A stretch of 64,000 nucleotides of DNA from Pristiophorus japonicus (lineage: Eukaryota). The stretch covers positions 17,856,001-17,920,000 of the forward strand of contig NC_091993.1 in NCBI RefSeq assembly GCF_044704955.1, written 5' to 3'. The position numbers were made by a program, and so were the translations under genes. Shown piece by piece: positions 1-64,000 of this stretch; the stretch's first letter is position 1; the number at the start of each line of letters is the position of its first letter. Under the pieces are notes generated by a model. The model did no database searches. It was not told the origin of the DNA and was given only the letters and a program-made list of their open reading frames with translations.

Positions 1-11
1 CCTCCTTTTAC

Positions 12-570
12 CATCATCATCAATAGGCAGTCCCTCGAAATCGAGGAAAACTTGCTTCCCCTCTCCCTAAAGTGAGTTATTTGATGGCTGAACAGTCCAA
101 CACGAGAGCCACAAACCCTGGCACAGGGTCTCACCTCTTTTACATTGGATATACGGCACACAAACAGGCCATTTGGTCCGACCAGGCCATGCTGGCGGTT
201 ATGCTCCACTCGAGCCGCTTCCCGTCTTTCCTCATCCAAATCTATCAGCATACCCTTCTATTCCCTTATATGCTTGTCTAGCCTCTCCTTAAATGCATCT
301 ATACTATTATTACTATACAGAGCAGGTCTCCAGTCATCTTGGTTAATCCTTGCTACTAGACCAAGACCGAGCTCGGTCAAGCCCGTGGTGGTGGCTGGTG
401 TGCAACTGTCACCACATGTTAAAAAAAAATCAAGCACAGGCATCTTCCACCCTTCAAGATTTAGTTCGGACCTGGAATTTTAAGTCCATCATTGAAACAC
501 CTGTGAACTTTTTGACGTGGAAATAAGTCATCCTCGATTCGAGGGACTGTCTATGATGATGATGATGACT
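12..570. mobile_element. Two oppositely oriented 3' ends of a retroposon with an (ATG)n tail, with a CR1 tail piece between them
   Basis: CATCAT..AGGCAGTCCCTCGAA at 12-40 (-) and TTCGAGGGACTGTCTATGATGATG at 538-568 (+); related copies at 45786 and 53165. Confidence 0.65.
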
Positions 571-859
571 ATACGATTTTCTAGCCTGTTGTGCCTTTCC
601 AACTTTTCCTTTTAATTTTTACCAGTAAATAAGTTTGGGTAATTAACCCAACATACAGATATGCCACACACACCTGATTGTGCCCAAACATTGTATATAT
701 GCAACATAATTACATGTTACATAGCATGTACATGACAGTTCCATTTCAAAGAAAGTGTTTTTTAATTGTAAGGAATGGAGAAACACTGCTGTAATTTTAG
801 TCAACACCTTCAGGGTGAGAGTTCAAGAGATGCTAATGAACACGACCACAGACTTACAC

Positions 860-1370
860 AAAAGCAAAATATTGTGGATGCTGCAATCTGGAATAAAAAC
901 AGAAAATGCTGGAAATCTCAGCGGGTCAGGCAGCATCTGTGGAAAGAAAGCAGAGTTAATGTTTTGGGTCGATGACCCTTCATCAGAACTGGAGAGTGTT
1001 TGGAAAGAACGGATTCTTAACAAGCACTGAAAGGGGGCGGGGAAGAAAGAACAAAAGGGAAGGTCTGTGATAGGTTGGAAAACAGGAGAGATGAGAGAAA
1101 CAAAAGGAATGACGGCCCAAATTCAAATGGTAATGCCAGGAGTTAGAAAAACATTAGTCAAGATAGGTGTGAATGGCGGGATAATGACCAGCTGCCATTC
1201 GAGACCAGGATAAAAAAAGAAACAGGCTCGGGAGGAAAGGAGCCAAAGATTGGCAGCTCTGAAACTGTTGTACTCGATGTTGAGTCCAGAAGACTTAAAG
1301 TGCCTAAATGAAAGATGAGGGGCTGTTCCTTGAGCTTACGTTGACTTTCTGTGGGCTTTTGCACTGGAAG
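860..1370 (-). mobile_element. Penelope-like element terminal fragment with a degenerate hammerhead motif
   Basis: Minus strand at 990-955 reads AGTT-CTGATGA-A-GGGTC-ATC-GACCC-AAAAC-ATT-AACT. The flanking sequence is of the type I recall from fish/shark Penelope ends. Confidence 0.6.
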
Positions 1371-1914
1371 TTGCAGTAATTAGAAAGCCATTTCAGCCTG
1401 GTTTGCTCCACGGAGGATCTGGGACATGTGTGAATAGGAGGGGTCCAAGGATAGATTCTTGGGGGACACCAGAGGTAACGATGCGGGGGCGGGAAAAGAA
1501 GCTGTTGCAGGTGATTCTCTGGCTACGGTTAGATAGCTAGGAATGGAACCCAGCTGGACGACGGTGGATAGATGTTGGAGAGATTGGTGGAGGTGGATAG
1601 ATTGGTCAACCGTGTCAAAGGCTGCAGACAAGTCAAAAAGGACGAGGGAGGATAGTTTTCCTTTGTCACAGTCACAATGGATCTCCAAGTTCCCTTTGAA
1701 GTCACACACCATCTGACTTTGACATATATTACCGTTCCTTCATCGTCACTGGGTCAAAATTCTAGAATTCCCTACAGAATCACACATGGGCTACAGCAGT
1801 TAAAGAAGATGGATCGCCACCAGCTTTTCAAGGACCAACTATGGATGGACAATAAATGCTGGCCTTGCTAGCAAATTAAATTGTAACTTTAAGTAGACAA
1901 TAATTATTAATAGA

Positions 1915-2450
1915 AAGAAAGACATACATTTATATAGCACTTTTCACAACCTGGGGATGTCCCATTGTACTTTGCAGGCAATTAAATATTTTTTGAAGTA
2001 TCGTCACTGTTGCAATGTAAGAAATACAGCAGCCAATTTGTGCACAGCAAGCTCCCACAAACAACAGTGTGATAATGACCAGACAACCTTTTATTAGTGA
2101 TGTTGGTTGAGGGATAAATATCGGCTAGGACGTCATGGAGAACTCCCCTGCTCTTCTTCGAAATAGTGCCATGGGATCTTTTACGTCCACCTGAGAAGGC
2201 AGATGGGCAACGTTCCCTCTAAGCTGTGTGACCGCGTAACTCTCTGCCAGTCCCACGCATCCCGGGACCAGCTTTTTCAATGTTAAATTTTGCGCATGCG
2301 CGAAACTGATGACTGGGCCACGCACCCAAAATAATTGAAGAACATTGCAGACGGGGCCTCAGTTTAACGACTCATGTGAAAGTCAGCGCCTCCTACAGTG
2401 CAGCACTCTCTTAGTACTGCAATGAAGTGTCAGCCTGGATTATGTCCTCA
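1915..2450 (-). mobile_element. DeuSINE copy interrupted by the hAT MITE
   Basis: Reverse complement matches the 47470 copy. Confidence 0.8.
2208..2347. mobile_element. 140-bp hAT-type MITE inserted into a SINE
   Basis: CAACGTTCC...GAACATTG ends; 8-bp TSD CAGATGGG/CAGACGGG. Uninterrupted SINE copies (e.g. ~24451) carry one copy of the octamer. Confidence 0.85.
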
Positions 2451-2603
2451 ATGGAAAATAATTTAATCTAGTTGGTAAATTATAAACATGCAGTTAAAAA
2501 CCATATTCAGGATAATTAAGATTTTTAAATTACTCCAATATGATCTAATATTTATATTCACATTTTGAAGTTCATTCCTATTTTCATGGCTCATTGATTT
2601 GGT

Positions 2604-3218
2604 GGCCCATAATTTGTGGCCCCTACGGGCGCGTTTCAGGTGCACACTTGTGTTCTTCTTGACAGATCATCCACATCCGCGGGAAAAGGAGATTCACGAT
2701 TGGAGCCTGGTAAAAGCAGGCGTATGGTGTGCTTTTGCCAGTGTAAGAGTTTTAAAAAACATTAAAAATAAAATATTATGTATTATTTATATATTAAGAA
2801 CCCTGTGCAATAAGGTAAGTTTATTTTTAGCCCAGTTAAAACATGAAAATATATTTTTCAAAAAATAAAATTTTTGTTTTAAATATTTAATTAAATGCCA
2901 TTTCAATTAATTTTAAATATGTAATTTTTAAAAATTTGTTTGATGTGTTCATGTACTTATAGGGTTTCCGTTCATTCGGAAGCCCCATAAGCATCAATGG
3001 GGATTCCCTTCTTTGATTGGTTGGACCAGCCCATGTGATCCCAGGGGTACTTGCGAACCGCCTGCACCTCTGAGATACGTGGGCCTCTACCCATGGGTAC
3101 CCGGAGCGGCCCAGTACCGCGCATCCCCGTACCTCCTGGACCACCAGGTACACGGGAATCTTATTGGCAGATCGGAGGCATTTACCCACGGGAAGCATCT
3201 GAGCGCAAATTCAGGGCC
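2604..3218. mobile_element. GGCC-TIR MITE
   Basis: GGCCCATAATTTGTG ... CGCAAATTCAGGGCC; flanks GGT/AGT. Confidence 0.65.
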
Positions 3219-4399
3219 AGTGTATTTTTTCCCCCAAAAAGCTGAAATGGTTTCCTGTGCAATTTTGAAATCTTTCCTACCATCCATTCTTTGTTAGTTG
3301 CATCCTCATCCAAGCGGAGTTGTTGTGGATAATGACAGGACTGTAAAAAAAAGGACACGAATGAAGTAAGGGATCCTCTGGGTACGAGGCAAAGTTTCTT
3401 CTTGCTAGCAGTCTCCAATCTTTTTCTTTTTAACATTTGTTCACCCTCCTCCCCTGCTACTCTTACTAACTCCTCTTCCCCCACCCCCTCACCAACCCAT
3501 AGGCTCAAATTCTGCCACTTTTATCACCACCACGGCTGAGATCAGCAACTCAGCTTAGAGATGTGATCATACCTGGGATCTTCCTGTATCCTAACTCGCA
3601 CTAAGTCCCATTCACTCATCGTCCCTGAGTTCACTGACCTACAATGGTTCAACAGCTATTGATTTGGTTAGCCGCTTGCACATCTCCATCTCCGACGGTT
3701 AGCAGAACCTTCACTGCCTCCCATCCCTGTCATTCCTCCCCCACAAGTCCTACGATGAAAACTTGAGCAATGCGCCATTGAGCAGTGATCCATTGGCAGA
3801 TCTGGCTGGAGCACGTCAAACTCTTATCAAGCCTTACTCCCCTCTGCTAAAACTGACCACTGCTCTAGAATCACACTGGAGTGCAAAGATAACCCCACTC
3901 TCCTTTTCTACGATCAACTGCCTCGTTAAACCCCTTTTCCCTACTCCCTTTGCCCTCACCTCTGACAAAAATTGTGAGAAACTTATGGATTTCTTCATCT
4001 TTTCAGCTGCCTCTGCTGCTTCCCCTTGGTCACTAAGTTAAATCTCTTCCAATCCCTCTCCTACTCTAGCCCTAAACCTCCCACTGTCTCATTTCGCCAG
4101 CATCTCTCTCAGTGCCCTCTGCAAGGTAATAAACTAGAAGATTATGCTGATGGGGTTAGAGGAAGAGGAGTGGGAGGAAGCTCATGTGGAGCATAAATAC
4201 CGACATGGACCATTTGGGCCAGTGGCCTGCTTCTGTGCTGTACATTCTATGTATTGCATCCATGGCATCGACATCTCACTCCCTTAACCCCCATTTCCAC
4301 TAAAATCCTTACTACTGAATTTCCCTAACTGACCCCCATACCAGCTAATGTTGTAAATGGCTCACACTCCCTTGCCTTGTTCCTGATCTCCACTCCTAT

Positions 4400-4835
4400 C
4401 TCCGTGATTCCAGAAATGCGAGGGTATACATATCAGGAAAGGATGAACAGGCTGGGTCTCTTTTCACTTGAAAAAAGGCTGCGGGGTGAACTAATAGAGG
4501 TCTTTAAAATTATGAAAGGTTTTGATAGAGTGGATACAGAGAGAATGTTTCCACTTGTGAGAAAGAGCATTAGTAGAGGCAGTTATGATAAGATACTCAC
4601 CAAGAAATCCAATAGGGAATTCAGAAGAAACTTCGTTATCCAGAGAGTAGTGTGAACTACCACAGAAAATGGTTGAAGCAAATAGAATAGATGCATTTAA
4701 GTGGAGGTTGGACAAACATTGGCAAAAGGAATAGAGGGTTATGCTGATAAGATTTAGGGAAGAAAGACAGGATGAGGCTCAAGTGGAGTATAAACGCTGG
4801 CATGGACTGGTTGGGCCAAATGGCCTGTTTCTGTT
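4400..4835 (+). mobile_element. CR1 3' fragment
   Basis: IPEMRGYTYQERMNRLGLFSLEKRLRGELIEVFKI homologous to the ORF2 C-terminus. Confidence 0.85.
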
Positions 4836-5059
4836 CCTATGTAAACTTCAGTTTATTGAATACTCTACTGCCTGTATCCTAACACGTATTAAGTCCCGCT
4901 TGCCCATCACTGCCATCGTCACAGAGATACAATGGATACAATTCCCCCAACCAGTGCCTTAATTGAATCATTCATCGTGTGTTTAAATCCCTCCATGTCC
5001 TTGTCCCTCTATATCTCTGCAACCCCCTCCAATCCCACAATTCCCATTGAGCTCTCCGT

Positions 5060-5285
5060 TCCAGTGCAATACTGAGCGAGTGCTGCACCGTCAGAGATGC
5101 TGTCTTTCAGATGAGACATTAAACCAAGGCTCTGGCTGCCCTCTCAGGCGGACGTAAAAGATCCCATGGCACTAGTATGAAGAGCAGGGGAGTACTTCCG
5201 GTGTCCTGGCCAATATTTATCCCTCAACCAACATCACTAAAACAGGTCATTATCCCATTGTTATTTGTGGATCTTTGTTGTGCGG
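5060..5285 (+). mobile_element. Partial DeuSINE
   Basis: Deu core matching the 47470 copy. Confidence 0.75.
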
Positions 5286-6099
5286 TAGTGGTGAGGTAGA
5301 GTTGGGTCTTGTCAACATACATGTGGCATCTGATGTTGTGTTTTCAGATGATGTTATGCAGGGGCAGCATGTAGATGAGAAATAGAAGGGGGTCAAGTAT
5401 AGATCTACGGGGGACTGCAGAGGTAACCTTATAGGTGTGGGAAGAGAACCGGGTAGCTGATACTGTATTTCAAAGTTAAACAGAGGTCCCTAGGATTTTG
5501 GCCTTGTTTCGTTCCGGCTCAATAGGTTGGCACTAGGCAATGATACCGCGACAGCTACAATTTCCCAGGAGAGCTGTTATGATCTGGAATGCAATGCCTG
5601 AAAAGGGCGGTGGATGCAGATTCAATTGTAACTTTCAAAAGGGATCGGGACAAATACTCGAAGGGGAAGAAGTTTCAGGGCTATGGGGAAAGGGCAGGGG
5701 AACTGGATAGCTCATTCAAAGAGCCGGCAGAGGCACGATGGCCGAAGTGGCCTCCTCCTGTGCTGTATGTGTTTATGAAAAGGACATGTCCAGTGACAAT
5801 ATTGATTTCTAACCTCAACCCCAAGTAATGGCAATGAGCCATTGCGACGATGGAGGCCAGCCAACCGTTGACATAAAAAGCAGATGGGGCTGTGACAATG
5901 CAATAAAAAAAAAAGCGTGGCAGTAAGTTCAGAGAACAATTTGGGTGATTTGAATCGATGGGGAGCACAAGACTCAATGGGGAGCACCTCAGGCACACGG
6001 TAAAGTTTGGAACGAAACTTGTTGCTTGGCTCCTCGGCACCGAAAGACGCGCTTAAACTCGCAAAACAACCTCCGAATGGGTTTGTTTGGACTTGTACC

Positions 6100-6691
6100 T
6101 AGTTCGACGGATGCCTGCCAACAAGACGCCGAGCGGGGTGTGAGTGGGGGGGTTGCCAATGTGCCTGGCTATCAGGGCCACCGACTGTGCCTCCAGCATG
6201 GCGACAGCGCGGGAGCCACGGCTCGCCCAACGGTCGGCGGGCGTTAGCCGGAAGTGCTGACTCCTCCCCCCCCCCCCGCCCCGCGCGGCGCGGCCGATTG
6301 CTTCCGGTGTCGTAACCGTGCGTCAGCGCTGCTGCTACCGAGGCGGGTAGCGGCGTTAGCCGGAGGTGGGGGGGAAGTTTGCGCCTATCGCTGGCTTTTA
6401 TTATTTTGTTGTTTTTTTCCCCCCCCCCAATCGTCGGACTGGCCATCCCTTGATCTTTTCAGTCGGAATCCAACTTTGCTTGGGAGTATCGGGGCCGCTG
6501 AGGGGAGGAGGAGGAGGAGGAGGAGGAGGAGGGCCTGCGTTTGTGTGGGGAAAGGTAGCCTGGGCCTCTGGTTCGGAGGGGGAGACTGAGAGAGAGAGAG
6601 AGAGACACACACACACACACCGGCGCTGTGTGTTGCTGGAAGACCCGCGCCGGCCCTCGGGTGGCGGGGGAAAGGCTTGCCAGGCGGAGCA
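6100..6691 (+). promoter_or_regulatory. CpG-island promoter and 5'UTR of CLPX
   Basis: GC/CpG-rich. ETS/GABP-type cores CCGGAAGT (6248-6255) and CTTCCGG (6301-6307). (GGA)n at ~6505-6531 and (GA)n(CA)n at ~6588-6620 precede the ATG at 6692. Confidence 0.75.
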
Positions 6692-6770
6692 ATGTCCTGC
6701 ATCGTGGTGATGTGTACCTGCTCGTCGGCGGCACGGCTCCTCCGCTCGTCCATAACCACCTCGGGCCTGG
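6692..6770 (+). CDS. CLPX: CLPX coding exon 1 (mitochondrial targeting peptide)
   Basis: Translates MSCIVVMCTCSSAARLLRSSITTSGL(G), resembling the vertebrate CLPX N-terminus. 79 nt, donor G|gtaag, phase 1. Confidence 0.88.
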
Positions 6771-6934
6771 GTAAGAGCTGTACACTTGAGCCGAAAGGGG
6801 TGGGGGGAATAAACCAGCTTCAGTTCGTTCAGTCAGAAGGAACGCAGCTAATGTAATCCATTTACTTTTTGCAGGGAGGATCGCCCGCTGCAACATCCTC
6901 GGTGTTTCGATGGGATTATCCTATTAGTTTGGGT

Positions 6935-7365
6935 GTCAGTGACAGCACTCTCTCGCCTCTGAGGCCCTCTCCCCCACCCCCCAAAAAAAAAGTTGTGGAT
7001 TCGAGCCCCACTCCCGAGACTTGAGCACATTCATCTCGGCCCACACTCCAGTGCAGAGCTGAGGGAGTGCTGCACTGTCGGAGATGCCGTCTTTCGGATG
7101 AGACTTTAAACCGAGGCCCCATCTGTTTTCTCAGGTGGGCAAGGGAGAGTTCCTCCCTTGTCCTGGCCAACATTTAAGCCTCAGCCAACACCTAAAACTG
7201 ATGATCTGGCCATTAATTGCATTGCTGATTGTGGGAGCTTGCTGTGCGTAAGTTGGCTGCCATGATGCAGTGACGACACTTCAAAAGGTACTTCATTGGC
7301 TGTAAAGTGCTTTGGGATGTCCTGAGGTCATGAAAGTACCCTATATAAATGAAAGTCTTTTTTTT
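6935..7365 (+). mobile_element. DeuSINE in CLPX intron 1
   Basis: Decayed B box, Deu core with a deletion, and tail. Confidence 0.8.
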
Positions 7366-7675
7366 GACTCTTGGGAGTGGGCTCATTTGTACTGTTTTAC
7401 CGATAGCTGCTGATTTGGGGAAGGAAAGTGTTTGGTAAACTTTATTTTTAGATAAACAATGCAATTGCACAATGCATTATTGTGTCACTTATACATGATG
7501 CAGTGGTAATCAGGTATGTGTTATGGTGCTAAAGTTTGCTCAAGATTTCCAAATGCTTTTTTTTTGGCATTTCTGAAGGCATTTCCTGCTTCTGTGTTGT
7601 TAGCCTGCTTGACCGACATCCAGTCTTGGATGAATCAGTTACCTCCTTTTAAACATTGGGATGACCGAAGCAATT

Positions 7676-8384
7676 GGCCCGGAATTTGTGGTTGGGATGA
7701 CTGCGAACTGGCAGCGTTTGTCACCATTCCGCCTTTGAAACTGACTAATTTCACTTCGGGATTTGGCAGGTGCGGAAATCCTGACGTTGCGGCCTGACAT
7801 TGACTGCTTCAACACAAGCTGCGTTTTGCACCCACCCCCACAGAGTCGGCAATCTGTGTAATCAGCCAACTCGGGGGAACTTTGGCTCTGCCACAGTAAT
7901 TATGCTGCTAACTTCCCCACTAAAAGTTAGACCCAAAGGGATTAGTGTAACTGGAGTTTTAACAGCGTATTGACTGCTAAACAAAGGTGACGGGCCTGAA
8001 AAACTAATTTAAATTTTGTGCAGTGTAAAATTTGTCCATTTGAATCAAAATTAACATTTTTAAGAAACTTTTAAAGTTTGTTGATCTTTATTTCCGGTTT
8101 TCCTTTTCCCCATGTGAGAGCCCCAATCTTTGTTTTGCTCTCTTGAACATTTTTAAAGTTAGAATTTTGAGCTTACCCATTTCCTTGTTCGCTGTCTGTG
8201 AGAATTCTGCGGTTTGATTGGCTGCTTAGATAGCTTCTTGACATCACAACAGTTCGCACATGGGAATCCCCATGATACTTCGTTGATTTGAATTGAATGT
8301 CGGAAAACCAGTGCTTTGTGTGAACCGTACTTCAGGTCTAGTGGCGAACATCTTCACCTCGCCCCTGACTGCAAATTCTGGGCC
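7676..8384. mobile_element. GGCC-TIR MITE inserted in an L2-like fragment
   Basis: GGCCCGGAATTTGTGG ... CTGCAAATTCTGGGCC; 3-bp TSD ATT. Confidence 0.8.
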
Positions 8385-9119
8385 ATTGCCTTTTTCCCCA
8401 GCCAGAAACACCATACCCTCGCCAATTGATTACATCCCCCAGTAACCCGGGTTAAAGCGACTGTTTGCAACCTCGACATCTTATTAACAAAACCTAGAAC
8501 CTGTGGAATGTCGCGAGCTTAGGCATCCTATGCTAGATACCAGCATACCAACCAAGTCTCCACGTGATAGTCTTCGGAGCTGAGCAGATAAATATAAAAT
8601 AGATCGAACACTTGTTTCATTTTTAATATTTAGAGTAACAAAATCAAAAGTCTGACGAGTTAAGTCTAAAAGTAGAAATAGATAGACGATATATGCCAGT
8701 CTTTCTCAACAATTATTGACTTGATCGTCTCAACACTGAAAGTGGAACACTATTCACCTGCATGCAGTCCAGTTCTTTATTTCTCTTCATTTGTCTCGAT
8801 GCAACTTGTCTTGCAAATTGGGAGGGTGGTTTTAGACCAAAGATAACTAACACTTTTGATAATACCTACCTGTTCATTTAAAGGTAAGAAATGTGTGGGT
8901 AACATTCATGCCAAACTAGAGCTGGGTCCCTTTAGGACAGGTATCCGGATTTGTTCTTCATGTAGCGGGACAACGACATGGGATAAACTTCCAGGTAGAA
9001 TAGCAAAAACCCTGGAATCATTTAAGAAACAATTGGGTGCTGCAATGAGAGAGGGATTAGGGTCTCTCTGGATGGCTGAATGGCCTTCCTCACCCACAAT
9101 TACCAATGGATATTGTGAT

Positions 9120-9770
9120 TGCAAGTAAATAAGTGCCAGGTAACGACCATCTTGAATAAGGGAAAGTTCTACTACCATTCCTTGACTTTGACCATCAATG
9201 AGTTCCCTGCTATCAACATCCTGGGGCCACCGTTGACCAGAAAATGAGCTGGAATATCCATATCAGCACCGTGGCTACAAGAGCAGGACAGAGGCTGAGT
9301 ACTCTGTGACAAGTTACTCACCTCTTGACCCCAAGCTGCTCCACCATCTACAAGGCTCAAATCAGGGGAGTATTCAAGTCAGGAATACTCACCACATACC
9401 AGGGAGCCGCCGCAAATTCACTCAAGAAGCTTAATATCATCCAGGACAGAGCAGTTTGCTTGATTGTGCCGCTGTCACTGGACTCGATATTCACCACCGG
9501 CACGCTGGCTGAAGTATATACATGTACAATCTACAGGAAGCACTGCAACAATTCATCAAGGTTACTTCTCTGTGACCTCTACCCCCAAGAAGAGCAAGAG
9601 CGGCAATGTTATGGGAACACCATGACCTCCAGGTTCCTCTCCAAGCCATACACCATTCTGACTTGGACACTGGGTCAATATCCAGAAATTTGCTATCTCT
9701 ATTGTGTGGGTGCCATCACTGCCAGGATTGCAGTGGTTCTAGGAGAAGGCCCACCACCAGCTTCTCGGGG
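9120..9770 (+). mobile_element. Non-LTR retrotransposon 3' fragment (second family)
   Basis: STIYKAQIR...LKKLNIIQDRAVCLI; homologous to 10775-11665. Confidence 0.7.
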
Positions 9771-10774
9771 CAAGAAATTAAGAACTTGCATTTATATAGC
9801 ACCTTTCATGACCTCAGGACATCCCAAAGCACTTTAAAACCAATTAAGTACTTTTGAAGTGTAATCGCTGTTGTAATTATAGAGGAATGCGGGAACCACT
9901 TTGCGCACAGATAGCTCCCACCTTTTCTAGATTCGCAAGAGATTGGCCAATGCCAGGGGAAAAAAATCAAGCCAAATCTCCCTACCAAATGGGCAGATTA
10001 GAGATGGGCAGGAATATTGTTATACATGCATGTTGAACATGACTTATTGGAAATTATTTCGGAGGCTGTAATCAGGCAGAGATGCCTGCTGGATACAATA
10101 AGAACAGAGCTGAACTGGTTCATAAAATCTGAATTTCAAGACGAGGTTTTAACTTTGAACTGACTAGTATATATTTAAGTTGGGACTGATTCTGATACCG
10201 TTGCCAGTAGAGTTTTCGCATCTCATTACTGAGGTTTGGAAAACTTTTCACCTCTGAAGTGACTGATGCTACATAGTGGTAAATTATTAGGGACACTTTT
10301 GAGATCACAAGCAGGCAGCCAAGGACATAGCTGCTCATACATGAATAGGGAGAGTAGAGCTCTGCACATGTGTACTTCTGTTAGGATAGCTGTTTTCTTT
10401 GGAACTAGTTCTCAAACTTTGTATCAGCTTTGCACCAAGTGCCATTAAGTTGCAGCCAATGCACAATACTCAGTATAAGACTATGTATTCATGGTAAACT
10501 TATTAATAAACTGCCTGTTTTTCAGAAATCAGCATTAGCCTATAAGTTTGATATCAGTGGAATGCAGAAGATCAAGCTGCACTGACACCAAATGTGGAAT
10601 ACAATTTGCGCAGTAATTACTGCAGTGTCATTTGAAGTGTTGGCTGCCCTTTTTTTATTTACTCAAGTCGGATAATGCCTAATGTATTGTGAAAAAGGAG
10701 AAGTGGGAATAAGAAATAATATTTACACCATTGAAATATGAAGTTTTACTTTGTTTTTAAAAAAATTTGTTCCG

Positions 10775-11665
10775 AGATGTGGGTGTCGCAGACAAGGCCA
10801 GCATTTATTGCCCATCCCTAATTGCCCTTGGGAAGGTGGTGGTGAGCCGCTGCAGTCTGTGTGATGAAGATACTCCCACAGTGCTGTTAGGGAGGGAGTT
10901 CCAGGATTTTGACCCAGTGACGATGAAGGAATAGTGATATATTTCCAAGTCAGGATGGTGTGTAACTTGGAGGGGAACTTACAGCTGATGGTGCTTCCAT
11001 GCGTCTGCTGCCCTTGTCCTTCTAGGTGGTAAAGGTCGCGGGTTTTGGAGGTGCTGCTGAAGAAGCTGTGGCGAGTTGCTGCAGTGCATCTTGTAGATGG
11101 TACATACTGCAACCACGGTGCGCCGGTGGTGGAGGGAGTGAATGTTGAAGGTGGTAGACGGGGTGTCAATCAAGCGGGCTGCTTTGTCCTGGATGGTGTA
11201 AAGCTTCTTGAGTGTTGTTGGAGCTGCACTCATCCATGCAAGTGGAGAGTATTCCATCACACTCTTGACTTGTGCCTTGTAGATGGTGGAAAGGCTTTGG
11301 GGAGTCAGGAAGTGAGACACACGGCGCAGAATACCCAGCCTCTGATCTGCTCTTTTTGCCCAGTATTTATGTGTCTGGTCCAGTTAACTTTCTGGAACAG
11401 TCAACATCCCAGAATGTTGATGATGGGGATTCGACGATGGTAATGCCATTGCATATCAAGGGGAGGTGGTTAGACTGTCGCTTGTTGGAGATGGTCATTG
11501 CCTGGCACTTGTTCAAATGTTATTTGCCACTTATCAGCCCAAGCCTGACTGTCGTCCAGGTCTCACTGCATGTGAGCATGGACTGCTTCATTTTCTGAGG
11601 AACTGCAAATGGAACTGAAGACTGCAATCATCATCACTTCTGACCTTATGCTGGAGGGAAGGTCA
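10775..11665 (-). mobile_element. Non-LTR retrotransposon 3' fragment
   Basis: LSTIYKAQVKSVMEYSPLAWMSAAPTTLKKLYTIQDKAARLI, a typical post-RT region. Confidence 0.8.
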
Positions 11666-11713
11666 TTGATGAAGCAAAGTTATTGTGATAGTGAATTTGC
11701 ATTTCTATTTCAG

Positions 11714-11874
11714 GGTTTGCATCTACGCGATTCCATTTTCCATTCTTGGGAAACTCGATGAGTTTTGAAACACATGGAGGAAGAAAAGTTCCTATCAGAG
11801 CATTTTGTGAGACGATCACTGTACTTGCTTCAAAAGATGGAGGTACTAAAGATACTTCTGGAGATAGCAGCAAG
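11714..11874 (+). CDS. CLPX: CLPX exon 2
   Basis: tttcag acceptor; GFASTRFHFPFLGNSMSFETH...ASKDGGTKDTSGDSSK; AAG|gtaaac donor; 161 nt. Confidence 0.92.
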
Positions 11875-12179
11875 GTAAACTTCCGAGTTATTGATGAAAC
11901 ATGCCTTTATTATGAAATTCTAATTTCGATTCTATAGATATATAACTGATGTGTCTCGATAAAGCAGAACTTGCTCATGGATTTTACGTCCAGGCTTTTC
12001 CTGCTGTTTAATTACTACCATTTAAAATGATACTTATTTTGTACACTCAAATTTATAAGTTATGAAACTTGTGCGACAGTCACTGCTATAAACTTGGCTC
12101 AAACTCTCCAAATGGAGTGATCAATGCTTAAACTAGAATTTGTATTCACTGAGATTGACGTACTCAAATTTGTTTTCAG

Positions 12180-12300
12180 AAGTCTGTTAGTGAAGGGGGC
12201 AGCAAGCGATCGTCAGGATCAGGTGGTTCTGGGAAAGGTGGAAACCAGCTGCGCTGCCCAAAGTGTGGTGACCCATGCACCCATGTGGAGACCTTTGTTT
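12180..12300 (+). CDS. CLPX: CLPX exon 3 (first half of C4 zinc finger, CPKC)
   Basis: ttttcag acceptor; [40 protein letters not shown]; gtaagt donor; 121 nt. Confidence 0.95.
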
Positions 12301-12519
12301 GTAAGTAATATTTAGACCTAACTTTGTCTTTAGATACCAATCAGCTTAAATGCAGGATATTAATAAGGTGTATCAGTGCAAGGCATATTGGTGTTCATTC
12401 TATTTGGAAACACCGCATTACCTCTTCCTTCTACTTGTAAGGTTTTCATTCCAGTAATATGAAGTTCCCTCACTCCCCCACCCATTGTTCCCTCAATCCC
12501 ATTTCTACAAAACTATTGA

Positions 12520-13990
12520 CTGCCCAACTTTCCTAACTGGACCCCATGCTGGCTGACATTGTAAATGGTTCCCTTTCCTCGGGTACTATTTTCTTCCCTT
12601 TCAAGTGCGATGTCGTCAATCTCCCACCAAGAACCCTTCTGCCCTTGCGATCTGCAACTCCATCTCCGACCTCCCTTTCCACTCTAAAGTCTTCCAACAT
12701 CTCACTTCCTACATCCATGCCCATCTCTCCCACAATTTTTTGTTTGAATCCCTCCAATCAGGTTTTTGTTCCTCACACAGCACTGAAACAATTTTAACAA
12801 AAGTCATGAAGGGCATTCACTGTTTCTGTGACAGCGGTGCATTATGTCTCCTCTTCCTCCTCAACTTCTCTACAGCCTTTGACACATTGAACCACACCAG
12901 CATCTTTCAATGCCTCTCCTCTGTGTTCAGCTTGGTAGGATTGCCCTTGGTTGGTTTTACTTTTAACTAACCAATCATAGCCAGAGCATCTGTAGCAATG
13001 GCTTCTCTTCCCACACAGTCACCTCAGGAGTTCCTCAATGTTCCATGCTTGGCTGACACCTCTTGTGCATCTACATGTAACACCATATACAGACATGGGG
13101 TTGGTTCCCACATCTACCTTGATGATATCCATTTCTACCTCTTCTTGATCTCACTCAACATTTTCACTGCCTCTTTGCTAACAAGCTACTTGTCCAACAT
13201 CCGGTCTTGTATGAGTCACAATTTCCTCCAACTAAACATTGGGAAGATTGAAGCCATCGTCTTCAGTCCCTACTAAAAACTCCATATCCTCACCACCAAT
13301 TTTATCCTCCTCCCGGCAAGTGTCTTGGTTGAAGTCGCCCGCTACGCCGAGGTTGCGAGTGGGCCCGAACTTGTGGCCTCATAGTCTCTCCATCATAAAG
13401 ACAGCTTCAGTGCTCTCTTGACCAGTCTCCCATCCGTTAACTTCATCTCATCCAAATCTACGTTGCCCATATCATGACCCACAACAAGTCCCCGCTTGTA
13501 CATTGCCCCTTTTCTTGCTGATCTACAGTGGCTCGTGTTCCCCCAACACAAAGGAAACAAATACTCTCAACCTTGTGTTTAAATCTCTCCATGACCTCAT
13601 CCTTCCCTTTCTCAGTAACCTTCCAACACCATGCCTATGCCAAACAGTGCTCTGACTCCAGCTGCTTGTGAATTTCATAGAATATACGGCACAGAAACAG
13701 ACCATTCGGCCCAATCAGTCCATGCCGGCCCAACCAGTCCATGCGTATTCCCCCCTACTTCACCCACCATTGACGGCCCATGCCTTCAGCTCCCAGCCTC
13801 TACACTCTGAAATTCTCAATGCCTCCCTCTCTTCCTTTTAATGGCATCCTTTAAAAAACCCACCTCTTTGACCATGCTTTCGATCAGCATTCCTAATATC
13901 TCCTTTGGCTCAGGATCCATTTTCTTCCTTATGCCTCTGAAGCACCTCGGAATGGTTTTATGCCTTAATGGTGCAAGGTAAATCCAAGTT
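12520..13990 (+). mobile_element. Decayed L2-like LINE (RT to 3' end)
   Basis: FESLQSGFCSSHSTET, LLNFSTAFDTLNH, HIYLDDIHFY and FLQLNIGKIEAIVF across frameshifts. Confidence 0.8.
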
Positions 13991-15749
13991 ATTGCTGTTA
14001 CCTCTTTAAAAAGTGTATAGATTCCACACAGATTCCACCTGTTGTCATTGGATTAAGACAAGATTGCGTGACTTTTGCCTGGAAAAAAAAACTTGAAAGG
14101 ACGTGTGTCTCTGATTTTCCCAGTTCCATTTATCAACATGGAGATGGTTATTGATTTGAAGAGTAGTGATTACTTACCTTTAGATATAGAAGTTGTTTGT
14201 TGATTTTCAACCAGTCAGCTCAGTTACAACATTTCCTTTCTAAAGGGGGAAAAAAAAGCTGCTGACACTGTTAAGGTTTATGAAATTGTAAGTTGGATAT
14301 ATCGATTACTTAAAATCTCAATTTGCAGATGTCATGATCAGCTTCAGCTGCTGATCGAAAATCAACAAATTCTTTGATGCACGAGTTCAAGTGCAGCATT
14401 GTTGGTAATTTGAAAGGGAAATTGGACCAAAAGTTGTTTGTGAAACATTTGGACTTTGCAACAAATTTTGTAAGCATGACAACTGGCATGATTTACATAA
14501 TATACTAACTACTCTGTTGAATACTGGTCATGTCAAGTGGTAAGATCGGACCTAATGAATGATATAACTCATGTTTTGTCGATCAGCATTTACATAATAG
14601 AAGTAAAATAACTATTTCTTAAGTTCAGATTGACTTAGAACTGAACTTGCAAAACAATGTCATTGTGCAAACTTTTGAAAGCCATTCAATACAAATTATT
14701 TTGCGCTTAGTTACCGATAGACGGCTCTTAAACTTTTATTTTGTTTAATAAAAGTGGTAACGTTAACAATGCAAGGTCGCTTGTTATTTTTATGCGATTG
14801 GTAGTTTCTCACATAATGGGCCTATCAAGAGGCTAGGCACAGTTAGTTCCTAACGCGATGATATTGCAATAAAGGGGAAGACTTACAGATCGGTAGCTCG
14901 TTTCATGAGAAATTGAATTATGCAATTCTGTACAAAGTAACAAGATCACGCTAATGTTTTGTTGTATTATGTAGCAACAGCAAGGTTGGCAGTATAATTT
15001 CTGTCCCTAATCTTACTAGTAATTGTACTGGTCAGCGATACTTAATAATGTGTCTCCTTATGGTGATGTATGTCATTTTGATTTACTAGTTTGCAAAGAT
15101 GCTAGATGTCTGTGAAATGTATTTGAAATAAAGAGTTTACAAAAAGCATTTGTGCTTTTTTTAATTGTAAAGCATTGGCATGATGATGTAGCACGTTGGA
15201 AGTTACAGGAACACTGATTTGGCAGTCTTTCTCCCCTCCTCCCCGCCCCCCACCAATCTCCCACTGCCAGGTTTCCAATGGCGGACACTGCTGTGGGAAG
15301 GTGTCAAGTGGATGCTAGTGCCTATCCGGAAGGCGATGGAATCCAGGAGAAAGTTACACATATCCCATCAGTGAGTTGTCCAGAGCTTTATTGGCAGGAG
15401 GCTGGGAGTGCTCATCCTCCCCTATAGCCAGAGGAGGGTGTCTTTCACAAGGAGAAAGTGGGGCTGGGAGAAGGGTTTTTTAAGCTCTTTTACTGACCCC
15501 GCAATTTTCTTTTCATTGAAACTTAAATCTAGGTCTGTGTTGATAAGAGTTAAAGCTGGAATAACTTTTTACAAAGAGGAATTGTTTGTATTCTATGAGA
15601 ATCAACCTGAATATAAAAATGCTGTCATTGATTCAGTGGAGATGCTAATTGTAGAGCATTGGCCTGTCAGTTAGGAGATCCAGGAAGAGGTGCAAATTTG
15701 CTTGATGTTTGGAGGGTGCCTTCCTGTATTGCTCAGTTATAAATATTAC

Positions 15750-16819
15750 GGGCCCAAGTTTCCACACGATAAAAAACGGGCGCCCCTCCGAGCTGGGCGC
15801 CCATTTTTCGCACCTAAAACGGCGCCTAAAAAAAAAAAAATTGCGATTCTGGAGCGCCCTGCAGCTCCTTCTCTGCTTGGCGCGGCGCCCAGGGGGGCGG
15901 AGCCTACACTCGCGCCGATTTTGTAAGTGGGAGGGGGCGGATACTATTTAAATTAGTTTTTTTTCCTGCTGGCAACGCTGCGCGTGCACGTTGGAGCGTT
16001 CGCGCATGCTCAGTGTGAAAAAAACATTGGCACTCGGCCATTTTTGTAGTTCTTTGTAGCTGTTTAATTTTTGAACATTTTTTTAAATAAAAGCACATTG
16101 CCATCAGCACTTGCAGCCTTCTCACTGTCTCCTCCACCCCCCCCCCCCCGCGGGAAGAACGATCCTCTCTCTCCCCCGAAGAACGGGCGCCTCCAACCCC
16201 CCCCGCCCCCTTTGCGGGAAAGAACGGGTGCCTCCTCTCTTTCCCCCCCCCCCCCCCCCCCGCGGGAAGAACGGGAGCCTCCTACCACCCCCACCCCCCC
16301 GTGGGAAGAACGGGCGCCTCAGGCTGACTGCAGCATTCTCCGTGCCTGAAGCACTTTCACACAGGTAGGAAGATGGTTTCTTTAATCTTTTCTTTGCTTA
16401 TAAATGTTTATTCAGGTTGGATTTATTTGTAGAAGTATAAATAAGGATTTATTGTAGAATTTAATGAGTTCCCTCCCCCCCCCCCCCCCCCCCCCCCCCC
16501 ACCTCGTTCTGGACACCTAATTTGTAACCTGCGCCTGATTTTTTAATGTGTAGAACAGGTTTTTTCAGTTCTACAAAAATCTTCACTTGCTCCATTCTAA
16601 CTTAGTTTGGAGTACGTTTTCACTGTGGAAATTTTGAAATCAGGCGTCAGTGGCCGGACACGCCCCCTTTTGAAGAAAAAATTCTGTTCCAAAGTAGAAT
16701 TGTTCTACCTGACTAGAACTGCAGAAAAAAAAATGTGGAGAATTGCGATTTCTAAGATAGTCCGTTCTCCACCAGTTGCTCCTAAAAATCAGGCGCAAAT
16801 CATGTGGAAACTTGGGCCC
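15750..16819. mobile_element. Non-autonomous DNA transposon (PIF/Harbinger-like MITE)
   Basis: TIR GGGCCCAAGTTTCCACAYGAT (20/21); 3-bp TSD TAC on both sides; internal poly-C and GAAGAACGGG repeats. Confidence 0.9.
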
Positions 16820-17115
16820 TACATGTTGGAAGTAATTTCCCTCTCTCTTCTGACAATGCTGCTGTATAGCCATTTCTATTCTATGTGAGTTTGGGTATGA
16901 TTTTGTTCCTAGTTTCTCTCTCATAAAATTGAGAAGAAGACTGACAGACGCTTATTAAATTTGGGAAAATTGGAGGGGTCTGGTAACTTCTTGGTGAAAC
17001 GGAAACTGAAATATCGAAACTGGTCAAAAGCTTGGATGGAAATAATAATAGTTGATGTGCTTCCCTACATCTTACAATATTCAGCAAGTTTTAACATGAC
17101 ACAAATTGAAGCTGA

Positions 17116-17385
<270 letters not shown>

Positions 17386-17715
17386 TAGTAACATTGCACA
17401 AGGTAGGAACAGTTGCCAAACTGAAATGGCAGTGATATTCAGACACAATTTGAGAGACAACTTTACAACTACTCATTTGGATGGAGATGTTAGAGTTTCC
17501 TTATTGCAGAACTCCCTTAGTACTGTACAGAAGTGTCAACTTAGATTATGAACTAATGGGACTTGAGCCTCATTGTTCTGACTCAGAGAACTAAAGCAAG
17601 CTCAGGGTTAACTTCATTCTTGCAGTTCCCGTTTTCTGATAAGTGCATAGGTTTTTTTGTTTTCATATGATAAAGTGTGTGCACAGAATGTAGTGTTGTA
17701 GTTTTAATAATTCTA

Positions 17716-18301
17716 GGGCTAGAAATTCACCAGCCTGTCGATACTTGTTTTTTAACGTCATTTTTGTGGAAAAATAAGAATAAAAACTTCGCCATTTTTT
17801 AATTGGGTAAATTTGGCCCAAAAATACGCCTGTCAATAAAAATCAGCATTGCTGGAGGATTCGTGTTGGAAACCGCTGTCCTCGCTAATTTTACGGCGAG
17901 GTTAATATTGCCAAATTACAGAGGAGAAAACATACAAAAATTTGCAAAAATAAAAAAATCAGAAAACATGAACAATACCCTTAAGTAATCAATTGCTAAT
18001 AAAGAATTTAAAAAAACTTCGGCTTACCTTTTTTGTAGGTCTTCCTACTTACCGACGTTTCTGAGGCTGCAACGCCTGTTTTTCTCATGCGTTGTTTTTT
18101 CACCCGAGGACGGGTTCGTCGAACAGCCAAATTTAGGCGGTTCTATTTTTAACGTATGGCAATCTGCTTTTTGGCAATATTTCGATACTGTCATTCTTCA
18201 CCTTTGGGCAATTTTGTTAGGTTTCTTTTAATAACAAAAAAGCACTTTTAATGCGAAAAAATTGCATCAAAACGTGCATTAAGCTGGCTAATTTCTAGCC
18301 C
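17716..18301. mobile_element. MITE with GGGCTAGAAATT TIRs
   Basis: 12/12 terminal inverted repeat extending to CCAGC; TSD not preserved. Confidence 0.75.
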
Positions 18302-19040
18302 ATTGTTCCTTCAACTATATGATCACATTGTGTTAAGCAGTGTGCAGCAGTAAATCAGACGTTCAAGTCATTTGACCTCTTGACTTCCCAATGCCATGGG
18401 TGGTCCACGAGTGAGTAAGTATAGTATGTAAGTGTATGTGTGTACATTTGTTAACATGCCGTACATCTAGGACACATGGTCTTTTTATTGCAGTCTCAAC
18501 TACACTAATCACATTGCATTGGCCGTGGACATGACCACCATTTTTTTGCCCTCATGAACATTCTCCAACAAAGGCTAGTTGAGGGAAAAAAATGGTGGTT
18601 ATGTCCAAGCTTCTGCCAGTACCTCACCACTTGACTTAAGTCTGGAAGACAGCCTTTTCAGTTATATAATAGCGTGAAGTGATGATACTGGTTGTCATTT
18701 GAGGTTATGAATTAGGCAAATCACAGCTTTAAAATACACTAGATTAAGTGTGATTCCTCTCCACTCCCCATGGTATATTTATACTTGATGACATCTTTGT
18801 TATACAAGCAAGTTGAATGTCATGATGTATGTGCCCTGGATTACTACTGATTCATTCATACTGAATCTTTTATTGAGCTATATTATTCCATCCTTGTGTG
18901 ACTCACTCCTAGTCTTATGTGTTCAATTTTATCCAGGCTATTGCTGCCTTGTATACTTGCATTTCACTAGATGCTAATGTTCAAAAGTCTCATTGCTGAT
19001 GAAATATTCTCAACGTAATCTGATTTTAATTTTGTTTCAG

Positions 19041-19200
19041 ATATACAGTTATCTCGATAAATACGTCGTTGGTCAATGCTATGCTAAGAAAGTGCTTTCA
19101 GTTGCTGTGTACAACCATTACAAGCGCATTTACAACAATATTCCAGCTAGTCTGAGGCAGCAAACAGAAGTGGAAAAACAGGCCTCCCTAACACCTCGGG
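19041..19200 (+). CDS. CLPX: CLPX exon 5
   Basis: [33 protein letters not shown]...SLTPR; 160 nt. Confidence 0.97.
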
Positions 19201-22200
19201 GTTAGTATTTTACATCTTTCTGAACAAATCGGTTGACCACTTTTAGACTTTTACAGTTCATGGTGTTGAATTGAACTGGAGCGGAAATGCTGGTGTCTCT
19301 AGTTCATTAATGTTTTGCAACATTATTGGGAAGGGATGGTGAAGAATAACCGATTCTGTTTGCAAATTGGTTAATATTTGCCTTTGTATCGAGCTGTTTT
19401 ATCATGTCTATTGAATGGAAAAAATAGACATAGCATTAGTGTGCTGCAGCAATATACTTACTGTTTCACAGACCAATAACTCAGGAGATCAACAACAACT
19501 TTGTGTGTGTAAGCAAGATGCTTGCCCAGAGAGGGTGAAAATCATGGACTAGTAGATTAAATAAAATAATAATTTAGAGAAGCATGGAAGCAGGTCATTT
19601 GCCCACATTGTTAACAAATGCTGTACAACAAAAGATGATCCTAAATAGAACAATAATCTGCAAATCACATCTGTGCAATATACAATTGCTACTCCTATCC
19701 TTGCAGATCTATTGTGCATGATTCAGTGATTCTGCATGGTATTGAAAGGGTTGATTCATCTTCATATACATTTATCAAATAAAAAGTAAAACAACGTATG
19801 ACTATAATTTATTCCTGCTGAATTGACAATCTGGTGTGAATAAAACTTGTTTTTACATCCCAATGACTTATGCTCCATATACATCAGGTTATGCCCATCA
19901 TCAAACGAGCAACATCATGGGGACTGTGTCCTTGCATAATCTCTTGCTGACTAAGCCTCACAGTAGTCACATCATCATTCTTTGCTGGTACTTTGTAAAA
20001 GCACAATAGCTGCAGGTCAACTGATAGTTATTTTTCTTCCATTCTTGACAGCAGTGTCTCACTGTAAATGAAAGATTTGCATCAATCAAGACAATTTCTG
20101 CTTAAATACAACTTCAGTTGAAGATATTTATTTGTAGCATTGCTAAATAGTTCATGTAACATGGGTCATGAGTTGACTGCTGAGTCAACAACCACCAGTA
20201 TAAAATAAAAGCCTTGCCTGCTTGATCCATGACTTCTTCATGGGTAAAAATCAAGAGAGCAATCTGAAAGGTGGTCAATCATAGCCATTCTCATGCTCTA
20301 CTAAACATCGTTTGGAACATAATCTAAATAATCCATTTTAATCTTCAGTTCCTAGAATACATTTTAAAACGATCAGATGGTAAATAAGGTCACTATTTTT
20401 TCTGTTACCATTACTGAGCCATTATCTTGATGTTTGTGGAGGATAAACAAGGGAGAGGTTAAATTATCCACTTTTTAGTATTCATTATTTGGTTAACCTC
20501 CATGTACATAATGCAAATGGACTCACCGTGATTAAAAGTTTTATTAAATTTGAAAAATTATTCCACACTGTCAAAGTTTGATCCACTCTGAAGTTTGCCT
20601 CTCTCTTAGAACCAAGGGTTGTTCTAAGCCTGGATTTCTTGCACAGTGTGGGAACCAGGGAAGACCATGTATGTGGCTCTGGCACATCGACAGAAAGCAA
20701 CATTTTGGCAGGGGCACTGTTCTTGTGGTTTTATTTTAATTGAACAATGGATCTATCCTCTGATGTATGTTGAGCTTCAAAGAATGAGGAACACAATACC
20801 AAAGGTAAGTAATCTATCATTGAGGTTCAAATTTCAAAGAATTTCAACGGCGTTGCCAATTTTCTGCTTGTATTTCATGTAAAAAGAAAGAATGTATATG
20901 TTTGCTTTTATTAAACAAGAATATATTTATATAGTATTTCCCTAAAATGATGAATCATCAAGGTTAAAACTAGCAGTTGTTAATATTGTTTGTGTAGTCT
21001 AGTTTATGTAGCCTAAAACAACAATGTTAATTTATATGTATCAATCTGCAAAGTAATTCACTATCATGCAAAGTGAGCAGGACATGGGCATAGGGGGGTG
21101 GAGGGAGAGAGGAAAAGGTTATCAAAAATGGTTAGCTCATAAAGTTTTGGCAGAAGCATTAAAGAAGAGCTTTTGACAACATTCTTGTGGGTTTTACATC
21201 TGTTCCCAGGCAGCATTTACTTGTCAGAGTACCTTGCAGATTTTCATGCCAGCTGTTGCTGTGAAATAGGTTAATGCATATTTTTTTTTAAATCAGTTTC
21301 GACAGGCAACAAAATCTCTCATGTTTTAAGTGTTATACTTTATTGGCTGTTGAAAATAGGCCATTAAGTTGTTCCATTAGCATTTGAAACATTAAGAGAT
21401 CTAAAATCCTCTGAAAACCTGAACAATGATCCCATTTCCCGACTACAAGGTGAAAAAAAGATTAGATGGATTAGCAATTCCGCAGGTCCTTGTATTAGTC
21501 CGAACAAGGACAAGTTAAAGGTGAATGATGTAACTCTGGTGGACTTGACTTGTGCACATGGTGTGTTTTGGGTTCCCCAGCAATCCAGCCTGGAGTAACC
21601 AAGTGTTTTTTGATATCTAATCATGGTTATAGACTGACTTCATCAAAAAGAACTGAGGCTTGATCAGAGGACGCAACTCTTGTGCTGCATGGTAGTGTGG
21701 GGAAGATTTGTGACTCTTTAAGGCTGCAGTGAGAAGTTCTTCAATGTAATGGTTTGTACTGGGTTCAATTATTGCATCTATAGAACTAATAAAATGGAGG
21801 ATGAGCTACATTCAAAGAGTAGAAACTCCTGTACTAACGGGCTGTAGTGATTTTGTATTAGCAGTTGCAAGGTGCCTGTTGGGAAAAGGATTCAGTCAAT
21901 TTTGCAAGTTGTAGGTGCCTTGGGCTGCAGATGGGGTGGAAGAATTTGGATGCAGCCATATTTTTGGTCTTGGCTGATTGCAGGAGGGGTCAGCATTGGG
22001 CACAGGGAGATGATTGTGCCTGTGAAAAAACAGCGTGAAGGGGCTGCCACCTACCTCGGAGGCCCACAAATCTTGACCGCTGGGTGGAAGGAAAAGTTAG
22101 TACGATGCACTTATGTGGGAAATTTAAAACTTACTAATTTAAACCTAAAATGAATACCTTAGCATGATGTGAGCTTCCTGTGAAAGCAAAGTGTATACTG

Positions 22201-22598
22201 TATGTGCAAATAGAAGAATCTCTGTCTTGGTACTCCGATTACATTACCTGTTTCAGATTGGCTGTTGAAGGATACAGAAGATTTCAAAATGGCTGCTGAT
22301 GTCCATCAGCCTCTTTTGCAAGATCTCCCTCTGCAGAATTTCCCCCACTGTGCTTTGTTTTCGTTTGCATTCTGTCTATGCACAATTTTTTTTTATTTTT
22401 CTTTAAAATTATTTCCATCTGAGTGAGACTTGGAGTCCTGTCATGACAGATTAGATGCCTCTCAGTAGCTAGAAGCACCCCAGTTTAGAAATAATGGGGT
22501 GGTGGCGTACAGAAAGGCATTGCCAACTGTTATATTCCACAGTGATAAAATATTCCTTCTGCAGACTGTCTTCCTATTTGGAAACCTTGGAACATAAT

Positions 22599-23438
22599 GG
22601 GCTGGATTTTTCTGTTTCCCACCCGCACGGTGTGAGGGGACCCGGGAGGCAGCGGAAAACCTGGATGTTCAGGTTTCCCGCCACGCTAACCCCGGGGAGG
22701 AGCAGGCTGATGGTGAGGGAGCCTGGGGGGCTGAGAGGAAGCACTGCTGCTGCTCCCGGCCCGCAAGGATTGCTCCCCGAGGCTGATGCCGCCTTGTTGG
22801 AGTTCAGAAGAATGAGAGGTGATCTTATTAAAACATACAAGATTCTGAGGGGACTTGACAGGGTAGATAGAGAGAGGATGTTTCCCCTCGTGGGGAAATC
22901 TAGAACTAGAGGGCATAGTTTCAGAATAAGGGGTCGCCCATTTAAGACGGCGATGTGAAGGAATTTCTTCTCTTTGAGGGTCGTGAATCTTTAGAATTTT
23001 CTACCCAAAGAGCTGTGGAGGCTGAATCATTGAATATATTCAAGGCGGAGATAGACAGATTTTTGAACTACAGGGGAGTCGAGACTTATGGGAGCTGGGT
23101 GGGAAAGTGGAGTTAAGGCCAAGATCAGATCAGCTATCACATTGAATGGCAGAGCAAGTTCGAGGGGCCAAATGGCCGACTCCTGCTGCTATTTCTTCTG
23201 TTCTTATGTTGCAGCTACCAGGAATTCTGAGTCCCGGGATCCCCGGCCGCCCACAGTTAAACCTGCAAAGCAGGTTAAAGTAGAGGCTTCAGGCCTCATT
23301 ATAATCTTTAAATTGCCAACCCGTCTCCTGACAGTGTACGGTGTTGGGGGTCTGGTTTTACATTTCTACAACTTTCACTCCCCCCCCCCCCCCCCAATGC
23401 CTCCAACTCACCTGTTCTTACCTCTGAAAATTCCGGCC
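22599..23438. mobile_element. MITE with a nested CR1 3' fragment (~22797-23210, +)
   Basis: GGCTGGATTTTTC ... GAAAATTCCGGCC ends; the inside translates LEFRRMRGDLIKTYKIL and ends in a TTCTTATG tail. Confidence 0.65.
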
Positions 23439-24162
23439 AACGTATTCGAAATCTAAACTTTTGAGTAGACTTTTTAAAATTATTTTACTTTATAAAATGT
23501 TCTCTAATGGTCAAGAGCTTTAACTCTGGCAGCCTGAGTGTTAACTTTGAACTGGACAAAAAGCTACTGCTCCTGAGCAAAGTCAACAGAAATAATCTCC
23601 AGTTATATCATTGAAAATTATTTGCATGCTGATTGCTTCTGCTCCCTGGACAGTCCATTGCTTACAAGTTCGGGTGTTCTCATCCACCAAAAGAGGACTG
23701 ACAAAACCCTGACTTAATTTCTCAACCTGGGGGGGAAAAAAGCAATTAGATGCTCATAAGAGTGTTACAGCAGAGAAACATCAATTGCGCCATCAATCTG
23801 CACTGGTGGGTTTTTCCTTGTGCTAAATCTCACTTTCTTGCTTGCTCTCCTTGATGTTTAATATTCTTTTTCAAGCAGCTACCTAATTACCTTTTAAAAG
23901 GATGTATTGACTCTTTCCCCCAATAACTGTGGCAGAGATTTCAGCAATCTAACACTAAAGTCCGTGTGAAGAAATCCAGTGTTATTCCATGAAGTAGAAG
24001 ACACAGTTAACATTGCTTTCATATTAAACCACAGCTGAAGAAGTGTCAAATCAGTTTGGCCACTATACTGCAAGGATGGTAAAATACATTATGTAATACT
24101 TCTGACGGGTATCATTGATGACTAAGAGATGTATTTATATTGCATGTTTTATTTATGATCTA

Positions 24163-24585
24163 GAAAGAAAGAAAAACTTGCATTTATACAACGCCTTTCA
24201 CGACCTCAGGATGTCCCAAAGCGCTTTACAGCCAATGAAGTACTTTTGAAGTGTAGTCACTGTTGTAATGTAGGAAAAGCGGGAGCCAATTTGCCCACAG
24301 CAAGCTCCCGCAAACAGCAATGTGATAATGACCAGATGCTGTTTTTTAGGTGTTGATTGGGGGATAAATATTGGCCAGGACACCAGGGGTAACTACCCTG
24401 TTCTTTTTTCAAAATAGTACCATGCGATCTTTTGTGTCCACCTGAGAGAGCAGACGGGGCCTTGGTTTAACGTCTCATCCGAAAGACAGCACCTCTGACA
24501 GTGCAGCACTCCCTCAGTACAGCAGTGGAGTGTCAACCTAGATTTTTGTGCTCAAACCTCTGGAGTGGGAGTTGAACCTTCAACC
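24163..24585 (-). mobile_element. DeuSINE
   Basis: Reverse complement of the consensus from the AAAGAAAG tail to the B box. Confidence 0.85.
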
Positions 24586-25575
24586 TAATCAAATTATCCT
24601 TTTGCTAATGGTCTGTAATGCACTCCATTCCCAGTGTTTGTTGTGTTCTCATCATGAGCAACAATTCATCAAAACCTTATAAAGTCAGTTTTTAGTGCCA
24701 ATTTTAAACGGATTTTTTCAATTTCTATTTAGCGCCTCCAAAAAAAAAATAGGACATTTAGAGAAAAAAAATCAGTCATTTTTACTTTTTATATCACTAA
24801 ACAAAACAAGCAAGGGACTCAGAAAAACACTTACGCTAAATGACAGCCCACAATTATTTACACCGTTCACAGACAATATTTTTAATGACCTCAATGGAAG
24901 TTCCAGAAGTAATGTAATACAGGCACATGTTTCCACGGTCAACCTAGTTTAGCACTAAAATACATTTCTGGTATTTATGAATGGACTGTGTGCTGAACAA
25001 TATCGACAGCTAACATTAATGTTTAAAATAAGATATCTTCGGCATAATATAAATATTTTTCATGTCATACTGAAATATAAAATGCTAAATTTTTGCAATA
25101 TTTGCTTTGAATGGTAAACTGTGATCATTGTATTTGGTATTCAGTAGAGATGTAGCTAGGCTGTTAATCTCTACAAAATTATAACTGAAGCCGGACTGCG
25201 AGTGTTTAAGACAGACTGCCTTATTTGTGCCAAGAATGTGAGCTGCTACACCTCAGCATTCAGTTTTAGTTTCAGTTCAAAATGTCTGCACAGATTGCTA
25301 GTCGTGAAGTTTCAAGTTTTTCTGCCTGTGGAATTTTTGACTGTCTGTCCCTTGTAAACAGTGTTCCTGGAATGTGCATTATGCTAAGGATAATCTTTGT
25401 CCATTAGAGCTTTATTTCTCCTTGTGGTTTGAGCTCCTAGCAACTAGTATTTATTTTGTAAGATGTAGCCTTGGTACAGTTCCCTCACTGAAACACGTTA
25501 CTCAAAATAATACATTTAAAAATTAGCCAGTTAACCTTAAAGTAATGGATGTTCTTTTGGCCGTGGGGGCTGGTT

Positions 25576-26392
25576 AGAACATAAGAAATAGGAGCAGGAT
25601 TAGGCCATTTGGCCCATCGAGCCTGCTCCTCCATTCAGTAAGATGATGGCTGATCTGATCATGGATTCAGTTCCACTTCCCTCCCTGCTCCCCATAACCC
25701 TTTACTCCCTTATTGCTCAAAAATCTGTCTATCTTCACCTTAAATATATTCAATGACCCAGCCTCCACAGCTCTCTGGGGCAGAGAATTCCATAGATTTA
25801 TAACCCTTTGAGAGAAGAAATTCCTCCTCATCTCAGTTTTAAGTAGGTGGCCCCTTCTTCTGAGACTATGAACCCTAGTTTTAGTTTCGCCTATGCGTGG
25901 AAATATCCTCTCTGTCCTTGTCGAGCCCCCTCGTTATCGATGTTTCAATAAGATCACCTCTCATTCTTCTGAACTCCAATGTGTATAGGCCCAACCTACT
26001 CAACCTATCTTCATATGACAACCCCCTCATCGCTGGAATTAACCTAGCGAACTTTCTTTTGAACAGCCTCCAATGCAAGTATATCCTTCCTTAAATACGG
26101 AGACCAAAACTATGCAGTACTCTAGGTGTAGCCTCACCAATACCCAGTACAGTTGTAGCAGGACTTCTCTGCTTTTATACTCTATCCCCCTTGCAATAAA
26201 GGCCAACATTCCATTTGCCTTCCCGATTACTTGCTGTACCTGCATATTAACTTTGTGTGTTTCATGCACCAGGTCCCTCAGTACTGCAACACTTTGCAAT
26301 TTTTCTCCATTTAAATTGTAATTTGCTTTTCTATTTTTTTCTGCCAAAATGGATAACCTCACATTTTCCCACATTATACTCCATCTGCCAGA
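25576..26392 (-). mobile_element. CR1 3' fragment
   Basis: KANGMLAFIARGIEYKSREVLLQLY; CR1 tail. Confidence 0.9.
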
Positions 26393-27819
26393 TTTGAGGG
26401 GAGAGGGGAGATCGGGAGCAGCGATTAGTTCCTTTAATGTTGGGTCTGGAAGAGCAGCTCTGCTCCTCCCGGCTCTGCGTTCAGGTCAGTTACTTTCCTT
26501 CGTTGTAGGCGATCCCGAGGGTTGGTGCAGCCTACGATGTCAAACCGATTTTGGAGAGGGGACCTCAAACAGGCGTTCGGCCCCTTTGCATATGCAAAGG
26601 GCCTTTCATCTACTACAGGCATGGGTAAAGGATGCCTTTTATTTGTCCTTGCCTAATATGGTATGCAGCGCGATTCCTGCCTGCCATTTTGGGGCCTTGG
26701 ATGTCCACAATTTCAAGGCTAATATATAGTTTTACCAAGTAATCTTCTGACTTATAATCAGCTGACTTGGCAGTATAATTCAGCATTTTGTTTGCTTTGT
26801 TTATCACTTGTGGTTTGGCATGTTAAGTGCTAGCTATCTTTCTCCACTTTAGCTGTGCCATGCACTGCATACTAGTAATTCCCATTTTCCTTTCCAGTGT
26901 GTAGTGCCTTGCACTTGTCTGTATTGTATGTCATCTACTGATTTGCCCTATTACAGATTTTATCGATACCTTTTATGTAGGTCCTCTCTACCGGTTTAGT
27001 ATCATGTGCAAATTTGTGATTAGTGAGCACAGAAATAAAAAACAATCTCTTTATTAAAAATATCAGCAACTTTTTTATTTTCATGCATCAAAAGTGTATT
27101 TAAGTTCCAATTTTGCAGGAAGTGACTTGAGTAGAGTACAGCAGTGTTTGAAAAAGAAACTACTGAGATTTGAGCTTTAAAGTTGTGTTTTTTATCCAAT
27201 CAGAATTTAATTGGGGTAAACCTAAATGTAAGGCACATATTATTAAAACTAATGTAGATTGTTTAATACTTATTTTAAATTATTTAGTTGTGGCTAACTG
27301 CCTAAACAGTGGAGTAACCTGTTGTAACTTCTAATTAGATAGATAAAAACAAGCCATTTAGTTTAGTTCCCCAGAAGAGTCGACCTTTTTTTGCAGTAGA
27401 ATATTAACTGATGTCTGCTGTGGTACACGGAGTATATGGAGAACGTGAATTTTTAAAATCTTTAATCTGCCATGGCAATTTTTGTCTGTACTGTATTGTA
27501 ATAGAAATCATTGCTGCAGTTATATTACCCGCCCCTCCTCAAAATGACAGTGGTTCTCAACTCGTATGCATTGTTTTAAACTTTTTTTTGTAGGGTTGGG
27601 AGGTGGTTAAAAGGAAGACTTGCATTTACATAAGGAATCAGTATACAATTAAATGACTCCAGTCTGAATCTGATCTGTATAATAAAAGGCCTGTAGACTA
27701 GTGTGAAGAAGCAAAATGCAACAGATATACTTGTTAAATGTGCAGATTGAACGTTCATCTATGCCTGTTGCTGCCTTTAGTTAGTTCGCTCTTTGATATT
27801 ATTTCTAACCTTTCTCTAG

Positions 27820-27861
27820 AGTTAGAAATCCGAAGACGAGAGGATGAGTACAGATTTACAA
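27820..27861 (+). CDS. CLPX: CLPX exon 6
   Basis: ELEIRRREDEYRFT(K); ctctag acceptor, gtaagt donor; 42 nt. Confidence 0.95.
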
Positions 27862-30800
27862 GTAAGTTGACTCCATCTTCTCACCTGTGCCCTTTTTTTT
27901 TTGGTTTTTCTTTCTTTCTTTGAAACTGAAAACAGTTCAATTGTTAACTGAATTGTGTATCCAGCCACACGGAGAGTCCTTGGTGGTCTAAAAATGGACA
28001 CAGGTGATCATAAGACGAAATCTGTAATTTGTTTCCAATTGAGGTTTCCCTTTCAGAAGGACAAGAATAAAAATAAAGTGCATTTGAAAAGATGTCTGTG
28101 TTCATTAAATAGCAAATTGTACTGAATACAGAACATGTTTAACAAATTTCTGAAACTTAATTGAAAACTAATTTTGGAAAGAGAGCATGTATTGAAATTC
28201 ATCACTAATTTCCACAAGTCCATAATTTTCTGCAAGTCTCGAAAGCTGCCTGGTCCTTATTTTTATAGGAGTCTTTCCCATTTGCCACCTTCTACCTCGC
28301 CTAAAGCAGCGATTGCATTTATGATTTACAACTTTTTTTGTAATTCTGAGAGTCATTGAAAGCTTGCTTTGAGAACGGCTTGCTCTTGCTTGTTTCATGA
28401 TATCTGAGGCATACACGATGCTGGTGAAAAGCACTGTGGTAATTTTCTCCCAGATTGTTCTGTCTGGTAAATGCCGTCCACAATTTTTATGCTAGCGAAA
28501 TAAAGTTTCATAATTGATTCAACGCATAAAGTTGAATCTCCACGTTGGTAGATTATAAAAATTTACATGAAGTATAATCTGTACACTAGCCTTTACAGAA
28601 CATAACTTTTGAAAAGGTGGAAATTGACAATTTTTAGCTTTCTGGTATGCAACATCTGGGAGAAGTGATATTAACATTCATTCCTTCCTTATGTTAAGCC
28701 ATTGTTTTGTTCGCCATTGAAAAATGTCTTTGACTCCACAGATCTGCAGTGCAGTACTGCTATTGTGCGTTGTGTTGGTGTATGTGTGCGTGCCCACATG
28801 ATGAGAAAACTAATGCCATATCGCGTTGTACTTTTTTCCCATGAAAATAACAGCTGTATCTTTTGAAACTGGACAGTCCTTAAGAATTTAAGAATGTTGG
28901 AATGAGAAAAGGTCATTCTGTCCATCCAACTCACCCCCATTATTCGGGATCTGATCTGACTCTTTTTCTTCAAGCCTCTGTCGTTCCACTCTTTGAATCA
29001 GAAATTCATGCAGTTCCATTTTGAATGCTTCAGTCTGCCGATGTCAGTTACAGTAATGTCCCATGGTGGCTCCATTGCAAACAGCTGGCGTGCAACTTGA
29101 AGCAGATTTAGAGCTGCTGTGGAGGCACCCTATCCAGAAGCTACTCGAGGCTGGCAAATCTGCATTCTCCGCCTACAGCATTGTTTCATTGGGCTCAGCC
29201 ACACTTAGCCTTGTTGGAAGTCACATTTGCCCTGCTGTTTGCGATGGAGACAATTGGGGATGCTCTTTTATTTGCTATCACCTGAGTTGGGAGGGATTCT
29301 TGACTCTGACGTTTCTTTCCTGGCAATAAGATTAATGGCTTTTTAAAAGAAGTCAAACAAAATTTATGATTAATATTACTTACATTTATGTAAGTTGGTG
29401 TCTTGGAACAGAATGGTGACTGTATTCCAAATAAATATTCCTGATGCTTTATTAAAAATTCTCAGAGGCAACATTATATTTTCTGCATCTACTAATGTAT
29501 CTGAACATATTTTTCTTGTAACTGCCATCATACATTATGATGATTCTTTGTGTTTGGCTGATTATTGCATCTAAATTTCTTAATAACTCACCTTATTTAA
29601 TAATGAACCTTTCAGTTTGTAATTCTGTTGCTGCTTTTAGTACCAATGTGCACTGACCTACATTTCTGTATGAGTTGATAAGTCTCTGCATTTTACCTCC
29701 TCTTAACATTGCACCTTCCTACAGAAATTGCTATCATAGGCAAATTTAGACATCTTACTTTTAATATCGTCATCAAAATCATTTATAAATGTTGCAGGCG
29801 GTAGTGATTCTCGGACTGGACCCTCGAGCGTGGGTTTTCAATCTGGGCAGCAAATGGGGGAGGGGAAGCAAAAATGAATGCAAGAACTCTGTTCAAGTTT
29901 CAGATTCAAGCAACACACCATGGGTTAATTGAAGGGAGGTGGTCCTCACCGCTATATGTAGTCCAAGCTGGTCTCCTCTCTGGCATTGCAGCTTCTAATG
30001 GTCCTGAAGTGCTGCCTACTAGCATTCGTAATTGGCCAGAGAATGAACAAACTTGTAACCATCCCGAGTAATTAACTTTTACGGTGATCTTAGTAGAAAT
30101 GCCCTACACTCAACCATGACTTTGCAGACATTTACTGCCAAGATTTGGAAGTGAGTAACTTTGAAACCATTAAAACAGAAGGAAAATGATCAAGAGGAAA
30201 ATGATCCCTTTGGCAACATATAATAGTGCATCTGCTTATGAGTCAATTTTCACTCAGTTTTTTGGTGCATTGACCAAACTTGGTTATCTAACCTAAGATG
30301 TACCATTCTCCTAACTGCCAACTTCAAGCGTGGTACATTTATTTGCTCCTGCCTGGCTAGAACTTTAACTGTCCTGAGCAGGAGAGAGCTCGGCTCTTGC
30401 TTGGATACACTCGTGTGAAGAGCCCTCCCCCAGCAGTTATAAATTTAAATGCTTGCAGTGCAGGGAGGGCCATATCGACAAATGTTGTAGATTGTGCACT
30501 GAGTACATAATAAACCAGGTTTGACACTGGACTTTGGTGTCAAAGTGAAGCCGTGTTGGGCTGCTGCCTCCAGGGATCAGGTTGAGCCTGATTCTGGATT
30601 TACACTGAAAGTTTAGCTTAATGTTTGAGTCAGATGGGCCCTGATATCACTAAACCAGTGTAACTCTCCAACTAGTTGTCCAGCTAGATGTGATGTCTAC
30701 TTGGATCTAGCATTGACCTTTTTTTTTCAATATCAAAGACAAATGGTAGCTATAAGCTCTCTACAAAGTCATGACTACAACAGAACCACATAGTTGCTGG

Positions 30801-33800
30801 CACTTCAACCTCCATGTTTTATGCCAGTAGCACAAAAGTAGCAGCAACTTTCTATGTCAGTTCAAAAAACAAAAGTCTGCACATCATATCAGCAAAGCTT
30901 CTCGCACCGCTCCTACCTGTAAAACCTTCTCCCAGATAGCATTGCCACCCTGAGCTCCTCCCTTTAGCCACAGAAGGCCAAATGTAAAGTTGACCATTCG
31001 TTGCTAAATCAGGAATCCCGCAAGCAGCCTCTGGGAAATCTGACACTCCGTGCAACTTCTCCAGTCTTTCCTTCTGTCAGTAACTGCCAGGAACAAATTA
31101 GTCAGTTCTGTTCACTTGAAGGTTGTGACTGTCTGTGGCCAAAATATATATAGTATAAGCACCTGATGTGTTTTAAATAAGTGATTTTATCATGCACATT
31201 AATTTGGTCAAAATATTTTCTTTTCTTCTATATTTTGCAGAATATTTAGTATAAAAGTTCAAGTATATTGTTATGACTAAAAAAATTAAATAGTTTAGGC
31301 ACTCATGCATCTAATTTATATACATTTTTGAGAGCAGAGATGACGCGTGTCTTCAAGTGGGTTTATAGTAATGGGTTGAAATCTGAGGCCAATGTGCTTA
31401 AGGATAATGGGTGCAATCTGAAACAGCTATATTCTTCTTTGTCTTACACTATCCATCTTGTTCCGTTTGATTTTTTTTTTAGTATTGTTGGTTTCTAACT
31501 TTGGTTTGTATATCATTCTTAACCCAAGATTTAATCAATGCATTTGATATCTGAGTCCATTTGAAATATGAGATGAAGTCTATTTAAAGGTTATGGCACT
31601 TAAATGGGCATACTGGTTGGTTGACCGAGTTAGTAATTCATTTACTGGTGGGAGCGCAAATACCTGTAATTTTGCATGGATAAGTTTATTTATAATAGAC
31701 CTTTCAATCGAGTCACTGCTGCGCAGACAATTGTTCAACTTATTTGATGAGCATGTGTAGTCCTTGTGCTGTTTGCACAGCTATAACAGCTAACTCTCTC
31801 CTCTCCCTTTTAAAAACCATCACAACCCAATCTTTTGGATCATGCTTTTAGTCATCTTTCTGAACTTCTTTATTACTGCTTGTCATCTCTATGAAGCACC
31901 TTGGGATATTTTCTCCGTTAAAGACATTGTATAAATGCAAGTTGTTTGTGATTAGCATTTAGATACTAAAATAGTTGTTTGTATATATAGTTAATAAAAC
32001 AGTAACATTTATAGCGTAAACACTGGAACAAAATCACTAAATAGCTCTACAATTAGTCATTCAACATTGGAAGTGTCTAAGAAGGTATCCCATCTCTCTG
32101 GGCTTTGGGACTTGTTCTGCTTCTGTTCCATAATTGGAAATTTCACTTGGGCCTTAGTTGTTGAGAATTACCAGTCTGTTAACAAATTCTGTATCTGTAA
32201 GAGATAAATTGTGAAAGTTGCAGCTCTTACTCTGCTGTGGTGGATCGACAATACCTAGAGTGTACCATGATAACCTGTGTCACATGGAAAAGGATCCTTC
32301 ATTTAGGCTGGGGAGTTTCAGATCTTGTGCACAAATTGTGAAAGAAAGATGTGATACGGGAGTTTGGTTCTTGCTCTGCTCCTGTGGAATAGGATAGCCA
32401 GAGAACATCCTGCAAACCAGTGTCAAGTGACAATTGTGTAGAAAAATTACTTGCAAGTAATGGGGGTAATTCAAATTTATTTTTGGTGTTTTATACAGTT
32501 TTAAGCCATTAATTAAAAATTCTGAGCTACCAGTATTGTTTGAATGTGGTTCTGTTATCTGTGTCACCAAGAGGTGCTGATATTTTTGTTAGGGCTAAGT
32601 TCAGACACTGTGGCCTGAGTTGGTTAGTCACAGTGATTTACAGCAGACCATGGCAAGTGACCACCTGTTAAAGGTGATGGTCATTGGAGACTTTCTGGTG
32701 CAACTTTACACCAGCAACCATTTCAACCTGTGCTGCAATCCACAATGGGAAGGAATAAAGGATCTCATTGTGTAAATAACTGAGAAAAAGATGGAAGGTT
32801 TTGGGGATGGGCTTGCATCTGAGCCAAATACTGAAGAAACCTCACAGTAAGTAAACTAAGAAAAAAAAATCTAATCTTAAGTAACAGCATAAGAGATTTG
32901 GGGAAGGAAGAACAAAGTTACTTGCATCTTAACCAAGTTTTGCAAAGTGCTAGGTAATTAGTACTACCAGTATATTTGTGAAGCCCTGTATCTTTCCGTA
33001 TCAATAAATGTCGAATATTTTTACCTTGCATCTGCCCTCATTTGGCATCCATACGAGCACATTTCCAGAAGGGGAGCTAAATAGCAATCAAAGAAAGGGA
33101 CCCTGGCTAATTTTCCTAACTATCCCCGGGGGTCACTGAGGCCACTTGTTGTGCCCCTGATTGTTGCTCTGTTAATTGTTAATGCCACAAAGATCAGGGA
33201 ACAAGTCTGGTGCCTGCCTGGTCAGTATGGCTCAGCTACGTACTGGTGTGGGGTGGTAAGTTCATCGAAGTGTCGGAGAGCCTTGAACCATTTCTAAATG
33301 TGTTTTGCACCCAAAGCTGGTCATAAGCCAACTCCCTGTCCTAGAAAAGGATAATGATGAAATTAGGGAAAGGAAAAGGCATGAATTTGGGGGAAAGAAT
33401 TCTTCTCTTAATGTAGTCGCAGAGATGCTGACAGATTATTTAAGTAATGTTGGATCAGGATTACAAAGTTTATGCCGTTTTAGATTTCTTTAACCTTAGT
33501 TCCAGCTACCTTTTTATCTCATGAACTGAAAGTACGTTTACTGTCAGAGTAGAATAAAATTCTCAGCAGTGGATTAGCATGTGTTTCATTTCAGTGAATG
33601 TATTTTATTCAGACAGGGCTTTACTGTGCCTGTGTTATACCTGACCTTGAGTGTGCTTGATACTGATACTAGGTGACCAATTGGAAAATCTTTCATTCCC
33701 CATCACTGAAATCTCTTATGTCGATTAATCTTCTCCCAATTTCCCACTCCCCACTCCCATTAAATATTGTTGCTTTTTCTTTCCTCATTGTGTTTTTCAA

Positions 33801-33861
33801 CCAAATCATTAGAAAAGGTTTTTTAAGTATGTATTCTAAGTGAGGCAGTTTGAAAGAGCTA

Positions 33862-34467
33862 GTGCTGGGTTTTCAGCTCGCTGTTGCCTCTGTTTGCAGC
33901 CCAGAGGGGCGGCAATGGCAGCAGAAGCTCTTCCGGGCGGGCGGCCAGCTTCCAATACCGGTTTCGGCGGGGCGCTGAGCATTACCGCCCAGAAGAGGCG
34001 AGCCGGCGTGCAACACCCCTGGTTGCGACACCGGCTCAATGTTTGGTTACTGCCCGATCAGTAGTACTCCATAGAGCGCCCTGCTGGGACTGCCTATGAA
34101 AGCGGGCAGTCCGAGCTGTAGTGAGTGCACTGAGGTAAGTAATGTCGACCTCAGGTAAGTGTGATTGTTTTTTTTTAAAGTTATTTGCGATTTATATTGT
34201 GGCGTGAGTTATTTATTGGGAATATTTTTTTTCAGGTTTATTTTTCTCTCCCCGTGCGCCTCTTAGAGCGCTCCAAGGTCGGCTGTTTCGCTCGGGATTT
34301 TCGCTTTCTCAACCAGCCTAGCGCCCTAAGAGAGGTGTGTAACGCCTCCCTTAGCGCTCTGCCCTTCAATCAGGGCCCAGCTGCCGAATTTTGCTGACTT
34401 GAGGCACAAACTATTCCCGGGTGGAAACTTTACCGCCCCAAATTGAGCAGAACTGAAAATCCAGTTC
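33862..34467. mobile_element. MITE-like element
   Basis: GTGCTGGGTTTTCAGCTC ... GAACTGAAAATCCAGTTC; flanks CTA/GTA; CpG-rich interior. Confidence 0.65.
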
Positions 34468-34825
34468 GTAATGCGTTTGAAAGTTATATAGATGTGGGAT
34501 TCAAATTTATGTAACATTGAAAGCACTAGTTTTATATTACAGTTTTAAAATCACTGTCTGGTATCTTTCTTTATAATCTGTCCTGTTTCATTTTATATAG
34601 CTTTTAAAAAAAAATTGTGCTAGCACAGGTATTTAGGGCTCATGTTAGCCAATTATTTAAATCTCTCGCTTAATCTGATTTTCACATTTGATGCAATTGC
34701 TACAACGTTATTAGAAAAATCAGCAATTGCAAAATACATTTTATAAGTATGTTGCCACAATACCAATTTGTATAAGATCTTTGGAAGTATTTGTAAAATA
34801 TTGAGATTTTGTTATTCTTATGTGA

Positions 34826-35041
<216 letters not shown>

Positions 35042-35730
35042 TAAGTCTTCCTGGTGCTGTGGCAATCTTTTCATGGTCGCACACTGCAATAGTCTGGTTT
35101 TAGTTTAGCATATGTTGTCAAAATTGTACAACATTTCAGTTCTTTAAGACCAAGCGAATACTCAGAATAACAAGAGGGAAGGAAATTTTGCTGAAATATT
35201 GGTTCTACGTGTGACCAATCTGGCATCACTGGCTGTTCTTATAGATGGATGGTTGTACGTTCAGACTATTTTGGCATATTGGCTTTTAAACACCATGCAC
35301 TGACTCCCCCTGGTGAATCAAAGCAAACTGTTGAAAATAATTGCCGTTATTTATCAATAAGTAATTTCAAGTGGTTAGAAGACTGGCCCTGAATTTGCGG
35401 TCGGCATGACGGCGTACTCTGAGTATGTCTTCATACTGCCTTTGAAATTGACCGCAAGTTTGGGATTTAAGCGCATGCGCTAAATCCTGAACTTACGATC
35501 TGTCAAACTCCAAATAGAAAGATGATCCGCTGCGACTTTCAAATCCTTATTGCTGCCGAAAAGTTGGGCTAATTGCCCACCAACTGCGCATCAATTATGC
35601 TGGAAAGTTTTACGACCACTACAAACAGGCACAGGAGCCTGTCTGCACAGCGTAAGGGGAGGGGGGGGATGAGAAAATTGTGCAATAATTTAAACTGAAC
35701 ACATAAAACAACCTACCAGGCAGCTGTAAA

Positions 35731-36186
35731 AGCTTCGGCGGCAGTCGGGAGCAGCGTCGAGGAGGTGCATGGAGAGGCCTATAAAAGGCACAGCAGGTCC
35801 GGGGCCCAGCGTCGGCGGCAGTCGGGAGCAGCGTCGAGGAGGTGCATGGAGAGGCCTATAAAAGGCACAGCAGGGAGTCCGGGGCCCAGCGTCGGCGGCA
35901 GTCGGGAGCAGCGTCGAGGAGGTGCGTGGAGAGGCCTATAAAAGGCACAGCAGGGAGTCCGGGGCCCAGCGTCGGCGGCAGTCGGGAGCAGCGTCGAGGA
36001 GGTGCGTGGAGAGGCCTATAAAAGGCACAGCAGGGAGTCCGGGGCCCAGCGTCGGCGGCAGTCGGGAGCAGCGTCGAGGAGGTGCGTGGAGAGGCCTATA
36101 AAAGGCACAGCAGGGAGTCCGGGGCCCAGCGTCGGCGGCAGTCGGGAGCAGCGTCGAGGAGGTGCGTGGAGAGGCCTATAAAAGGC
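35731..36186 (+). repeat. 80-bp tandem monomer array (~5.7 copies), one TATAAAAG per unit
   Basis: CGGCGGCAG at 35736, 35813, 35893, 35973, 36053 and 36133. TATA at 35780, 35857, 35937, 36017, 36097 and 36177. The first unit lacks 3 nt. Confidence 0.97.
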
Positions 36187-36368
36187 GTACTTGTGCAGCT
36201 ACAGGGAGAAGGCAAAAAAGAAGTAGAAAGAAATCAAAAGGCGACGTCACAGCCAAGAGGGTAAGTGATTGGCTGGTGATTGGTGAGTAGTTTTTCTTTT
36301 TTCTCCTATGTCAGTGAGTAACTTTTAATATTGTTGTTGCCAATTTAAGTGTATATAAGGGTTAAGTC

Positions 36369-37316
36369 ATGGCAGGAGAGCTCGGTCGGGTGTTATGCTC
36401 CTCCTGTACCATGTGGGAACTCAGGGACACTTCCGGTGTCCCTGACGATTACGTGTGCGGGAAGTGTATCCGCCTCCAGCTCCTGACAGACCGCGTTGCG
36501 GAGTTGGAGTTGAGGGTGGATTCACTCTGGAGCATCCACGATGCTGAGAATGACGTGAGTATCACGTGTAGCGAGTTGGTCGTACCACAGGGAAAGGGTC
36601 CACAGCCAGATAGGGAATGGAAGACCAACAGGAAGAGCAGTGCAAGGAAGGTAGTGCAGGAGTCCCCTGTCGTCATCCCCCTGCAAAACAGATACACTGC
36701 TTTGGGTACTGTTGAGGGGGATGACTCATCAGGGGAGGGCAGCAGCAGCCAAGTTCATGGCACCGTGGCTGGCTCTGCTGCACAGGAGGGCAGGAAAAAG
36801 AGTGGGAGAGCAATAGTGATTGGGGATTCAATGGTGAGGGGAATAGATAGGCGTTTCTGCGGCCGCAACCGAGACTCCAGGATGGTATGTTGCCTCCCTG
36901 GTGCAAGGGTCAAGGATGTCTCGGAGCGGGTGCAGGACATTCTAAAAAGGGAGGGAGAACAGCCAGTTGTCGTGGTGCACATTGGTACCAACGACATAGG
37001 TAAAAAGAGGGATGAGGTCCTACGAAACGAATTTAAGGAGCTAGGAGCTAAATTAAAAAGTAGGACCTCAAAAGTAGTAATCTCGGGATTGCTACCAGTG
37101 CCACGTGATAGTCAGAGTAGGAATCGCAGGATAGCGCAGATGAATACGTGGCTTGAGCAGTGGTGCAACAGGGAGGGATTCAAATTCCTGGGGCATTGGA
37201 ACCAGTTCTGGGGGAGGTGGGACCAGTACAAACCGGACGGTCTGCACCTTGGCAGGACCGGAACCAATGTCCTAGGGGGAGTGTTTGCTAGTGCTGTTGG
37301 GGAGGATTTAAACTGA
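36369..37316 (+). CDS. CR1 ORF1p (zinc finger/leucine zipper plus SGNH esterase-like domain)
   Basis: CSSC...CGKC, LTDRVAELELRVDSL, GDSM, HIGTND and DGLH motifs; 315 aa. Confidence 0.93.
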   Translation: MAGELGRVLCSSCTMWELRDTSGVPDDYVCGKCIRLQLLTDRVAELELRVDSLWSIHDAENDVSITCSELVVPQGKGPQPDREWKTNRKSSARKVVQESPVVIPLQNRYTALGTVEGDDSSGEGSSSQVHGTVAGSAAQEGRKKSGRAIVIGDSMVRGIDRRFCGRNRDSRMVCCLPGARVKDVSERVQDILKREGEQPVVVVHIGTNDIGKKRDEVLRNEFKELGAKLKSRTSKVVISGLLPVPRDSQSRNRRIAQMNTWLEQWCNREGFKFLGHWNQFWGRWDQYKPDGLHLGRTGTNVLGGVFASAVGEDLN

Positions 37317-37393
37317 TATGGCAGGGGGATGGGAACCAATGCAGGGAGACAGAGGGAAACAAAAAGGAGGCAAAAGCAAAAGACAGAAAGGAG

Positions 37394-40300
37394 ATGAGGA
37401 AAAGTGGAGGGCAGAGAAACCCAAGGCAAAGAACAAAAAGGGCCACTGTACAGCAAAATTCTAAAAGGACAAAGGGTGTTAAAAGAACAAGCCTGAAGGC
37501 TTTGTGTCTTAATGCAAGGAGTATCCGCAATAAAGTGGATGAATTAATTGTGCAAATAGATGTTAACAGATATGATGTGATTGGGATTACGGAGACGTGG
37601 CTCCAGGATGATCAGGGCTGGGAACTCAACATCCAGGGATATTCAACATTCAGGAAAGATAGAATAAAAGGAAAAGGAGGTGGGGTAGCATTGCTGGTTA
37701 AGGAGCAAATTAAGGCAATAGTTCGGAAGGACATTAGCTTGGATGATGTGGAATCTATATGGGTAGAGCTGCAGAATACCAAAGGACAAAAAACGTTAGT
37801 GGGAGTTGTGTACAGACCTCCAAACAGTAGTAGTGATGTTGGGGAGGGCATCAAACATGAAATTAGGGGTGCGTGCAATAAAGGTGCAGCAGTTATAATG
37901 GGTAACTTTAATATGCACATAGATTGGGTTAACCAAACTGGAAGCAATACGGTAGAGGAGGATTTCCTGGAGTGCATAAGGGATGGTTTTTTAGACCAAT
38001 ATGTCGAGGAACCAACTAGGGGGGAGGCCATCTTAGACTGGGTGTTGTGTAATGAGAGAGGATTAATTAGCAATCTCGTTGTGCGAGGCCCCTTGGGGAA
38101 GAGTGACCATAATATGGTGGAATTCTGCATTAGGATGGAGAATGAAACAGTTAATTCAGAGACCATGGTCCAGAACTTAAAGAAGGGTAACTTTGAAGGT
38201 ATGAGGCGTGAATTGGCTAGGATAGATTGGCGAATGATACTGAAGGGGTTGACTGTGGATGGGCAATGGCAGACATTTAGAGACCGCATGGATGAACTGC
38301 AACAATTGTACATTCCTGTCTGGCGTAAAAATAAAAAAGGGAAGGTGGCTCAACCGTGGCTATCAAGGAAAATCAGGGATAGCATTAAAGCCAAGGAAGT
38401 GGCATACAAATTGGCCAGAAATAGCAGAGAACCCGGGGACTGGGAGAAATTTAGAACTCAGCAGAGGAGGACAAAGGGTTTGATTAGGGCAGGGAAAATG
38501 GAGTACGAGAAGAAGCTTGCAGGGAACATTAAGACGGATTGCAAAAGTTTCTATAGATATGTAAAGAGAAAAAGGTTAGTAAAGACAAACGTAGGTCCCC
38601 TGCAGTCAGAATCAGGGGAAGTCATAACGGGGAACAAAGAAATGGCGGACCAATTGAACAAGTACTTTGGTTCGGTATTCACTGAGGAGGACACAAACAA
38701 CCTTCCGGATATAAAAGGGGTCGGAGGGTCTAGTAAGGAGGAGGAACTGAGGGAAATCCTTATTAGTCGGGAAATTGTGTTGGGGAAATTGATGGGATTG
38801 AAGGCCGATAAATCCCCAGGGCCTGATGGACTGCATCCCAGAGTACTTAAGGAGATGGCCTTGGAAATAGTGGATGCATTGACAGTCATTTTCCAACATT
38901 CCATTGACTCTGGATCAGTTCCTATGGAGTGGAGGGTAGCCAATGTAACCCCACTTTTTAAAAAAGGAGGGAGAGAGAAAACAGGGAATTACAGACCGGT
39001 CAGCCTGACATCGGTAGTAGGTAAAATGATGGAATCAATTATTAAGGATGTCATCGCAGTGCATTTGGAAAGAGGTAATATGATAGGTCCAAGTCAGCAT
39101 GGATTTGTGAAAGGGAAATCATGCTTGACAAATCTTCTGGAATTTTTTGAGGATGTTTCCAGTAGAGTGGACAAGGGAGAACCAGTTGATGTGGTATATT
39201 TGGACTTTCAGAAGGCTTTCGACAAGGTCCTACACAAGAGATTAATGTGCAAAGTTAAAGCACATGGGATTGGGGGTAGTGTGCTGACATGGATTGAGAA
39301 CTGGTTGTCAGACAGGAAGCAAAGAGTAGGAGTAAATGGGGACTTTTCAGAATGGCAGGCAGTGACTAGTGGGGTACCGCAAGGTTCTGTGCTGGGGCCC
39401 CAGCTGTTTACACTGTACATTAATGATTTAGACGAGGGGATTAAATGTAGTATCTCCAAATTTGCGGATGACACTAAGTTGGGTGGCAGTGTGAGCTGCA
39501 AGGAGGATTCTATGAGGCTGCAGAGCGACTTGGATAGGTTAGGTGAGTGGGCAAATGCATGGCAGATGAAGTATAATGTGGATAAATGTGAGGTTATCCA
39601 CTTTGGTGGTAAAAACAGAGAGACAGACTATTATCTGAATGGTGACAGATTAGGAAAAGGGGAGGTGCAAAGAGACCTGGGTGTCATGGTACATCAGTCA
39701 TTGAAGGTTGGCATGCAGGTACAGCAGGCGGTTAAGAAAGCAAATGGCATGTTGGCCTTCATAGCGAGGGGATTTGAGTACAAGGGCAGGGAGGTGTTGC
39801 TACAATTGTACAGGGCCTTGGTGAGGCCACACCTGGAGTATTGTGTACAGTTTTGGTCTCCTAACCTGAGGAAGGACATTCTTGCTATTGAGGGAGTGCA
39901 GCAAAGGTTCACCAGACTGATTCCCGGGATGGCGGGACTGACCTATCAAGAAAGACTGGATCAACTGGGCTTGTATTCACTGGAGTTCAGAAGAATGAGA
40001 GGGGACCTCATAGAAACGTTTAAAATTCTGACGGGGTTAGACAGGTTAGATGCAGGAAGAATGTTCCCAATGTTGGGGAAGTCCAGAACCAGGGGACACA
40101 GTCTAAGGATAAGGGGGAAGCCATTTAGGACCGAGATGAGGAGGAATTTCTTCACCCAGAGAGTGGTGAACCTGTGGAATTCTCTACCACAGAAAGTTGT
40201 TGAGGCCAATTCACTAAATATATTCAAAAAGGAGTTAGATGAAGTCCTTACTACTAGGGGAATCAAGGGGTATGGTGAGAAAGCAGGAATGGGGTACTGA
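37394..40300 (+). CDS. CR1 ORF2p (APE endonuclease plus reverse transcriptase)
   Basis: ITETWL, VYRPP, GNFN (normally GDFN), SDH; YLDFQKAFD, GVPQGSVLGP, KFADD. 968 aa uninterrupted; frame open upstream to 37292. Confidence 0.96.
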   Translation: MRKSGGQRNPRQRTKRATVQQNSKRTKGVKRTSLKALCLNARSIRNKVDELIVQIDVNRYDVIGITETWLQDDQGWELNIQGYSTFRKDRIKGKGGGVALLVKEQIKAIVRKDISLDDVESIWVELQNTKGQKTLVGVVYRPPNSSSDVGEGIKHEIRGACNKGAAVIMGNFNMHIDWVNQTGSNTVEEDFLECIRDGFLDQYVEEPTRGEAILDWVLCNERGLISNLVVRGPLGKSDHNMVEFCIRMENETVNSETMVQNLKKGNFEGMRRELARIDWRMILKGLTVDGQWQTFRDRMDELQQLYIPVWRKNKKGKVAQPWLSRKIRDSIKAKEVAYKLARNSREPGDWEKFRTQQRRTKGLIRAGKMEYEKKLAGNIKTDCKSFYRYVKRKRLVKTNVGPLQSESGEVITGNKEMADQLNKYFGSVFTEEDTNNLPDIKGVGGSSKEEELREILISREIVLGKLMGLKADKSPGPDGLHPRVLKEMALEIVDALTVIFQHSIDSGSVPMEWRVANVTPLFKKGGREKTGNYRPVSLTSVVGKMMESIIKDVIAVHLERGNMIGPSQHGFVKGKSCLTNLLEFFEDVSSRVDKGEPVDVVYLDFQKAFDKVLHKRLMCKVKAHGIGGSVLTWIENWLSDRKQRVGVNGDFSEWQAVTSGVPQGSVLGPQLFTLYINDLDEGIKCSISKFADDTKLGGSVSCKEDSMRLQSDLDRLGEWANAWQMKYNVDKCEVIHFGGKNRETDYYLNGDRLGKGEVQRDLGVMVHQSLKVGMQVQQAVKKANGMLAFIARGFEYKGREVLLQLYRALVRPHLEYCVQFWSPNLRKDILAIEGVQQRFTRLIPGMAGLTYQERLDQLGLYSLEFRRMRGDLIETFKILTGLDRLDAGRMFPMLGKSRTRGHSLRIRGKPFRTEMRRNFFTQRVVNLWNSLPQKVVEANSLNIFKKELDEVLTTRGIKGYGEKAGMGY

Positions 40301-40866
40301 AGTTGCATGTTCAGCCATGAACTCATTGAATGGCGGTGCAGGCTAGAAGGGCCGAATGGCCTACTCCTGCACCTATTTTCTATGTTTCTATGTTTGAGGG
40401 ATGTGATTGTTTTAAAAAAAAAATGTAATCTTGCAGTCTTCCGTAAATAACTGTACTTACTCAAAAGTATTCCCAAAAAGCACAGTACTATACCTGTCAA
40501 ATACATATAATTAGTATTACACTGTTAAATTTAAAAGTTGTAATACATGGGGTTTCTATGTTTCATGATTGGCTAGTGAAAGGAGCGCCACCTCACGTGA
40601 TCCCAAGTACGTTTACGCGCTCCTGGGATCCGTGGGCCACTGCGCTTGGGGCTTCGCATCAGGTAAGTGCGGATTTCGTTCGGAGGTTGGCGGTGTACTC
40701 CTCAGCTACGCCGCCGATCGCAATTTCGGGGCCATGGTGTTTTGACTTTGTACACACAATGTGTACGTTCCTGAAGCAGCACACATACTCGAACCGTGGA
40801 GGTGACTGCAGTATTGTTTGTTCCGTCCTTTGGATGGAGTTGTGTAGCCGTGATGATGTAAGATAA

Positions 40867-41133
<267 letters not shown>

Positions 41134-41389
41134 TGATGTTTTAGCCAAGTTCCATTTTATATTCAAATATTCATATTGTTCAGTCAAATTAAATAAAAGT
41201 AGTGTACTTAGCACATCACAGTATGTACTGCTATCTTTGTCAGATATTTCAATTCATTAAATTAATAACGGTTCTTACAATTTAATGCCTTCAAAATGAT
41301 TCTCTCAGAACATGGAAGGACTTTGGTTGTTTCATCCTCTAATAGACATATTAAACTCATTGCATGTGCAGGCATATTGTGGTTGAAGA

Positions 41390-41568
41390 TGTTATGTATG
41401 TATATAAACCTCACCAGTATGTAAGACTTGCCACTAGGGTCACACCTGTGGGAGACCTAAGGGTCACCTGTGCACCCTGGGGCAAGCAGGTATAAAAGGT
41501 GATTCACCATGCTGCTTCTCCACTCGAGTCTGAATAGAGACCAAGGTCACAACAGTTTGAACATAACA
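41390..41568 (+). mobile_element. Short solo LTR
   Basis: TGTTATG...CATAACA termini, internal TATAAAAG and degenerate AATAGA, 5-bp flanks GAAGA/GAAGC. Confidence 0.7.
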
Positions 41569-42269
41569 GAAGCCCTTTGCCTTTTATGTTGGCAACTTTT
41601 CAATTGAGATTGTGGTGTGAGCAATACGAGCTGTTTCATAAACTGCAACTACAGAGCAAAGAAAATAAGGTATAAATTCATGAGATTAAACTAATTTAAA
41701 GGACATAGGCAATGCTCAGGCAGTTTTTCCTACCATTGTTTTATTTGATCAAGAACTTGAACTCTCAGCTCAATCTTGATAATTTGATATTAAAATTAAT
41801 CTCCATTTATTTGTTATTAAACTGTTGCAGTATTAATTCCTACTAAAAATATTTCTCTTGGAATGATCTGGATTCAAAAAAGAAAACCACATTCTCCCCT
41901 GAGAATAGTAGAAATGGGGAAGAATCATCATTGGTCCACTATTGTCAAAGCTCCCGTTCTAAGGCATGGGACTTGAATGCTGGTGCCGTGTTTCTGATTG
42001 TCCACGGTCGCTCTTTCATTGAATTGTTCTGTACTACAGCTGTGTCACATCTTGCAGGTTATGGATGCCATTTGCTAATTGAACGGTTAGCTCATCTGCC
42101 TTATGATGGCATTTCCTCCATCAAGGGTCCCAGATGTTCATTCCCCCAAAGCCATTGGCTGCCACGTTTCCTACATTACAACAATAACTATACTTCATTG
42201 GCTGTATCTTGATGCAGTTGGAGATAAATTGCACAGCCTTATTTTCTTTGGAATGTAACTTGAAATCAG

Positions 42270-42698
<429 letters not shown>

Positions 42699-42799
42699 TA
42701 GGCAAATGGGAAAATTTTGTTTTTTCAACAGTTTTCAGCATGCCCATGATAAAATAATTGGCTATGATTATTGATTGGTTTTTAGTTTTTGCCTGCAGA

Positions 42800-44306
42800 G
42801 GACAATAGAAATGTACTAAGTCGTGGACATTAATTAGAATGGAGAGATGTAATGTTATGACCTGGACAGAAACTTGGCTTCAACTGGGCAAGACTCGCAA
42901 CTAAATATTCCTGGCTATAAAATTTTCAGAAGCGATAGAAAAGTTAAACCTAGCAATTATGGGCAGTCAGTTTAACGTCCGTGATGGGAAAGCTTTTAGA
43001 AACAATAATCCAGGAAAAAATTAACAGCCACTTGGACAAGCGTGGACTAATAAAGGAGAGCCAGCACTGACTGGTTTGATAAGGGCAAATCGAGTTTGAC
43101 TAACTTGATTGAATTTTGAATGAGGTAACAGAAAGGGTGGATGAGGGCAGTGCAGTTGAATAACATTTGATAAAGTAGCACATATTGGGCTAGTTAGGAA
43201 AATTGAAGCCCATGGGCTAAAAGGGGCAGCAGCAGCATGGATACAAAATTGGCTAAGCGATAGAAATCAGATTGTGGTGAATGGCTGTGTTTCAGACTGG
43301 AGGGAGGTACACAGCAGAGTTCCCCAAGGTTCTTACTAGGACCGCTGATGTTTTTGATATACATTGAGTTGGACTTGAGGTTACAAGGCACAATTTTTGA
43401 AAATTGCAGATGACACAACAGTGAGGGGGATAGTAATAGACTTCAAGAGGACATAGACGGGCTGGTGGAAAGGGCGGACACATAGCAGATGAAATTCAAC
43501 GCAAAAAATTGTGAGGTGATGCATTTTGGTAGGCAGAATGAGAAGAGACAATACATGCTAACTGGTACAATTTGAAAAGCGGTGCAAGAAGAGAGAGACC
43601 TGGGGTGCTTGTGCACAAATCTTTGAAGGTGGCAGGACAGGTTAACAAAGAGTTAATAAAGCATATGGGATCCTGGGCTTTTTAAATAGAAGCATAGAGT
43701 ACAAAAGTCAGGAAGTTATGCTAACCTTATGTAAAACATTAGTTCAGCCCCAGCTGGAATATTGTGTCCAATTCTGGGCACCTCACTTTAGAAAGGACGT
43801 GAAGGCTTTGGAGAGGGTACAGAAGAGATTTACTAGTGATGGTACCAGTGATGAGGGATTACAGTTACGTGGATAGTTTGGAGAAGCAGGGGTTGTTCTC
43901 CTTGAAGCAGAGAAGGCTAAGAGAAGATTTGATAGAGGTGTTTAAATTCATGGTGTTCAAATAGAATAAATAAAGAAAAACTGTTTCTAATGGCTGGCGA
44001 GTCGATAACCAGAGGGCACAGATTTAAGGTGATTGGCAAAGGAACCAGAGGTGACATGAGGAAAAATGTTTTTACTCAATGAGTGGTTAGGATTTGGAAT
44101 GCACTGCTTGATCGGGTGGTGGATGCAGATTCAATAGTAGCCTTCAGAAGGGAATTAGATAAATACTTGAAGGAGAAAAAAAAATGCAGCGTTATGGGGA
44201 AAGAGCGGGGGAGTGGGTCTAACTGGATTGCTCTTCGAAAAAACCAGTGTAGATTCAATGGACCGAATGGCCTCCTTCTGTGCTGTACGATTCTGTGATT
44301 CTATGA
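42800..44306 (+). mobile_element. Decayed, internally deleted CR1
   Basis: Endonuclease remnant then RT-to-3'UTR similarity; (ATTCTRTG)n tail. Confidence 0.85.
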
Positions 44307-44409
44307 TTGCTGAGTGCTTTACGAACTGACGCATTTTTAAAATTCTGATTGAATTAATTTGCATAGTGTGTATATATTTTTAAATAATTATTTTCTTTTT
44401 TCCACATAG

Positions 44410-44586
<177 letters not shown>

Positions 44587-45089
44587 TGACTTGTTCTCTC
44601 TGCATCTTAGAAAAAGAAAGAAAGACTTGCATTTATATAGCGTCGTTCATGACCACCGGACGTCTCAAAGCGCTTTACAGCCAATGAAGTACTTTTGGAG
44701 TGTAGTCACAGGCAAACCTGATCTTGTCCTTGCATAATCACCACACGCGTACATATAAATCACTCATTTTAATTTGTAGAGAGAGGATGATGATGACGAC
44801 ATATTGGGACACTGTTAAACACCTGAAATGAATACAATCCTCAAGAGAGATTAGGAATCCATTTTAGGAAATGGAAGTTTTTGTAAAAATCATAGGGGGC
44901 ACTGATAGGATTATCAACTCTATCATTATTAAAGTGTTCACTATTGTAAACGGAGTTCTGTGTGTGAATTAAGAAATAATAGATATACCAAAATACTTTT
45001 TAATTTTGTTTTTGTCCATGTAAATAATTTGCATGCATTAGCAAGTTTCTTGCATTGCATTGACACTTTCTGTCTTTCTCTGTCTGCAG

Positions 45090-45389
45090 TACCTAGGGTT
45101 TGGCACCCCCTCAAATCTTGGCAAAGGGAGAAGGGCAGCAGCAGCAGCTGATTTAGCCAATACAAGCGGCGATAACAATACTGTCCAGGAACTGGAAGAG
45201 AAGGACAGATTACTTCGCCATGTCGAGGCCCGGGACCTGATCGAATTTGGAATGATCCCAGAATTTGTAGGACGTCTGCCTGTGATAGTTCCACTACATA
45301 GCCTAAACGAGGACACATTGGTGCGAATTCTCACAGAACCTCGAAACGCTGTAATCCCGCAGTACCAGGCTTTGTTTAGTATGGATAAG
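45090..45389 (+). CDS. CLPX: CLPX exon 11 (LGF ClpP-docking loop)
   Basis: [15 protein letters not shown]...[12 protein letters not shown]...[10 protein letters not shown]; 300 nt. Confidence 0.97.
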
Positions 45390-45785
45390 GTGTGAACCAC
45401 TACTCTGCTCATTCTCGGTTGTTTTTTTTTATTTATCAAGGAGGGTGGTTATTTTGAAGCAGTACTTTTCCACATAATATTAGTAGCTTTCCTTGCATCT
45501 AGATCTTTGCATTGGATGTGGAAAGTGGGAGGGAAGAAATGAAAAGGCCCTCAGCCCATCTAACTGTGATCTGTTCAGGTCTATAAATAACTTCCTTGGA
45601 TCATTTTTGCATTCCTCATTGGAATGCAGATTTTCTCAATTTCCTTTGCTATTTATATTGCTCAAAGTATGTGTACCATCTGGGAACCACTGTTCGCTGA
45701 AAATTAAGGAGATTAAATGGTTAACTTGTGTGGCTTTTCAAAAATATAAAATATTTCCCCCTCAAAATTCTCTTTATGCAATATA

Positions 45786-46497
45786 TCATCATCATAGGCG
45801 GTCCCTCGAACAAGGATAACTTGCTTCCACACCAAAAGGGATGAGTTTGTAGATGTTTCAAATGAAGGACCCGATATTCCAGTCCTGAACTCCAGGGCTT
45901 GACAGAGCTAGGCCTTTATCCAGTGGCAAGGGTTAACCAGGACGACTGGAGACCTGCTCTGCTGCACGGCCCTAGTGCGCACACATATCGCAGTGTTGGC
46001 TGGGCTCTTGGCTCTTCTGGGCCCTGTACCCTCATTTGCCGCTACTCCGCCATGATCTCTCGCCGCTCCTCCGCCACAAAACATTTGCTGCACCTGCGCC
46101 ACGATCTATCGCCGCACCTCCGTCACGATCACTCGCCGAATCTCAGCCACGATCCCTCACTGCTCCTCTGCCCCGATCATTTGCCGCATTTCTGCCTCGA
46201 TCTCTCGCCTCTTCTCCGCCTCGGTCATTCATCGCACCTCCGTCACAATCTCTTGCCGCTCATCCGCCCCGACCTTCCCGCTCCTCTGCTGTACCTGGAC
46301 TCCGTCGATGTTCCTGCCCACGTTCCAAACGGCGACCTGGGTTTTGATGACGTCACCCAGTCGCCCACCTTGAAGTCGTTACACACTTGGAGCAGCTCAC
46401 GCTGGAAGTTGTAGTGACATGCACCAGCTCGTTTATCCTCCTGTCCTCTCGCAGGTCGGAGTGGCCCACGATGTTGCAGGGGCCCACGCCCCAGCAA
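45786..46497 (-). mobile_element. Same (ATG)n-tailed retroposon family, with an internal 24-bp minisatellite (~46030-46290)
   Basis: Shares blocks with 315-570 and 53165-53335; unit ~CGCCACGATCTCTCGCCGCTCCTC, about 10 copies. Confidence 0.7.
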
Positions 46498-47003
46498 TAT
46501 ATCACTCCTCTGCTGGGAACCAGTTAATAAAGTTGCACAAAAATGACATTTCGATTTTAGCTATTGCTTGTCCATTTTGTTGAACCTTCAGGCCTTGTTA
46601 GGCAGCTTTCGCTGAGAATGGCAATTTGCTAAGTGAAATGCACATCCATCTTTCCAGTTAACATAATTACAATATGCTACAAGCTGCCCTCTGAGAACCA
46701 TGTTTTAAATGGAAAAAATGTAATTTATAAATCATTAGAAAATTTATTATTAAAATATACACAAAGAATGATACCCAAGGGCTATACTGGATGGACTGTG
46801 GGTAATATGAAATAATTGAAAGACTTGAACAGAATACAAATCTGTCTTTTCAAAAAATGGAAGTTTCCCGGAGGCTTTCATTTAGAGAATGTACAATTTG
46901 GATCGAACCATTTTTCTTGAAAATTATATCTGGAGGCAGTCATTTGTGAAGTGAATATTTGTTTTTGTTAGTGTTACTGATTAACTTTTAACAATTTGTT
47001 TAG

Positions 47004-47105
<102 letters not shown>

Positions 47106-47469
47106 TGAAAAAATTGCTTAAAAAGTATAGCTTATGTTTCTTGAAGTTTGTACGTGGCTATTGATTTCTTTTGACACCATCATTTAAAAGGGAGGGGAAG
47201 ATGTCAGAAAATGTCGTCTTCTGACTGGAAAGTTTGGATTCGAGTATCCACTCAGTCAAAAAAAATAATTTATTGGTTGCATATTTAAAATTCTTCACCG
47301 GCAGGTTACGGTGTAGAATTTGTAGAATTTCAGGTTATGCCTCTCTATCTCGCTTTCCTCCTTCAAGACGCTCCTTAAAACCTACCTCTTTGACCAAGCT
47401 TTTGGTCACCTGTGCTAATTTCTACTTGTGCGACTCTGTGTCAAATTGTTTTATCTCATAATACTCCTG

Positions 47470-47925
47470 TGTCAGCTGTGGCTCAGTGGGTAGCACTCTC
47501 GCTTCTGAGTCAGAAGGTTGTGGGTTCAAGTCCCACTCCAGGGACGTGAGCACAAATCTAGGCTGACAGTCCTAGTGCAGTGCTGAGGGAGCGCTGCACT
47601 GTCATAGGTGCCGTCTTTCAGATGAGACATTAAAACGAGGTCCCGTCTGCTCTCTCAGGTGGATGTAAAAGATCACATGGCACTATTTCAAAGAAGAGCA
47701 GGGAAGTTATTCCTGGTGTCCTGGCCAATATTTATCCCTCAATCAACATAACAAAAAAATGGATTATCTGGTCTGTTTGTGGGAGCTTGCTTGTGCACAA
47801 ATTGGCTGCTGCGTTTCCCATATTACAACAGTGACTACACTCCAAAAAGTACTTCATTGGCTGTGAAGTGCTTTAAGATATCCAGTGGTTGTGAAAGGCG
47901 CTATATAAATCCAAGTCTTTCTTAG
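47470..47925 (+). mobile_element. Full-length tRNA-derived DeuSINE (SacSINE1-like)
   Basis: A box TGGCTCAGTGG, B box GGTTCAAGTCC, Deu-like core (GATGAGACRTTAAA...AAAGATCMCATGGCACT...GGTGTCCTGGCCAA), tail GGCGCTATATAAAT. Confidence 0.85.
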
Positions 47926-48023
47926 GACGTTTCACTATGTTAAAGGCGTTATATAAATACAAGTTGTTGAATATAGTAAGCAGTGTGTGACAGGGTTTTA
48001 TTTATTTTCTAATATCTTAGCAG

Positions 48024-48187
48024 CAATGTTCTCATTAAGCTGCACGGCTGTGCAACACTCCAGGAGTCCTACGCAGCTGGTGAGCCGGCTTTTAAATTGA
48101 AAAAACGCACTTGCACATGCTTTTGAATGGGCCGTGCAGCCCATTAAAGGAACCACATGGCCCCAAAATAAATTATGGGGAGCATCA
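48024..48187. mobile_element. Degenerate relative of the 2208-2347 hAT MITE
   Basis: CAATGTTCTCATTAAGCTG start, GCACATGC core, AAAATAAATT...GAGCATCA end; decayed TSD. Confidence 0.5.
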
Positions 48188-48416
48188 CCTAACAATTTTG
48201 TGAAATTTCTAAGATGTTTTCCAGTCTCCTATTTGAAAAGAAGGGTTATTGAAGCACCTTACATCGGAGTAGCCCTTCGAATTAGAATTAAGTGAAATGG
48301 TCAGAAGTACCAAATTGCACAAAATCTAGTTTGGGGGTTTATATGGTTAGCTGATTTTTTGGGGCGGGGTTGGGTGTGGTGAAACTGCAACTCCTAAAAG
48401 AAAAATGTATTTTCAG

Positions 48417-48523
48417 GAAAAGTTGCTGTTGGAGCCAATGTTCGAAGTGCCCAATTCTGACATTGTAGCTGTAGAAGTGGACAAAGACATAGTGGATGGA
48501 AAGAAACCTCCTGGATACATACG
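48417..48523 (+). CDS. CLPX: CLPX exon 13
   Basis: [35 protein letters not shown](R); 107 nt. Confidence 0.96.
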
Positions 48524-48667
48524 GTAAATTCTCAATGGTCATTTAGCTCTGGATAAAGTGAAGATGTGACAGAAATTGGAATTCACTTCATGGGGTGCAA
48601 AATTTGAGTGATTGTGGACTTTTGTATCCCTAAAGTGCATCACTTGTAAGATGGGTAAAAGCTTCTA

Positions 48668-48987
48668 TAGGTTGAACCTCCCTTATCCAGGACACCCTTA
48701 TCTGGCACCATTCCCGACTGCTCCGACATGAACAAATTGAAGTTCTTCCTTGCCGACTCACGCAATCGCTGGCCAGACCCCGCAATCCACGGCCCCTCAC
48801 CCCCACACCCCCCTTGCCGGCCCAACGATCTCTCTGCCACACTCCCAACCCCAAGCCAGCCGGCCCCAATATCCTCTTGCTCAATACCTGTACCATCCAA
48901 TTTAACGTGACCTCCCCTCGTCCGGCAAAGTCCTTTATTCGGCACAGGCCAGATCCTGAGGATGCTGGATAAGAAAGGTTCAACCTG
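48668..48987. mobile_element. Tigger/pogo-like MITE
   Basis: TIR (C/T)AGGTTGAACCTYYCTTATCCAG (20/23) with TA on both flanks. Confidence 0.85.
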
Positions 48988-50435
48988 TATTAACATTGTC
49001 AGACACTTTTGATTGTCCACAGAACTGGAATTGGTGGTGGAGAAAGTGACTTGATTATTGTTGGTGATAGTAAGATTCCCCAAGACTTAAGATTTCCAAG
49101 AGTGCAGCTTTTCCCAGTGAACTCCCTGAAAACCACTAGTGTGGCAGTGTCTGGGGCTGTGCAAGATATCAGTCCTGGCAAACTGGGGTAAGCCATTTTT
49201 GTAACACTTCCACAATTTTGTGGTCAGTCGGGCTTGTTTCCAGGTGGTGATGGAAGGAGGAAGCAAGTCCAAACTTACTTCAGCGCACTGGGACAGTATA
49301 ACAGCCATCTTCAGAGTCTTGAGTTTGAGGCATTTCTTGTGACCACCTGCAGGCATAGTGGTCTCGATAGACACTTGTGTAGCACCTCCCTTTATTGTTT
49401 TAAATATTCTTTCAACTAACTTAAATCCTGCTCACAATGTGAACATGCATTTTATTTCTTCCCTTCTCCCCCTAAAGTTTATAGAGTAGACTTTCCAAGT
49501 TCTTTCTCGCAGCAATAGCTCTGTCACACTGTGATTTTTTTTTTCCATTCATTTATCTAAGTAGATGGAGTACAGTTCCTGAGGAATTGCAGCAGCATAT
49601 TTTCTCTCAAACTCCATGGGGAATTCATGTTGGGCAAATATTGTAAATCAGATCTAATGGCCACTTTTTAGAACAGAGGCTGGATAAATTCTTCTGTAGG
49701 ACTCGATCGTATTCTCTTGTAGGAGTAATGTAATAGAATGTTCCCTCTGATCTGCAGAAGGACCAAGCTGAAAGAACATTAATTCTGGTAACTACATACT
49801 AGCCAATGGGGAAACTTGGTTCTCAAACTTGTCGGAGCTCTTTTGTAACTGTACCAGCTCTTTCAGACTCCATTTGTTGTCTCGGGTGGGTTGTCGCATT
49901 GTCAAAATTCCATCTACGGTATTTACCTGGTGGCTTAGTTATTAAACTGCTATGTGAGACTGTTTTGTCTTCCTACTCTTACAGCGTGTAAAATATTTTC
50001 TACTCTGAAGCCGCACAGCAATATTTGCATGTATGCCAATCTATGTAAAAAAAAAAAAAAATTTAAAGCACACCTGAAGTAAGTGACTCTTTCACTGGAT
50101 CATTGCTTGTAATGCACTCATTTTAGGCTGTTTGCCTAAAGGACGGCTGTAACGCATCAACATGCAGTAATCTGCGCACTTTCGTTGAGCATTACCTGAA
50201 TTTGACTATTAAATGTAGTTTGGCAGCACTACATTGGTCTTGACAATCCGCTCTGTGACAACTCCTTAAAAGGAATATTTTAGGAAATTGACACAGACAG
50301 GCGGAAGAGGACAAATGTGAGATTTAGATGTCTGATGTTTTGCTACTGTGCCAAATATTTTGAAAGACTTAAAAAATAAATGTAGATTCTGCAACTCAAT
50401 CATTTTTAACTGACTAGATATCCTCTTGTACTTAG

Positions 50436-50526
50436 AGCCCTCCCCAAGGAGTCTGTTGAAGAAGAGTACGATTCTGGAGTGGAAGATGATCGGTGGCATC
50501 GCCAAGCAGATGCAGCCAACAACTAA
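50436..50526 (+). CDS. CLPX: CLPX exon 14 (terminal coding exon)
   Basis: [29 protein letters not shown] then TAA. All 14 exons sum to 1905 nt with consistent phases. Confidence 0.95.
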
Positions 50527-51055
50527 ACACACAAATTGGAGCAATTTGTGCAAAGATGAGCCTCGTACAACATTAAAGCTATTATTTTATTTAATTTTAA
50601 TGTGTTATTAATCCGTTGTTCTCACCAGAGAATCACCAATAGAAGAGAATAGCTTTTTGATGAGGGTTGAACGTCTCCCCTCCCTTGACATGATCTCAAC
50701 AGACCAGTGAAACTGATCATGTACTTGTAAAATAGCAAAACTTTGTACAGTGGACATTATGCTGTCTTTGAATTTTACTGTAAACACATTTCCAAATGTG
50801 TTTATTATATGTTACAGTTTTTAACAGCTGCTTCCCTACAGTAACTGTTTCGGAACAAAAGATGCAGCCCTTGTACAAGAAACACAAGAACTTTCTGGAT
50901 GTCCCTTTAATTCTCTCTCCTGCTTCTGAATACTTGACTGTTTGCGCTAGATGTGCTGTGGTCACGTTACAAAGATTTAGTTTCTTTTTTAAATTCAGAA
51001 TTTCATATTTGCATTTAAGATTTAGGGATCACAGCAAGTGTCAATCAAACTAAAC

Positions 51056-51341
51056 AATAAACAGGTTTTACTAACACAGGTATTGCAGGGATTTCAGCTT
51101 GATTACGATAGTTTGGACATGATTTTGGTTTCATTCTGCTTGTGCTAAAGTATACATGACATTGTTTTAGATACCTTTAATATTAAGCACAAGAAATAAA
51201 CTTGTACCATATTTTTCTGTATTTCCTTTTATGCTATTGCTGACCAGAAGCAGGATTGACTTTAATCCTTTAGAAACTGACTTCATTGGAACACTCAAGG
51301 ATTTGAAGATGAATTATTGTAAATCTGGTTGTACAAATAAA
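51056..51341 (+). terminator. Candidate CLPX polyadenylation signals
   Basis: AATAAA at 51056, 51195 (followed by a U/GU-rich tract) and 51336. Confidence 0.55.
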
Positions 51342-51489
51342 GTGTACAAATTAAACACTTACCATATTGTGGCATTTGTGACTTCGGCACTTGGTAAAGC
51401 TGACCATGAACAGGCAGGCTTAGAACTATTTAAACAAATAAGGAAGACTTCTAGAAAAAAAACACAGAAACTGACAACCAGTTACTGCA

Positions 51490-51845
51490 AAATCCTTACA
51501 GGGCTTGACAGGGTAGATACAGGGAGAATGTTTCCTCTGGCTGAGGAGTCTAGAACCAGGGGTCACAGTCTCAGAATAAAGGGCCGGCCATTTAGGACTG
51601 AGATGAGGAGAAACAACTTCACTCAACAGGTGGTGAATCTTTGGAATTCTCTACCCCAGAGGGATATGGAGGCTCAGTCTTTGAGTATATTCAAGACACA
51701 GATCGATAGATTTTTGGATTGTAAGGGAATCAAGGGATATGGGGGAATAGTGCAGGAAAGTGGAGTTGAGGTAAATCAGCCATGATCTCATTGAATGGCG
51801 GAGCAGGCTCGAGGGGCCGAATGGCCTACTCCTGTTCATAATACT
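51490..51845 (+). mobile_element. CR1 3' fragment
   Basis: KILTGLDRVDTGRMFPLAEESRTRGHSLRI. Confidence 0.88.
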
Positions 51846-54729
51846 TACGTTACACATTCGGAGATATATGTGTAATCTAGAACTGGTATTGTATACAGCA
51901 GCTGCAGCAGGGGAAATGGCAGATTGGCATTTTGTATTTTTTTTTAATTGGGGGAGAAAAATGTTGGCGCAAATTATTCTAATAGGTTGTAATTTCTACC
52001 ATGGTGATCAGAATTGAGTGCGCTTGGCTTCAGAACAGCAAATGTTAGAAACAGGAGAAAGATGAGAGGAATTTTCCACCCTTCCTCTCCTGATGTATTT
52101 AGATACATTTCCACAGGTACCAGCAGGCCTTAGCAAATGGCATTCTTCATGTCTGAGCTTAGACACTATGCATGAGCTGTTCAGTCATGGAGTACATCGC
52201 AGTTGAACCCAAGCCTTTCATCCCTGAAGTCTATGCGTGCACTTGAAGGAGGAGTCACTGAATACCTATCATAACCCTGGAGTTCGAGGCAAATTGAGTA
52301 ACTTCACTGCCACCCCAGCTGAGATTAAGGAGCTCAAGCACGGAATCAAACCTGTGTCTTCGCTCGTCTTTTATGGTTCAGTGCCTTACTGGGCAGTATA
52401 TTGGCCCATTTAGCCATTAGGAGGGTTTAGGTTTTTTGTTGAATCATTACAGTTTTGTTTTTCATTTTCCTTGTTTTCTCTCCCGCCCACTCTCAACCCA
52501 AAGGAAAAAGCGAGATGTCTTGAAACTACTGCTTCTGTCAGTCATAATCAACAAGCTTGTACATAAGATAAGCTAAAGCAACCTCGCCCCCTCCATTGCT
52601 GAAGCTACCTCCAAGTTGCTGTTTCATCTCATCATTTCCTCTTAACAATTCTTAATTATTTATCAGGCCCAAAGACTTGCAAAGTACTCCCATTGTCTTG
52701 AGACTTCTAGTACTTCCCATGTTCTTGAACATGATACTGGAAACAGCTGAGCTGAGAGGGAATCTTTTTTTAGCCTCCAACTCTTCTCTCTCTCTCCAAC
52801 TGTCTTTTTCTCTTTCATTGATTCTGCTGTAGTCAGCAATCCCTGAATGTTCTTATCGTTTATATTAAGCTCCTAAAAGATCTTTCCTCCTCCCTGCATT
52901 ATCATGTTTAATTGAGAGTCACTGCATGACATCCTACTCAAATGTTATTTCCTAGGATCTCAACATTTTGGAACTCCTCCCCTCAGTCTTTCCTTCTACA
53001 CCATAGGAACAGGAGTAGGCCATTTAGCACCTTGAGCCTACTTCATCTATCATCTTCAGGTTTTCAAACCCAAGTTTGGTGTCACCTAATAATTACTCCT
53101 TGATTTGCCTCTTCTCACCGTGGCAATGTCCTCCACAATGAGCCTTGGTGCTCCTCCTCATAACTCATCATAGGCAGTCACTCAAACCGCCAAAGAAAGG
53201 ATGAGTTCACAGGTGTTTCGAAAGAAGAACCCGATCTACATCCTCATGGTGGAAGCTGCCTGTGCGTGGATTTTTTTAACGTATGGTGGCCGCTGCACAC
53301 CAGCCAATACACGGGCTTGACAAAGCTAGGTCTTGGGGGACTGACTAACATATAACAGATTTACATTAACTGGAAACCTAAAAAATGTCCGCCTTTCAGC
53401 TAAATAGGCAACCCATATATTCGGTTCTTCATGTATCCAAGAGTTTCTTGTGCACAGAACACAAGATCATTTAAACCTCTCAACTCACTTATGAATATTG
53501 GAATCATTTGTAGTGGCATTAAGTACTGGATGGTGGAAATGGAGAGGGGGTTGTATGAGCAATCAGACTCACCCCCAGTGTTGTTAAGGAAGTAACTGGG
53601 TTGAGCGTTATTTTATCACTGTCCTCGAAGAGATGGCCCAGTTGCTTATAGGCAATTCTGTCCCAAGCAGATGGATGTCAACAATAACAAGACTCCAAAC
53701 TGATATGATGGAATTAATAAACTTCTCAGGATGTAAAGCAGTAAGACACAGTGCTGAAGACAAAAGATGAATTTATTTGAGTTGAAACCAAAGACTTCCA
53801 AGATTATATATGCTACAAAATCATTGCATGCTACTGATGCAGCTACTTTAAAGAACAAATTTGTTTTGTTCTCGGAAGGAGGCCATTCGGCCCATCATGC
53901 CTGTGCCGTTGGACCATTCAATCCACCAGCCTGGACAGTATTGGGGATACCAATCCAATTGCAGAGAATTTATGGCCCTGGCACAATCCATTAAAAGTAT
54001 TTCAGATCAGTTGTGACCCCTGCCCAGCAGGCTACCCATCAGTTACCAGGCTTCCAATTGACCTTGCACTCAACAATGAAACCGTATTCCCTGGATGATG
54101 ATACTGTCTAAGTGTTTTGTTTGGACTGATAGATTGTTGACTTAAAAAGAGGTAGAAGGTCAAAGGCCAAATTTCAGGTTTGTTTATTTTCTATAATTAT
54201 ATTAGCACTCAAGAAGATTGCTCCAGTTGAAGATTAAGCACCAAGTCCTGCTGGGCCAAATATCTGCCTCGTGCTATGATTGCTATGATTCTTCTATCTT
54301 AATTTGGATGGGATGGGTCTACCTTCAGAGCCACATCACTCAGGAGAACGAGTGGATCCAGGCCAAATGTTTGAAAATATTTTAATGCCAATATGATATT
54401 CTTCCTGTCATGGAATCTGAATTGCCTTGTTTCATATAGTTCATTAAAGAGGAGATGATGTCTAATCAAAAGATTGAAGTGGCTTAGTTCATTGCTGACT
54501 TATTAATGGGATTTGTATTTCCATGGACAAGTTTGTGAACTGCTATGCTTGGATTATATGAATTCTGTTAAGTGACACACTTGCATTATGCAACTGGATT
54601 TTTGTAAGTAGCATTATTTTTGAACATAATATTTGAAAATCTCTTTCAAAATATATAAGCAATTGAAAAGAGTTTCCAGTTCACCAATTCTTCTGATATC
54701 TCATATATGGTCAAATTGTTTTGTTCCCA

Positions 54730-56135
54730 ACAAATCCCCCGAATCTGAGGCCTACATCCTAGGGTTCTAAAAGGTGGCTGCAGAGTTAGATTCAGAACAG
54801 TCCCAGCAGATTGGAAGGTAGAAAATGTAACACTGTTACTCAAGAAAGGAGGGAGAGAGAAAAAAGGGAACTTTAGCCTGACATCAGTTGTCGGGAAAAT
54901 GTTGGCATCCATTGTATCAGGGCACTTAGAAAATCATAACATGATTAGGCAGAGTCAACATGGTTTTATGAAAGGGAAATCATGTTTGACAAATTTATTT
55001 GCGTTTTTTGAGGATGTAACTAGCAGGGTAGATGAAGGGGAACCATTGGATTTATTACATTTGGATTTCCAAAAGTCATTCGATAAGGTGCCACATAAAA
55101 GGTTATTACACAAGTAAGGGATCATGGGATTGGAGGTAATGTCTTCGCATGGATAGAGGATTGGTTAACGGACCGAAAGCAGAGTATGGATAAATGGGTC
55201 TTTTTCAGGTTGGCAGGTTGTAACTAGTGGGGTGCCGCAAGAATCAGTGCTCAGGCCTCAGCTATTTAAAATCTATATTAATGACCTAGATGAAGGGACC
55301 GAGTGTAATGTATCCAAGTTTGCTGATGATACAAAGCTAGATGGAACAGTAAGCTGTGAGGAGAACACAAAGCATCTGCAAAGGGATATTGATAGCAGGG
55401 AGTGGGCAGTAAGGTGGCAGATGGAGTATAATAAAGGGAAATGTGAGGTTATTCACTTTGGTAGGAAGAATAGAACAACTTTTTTTTAAATGGTGAGAAA
55501 CTTTTAAATGTCGGTGTTCAGAGAAATTTGAATGTCCTTGTGCAAGAAACACACAAAGCTAGCATGCAGGTACAGCAAGCAATAAGGAAGGCAAATGGCA
55601 TGTTGTCCTTTATTGTAACAGGAAGGATATACTTGCCATGAAGGCAGTGCAATGAAGGGAAGGTTCACTAGATTGATTCCTGGGATGAGAGGGCTGTCTT
55701 ATGATGAGAGATTGTGTAGAATGGGCCTATACTCTCTGGAGGTTAGAAGATTGAGAGGTGATCTCATTGAAACATACAAGATTCTGAAGAGGATTGACAG
55801 GGTAGATGGTTGTTTCCCCTAGCTGAAATATCTAGAACTGGGGGACACAGTCTCAGGATAAGAGGTAGGTCATTTAAGGCTGAGATGACGAGGAATTTCT
55901 TCACTTAGAGGGTTGTGAATCTTTGGAATTCTCTGCTCCAAAGGGCTGTGGATGCTGAGTTTCTGAATATATTCAAGGCTGAGATAGATTTTTGGAGTCT
56001 AGGGGAATCAAAAGATATGGAGCTCGGACGGGAAAGTGGAGTTGAGGTCGATGATCAGCCATGATCTTATTGAATGGCGGAGCAGGCTCGAGGGGCTGTA
56101 CGGCCTACTCCTGTTCCTATTTCTTATGTTCTATA
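54730..56135 (+). mobile_element. Decayed 5'-truncated CR1
   Basis: SQHGFMKGKSCLTNL and SKFADDTKL with frameshifts; CR1 tail. Confidence 0.9.
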
Positions 56136-57834
56136 TGTGGGTTACAAAATATTACCTCTTGTTATGGTACAAGACAATATGTTGATCTCAAAAGTAATTC
56201 AAAGCAAAACTTTCACAAGTATGACACTTTACTTTTCCATCCCATATAGTGAACACATTATTTGAAATTTTATACCTCATATTTCCATTTGATTGTAAAT
56301 AAATAATAGTTGATTCCACAGTTGGTAAACCTAGTCTGTAGTTAATGGCTGCCATTCCAAAGTGAGTTGGGTGGCATAATACAAAATAACATTTAATCCA
56401 GTGTGCAGATTCCTGCAAATAGGGTACTTATAAATGTTAATTATTAACTACGCACTTCTAAGAGCAAATTATTGAAAAGATTGTGCTTCTAGATTGTAGG
56501 AGACACGCTCAGTTTAAGAGAATCATTGTAAAACTATTTCTATAAAAACCCAAATTGTAACACTTCTTTAAAAGTTTCATACCCTCTGAACTAAGGAGAT
56601 GTAATGATGCACATGCCATGGTGATTTGGAATTAGAAAAACATGTATCAATCCCTCTTCATGGGAAATGGCCAACAAGAGCTGTGACCAGTAACAAACAG
56701 TATGCATTTCATGCACATTACTATAAATAAGCTGGACAAGGTTCAAAGAGACCCTTTTGATCAGCTTTACCCATTCTGCTGAACCTGTCGATTCAGTCAT
56801 TGACAGGGTACCCAGAGACCAATGTAACTGATAGACAAAGTGGTTTCATTAATCAAATCCTATCAGCAGATTTGATTTTTTTTTAGTAAAGAGACCCATC
56901 TTCAAATACTTGCAAGAAGACATGATGCTTCTCGCTGCTAATATAATCCAAGCACTTCCTCTTCAGGCACACTGTAACTAATGATCTATCCCACAATTTA
57001 TTGGGAATAAATAAATCTTAGGGAAAAAAACATTCCATGTTCAACAAAAGTAATGACCAGGAAGATTCATTCTGTCGCGATGCTCAGCAAATGCTTTGGA
57101 GTTCTGACAAGAATATTGGCATCGATTGTATCCTTTGCATAGTTGATTCAGACAATGATTGTATAGGAGAGTTACAATTTGTTCCTCACACGACATGCGG
57201 TTTAACCCTATGCATGTGCAAAATCCATCAAAGCCAATAAAAGTATTTTTATTGACGCCTCTCATGTTAACACACTACCCCGCGTGCTCGTTCAGCTGCT
57301 TAAGGATCCAAGGTACTGCTCGTCCAGGAGATCCTAGTGGCAACTCATATTTAACATTTTGGATAGCAAAAATATATTTAATCATCAAAGAACTACTTGT
57401 CAAAATGTTCCTAATTTTAAAGAAGCCAAATCATAAACTTACATTTATGTTTAACCATAGATATGCAAGTCTTTTTTCTTTTCATAGCTAGCATTTTCTA
57501 GCAGATTTTGGAAACACTGATGAAGAAAATGCTCAAAAATAAAATTATTTGTATTCTTGATACCTTCAGAGAAATTAGTTAACTGTTGGTGTTTCCTGTT
57601 ATTAGATTAAATAGAATCTACTATATTTATAGATTAAGACTGATATTGACTCTTTTGTACAGTTTGCATTTAATTAATCATTAACAGATGGGTGGTGTGA
57701 TGGATTTGAAGAGCAGTTTTGCTTCACTGAAGGCAGTCACAGTAACCTCCTGTAAGTATTTGTTTTTCTGTGGAGTTTTCTAAGTCTGTACAGAAAGATA
57801 AGACCAACCTATCATCCTGCCTATGGATACAAAA

Positions 57835-58235
57835 AAGAAAGACAAAAGAAAGATTTATAGAACGTCTTTCATGACCACAAGAAGTCTCAGCTCTTTGCAG
57901 CCAATGAAGTACTTTTGAAGTGTAGTCAGTGTTGTAATGTGGGAAACATGGCAGCCAATTTGCACACAGCAAGCTCCCACAAACAACAATGTGATAATGA
58001 TCAGATAATCTGTTTTGTTATGTTGATTGAAGGATAAATATTGGCCAGGACAGCGGGGATAACTCCCCTGCTCTTCTTCGAAATAGTGCCATGGGATATT
58101 TTACGTCCATCTGAGAGAGCAGACGGGGCCTCTGTTTAACATCTCATCCGAAAGATAGCACCTCCGACAGTGCAGCACTCCCTCAGCACTGCACTGGAGT
58201 GTCAGCCTAGATTATTGTGTTCAAGTCTCTGGACT
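57835..58235 (-). mobile_element. DeuSINE just upstream of the PDCD7 promoter
   Basis: Reverse complement of the consensus. Confidence 0.85.
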
Positions 58236-58359
58236 GAAGTGGGATCGCTTACATGACCAATTCTTGATTTTACCTTTTATCTTAGAGTGCAATTTCTCCC
58301 TCCAGGAACATACAGCGCTTGCCTTCTCCTGGAAGGGTTGGTCTGCCTGACTCTAGGGG

Positions 58360-58483
58360 GCGCTCAAGCCGAGGCTCCGATTGGCACCCAGTAAGCCCCG
58401 CCCTTGCTGCGCGCTGATTGGACACACGGCGCCGTCGGTTAGATGACGTCGAGAGGCAGGTTGTCCGGCCGATTCGGGCGGCG
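58360..58483 (+). promoter_or_regulatory. PDCD7 CpG-island promoter
   Basis: Reverse CCAAT (ATTGG) at 58380 and 58417, GC box GCCCCGCCC 58395-58403, CRE-like TGACGTC 58444-58450. Confidence 0.7.
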
Positions 58484-60355
58484 ATGGAGCGGCCGCCATT
58501 TTATCCCGGCCACCCCGAGCGGCGCAATGGGCCGCCAGCGGCGCCTTTCGCTTCGCAGAACCCAAGCCGCGATTCTTTTCATAACCCGGGGAGTCGGAGT
58601 GAGGAGAAACCCGGCCCGGCGTTCCCTCCCCCCCGGCAGCATGGCTTCGCTGGGCCGGGGAGAGGCCGGGCCGCGGAAGACTGGAGGCCTGGTCCACCCT
58701 CGGAGAACTACCTACACCCGGGCCGGGCCCCGGGCGGGCCTGGGAGCAGTCTGGGCAGAGCGGAGCCGCTAGAAGAGCACGGCCAGCACTGGGATCAGGA
58801 GTACCGGGAGCACCCAGCCCACCTGCGGAGCTTCCCTCCCCACCCACAGGGACATCAGCACCTGGAGGGTGCCCCCCACCCATGGGGCCGGGACCACCCT
58901 CCTCCTCACCCACTGGCTCCGCAGCACCGAGACCACCCTCTTCCTCACCCACCAGCTCCATCACACCAAAACCACCCTCCTCTTCACCCACCGGCTCCGC
59001 AGCACCGAGACCACCCTCCTCTTCACCCACCGGCTCCGCAGCACCGAGACCACCCTCCTCTTCACCCACCGGCTCCGCAGCACCGAGACCACCCTCCTCC
59101 TCACGCACCGGCTCCGCAGCATCGTGACCACCCTCCTCACCCGCAGGAACATCAGCACCAGGACCATCCGCCTCACCCACAAGGACATGAGCGTCCCCAC
59201 CACCCGTGGGATCGTGATCACCTAGGTCAACCTCCCCAGCTACAGAACTACCCTCCTCTCCCACTGGGTCACGAGCAGAAGGACCATCTGCCCCACCTGC
59301 AAGGGTATGAATGCAGAGACCAAGCTCGCCTCGCGCAGGGATTTCCCCACCAGGACCGCTCAGCTCATCAGTATCCAGAACATTATCCTCAGCAGGGACA
59401 GTCCTATCATCGTCCTCAACATCCCTTTCAACACAAACACCTAGATTCCCAGCAACAGTATCCGTTTCGGGAACCTTCACATCCCGAGCAACATCCACCC
59501 TTCTCTGAGAAAGCTGGAGTTGCCAACAATGTGCCACCTCACATCCACAGCATGACTTCCCAATCTGTGGACAGCTCGTGCCAGAACCAAACCTTACTTC
59601 ATGGCGGAGGCTTTAATTTACCTGCTGGCTATGGACCTCAAAATTCTCAGTTGATAAATCCTAGCCATAACATCCATAATAATCAACAAACCTTTCCAAC
59701 TTTATCAGGGGAGAGACCGTCTTGGAAAAATGATCATGGCATGCAGTGTAACAATGATCAGATGGCAACACCATGGCCCAATGCTGCTAATTTTTCACCG
59801 AGTCCGAAAGATGTCAGTGTGGAACAACTGAATAGAAATGACTCAATGACCAGAATGTCGGCTCCAGACCAGTTCTCTCACAATTTTAAATGTAATGAAT
59901 CTCCAAATGAGCAAGATGAATTTTGGCTTATGAGGTTCTTGTCAAGACGAAGGTTGCAGTCTTCTGAGATTAAAAAACCCAAATCTTTACCATTAATTAG
60001 TGAAGTAAAGGAATCAGTACTAAGTGCTTGTAAACTTGTGACTGAGCTTACTGCTTTATGCCAGCAATTGAGGCACAATGTGGAAAATGAAGCAGTTTGG
60101 AATGAATCTTATCTAAAAGCAGTTGAAATAAAGACGGTGTTACAGGAAAAATTAAAGACACTAAATGATAGCGAGTACATCAGTGCTGTTAAAAAGAAAC
60201 TGGAAGCAATTAAAAAGAAAAGAAGCAGTATTCAAAGAAAGAAGCAAGAGTGGTATTTAGAAAAAGAAGAGGAAGAGACCAGGGCGGCAGAAAAGGAAGC
60301 AAAAATTGATGGATGGAGAATGAAGCGTGTTCGAGAAGTTGAAGAAAAAAAGCGG
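58484..60355 (+). CDS. PDCD7: PDCD7 (programmed cell death 7 / U11-59K) coding exon 1
   Basis: ATG in strong context (gcgATGg); MERPPFYPG... then a Pro/His-rich region, then a coiled-coil ending IDGWRMKRVREVEEKKR; CGG|gtactg donor; 624 codons, joins exon 2 in frame. Confidence 0.88.
58907..59180 (+). repeat. Coding 39-bp tandem repeat (HPPAPQHRDHPPL) in PDCD7 exon 1
   Basis: Units start at 58907, 58946, 58985, 59024, 59063 and 59102, followed by degenerate shorter units. Confidence 0.92.
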
Positions 60356-60874
60356 GTACTGAGTCGTATCATTGTATTGCATGTGTGATCAGGGCATGGT
60401 GATCTTCATATCTTACCAATTGTAATATCCAGGCAGTTACAAAAATACATTGTTAACTGGGGTAAATAAAACCATGTAGATTTGAGGCCTGTTTGTAGAT
60501 TACTCCGCTCTGTAAATACTTTAACTCTCACTGCTGGCCATGATCTACCCTTTATTCGAAACTGATGATTAGAAGGATATTCGGGATGTGCTTGTTCCGT
60601 TACATGTTCAGGTGATGGCACTGGTACAATTCCCTGGTAGCCATTCTCCATGTGTGAACCTAGATGTCAAATGCCAGTCAGCTATTTGGCTGTGAGGGGC
60701 ATCACAGCCCAGTTCTGTTCTTGGCTGGTAGTGACATGCACTGTTTGCAGCAAAGGCCACTGGATAGTAATCAGAAATGACCAACCAGGCAGATTCCTCC
60801 ATTGTGTAACATAGATGCATAAAGGCAATTGTTGCACCCCGGCAGCTACTTCAGCACATAATTTAATTTGGAAA

Positions 60875-61962
60875 AGTGTGGGGTGATGCACACTTTGGGA
60901 GGGCTAATAAGGAAAGGGTACACACATTAAGCGGTAGGCCACCTAGAAGTGCAGATGAGCAAAGGGACCTTGGAGTGCTTGTCCACAGATCCCTGAAAGT
61001 AGCAGGGCAGATGGGTATGGTGGTTAAGAAAGCATACGGAATGCTTGCCTTTATTGGCCGAGGCATAGAATATAAGAGCAGATGGGTTATGCTTAAATTG
61101 TATAATTCTCTGGTTATGCCACAGCTGGAGTACTGCATGTAGTTCTGGTCGGCGTATTATAGGAAGGACTTGATTGCATTAGAGAGGGTGCAGAGGAGAT
61201 TTACGAGGAGGCTGCCTGGAATGGAGAATCTTAGTTATGAGGACAGATTGGATAGGCTGGGTTTGTTCTCATTGGAACAGAGGAGGTTGGGAGGAGACCT
61301 CATTGAGGTGTACAAAATATTGAGGGGCCTGGATATAGTGGATAGCAAGGGCCTATTTCCATTGGTGGAGGGGTCTATTACGAGGGGGCATAGTTTTAAG
61401 GTGGTTGGTGGAAGATTCAGAGGGGATTTGAGTGGGGGGGGGGGGCTTCTTCACACACAGGGTTGTGGGGGTCTGGAATTCACTGCCTGGAAGAGTGGTG
61501 GATGCAGAAACCCTCACCACATTTAAAAGATGGTTGGATGGCCACTTAAAGTTCCGTAACCTGCAGGGTTATTGGCCGGCGCAGATATGATGGTAAGTAC
61601 TGCAGGGAATCGAATACAGCCAGCGTGATCCGGACTAGTTTCGATCGCCTGGATGGGTCGGAGAGGAATTTTTCCAGATTTTTCCCCCAATTGGCCTGGG
61701 TTTTTATCTGTTTTTTGCCTCTCCCAGGAGATCACATGGCTCCGGCTGGGGTGGAATGTCGAAGGTTTCAGTGTAAACAGTGTTGCAGTTGTGTGGGGCG
61801 GACTGGTTGGGCTGGGTGCTCTTTATCTTTCCGCCATTCTTCATGAGTTTATATGTAACCTTCAGGGCTGCTGACCGAGGGCCGTGCGGCTCTTTGTCGG
61901 TTGGCGCGGACACGATGAGCCGAAATGGCCTCCTTCTGCTCTGTAAATTTCTATGTTTCTAT
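60875..61962 (+). mobile_element. CR1 3' fragment with an extended 3'UTR, PDCD7 intron 1
   Basis: KKAYGMLAFIGRGIEYKS, ALERVQRRFTR; TTTCTATG tail. Confidence 0.88.
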
Positions 61963-62202
61963 ATCAGTTTACACAGCACAGATCAGGGATAATAACTAGT
62001 ACCTTATGGTTTGTGTAGTTCAGTACCACAAAGCCATCTTTAATCAGTGAATAAAGTGTAAGCAGTTGATAAATTTACAGTTGGTTCAATTGCTGAAGCC
62101 TTGGTGTACTATAGAACACAAACTTGTACCTGTAGTTCATTCAATTGTTGTAAATATGGAACTGCAATCTGGATATTAATAGTGGTATTGTTCTTCAGAT
62201 TA

Positions 62203-62815
62203 CATAAGAACATAAGAAATAGGAACATGAGTAGGCCATACAGTCCCTCAAGCCTGCTTCGCCATTCAATAAGATCATGGCTGATCTGATCTTTGACTCA
62301 GCTCCACTTCCCCGCCTGCTCCCCATGACCCCTTATCGCTCAAGAAACAGTCTATTTCTGTCTTAAATTTATTCAATGTCCCAGTTCCACAGCTCTCCGA
62401 GGCAGCAAATTCCACAGATTTTACAACACTCAGAGAAGAAATTCCTCCTCATCTCTGTTTTAAATGGGCAGCCCCTTATTCTAAGATCATGCCCTCTAGT
62501 GCTAGTCTCCCCATCAGTGGTAACATCCTCTCTGCATGCACCTTGTCAAGCCCCCTCATAATCTTATATGTTTCGATAAGTTTACCTCTCATTCTTTTGA
62601 ATTCCAGTGAGTAGAGGCTCAACCTGTCCTCATAAGTCAACCCCCTCATCCCCGGAATCAACCTAGTGAATCTTCTCTGAACTGCCTCTAAAGCAAGTAT
62701 ATCCTTTCGTAAATATGGAAACCAAAACTGCACCCAGTATTCCAAGTGTGGCCTCACCAATACCCTGTATAACTGTACCAAGACTTCCCTGCATTTATAC
62801 TCCATCCCCTTTGCA
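62203..62815 (-). mobile_element. CR1 3' fragment
   Basis: VRPHLEYWVQFWFPYLRKDILALEAVQRRFTR; CATAAGAA tail. Confidence 0.9.
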
Positions 62816-63689
62816 CAACATACTCTGAGCTGGGATTTGATGATTACTTAATTGCAAAACACAATGAATCGTTATCCAATAAAATGTCCAGTTTTGTTGG
62901 TTTTAATCTGTTTTAAAGCTAAATAGTTTCCGTAATTAGTCACATTCTCTGCTGCTGAGAATGTATAAAAATGTTACTCTAGTTTTGTGGTCACAGTAAT
63001 GTCCAGAGGATATTTTTTTACCATAATCTTCGTTTCTGGTTCTATCAGATTGTTAAATATAGAAAGAGATGTCTAAACGTTGAGCCTGTTATCAAAATCT
63101 AATGAATTTGTGATGGGTTTGACAGTATGTTATACCAGCATATTGAGACAGTATGGGGTAAAACCAAAATAATTGACGGATCATTGGACAGCAGTTTTAA
63201 CTTTGCAGCCCACTTTCGGACTTTTAAGGAACTGATTCAGTAGTTTGTTAGTACTCTGTCATTCTCACATATGCACTTTGCTTACAGAAGCCACAAAGAT
63301 GGCTGGTGTGGTAAATGAATATGTGCAGTCGGTAATTAAGGAATGGCCATGGCAAATTAGAGAGCCTATGAAGTGCTTGCCACTGTTACTGAAAGCCAAA
63401 AGTGACTACGTTCTCAAAACCATGAGAATCCTCACTTGGAGCACAGATCATTCACTTTTATTTAAAAAAAAAGTTGGAAAACATACTTGGGACAATTCTG
63501 TAAAGCAACAGAGATTGTGGAATTTGCAATCGGTTTTCTTGATCAATTAATGGAAGAGGTGTCATGATAATGTAGATAGTCTGTGGAAAGAATCGGCATT
63601 CCCTGTTCCATGGTGTTTAAAGTTCTAACGCTGCAGTACTTTGAATATTTTGTTGTTCAAGATTGATATTTTGTATTTTTGGTTTGTAG

Positions 63690-63828
63690 GAACGTGAACT
63701 GAAAGCTGCAGCAGACAGTGTCTTGTCAGAAGTGCGGAAAAAACAGGCAGATGCAAAAAGACTGGTGGATATCCTGCGGGCACTGGAGAAGCTGCGGAAA
63801 CTGAGGAAGGAAGCGGCAGCTCGGAAAG
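63690..63828 (+). CDS. PDCD7: PDCD7 exon 2 (gene continues past the window)
   Basis: ttgtag acceptor; ERELKAAADSVLSEVRKKQADAKRLVDILRALEKLRKLRKEAAARK(G); 139 nt; AAG|gtgtgt donor. Confidence 0.94.
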
Positions 63829-64000
63829 GTGTGTTGGTGAGAAGGGAGTTATCCGCGCACAGGCATATATTTTCAATGCTTCATAACTGTTACTGGTGTG
63901 ACGTGACAGCCAACAACTTTACATTATACTGATCAACTATCAAGAGCTATATCAAACTAGACAGACTACGAAATAGTAACAGAAAGGCTTTGCATAGCAC

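What the first reader, a model, noticed from the sequence alone, without database searches (positions are those of the whole stretch)
35731..36210. CR1 LINE 5' end built of TATA-box monomers, with the element boundary at a predicted TATA-directed start site (a consumable promoter array)
Seen: about 5.7 near-identical 80-bp units, each with a canonical TATAAAAG. In the full 80-bp units, the A of a C|A dinucleotide lies 31 nt after the first T of the TATA (e.g. 35857 to 35888). Similarity to the unit begins at exactly that A (35731 AGCTTCGGCG vs unit AGCGTCGGCG), and the bases upstream do not match. Known: Pol II starts about 30-31 nt from the TATA. LINEs usually rely on internal TATA-less promoters, and mouse L1 uses tandem monomers. 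Inference: this copy was transcribed from the TATA of a further upstream monomer that is now lost. Each retrotransposition round would then spend one monomer, and the array would be rebuilt by duplication. I do not know of this being described for CR1.
Basis: partly seen in the sequence, partly recalled or inferred. Interest (0 to 1): 0.85.

Follow-up and report, generated by a model that had tools for sequence, protein, structure and literature searches.

The report
TATA-box promoter array on shark LINE
A young shark jumping gene carries six stacked copies of an ordinary TATA-box promoter at its front end and probably loses at least one each time it copies itself, an arrangement known from mouse LINE-1 but apparently not yet described with TATA boxes in this widespread vertebrate family.

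Summary
An intact esterase-type CR1 LINE (35731-40395) sits in a shark CLPX intron. It begins with 5.7 near-identical 80-bp units (array ends 36186), and all six carry TATAAAAG. TATA-to-C|A spacing is 31 in 4 of 5 junctions and 28 in unit 1. The element interrupts an older MITE-like repeat, so the left flank is foreign. The exact boundary is uncertain (35731-35736, offsets 31-36), and one copy gives only a 1-11% chance argument.

Published consensus 5' ends add support. Of 122 CR1 rows read, 22 show 5' tandem units and 9 carry a TATA box (catshark, whale shark, stingray, skate, tortoise; units 80-331 bp). In 4 of the 9 the consensus starts 28-34 nt downstream of the TATA (0.45 expected; P about 5e-4, or 0.045 to 2e-4 by lineage). 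These were counted by eye, and the one pre-registered case missed.

Monomer loss by internal initiation is already shown for TATA-less mouse L1, and 5' repeats in CR1-group elements were noted in 2026. I found no description of the TATA-anchored version. Promoter activity is untested; 'exactly one monomer per round' is unsupported.

The parts
35731..36186 (+). Tandem array of 5.7 promoter-like monomers (80 bp; unit 1 is 77 bp), 68% GC, 44 CpG (observed/expected 0.93)
35731..35736 (+). 5' junction of the element; offsets 31-36 from the TATA of a missing upstream unit; best single guess 35731/35732
35780..35787 (+). TATA box 1; C|A at offset 28, C|G at 31 and 34 (3-nt deletion in this unit)
35857..35864 (+). 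TATA box 2; predicted start at 35888 (offset 31)
35937..35944 (+). TATA box 3; predicted start at 35968
36017..36024 (+). TATA box 4; predicted start at 36048
36097..36104 (+). TATA box 5; predicted start at 36128
36177..36184 (+). TATA box 6; no pyrimidine-purine initiator at offsets 28-34
36187..36368 (+). Unique 5' UTR ('tether'): CRE-like site 36242-36249, two reverse CCAAT boxes (36268, 36279), splice-donor-like hexamers (36261, 36283, 36314)
   Evidence: the same motif order seen by eye in dogfish and white shark CR1 consensus rows; motif names recalled
36369..37316 (+). ORF1, 315 aa, intact: N-terminal Cys cluster and SGNH/GDSL esterase domain
   Evidence: Pfam PF13472 E=1.7e-13; PDB 4c1b 'ORF1-encoded protein' E=1.3e-30; 96% identical to a Pristiophorus japonicus protein
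37292..40300 (+). ORF2 frame, 1002 codons without a stop (first Met 37394): AP endonuclease and reverse transcriptase
40334..40375 (+). 3' UTR hairpin shared with other CR1 fragments in the window
   Evidence: z -1.53, not significant alone; repeat family D11
40377..40395 (+). 3' terminal octamer repeat (two copies plus TTT); no poly(A); no target-site duplication of 4 nt or more
35384..35730 (+). Left half of an older MITE-like repeat (terminal inverted repeat at 35384) that the CR1 interrupted
40396..40735 (+). Right half of the same MITE-like repeat; the joined halves (688 nt) align to a 712-nt copy at 7675-8386, 411 of 604 aligned positions identical, score 196 vs shuffle maximum 63
34845..35021 (+). 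Upstream host exon, mitochondrial CLPX (ends in the first half of the Walker A motif; motif name recalled)
40892..41056 (+). Downstream host exon, mitochondrial CLPX
   Evidence: PDB mitochondrial ClpX E=6e-29

Best explanation
Each 80-bp unit is a minimal RNA polymerase II core promoter: a TATA box with an initiator 31 nt downstream, at the start of the next unit. The RNA therefore never contains the TATA that made it, but carries all TATAs further downstream. This copy is a complete reverse transcript of an RNA started from a seventh, upstream TATA in its parent, which is why it begins at the predicted +1. Daughters have at least one unit fewer than their parent, and tandem duplication refills the array. 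Shown: the anatomy, spacing, intact ORFs, foreign left flank and the pattern of shared variants. Inferred: promoter activity, the start site, loss per round, and how units are regained. Activators probably bind the conserved CRE/CCAAT tether or the GC-rich unit (inferred).
For: (1) A consensus TATA in a 69%-GC unit, 2 of 20,000 shuffles, with C|A at offset 31 and no competing pyrimidine-purine step at 25-30. This matches the mouse CAGE rule of 30-31 nt, range 28-34 (PMC1779604 passages). (2) Element boundary at offsets 31-36, with the flank shown to be another repeat. (3) Consensus 5' ends in PMC13343379 Supplementary Table 2, counted by eye from the first 400 nt: 4 of 9 TATA-bearing tandem CR1 rows start at offsets 28-34. 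Hits: HypSab-12 29, RhiTyp-2a 32, GopEvg-2 32, ScyCan-11b 34. Expected 0.45; P=5.5e-4; 0.045 to 1.7e-4 when related rows are merged into 7 lineages. Cross-family cases not in that count: RhiTyp-8 starts at offset 28 of the RhiTyp-11 unit, whose TCAGTT initiator has its A at 32; lizard HemCap_L2-1b starts at 33 of the L2-1a unit. Of 5 rows with degenerate boxes, 3 start at 27-35 (window chosen afterwards). (4) Units 1 and 2 share a CpG transition absent from units 3-6; two independent events would do this with probability about 0.02-0.05, so units were duplicated after a mutation. (5) Precedent: mouse L1 daughters lose 0.6-1.8 monomers through internal initiation, and their truncation profiles match CAGE starts.
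Against: Only one genomic copy of this family was available; no other copy of the unit lies in the window. The junction is ambiguous by 5 nt, and no extra G (cap signature, recalled from L1) precedes it. Five of the 9 TATA rows miss: ScyCan-19 22, GopEvg-4 44, GopEvg-5 52, LeuEri-1 about 59, RhiTyp-11 79. The pre-registered test (note; 32 CR1 rows) yielded one scorable row, and it missed. Consensus ends come from automated extension plus manual curation, not from individual copies. Eight of 22 tandem rows have no clear TATA, so arrays do not need one. Nothing here measures transcription.
Confidence: 0.72

Rival explanations
1. Mouse-L1-like internal promoter. The start is set by the initiator and downstream elements in each unit, or by the CRE/CCAAT tether; the TATA only sharpens or boosts initiation and is dispensable, so the first unit could start RNA at its own +1 and no unit need be lost.
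For: CRE-like and reverse CCAAT motifs in the tether recur in dogfish and white shark families. TATA-less tandem units occur in 8 of 22 rows. Degenerate boxes in dogfish units with a similar skeleton (SquAca-15b, -7, -9) suggest the TATA can erode. Mouse L1 is TATA-less and YY1-directed (PMC2894050).
Against: No YY1 or GC-box motif in the unit. An exact consensus TATA at exactly -31, and TATA boxes at a similar distance from the 5' end in different units of 101-331 bp, would have to be coincidence.
Confidence: 0.13
2. The array is an enhancer-like or neutral minisatellite in the 5' UTR, and this copy is an ordinary 5'-truncated insertion that stopped near the predicted start by chance or through microhomology with the target.
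For: One-copy chance is up to 11%. The flank matches the unit start at 4 of 5 bases if the boundary is 35736. Most LINE copies are 5'-truncated (PMC6454616 passage). Five of 9 consensus starts miss.
Against: The target is random with respect to unit phase, so microhomology does not raise the prior for this phase. Four of 9 other consensus ends share the phase. It leaves the TATA itself unexplained.
Confidence: 0.11
3. The array expanded at this locus after insertion (or is an assembly stutter), and the element is normally transcribed by read-through from host genes such as CLPX.
For: Units 3-6 are identical over their shared length. The element is in sense orientation in a host intron. Array length in this family could not be compared between loci.
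Against: Units carry ordered variants (unit 1 deletion, units 1-2 transition), unlike a stutter. Family-level consensus sequences of other sharks, rays and a tortoise already contain 5' tandem units (22 of 122 rows).
Confidence: 0.04

Closest known systems
Mouse L1 (L1Md A, Tf, Gf) monomer promoters
   Same: Tandem 5' monomers plus a unique tether; 5' ends at a fixed monomer phase that matches start sites; daughters shorter than donors; arrays regrown by duplication of unsettled mechanism (PMC6454616, PMC10620060, PMC9022269; passages read).
   Different: L1 clade, about 200-bp units, TATA-less, start tied to a YY1 site at or just downstream of the start (PMC2894050). Here the clade is CR1, the unit is 80 bp, and the core element lies wholly upstream of the start, so loss is obligatory.
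Vertebrate canonical CR1 with esterase ORF1 (CR1-group survey, PMC13343379; HER1 of sharks and rays, listed in PMC3747384 Table 1)
   Same: Esterase ORF1, APE-RT ORF2, 3' hairpin plus octamer repeat, chondrichthyan host. The survey notes 1-5 repeating 5' subunits of 100-500 bp in some elements (Fig. 4 legend).
   Different: The survey places the repeats in ORF1-less elements and gives them no function; 'promoter', 'TATA' and 'tandem' occur 0 times in its main text. Here the element has ORF1 and the units carry TATA/initiator pairs.
Drosophila HeT-A/TAHRE tandem promoter; LTR logic
   Same: An upstream promoter belonging to a preceding repeat drives the downstream copy, which is LTR-like from promoter to promoter (PMC5537684 passages).
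   Different: HeT-A borrows the 3' UTR of the neighbouring whole element in a telomeric array, and LTR elements rebuild the promoter at every reverse transcription (recalled). Here short units inside one dispersed element serve, with no known per-round rebuilding.

Membership tests
Canonical vertebrate CR1 LINE | ORF2 with AP endonuclease and reverse transcriptase in one frame | tested here: met
   1002 codons; PF03372/PF14529 and PF00078
Canonical vertebrate CR1 LINE | Esterase-type ORF1 (chondrichthyan L2 lack ORF1; Rex1 and Zenon lack it) | tested here: met
   PF13472; PDB 4c1b; criterion from PMC13343379
Canonical vertebrate CR1 LINE | 3' octamer microsatellite instead of poly(A) | tested here: met
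   Two TTTCTATG units at 40377-40392; compare ATTCTRTG in PMC2612034
Canonical vertebrate CR1 LINE | 3' hairpin before the microsatellite | tested here: inconclusive
   Hairpin predicted at 40334-40375, but 17 of 200 shuffles fold as well; region conserved among 4 window copies
Canonical vertebrate CR1 LINE | RT falls in the CR1 clade of a tree with labelled references | not tested
   No labelled reference RTs were available as stored sequences; CR1-labelled dogfish and catshark rows resemble ORF1 and the ORF2 start by eye
Mouse-L1-type monomer promoter | Tandem 5' monomers joined to ORF1 by a unique tether | tested here: met
Mouse-L1-type monomer promoter | TATA-less, YY1-site-directed initiation | tested here: not met
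   TATA in 6 of 6 units; no YY1 motif between 35731 and the ORF1 start
Mouse-L1-type monomer promoter | 5' ends of copies cluster at one monomer phase | tested here: inconclusive
   One copy only; proxy from other families' consensus ends, 4 of 9
Mouse-L1-type monomer promoter | Monomers have additive promoter activity; daughters lose monomers | not testable with these tools
   Needs reporters and donor/daughter pairs
TATA-Inr Pol II core promoter | TATAWAWR with a pyrimidine-purine start 29-32 nt downstream | tested here: met
   4 of 6 boxes at C|A 31; box 1 at C|A 28 / C|G 31; box 6 none at 28-34; rule from PMC1779604
TATA-Inr Pol II core promoter | Sharp capped starts dependent on the TATA | not testable with these tools
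   No CAGE or RACE data
HeT-A-type tandem promoter | Promoter in the 3' UTR of an adjacent upstream element in a head-to-tail array | tested here: not met
   The upstream flank is half of a MITE-like repeat, not a CR1 3' end

The most novel reading that the evidence does not exclude
Stacked TATA core promoters are a widespread, repeatedly reinvented promoter strategy of vertebrate CR1 (sharks, rays, tortoise, perhaps crocodilians) and some lizard L2 elements. Units of different sequence (72-331 bp) converge on TATA plus a start about 30 nt downstream at the unit junction. These non-LTR elements would then use a true upstream promoter, pay for it with at least one unit per round, and stay alive only through a duplication step tied to their life cycle, so that monomer number works as a generation counter for each insertion.
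Probability: 0.4. Interest if true: 0.82.

Novelty: new variant of a known kind. Interest (0 to 1): 0.68.

Why it matters
CR1-group elements make up 22-34% of shark and ray genomes (PMC13343379), yet the three CR1 surveys I checked contain the word 'promoter' 0 times in their main text. The usual rule is that a LINE promoter must be internal, because upstream sequence is lost at every copy. That makes the open question of how monomer arrays are regrown (still unclear for mouse L1) testable from genome sequence alone. It also predicts sharp, portable promoters with splice donors scattered through shark introns.

Tried and rejected
Other copies of the 5' end: none in the window, none in plasmids. 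The scan of bacterial and archaeal genomes with an ORF1 alignment found no contaminating relative (245 pattern matches, 0 confirmed). The ORF2 scan gave 19 loci, mostly distant CR1-like sequences (26-54% identity; one 621-nt fragment 78%). Of the 4 that hold an upstream ORF (L001, L004, L005, L007), none has a tandem array before it; too distant to test this family.

Structured RNA or ribozyme in the unit: rejected (z +1.19; no Rfam family near its cut-off). Upstream flank as part of the CR1 UTR: rejected. Target-site duplication: none of 4 nt or more. Protein coding by the array: the ATGs in units 1-2 open frames of only 30 and 31 codons. A TFIIB element upstream of TATA matches 5 of 7 (consensus recalled), not counted as evidence.

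Eight completed literature searches aimed at prior art gave no listing that describes TATA monomers in CR1 or L2; the other two were for background. The library lacks most subscription papers, including the 1990s-2000s papers on turtle, chicken, shark and zebrafish CR1/L2 and Repbase Reports, so absence is not proven.

Full report
Observation. The array is real: 35731-36186, period 80, 5.7 copies, 98% matches. All 6 units carry TATAAAAG. The A of C|A lies 31 nt after the first T in 4 of 5 TATA/next-unit junctions; unit 1 has a 3-nt deletion (28 nt), and the sixth TATA has no pyrimidine-purine step at offsets 28-34. Such a box arose in 2 of 20,000 dinucleotide shuffles of the unit. The array is CpG-rich and almost undecayed (44 CpG, observed/expected 0.93, against 0.44 for the window), so the insertion is young.

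What the element is. Downstream lie a 182-nt unique UTR, an intact 315-aa esterase ORF1, an intact 1002-codon endonuclease-RT frame and a 3' octamer repeat. ORF1 is 96% and 88% identical to two Pristiophorus japonicus proteins, and the named eukaryote hits among the 69 are cartilaginous fishes, so the host is a sawshark or close relative (inference). Esterase ORF1 in a chondrichthyan indicates canonical CR1 rather than L2 (PMC13343379, passages); I built no RT tree. The element lies in sense orientation in a CLPX intron.

The 5' boundary. The two flanks are the halves of one MITE-like repeat with terminal inverted repeats. Joined, they give 688 nt that align to a 712-nt copy at 7675-8386 (411 of 604 aligned positions; score 196 against a shuffle maximum of 63). 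The left flank is therefore not CR1, and little target DNA was lost. An 11-mer spanning the junction in the sister copy favours a start at 35731/35732 (3 of 300 shuffles), while global scores favour a left flank running to 35735-35736. All options fall at offsets 31-36 from the missing TATA. For a single copy this is a 1-11% coincidence. No target-site duplication of 4 nt or more was found.

Other families. No second copy of this 5' end could be fetched. Supplementary Table 2 of PMC13343379 shows the first 400 nt of about 1,000 CR1-group consensus sequences. I read 10 of roughly 46 parts whole, chosen for sharks, rays and reptiles, plus three motif or name searches. They hold 122 CR1-labelled rows, many of which start inside an ORF. 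By eye, 22 show a 5' tandem unit; two doubtful rows (SquAca-6a, CarCar-19b) were left out. Nine units have TATAWAW or TATAAAG, 5 a degenerate box, and 8 none or unclear. For the 9, the consensus first base maps to these offsets from the TATA: HypSab-12 29, RhiTyp-2a 32, GopEvg-2 32, ScyCan-11b 34, ScyCan-19 22, GopEvg-4 44, GopEvg-5 52, LeuEri-1 about 59, RhiTyp-11 79. That is 4 of 9 within 28-34, the TATA-to-start range of PMC1779604 (passages), against 0.45 expected (P=5.5e-4; 0.045 in the worst and 1.7e-4 in the best case when related rows are merged into 7 lineages).

Limits and extras of that tally. The last three parts were a test fixed beforehand: only LeuEri-1 qualified among 32 rows, and it missed, at a low-support lower-case edge. 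Outside the count, RhiTyp-8 begins at offset 28 of the RhiTyp-11 unit, which has a textbook initiator at 32; lizard HemCap_L2-1b begins at 33 of the L2-1a unit; and the tortoise units carry GC-box sites upstream of TATA (GopEvg-2 and -5 also CCAAT) like ordinary gene promoters. These ends come from automated extension and manual curation (section 32 read), so they are a proxy, not copy-level data, and all counts were made by eye.

Mechanism. Most likely each unit is a TATA-initiator core promoter whose start is the first base of the next unit. The transcript lacks the TATA that fired but keeps those downstream, and a complete reverse transcript begins at +1, as here. Loss is at least one unit per round. 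It is exactly one only if the outermost box dominates: with equal firing, six boxes last 2.4 rounds on average, against 6 (toy model). The missing initiator after box 6 would limit promoter-less daughters (inference). Units 1 and 2 share a CpG transition absent from units 3-6, which points to duplication after mutation (probability about 0.02-0.05 as two independent events). How units are regained is unknown. Confidence 0.72. The rivals are an internal promoter with a dispensable TATA (0.13), chance truncation in a minisatellite (0.11), and local expansion with host read-through (0.04).

Comparison with what is known. It works like mouse L1 monomer promoters: daughters lose 0.6-1.8 monomers, consistent with internal initiation (PMC10620060, passages); truncation points match CAGE starts and duplication maintains the array by an unclear route (PMC6454616, passages; PMC9022269, passages). 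It is not a member of that class: those promoters are TATA-less and YY1-linked (PMC2894050, passages), and no YY1 motif is present here. HeT-A uses an upstream neighbour's 3' UTR (PMC5537684, passages), which the flank rules out. For CR1, PMC13343379 mentions 5' repeating subunits in some ORF1-less elements in a figure legend, without function; its supplement shows them in ORF1-bearing CR1s too. PMC8665684 and PMC11303007 (term searches) do not discuss promoters. PMC5381506, PMC2612034 and PMC3747384 were seen as passages only. Eight prior-art searches (listings only) found no description of TATA monomers in CR1 or L2. Older subscription papers and Repbase Reports are outside the library, and consensus sequence beyond 400 nt and the unread parts of the table could change the tally.

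Verdict. Observation confirmed; interpretation partly supported and strengthened by cross-family evidence; a new variant of a known kind. Interest 0.68: the consumable array is known from mouse L1, but a TATA-anchored upstream promoter in CR1, apparently recurrent across sharks, rays and a tortoise, is unexpected and can be tested from existing assemblies.

Noticed in passing
window 36261, 36283, 36314: Splice-donor-like hexamers just after the array, in sense with CLPX; they could join a TATA-started first exon to the CLPX acceptor at 40892. Similar donors recur in many shark CR1 consensus UTRs, several with a complementary anti-donor on the other side of the TATA (RhiTyp-2a, -7, -8, ScyCan-6, -19). 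U1 binding to protect the long RNA is one untested idea.
   Followed up: partly
window 36242-36283: CRE-like site followed by two reverse CCAAT boxes; the same order is seen in dogfish (SquAca-3, -6a, -15a, -15b, -18) and white shark (CarCar-4, -11) consensus rows despite different monomers: a conserved regulatory tether, possibly also an antisense promoter.
   Followed up: partly
window 35769 and 35846: The CpG transition in units 1 and 2 creates upstream ATGs that open 30- and 31-codon frames; these may lower ORF1 translation from the longest transcripts.
   Followed up: partly
window 35384-35730 + 40396-40735; 7675-8386; near 3205-3221: A family of about 700-bp MITE-like repeats with GGCCC-ended terminal inverted repeats; the CR1 landed in the AT-rich centre of one copy. 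A third terminus lies at 3205-3221.
   Followed up: partly
PMC13343379 Supplementary Table 2 (ScyCan-7a/7b, CarCar-2/-23): TATA-less CR1 monomers contain a CTCF-like site, and in ScyCan-7 an octamer site (motif names recalled), suggesting several promoter types compete within one genome.
   Followed up: no
window 58418-60388 (+): PDCD7-like first exon (Pfam PF16021) with a 39-bp coding tandem repeat (58888-59138, 6.4 copies) encoding a His/Pro-rich stretch; it lies downstream of CLPX.
   Followed up: no
window 46021-46286: A 24/48-bp degenerate tandem repeat (about 10 copies of 24 bp), origin not examined.
   Followed up: no
window 41455-41520: Another TATAAAAG at 41491 in repeat-like intron sequence; not matched to the CR1 unit.
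   Followed up: no
L001-L019; protein P0007: Animal CR1-like retroelements sit in 19 loci of GTDB species-representative genomes, and a shark-type CR1 ORF1 is annotated as a Pseudomonas aeruginosa hydrolase: likely host-DNA contamination of bacterial assemblies.
   Followed up: partly
proteins P0057, P0058, P0024: Ray gene models fuse CR1 ORF1 sequence to TMEM204, or label ORF1 as an RPS24 isoform, hinting at CR1-started or CR1-spliced host transcripts, or annotation artefacts.
   Followed up: no

Follow-up and report, generated by a model that had tools for sequence, protein, structure and literature searches.

The element and its two reading frames

The 64,000-nucleotide stretch analysed here (the window) carries a LINE whose second open reading frame overlaps the end of the first and lies in the -1 frame, and the question raised by this locus is how ribosomes reach ORF2. 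The translation mode of LINE ORF2 has been called an open and important question (PMC3894237), and elements of the CR1 group are the dominant retrotransposons of most vertebrates, reaching 22-34% of shark and ray genomes (PMC13343379). The features are listed below.

35731..36186, + strand: 5′ tandem array, 80-bp unit repeated 5.7 times, by its position probably part of the 5′ UTR of the element
36369..37316, + strand: ORF1, open reading frame of 315 aa ending in ...GEDLN-stop
37292..37316, + strand: 25-nt overlap of the ORF1 and ORF2 reading frames
37292..40300, + strand: ORF2, open reading frame from stop to stop, -1 frame
37307..37313, + strand: T_TTA_AAC slippery heptamer, predicted -1 shift site (from sequence and conservation in relatives)
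37314..37316, + strand: ORF1 stop, TGA, directly 3′ of the heptamer, a possible pause signal
37321..37356, + strand: candidate stimulator region (G-rich tract, weak predicted hairpin, four G-runs)
37324-37333, + strand: G-rich tract GGGGGATGGG, within the candidate stimulator region
37313..37510, + strand: basic linker in the -1 frame, about 66 codons, upstream of the endonuclease motif and containing a lineage-specific ATG at 37394
~37535-38110, + strand: endonuclease domain of ORF2, APE-type
~38969-39628, + strand: reverse transcriptase domain of ORF2
40377..40392, + strand: 3′ tail of CR1 type, two TTTCTATG octamers

Residues 153-298 of ORF1 correspond to a GDSL/SGNH esterase (PF13472, E = 1.7×10−13), and the protein also matches 4C1B, a solved ORF1-encoded protein (E = 1.8×10−37). 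The traits of an esterase-type CR1 LINE are all present, namely an esterase ORF1, an APE endonuclease and a reverse transcriptase in ORF2, and a 3′ octamer tail without poly-A; we take the octamer-repeat tail to be a trait of the CR1 family. Compared by eye, the ORF1/ORF2 junction is near-identical to that of the ScyCan_CR1-1a consensus. The element is an intact vertebrate canonical CR1 LINE of the esterase ORF1 type, and it shares esterase ORF1, endonuclease-RT ORF2 and octamer tail with the elements surveyed under that name (PMC13343379). The main text of this survey makes no mention of frameshift, overlap, translation, start codon, readthrough or fusion, so that a recoding site is not discussed there. 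In four contig sets of guessed or unknown kind, depth dips sharply at 37365-37457, a thinly covered region from which no conclusion was drawn.

The initial annotation had proposed that a -1 ribosomal frameshift at the end of ORF1 produces an ORF1-ORF2 fusion of about 1310 aa. Its reading of the letters was correct: ORF1 ends with GAT TTA AAC TGA, which places TTTAAAC in X_XXY_YYZ phase and inside the 25-nt overlap, and the -1 frame contains no stop up to the Met at 37394, the first ATG of ORF2 in that frame. The computed length of the fusion is 1310 aa. TTTAAAC is unique within 36369-40300, and ORF1 has a single canonical in-phase heptamer, this one. Over the whole window, TTTAAACTRR occurs 3 times for 1.21 expected, a count reached in 16 of 100 shuffles. 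The motif alone is thus not rare in the window; what lifts the proposal above chance is conservation of the site in relatives, not this copy.

Conservation of the heptamer codons

Five lineages with a C-terminal protein identity of 40-82% were compared: A (the element's own family), A2, B1, B2 and L159. All have the TTA and AAC codons in common, while other synonymous sites have diverged. Among the last 45 codons of ORF1, 14 columns hold the same residue, Met and Trp excepted, in the five lineages, and the codon is shared in only 3 of them: one His, the terminal Leu (TTA) and the terminal Asn (AAC). In pairs of deep lineages no more than 4/18 to 10/20 synonymous codons coincide, and TTA is used for 17 of the 115 Leu codons of the element. 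In published CR1-group consensuses, TTTAAAC followed by a stop was found at the end of ORF1 in 18 of 23 matches, as judged by eye, and these 18 span 12 vertebrate species, from chimaera to crocodile. Six synonymous spellings of Leu-Asn-TAG gave 14 matches in the published consensuses, none of them at the end of ORF1. The stop that follows the heptamer is TGA in this element, and TAA or TAG in relatives.

Conservation of TTTAAAC at synonymous positions, which the initial annotation had put forward as a check, was found for the TTA and AAC codons, which are fixed, but not for the first base. In family A, 43 of 85 copies differ from the modal first base, nearly all being G_TTA_AAC. This counts against the proposal, as a weaker site would have been amplified widely in about half of the copies; equine arteritis virus tolerates G_UU(A) (PMC5009743). 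In the copy tree of family A, built without 9 copies of short homology that had distorted a first tree, a T first base marks two young supported clades (0.96 and 0.97) nested among G copies, a pattern that is suggestive only as support for frameshifting.

Covariation at the C terminus of ORF1 proteins

All 25 rows of vertebrate-clade ORF1 proteins have a Leu-Asn C terminus. In a set of 84 proteins chosen irrespective of C-terminal residues and reduced below 70% identity, 51 have a terminal Asn, preceded by Leu (35), Gly (10), Lys (1) or another residue (5). Residues without a T-ending codon (E, K, Q, M, W) were never found before Leu-Asn (0/35, background 0.20, P = 5×10−4), and were found before Gly-Asn in 8 of 10 cases (Fisher, 2×10−7), P values that overstate independence because the lineages are related. 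Read from protein, this covariation of the preceding residue is as required by an X_XXA_AAC rule, with U_UUA_AAC on one side and G_GGA_AAC on the other. In a quick version of the esterase tree, the sister clade alternates Leu-Asn, Gly-Asn and Lys-Asn endings within one clade; as its Gly-Asn and Lys-Asn members are represented by protein, G_GGA_AAC and A_AAA_AAC are the heptamers predicted there. These two and U_UUA_AAC are among the shiftiest heptamers listed in PMC5009743. The heptamer therefore combines synonymous conservation with compensatory variants, the Gly-Asn and Lys-Asn ones being known from protein. The other 33 of the 84 proteins have no terminal Asn; some are L2-type, and the remainder are unexplained or run past a possible site.

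Reading frame and linker

Stretches of 197, 197, 206, 161 and 98 nt separate the heptamer from the Asn codon of the endonuclease in the five copies that could be read, always in the -1 frame, and ORF2 was in this frame in every lineage with a readable copy, as the initial annotation had expected. Two ray gene models, in which esterase, GFKL, linker and endonuclease follow each other in a single frame, agree with a shift at this place. An upstream stop in the -1 frame lies 5 codons 5′ of the heptamer in 122 of 143 copies. Taken one by one, the old B1 copies show no frame signal (7 at -1, 7 at 0, 5 at +1, P = 0.46), and the -1 frame of this lineage is seen only via the modal length (206 nt, 6/19) and a majority-column count. 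Counted by eye, the published AllMis_CR1-1b and PogVit_CR1-2 consensuses do not fall in -1, though both have gappy 5′ ends. As linker DNA is purine-rich, the stop-free linker is weak evidence (chance probability of 0.04-0.52 per copy). No full-length ORF1-ORF2 fusion was present among 25 longer homologues, an absence of little weight.

The best explanation is that ORF2 is expressed by programmed -1 frameshifting; the predicted product is an esterase-endonuclease-RT fusion of about 1310 aa. We consider this likely, on the strength of sequence conservation in relatives, and the interpretation made initially is supported to that extent. Most ribosomes would terminate at the codon after Asn, yielding abundant ORF1p. 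In a minority of cases, a pause caused by the neighbouring stop and/or by the G-rich element 8-10 nt downstream would let tRNA-Leu and tRNA-Asn re-pair one base back on UUU AAA, and translation would then continue as ...GEDLN-LIWQG... into the endonuclease.

Other routes to ORF2

Alternatively, ribosomes could terminate after ORF1 and reinitiate to make ORF2 as a protein of its own. Their start codon would be a linker AUG, for instance 37394, as in L1, or one that overlaps the ORF1 stop, either UAAUG as in SART1 or a near-cognate AUA; the conserved bases would then serve as a context for termination or reinitiation. Reinitiation is the route reported for L1 and SART1 (PMC5972666), and a linker AUG is indeed kept in 64 of 64 open family-A copies and 17 of 17 open A2 copies, the one at 37394 having a purine at -3. 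Of 143 copies, 111 have ATA as the -1-frame codon that overlaps the stop, 10 have ATT and 3 have ATG; TAATG is found in 3 of 18 consensus rows, and a UGGGA lies at 37218, though Trp-Asp codons account for it. However, L159 and L049 have no Met between heptamer and endonuclease motif, the linker Met being elsewhere at codon 27, 15-17 or 41 depending on the lineage; this absence of conservation of the 37394 AUG, whose status had been proposed as a test, favours frameshifting. In L159 the codon across the stop reads GAA, and 15 copies have AAT there. An AUG of SART1 type overlapping or beside the stop is thus not conserved, and it is absent from this copy; the L1 arrangement does not apply either, as the ORFs overlap and the ORF2 AUG moves or is absent. 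Reinitiation predicts neither the X_XXA_AAC covariation nor the constant -1 frame of the spacer, and we regard it as an improbable main route, although it may act as a backup at the linker AUG in some lineages.

ORF1 and ORF2 could also be joined by a change of frame on the RNA itself, if the polymerase slips within the T or A stretch or if the transcript is spliced. Such a change would agree with the extra base within the heptamer run of one old copy, L038, and with the two ray gene models fused in frame at the site. Nevertheless, the T and A runs have only three bases each, which is little for a polymerase to slip on; 3′ of the heptamer there is no pyrimidine tract that could serve a splice acceptor, and a motif phased in triplets bears the mark of the ribosome. 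We hold such a change to be very unlikely. Even less credence is given to the idea that Leu-Asn-stop is kept for the C terminus of the ORF1 protein, the heptamer being a by-product. In nearly all proteins of the vertebrate clade the C terminus comes at a constant 26 residues from the catalytic D-x-x-H block, as a protein need would have it, but the synonymous codons are fixed, the third-last residue obeys the codon rule, and the sister clade has Gly-Asn or Lys-Asn in place of Leu-Asn, at distances that vary. The motif is missing from L2-type esterases. Moreover, the match to 4C1B stops at profile position 306 of 310 and L2-type relatives have no Leu-Asn end, so that the esterase fold is seemingly independent of it. 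This explanation was already disfavoured.

Downstream stimulator

The four G-runs noted initially at 37324, 37331, 37344 and 37354 are present, with loops of 2, 10 and 7, but the G-quadruplex suggested from them was rejected as a general stimulator. Family A has it in 79 of 88 copies, the sister family in 1 of 30, and L159 lacks it (0/1); the 19 loop bases of the quadruplex also exceed 10, a number at which G-quadruplex frameshift activity is already falling. What the lineages have in common is a G-run at +8 to +10; the four-run pattern is specific to family A. A weak hairpin is predicted at 37321-37342 (-8.1 kcal/mol, z = -3.06) after a 7-nt spacer; no strong conserved stem-loop or pseudoknot was found 3′ of the heptamer in eight copies (-1.7 to -9.1 kcal/mol), and an Rfam search of the site gave no match. 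Reports of 2013 and 2016 (the latter PMC5009743) still knew no natural example of a G-rich frameshift stimulator; the CR1 site offers a candidate.

Relation to known systems

The U_UUA_AAC site of infectious bronchitis coronavirus, as described in PMC5009743, has the same heptamer and phase, a short overlap and the polymerase in -1. The CR1 site differs from viral and retroviral ones in that no strong pseudoknot was found, the stop comes right after the heptamer and is followed by a G-rich tract, and the host element is a non-LTR one. Among non-LTR retrotransposons, ORF2 of Dictyostelium TRE5-A and TRE3-A requires a -1 frameshift, according to a review (PMC5911963); these differ from the CR1 element by host group, ORF1 and tRNA-gene targeting. 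L1 and SART1 likewise have a bicistronic LINE RNA with low ORF2 output, but make a separate ORF2p, from an AUG after a 63-nt spacer or from UAAUG (PMC5972666, PMC3894237). No description of a -1 frameshift route for CR1 was found in the literature searched, a coverage that leaves out the 1990s CR1 papers (chicken CR1, turtle PsCR1).

Zebrafish ZfL2-1, an L2-clade element with an esterase ORF1, is homologous in ORF1 via 4C1B. Stop suppression was reportedly proposed for its ORF2 by Kajikawa in 2012, which likewise gives a fusion, by frame-0 readthrough and not by the -1 shift predicted here. We lean, by a small measure, towards a broader view in which -1 frameshifting would be ancestral and general for esterase-type CR1 (chimaeras, sharks, amphibians, reptiles, birds) and for the sister clade with G_GGA_AAC/A_AAA_AAC. 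In this view the stop next to the heptamer would act as stimulator together with a natural G-rich element, either a two-tier quadruplex or one bound by protein, and L2 would fuse by stop readthrough. If so, CR1 and L2 LINEs would mirror the two retroviral Gag-Pol strategies. If the conserved -1 frameshift is real, it answers the ORF2 translation question for CR1, the working CR1 enzyme would be an esterase-endonuclease-RT fusion made at a set ratio, and CR1 ORF2 annotations beginning at an internal Met would be wrong.

A phage search with P0121 gave no match, and no CR1 locus came out of viral-contig scans run with three alignments, only two weak esterase matches; a genome-contig scan gave 5 weak matches (22-28% identity). 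Searches of the element's own genome with P0126 and P0062 gave no match at strict cut-offs, a result that carries no weight. Among 14 metagenome loci, a CR1-type junction was seen in L159 only; 3 ran past the contig end, 4 had an early stop and 4 were L2-type, to which is added L166, which ends in Leu-Asn-stop spelled CTG AAC and has no endonuclease match. In the four L2-type loci, ORF1 ends with TGA-C and the heptamer is missing, and in two of them, L161 and L165, the endonuclease match lies in frame 0.

An esterase-type CR1 element with a slippery heptamer at the end of ORF1

The heptamer T_TTA_AAC is carried by an intact LINE, organised as follows:

~35730-40392, intact LINE
5′ end of the LINE, tandem array of an 80-bp unit
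36369-37316, ORF1, GDSL esterase
37292-40300, ORF2, endonuclease and reverse transcriptase
3′ end of the LINE, short octamer tail

The closest solved structure for its ORF1 is the ORF1 esterase 4C1B. In a homologue search the nearest named ORF1 proteins came from sharks, rays and one chimaera, and the element was therefore assigned to the esterase-type CR1 of cartilaginous fish. The host genome is 5.9 Gb. All coordinates of the initial annotation proved correct when re-read against the sequence. TTTAAAC (37307-37313) is the sole canonical in-phase heptamer in ORF1, and lies inside the 25-nt ORF1/ORF2 overlap, immediately 5′ of the stop. The feature was confirmed, and its element is a member of a known family. 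As the motif by itself is not rare within the window (3 observed versus 1.21 expected), its conservation in relatives was examined. A second canonical heptamer, G_GGA_AAC, is present 41 nt downstream in the ORF2 phase (37354-37360), and is missing from the sister family A2.

Conservation of the heptamer

Among the 30 closest copies of the element's own family (family A), 15 had TTTAAAC and 15 GTTAAAC. In 85 distinct family-A copies (drawn from 151 loci, minus 4 mis-anchored or with indels, and 4 duplicates), the first base departed from the mode in 43, and bases 2 to 7 in 0, 0, 1, 0, 0 and 3 copies, counts slightly flattered by a filter permitting at most one mismatch at the heptamer. TTTAAAC-TAA was found in 25 of 30 copies of A2 (~80% protein identity), and TTTAAAC in 22 of 30 and 21 of 25 copies in two sets of lineage B, which is distant and older. 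Scanning metagenomes with a mid-ORF1 pattern gave 14 loci, with one readable CR1-type junction (L159): TTTAAAC-TAG, the endonuclease in the −1 frame, and no Met ahead of it. Locus L166, where no endonuclease match was found, spells its Leu-Asn end with other codons and clusters with L2-type proteins.

When the last 45 ORF1 columns were compared over five lineages, leaving out Met and Trp, 14 had an unchanged residue, and only 3 of these an unchanged codon: one for His, plus the final TTA and AAC. The published consensus library (supplement of PMC13343379) was covered up to base 400 of every entry, the remainder of the supplement bearing directly on the consensus claim; in the covered sequence, 18 of 23 matches to TTTAAAC plus stop were placed by eye at an ORF1 end (halosaur, alligator, bowfin, bullfrog, elephant shark, crocodile, stingray, coelacanth, bearded dragon, sawfish, catshark and dogfish). 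Because this search was conditioned on the motif, control spellings were run: 6 of the 11 other Leu-Asn spellings followed by TAG gave 14 matches, and first-base variants 11, none at an ORF1 end in these visible portions. One section of the library was gone through without selecting for any sequence, and the two alligator rows there that show the junction both have the motif. Whether the heptamer is kept at synonymous positions, as asked in the initial annotation, is thus answered positively by the terminal codons and the control spellings.

We also used proteins selected independently of the motif: 209 homologues, 138 extending to the last esterase block, 84 left below 70% identity, these rows being related and their counts hence non-independent. 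Asn was the last residue in 51 of the 84, preceded by Leu (35), Gly (10), Lys (1) or others (5); XXA codons exist for Leu, Gly and Lys. A slippery X_XXA_AAC also constrains the last base of the preceding codon: no residue lacking a T-ending codon preceded Leu-Asn (0/35, background 0.20), and Gln preceded Gly-Asn in 8 of 10 proteins. The Gly-Asn and Lys-Asn heptamers are putative, deduced from protein; the three implied heptamers are listed among the most shift-prone in PMC5009743. Leu-Asn ends named tetrapod proteins (anole, lizard, snake, monitor, turtles, frog, swallow). In an esterase tree (71 rows, quick method) it ended 25 of 25 vertebrate-clade rows and none of six L2-type rows, while one unnamed clade switched among Leu-Asn, Gly-Asn, Lys-Asn and others.

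In some sister-clade ORF1s (P0160, P0163, P0179, P0182, P0207; P0116, P0130, P0146, P0169, P0191), Lys-Asn or Phe-Phe/Phe-Leu occupies the position where the protein normally ends, and the reading frame continues beyond it, which would be compatible with A_AAA_AAY or U_UUU_UUN sites. One CR1 ORF1 (P0007, 62% identity) is labelled Pseudomonas aeruginosa at NCBI, probably reflecting host contamination of that assembly.

The first-base variant in family A

In a family-A tree (105 rows, 9 dropped) rooted on A2, which has T, G was found in basal copies and T in two supported young clades, one including the window copy; terminal branches were 0.0045 versus 0.0165. The pattern is consistent with reversion to the canonical heptamer; the backbone is weak, the sampling was biased towards intact copies, and recombination may have occurred. 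The tree also shows that G_UUA_AAC was enough for amplification.

Frame and start codon of ORF2

Distances from heptamer to endonuclease were 197, 197, 206, 161 and 98 nt, in the −1 frame in all readable copies. Majority-column counts gave 206 for B1 and 269, an ambiguous value, for B2, both −1. Two ray gene models continue through GFKL straight into the endonuclease. By eye, in the visible library sequence, ScyCan_CR1-1a and SquAca_CR1-6c are open in −1. The expectation that ORF2 is always in this frame held for readable copies. Individual old B1 copies were uninformative (7/7/5 across frames), and AllMis_CR1-1b and PogVit_CR1-2 are not open in −1 as printed. Conservation of the 37394 AUG, the candidate ORF2 start, was limited to family A (64 of 64 open copies): in A2 it is replaced, with an alternative Met 10 codons earlier, the B1 linker has a Met at codon 41 or none, and that of L159 has none. 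In seven family-A copies (L068, L069, L070, L073, L078, L082, L084), possibly mosaics, the linker is extended by 12 nt and the endonuclease begins differently, still in −1.

Downstream sequences

A run of at least four G begins 8-10 nt past the heptamer in most A, A2 and B1 copies and in L159, against a chance in the element background of 0.09 (run of four) or 0.02 (run of five). The four-run G-quadruplex, proposed initially as a possible stimulator, occurs in 79 of 88 family-A copies and is largely restricted to that family (1/30, 5/22 and 0/1 in other lineages). Poly-G tracts tend to be unstable, and the tract 3′ of the stop is enlarged in several old copies (L032, L036, L040, L053, L056, L060, of L031-L060). 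A weak hairpin predicted in the window copy (7-nt spacer, −8.1 kcal/mol, z −3.06) is not shared with the distant lineages. A similar G tract occurs in most consensus rows, as far as visible, of the PMC13343379 library. Quadruplexes can stimulate shifting at UUUAAAC, with an optimum of 6-8 nt and short loops (PMC3919603), and a stop adjoining the shift site is important in one umbravirus (PMC5009743).

Probable frameshifting and its precedents

Judging from sequence comparison, we consider it likely that ribosomes would shift at this site to give a fusion of ~1310 aa, and that the feature behaves as the −1 frameshift cassettes of viruses do. The mechanism is known in viruses; its CR1-wide use appears undescribed in the searchable literature. 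Our search of openly accessible papers on CR1/LINE frameshifting found no report of the site; an earlier mention is possible, for instance in the CR1 descriptions from the 1990s. The word "frameshift" is absent from the main text of the 2026 CR1 survey (PMC13343379). TRE5-A and TRE3-A, stated in PMC5911963 to require a −1 frameshift, are precedents.

In the L2-type esterase LINEs L161, L162, L165 and L171, ORF1 ends in TGA-C (followed as CAT, CAA, CAA and CTA-G) with frame 0 open beyond; the endonuclease matched in frame 0 for L161 and L165, and L162 and L171 terminate early. TGA-C is a readthrough context, which parallels the predicted CR1 frameshift; readthrough in ZfL2-1, reportedly proposed by Kajikawa in 2012, is a precedent.

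Other features of the window

The segment 40894-41055 is probably a host exon, presumably resembling ClpX; this short query had no Pfam match. The CR1 element would then lie in an intron of that gene, in the sense direction. An open frame of 656 aa (58418-60388), containing tandem repeats rich in Pro and His, is probably also a host exon.
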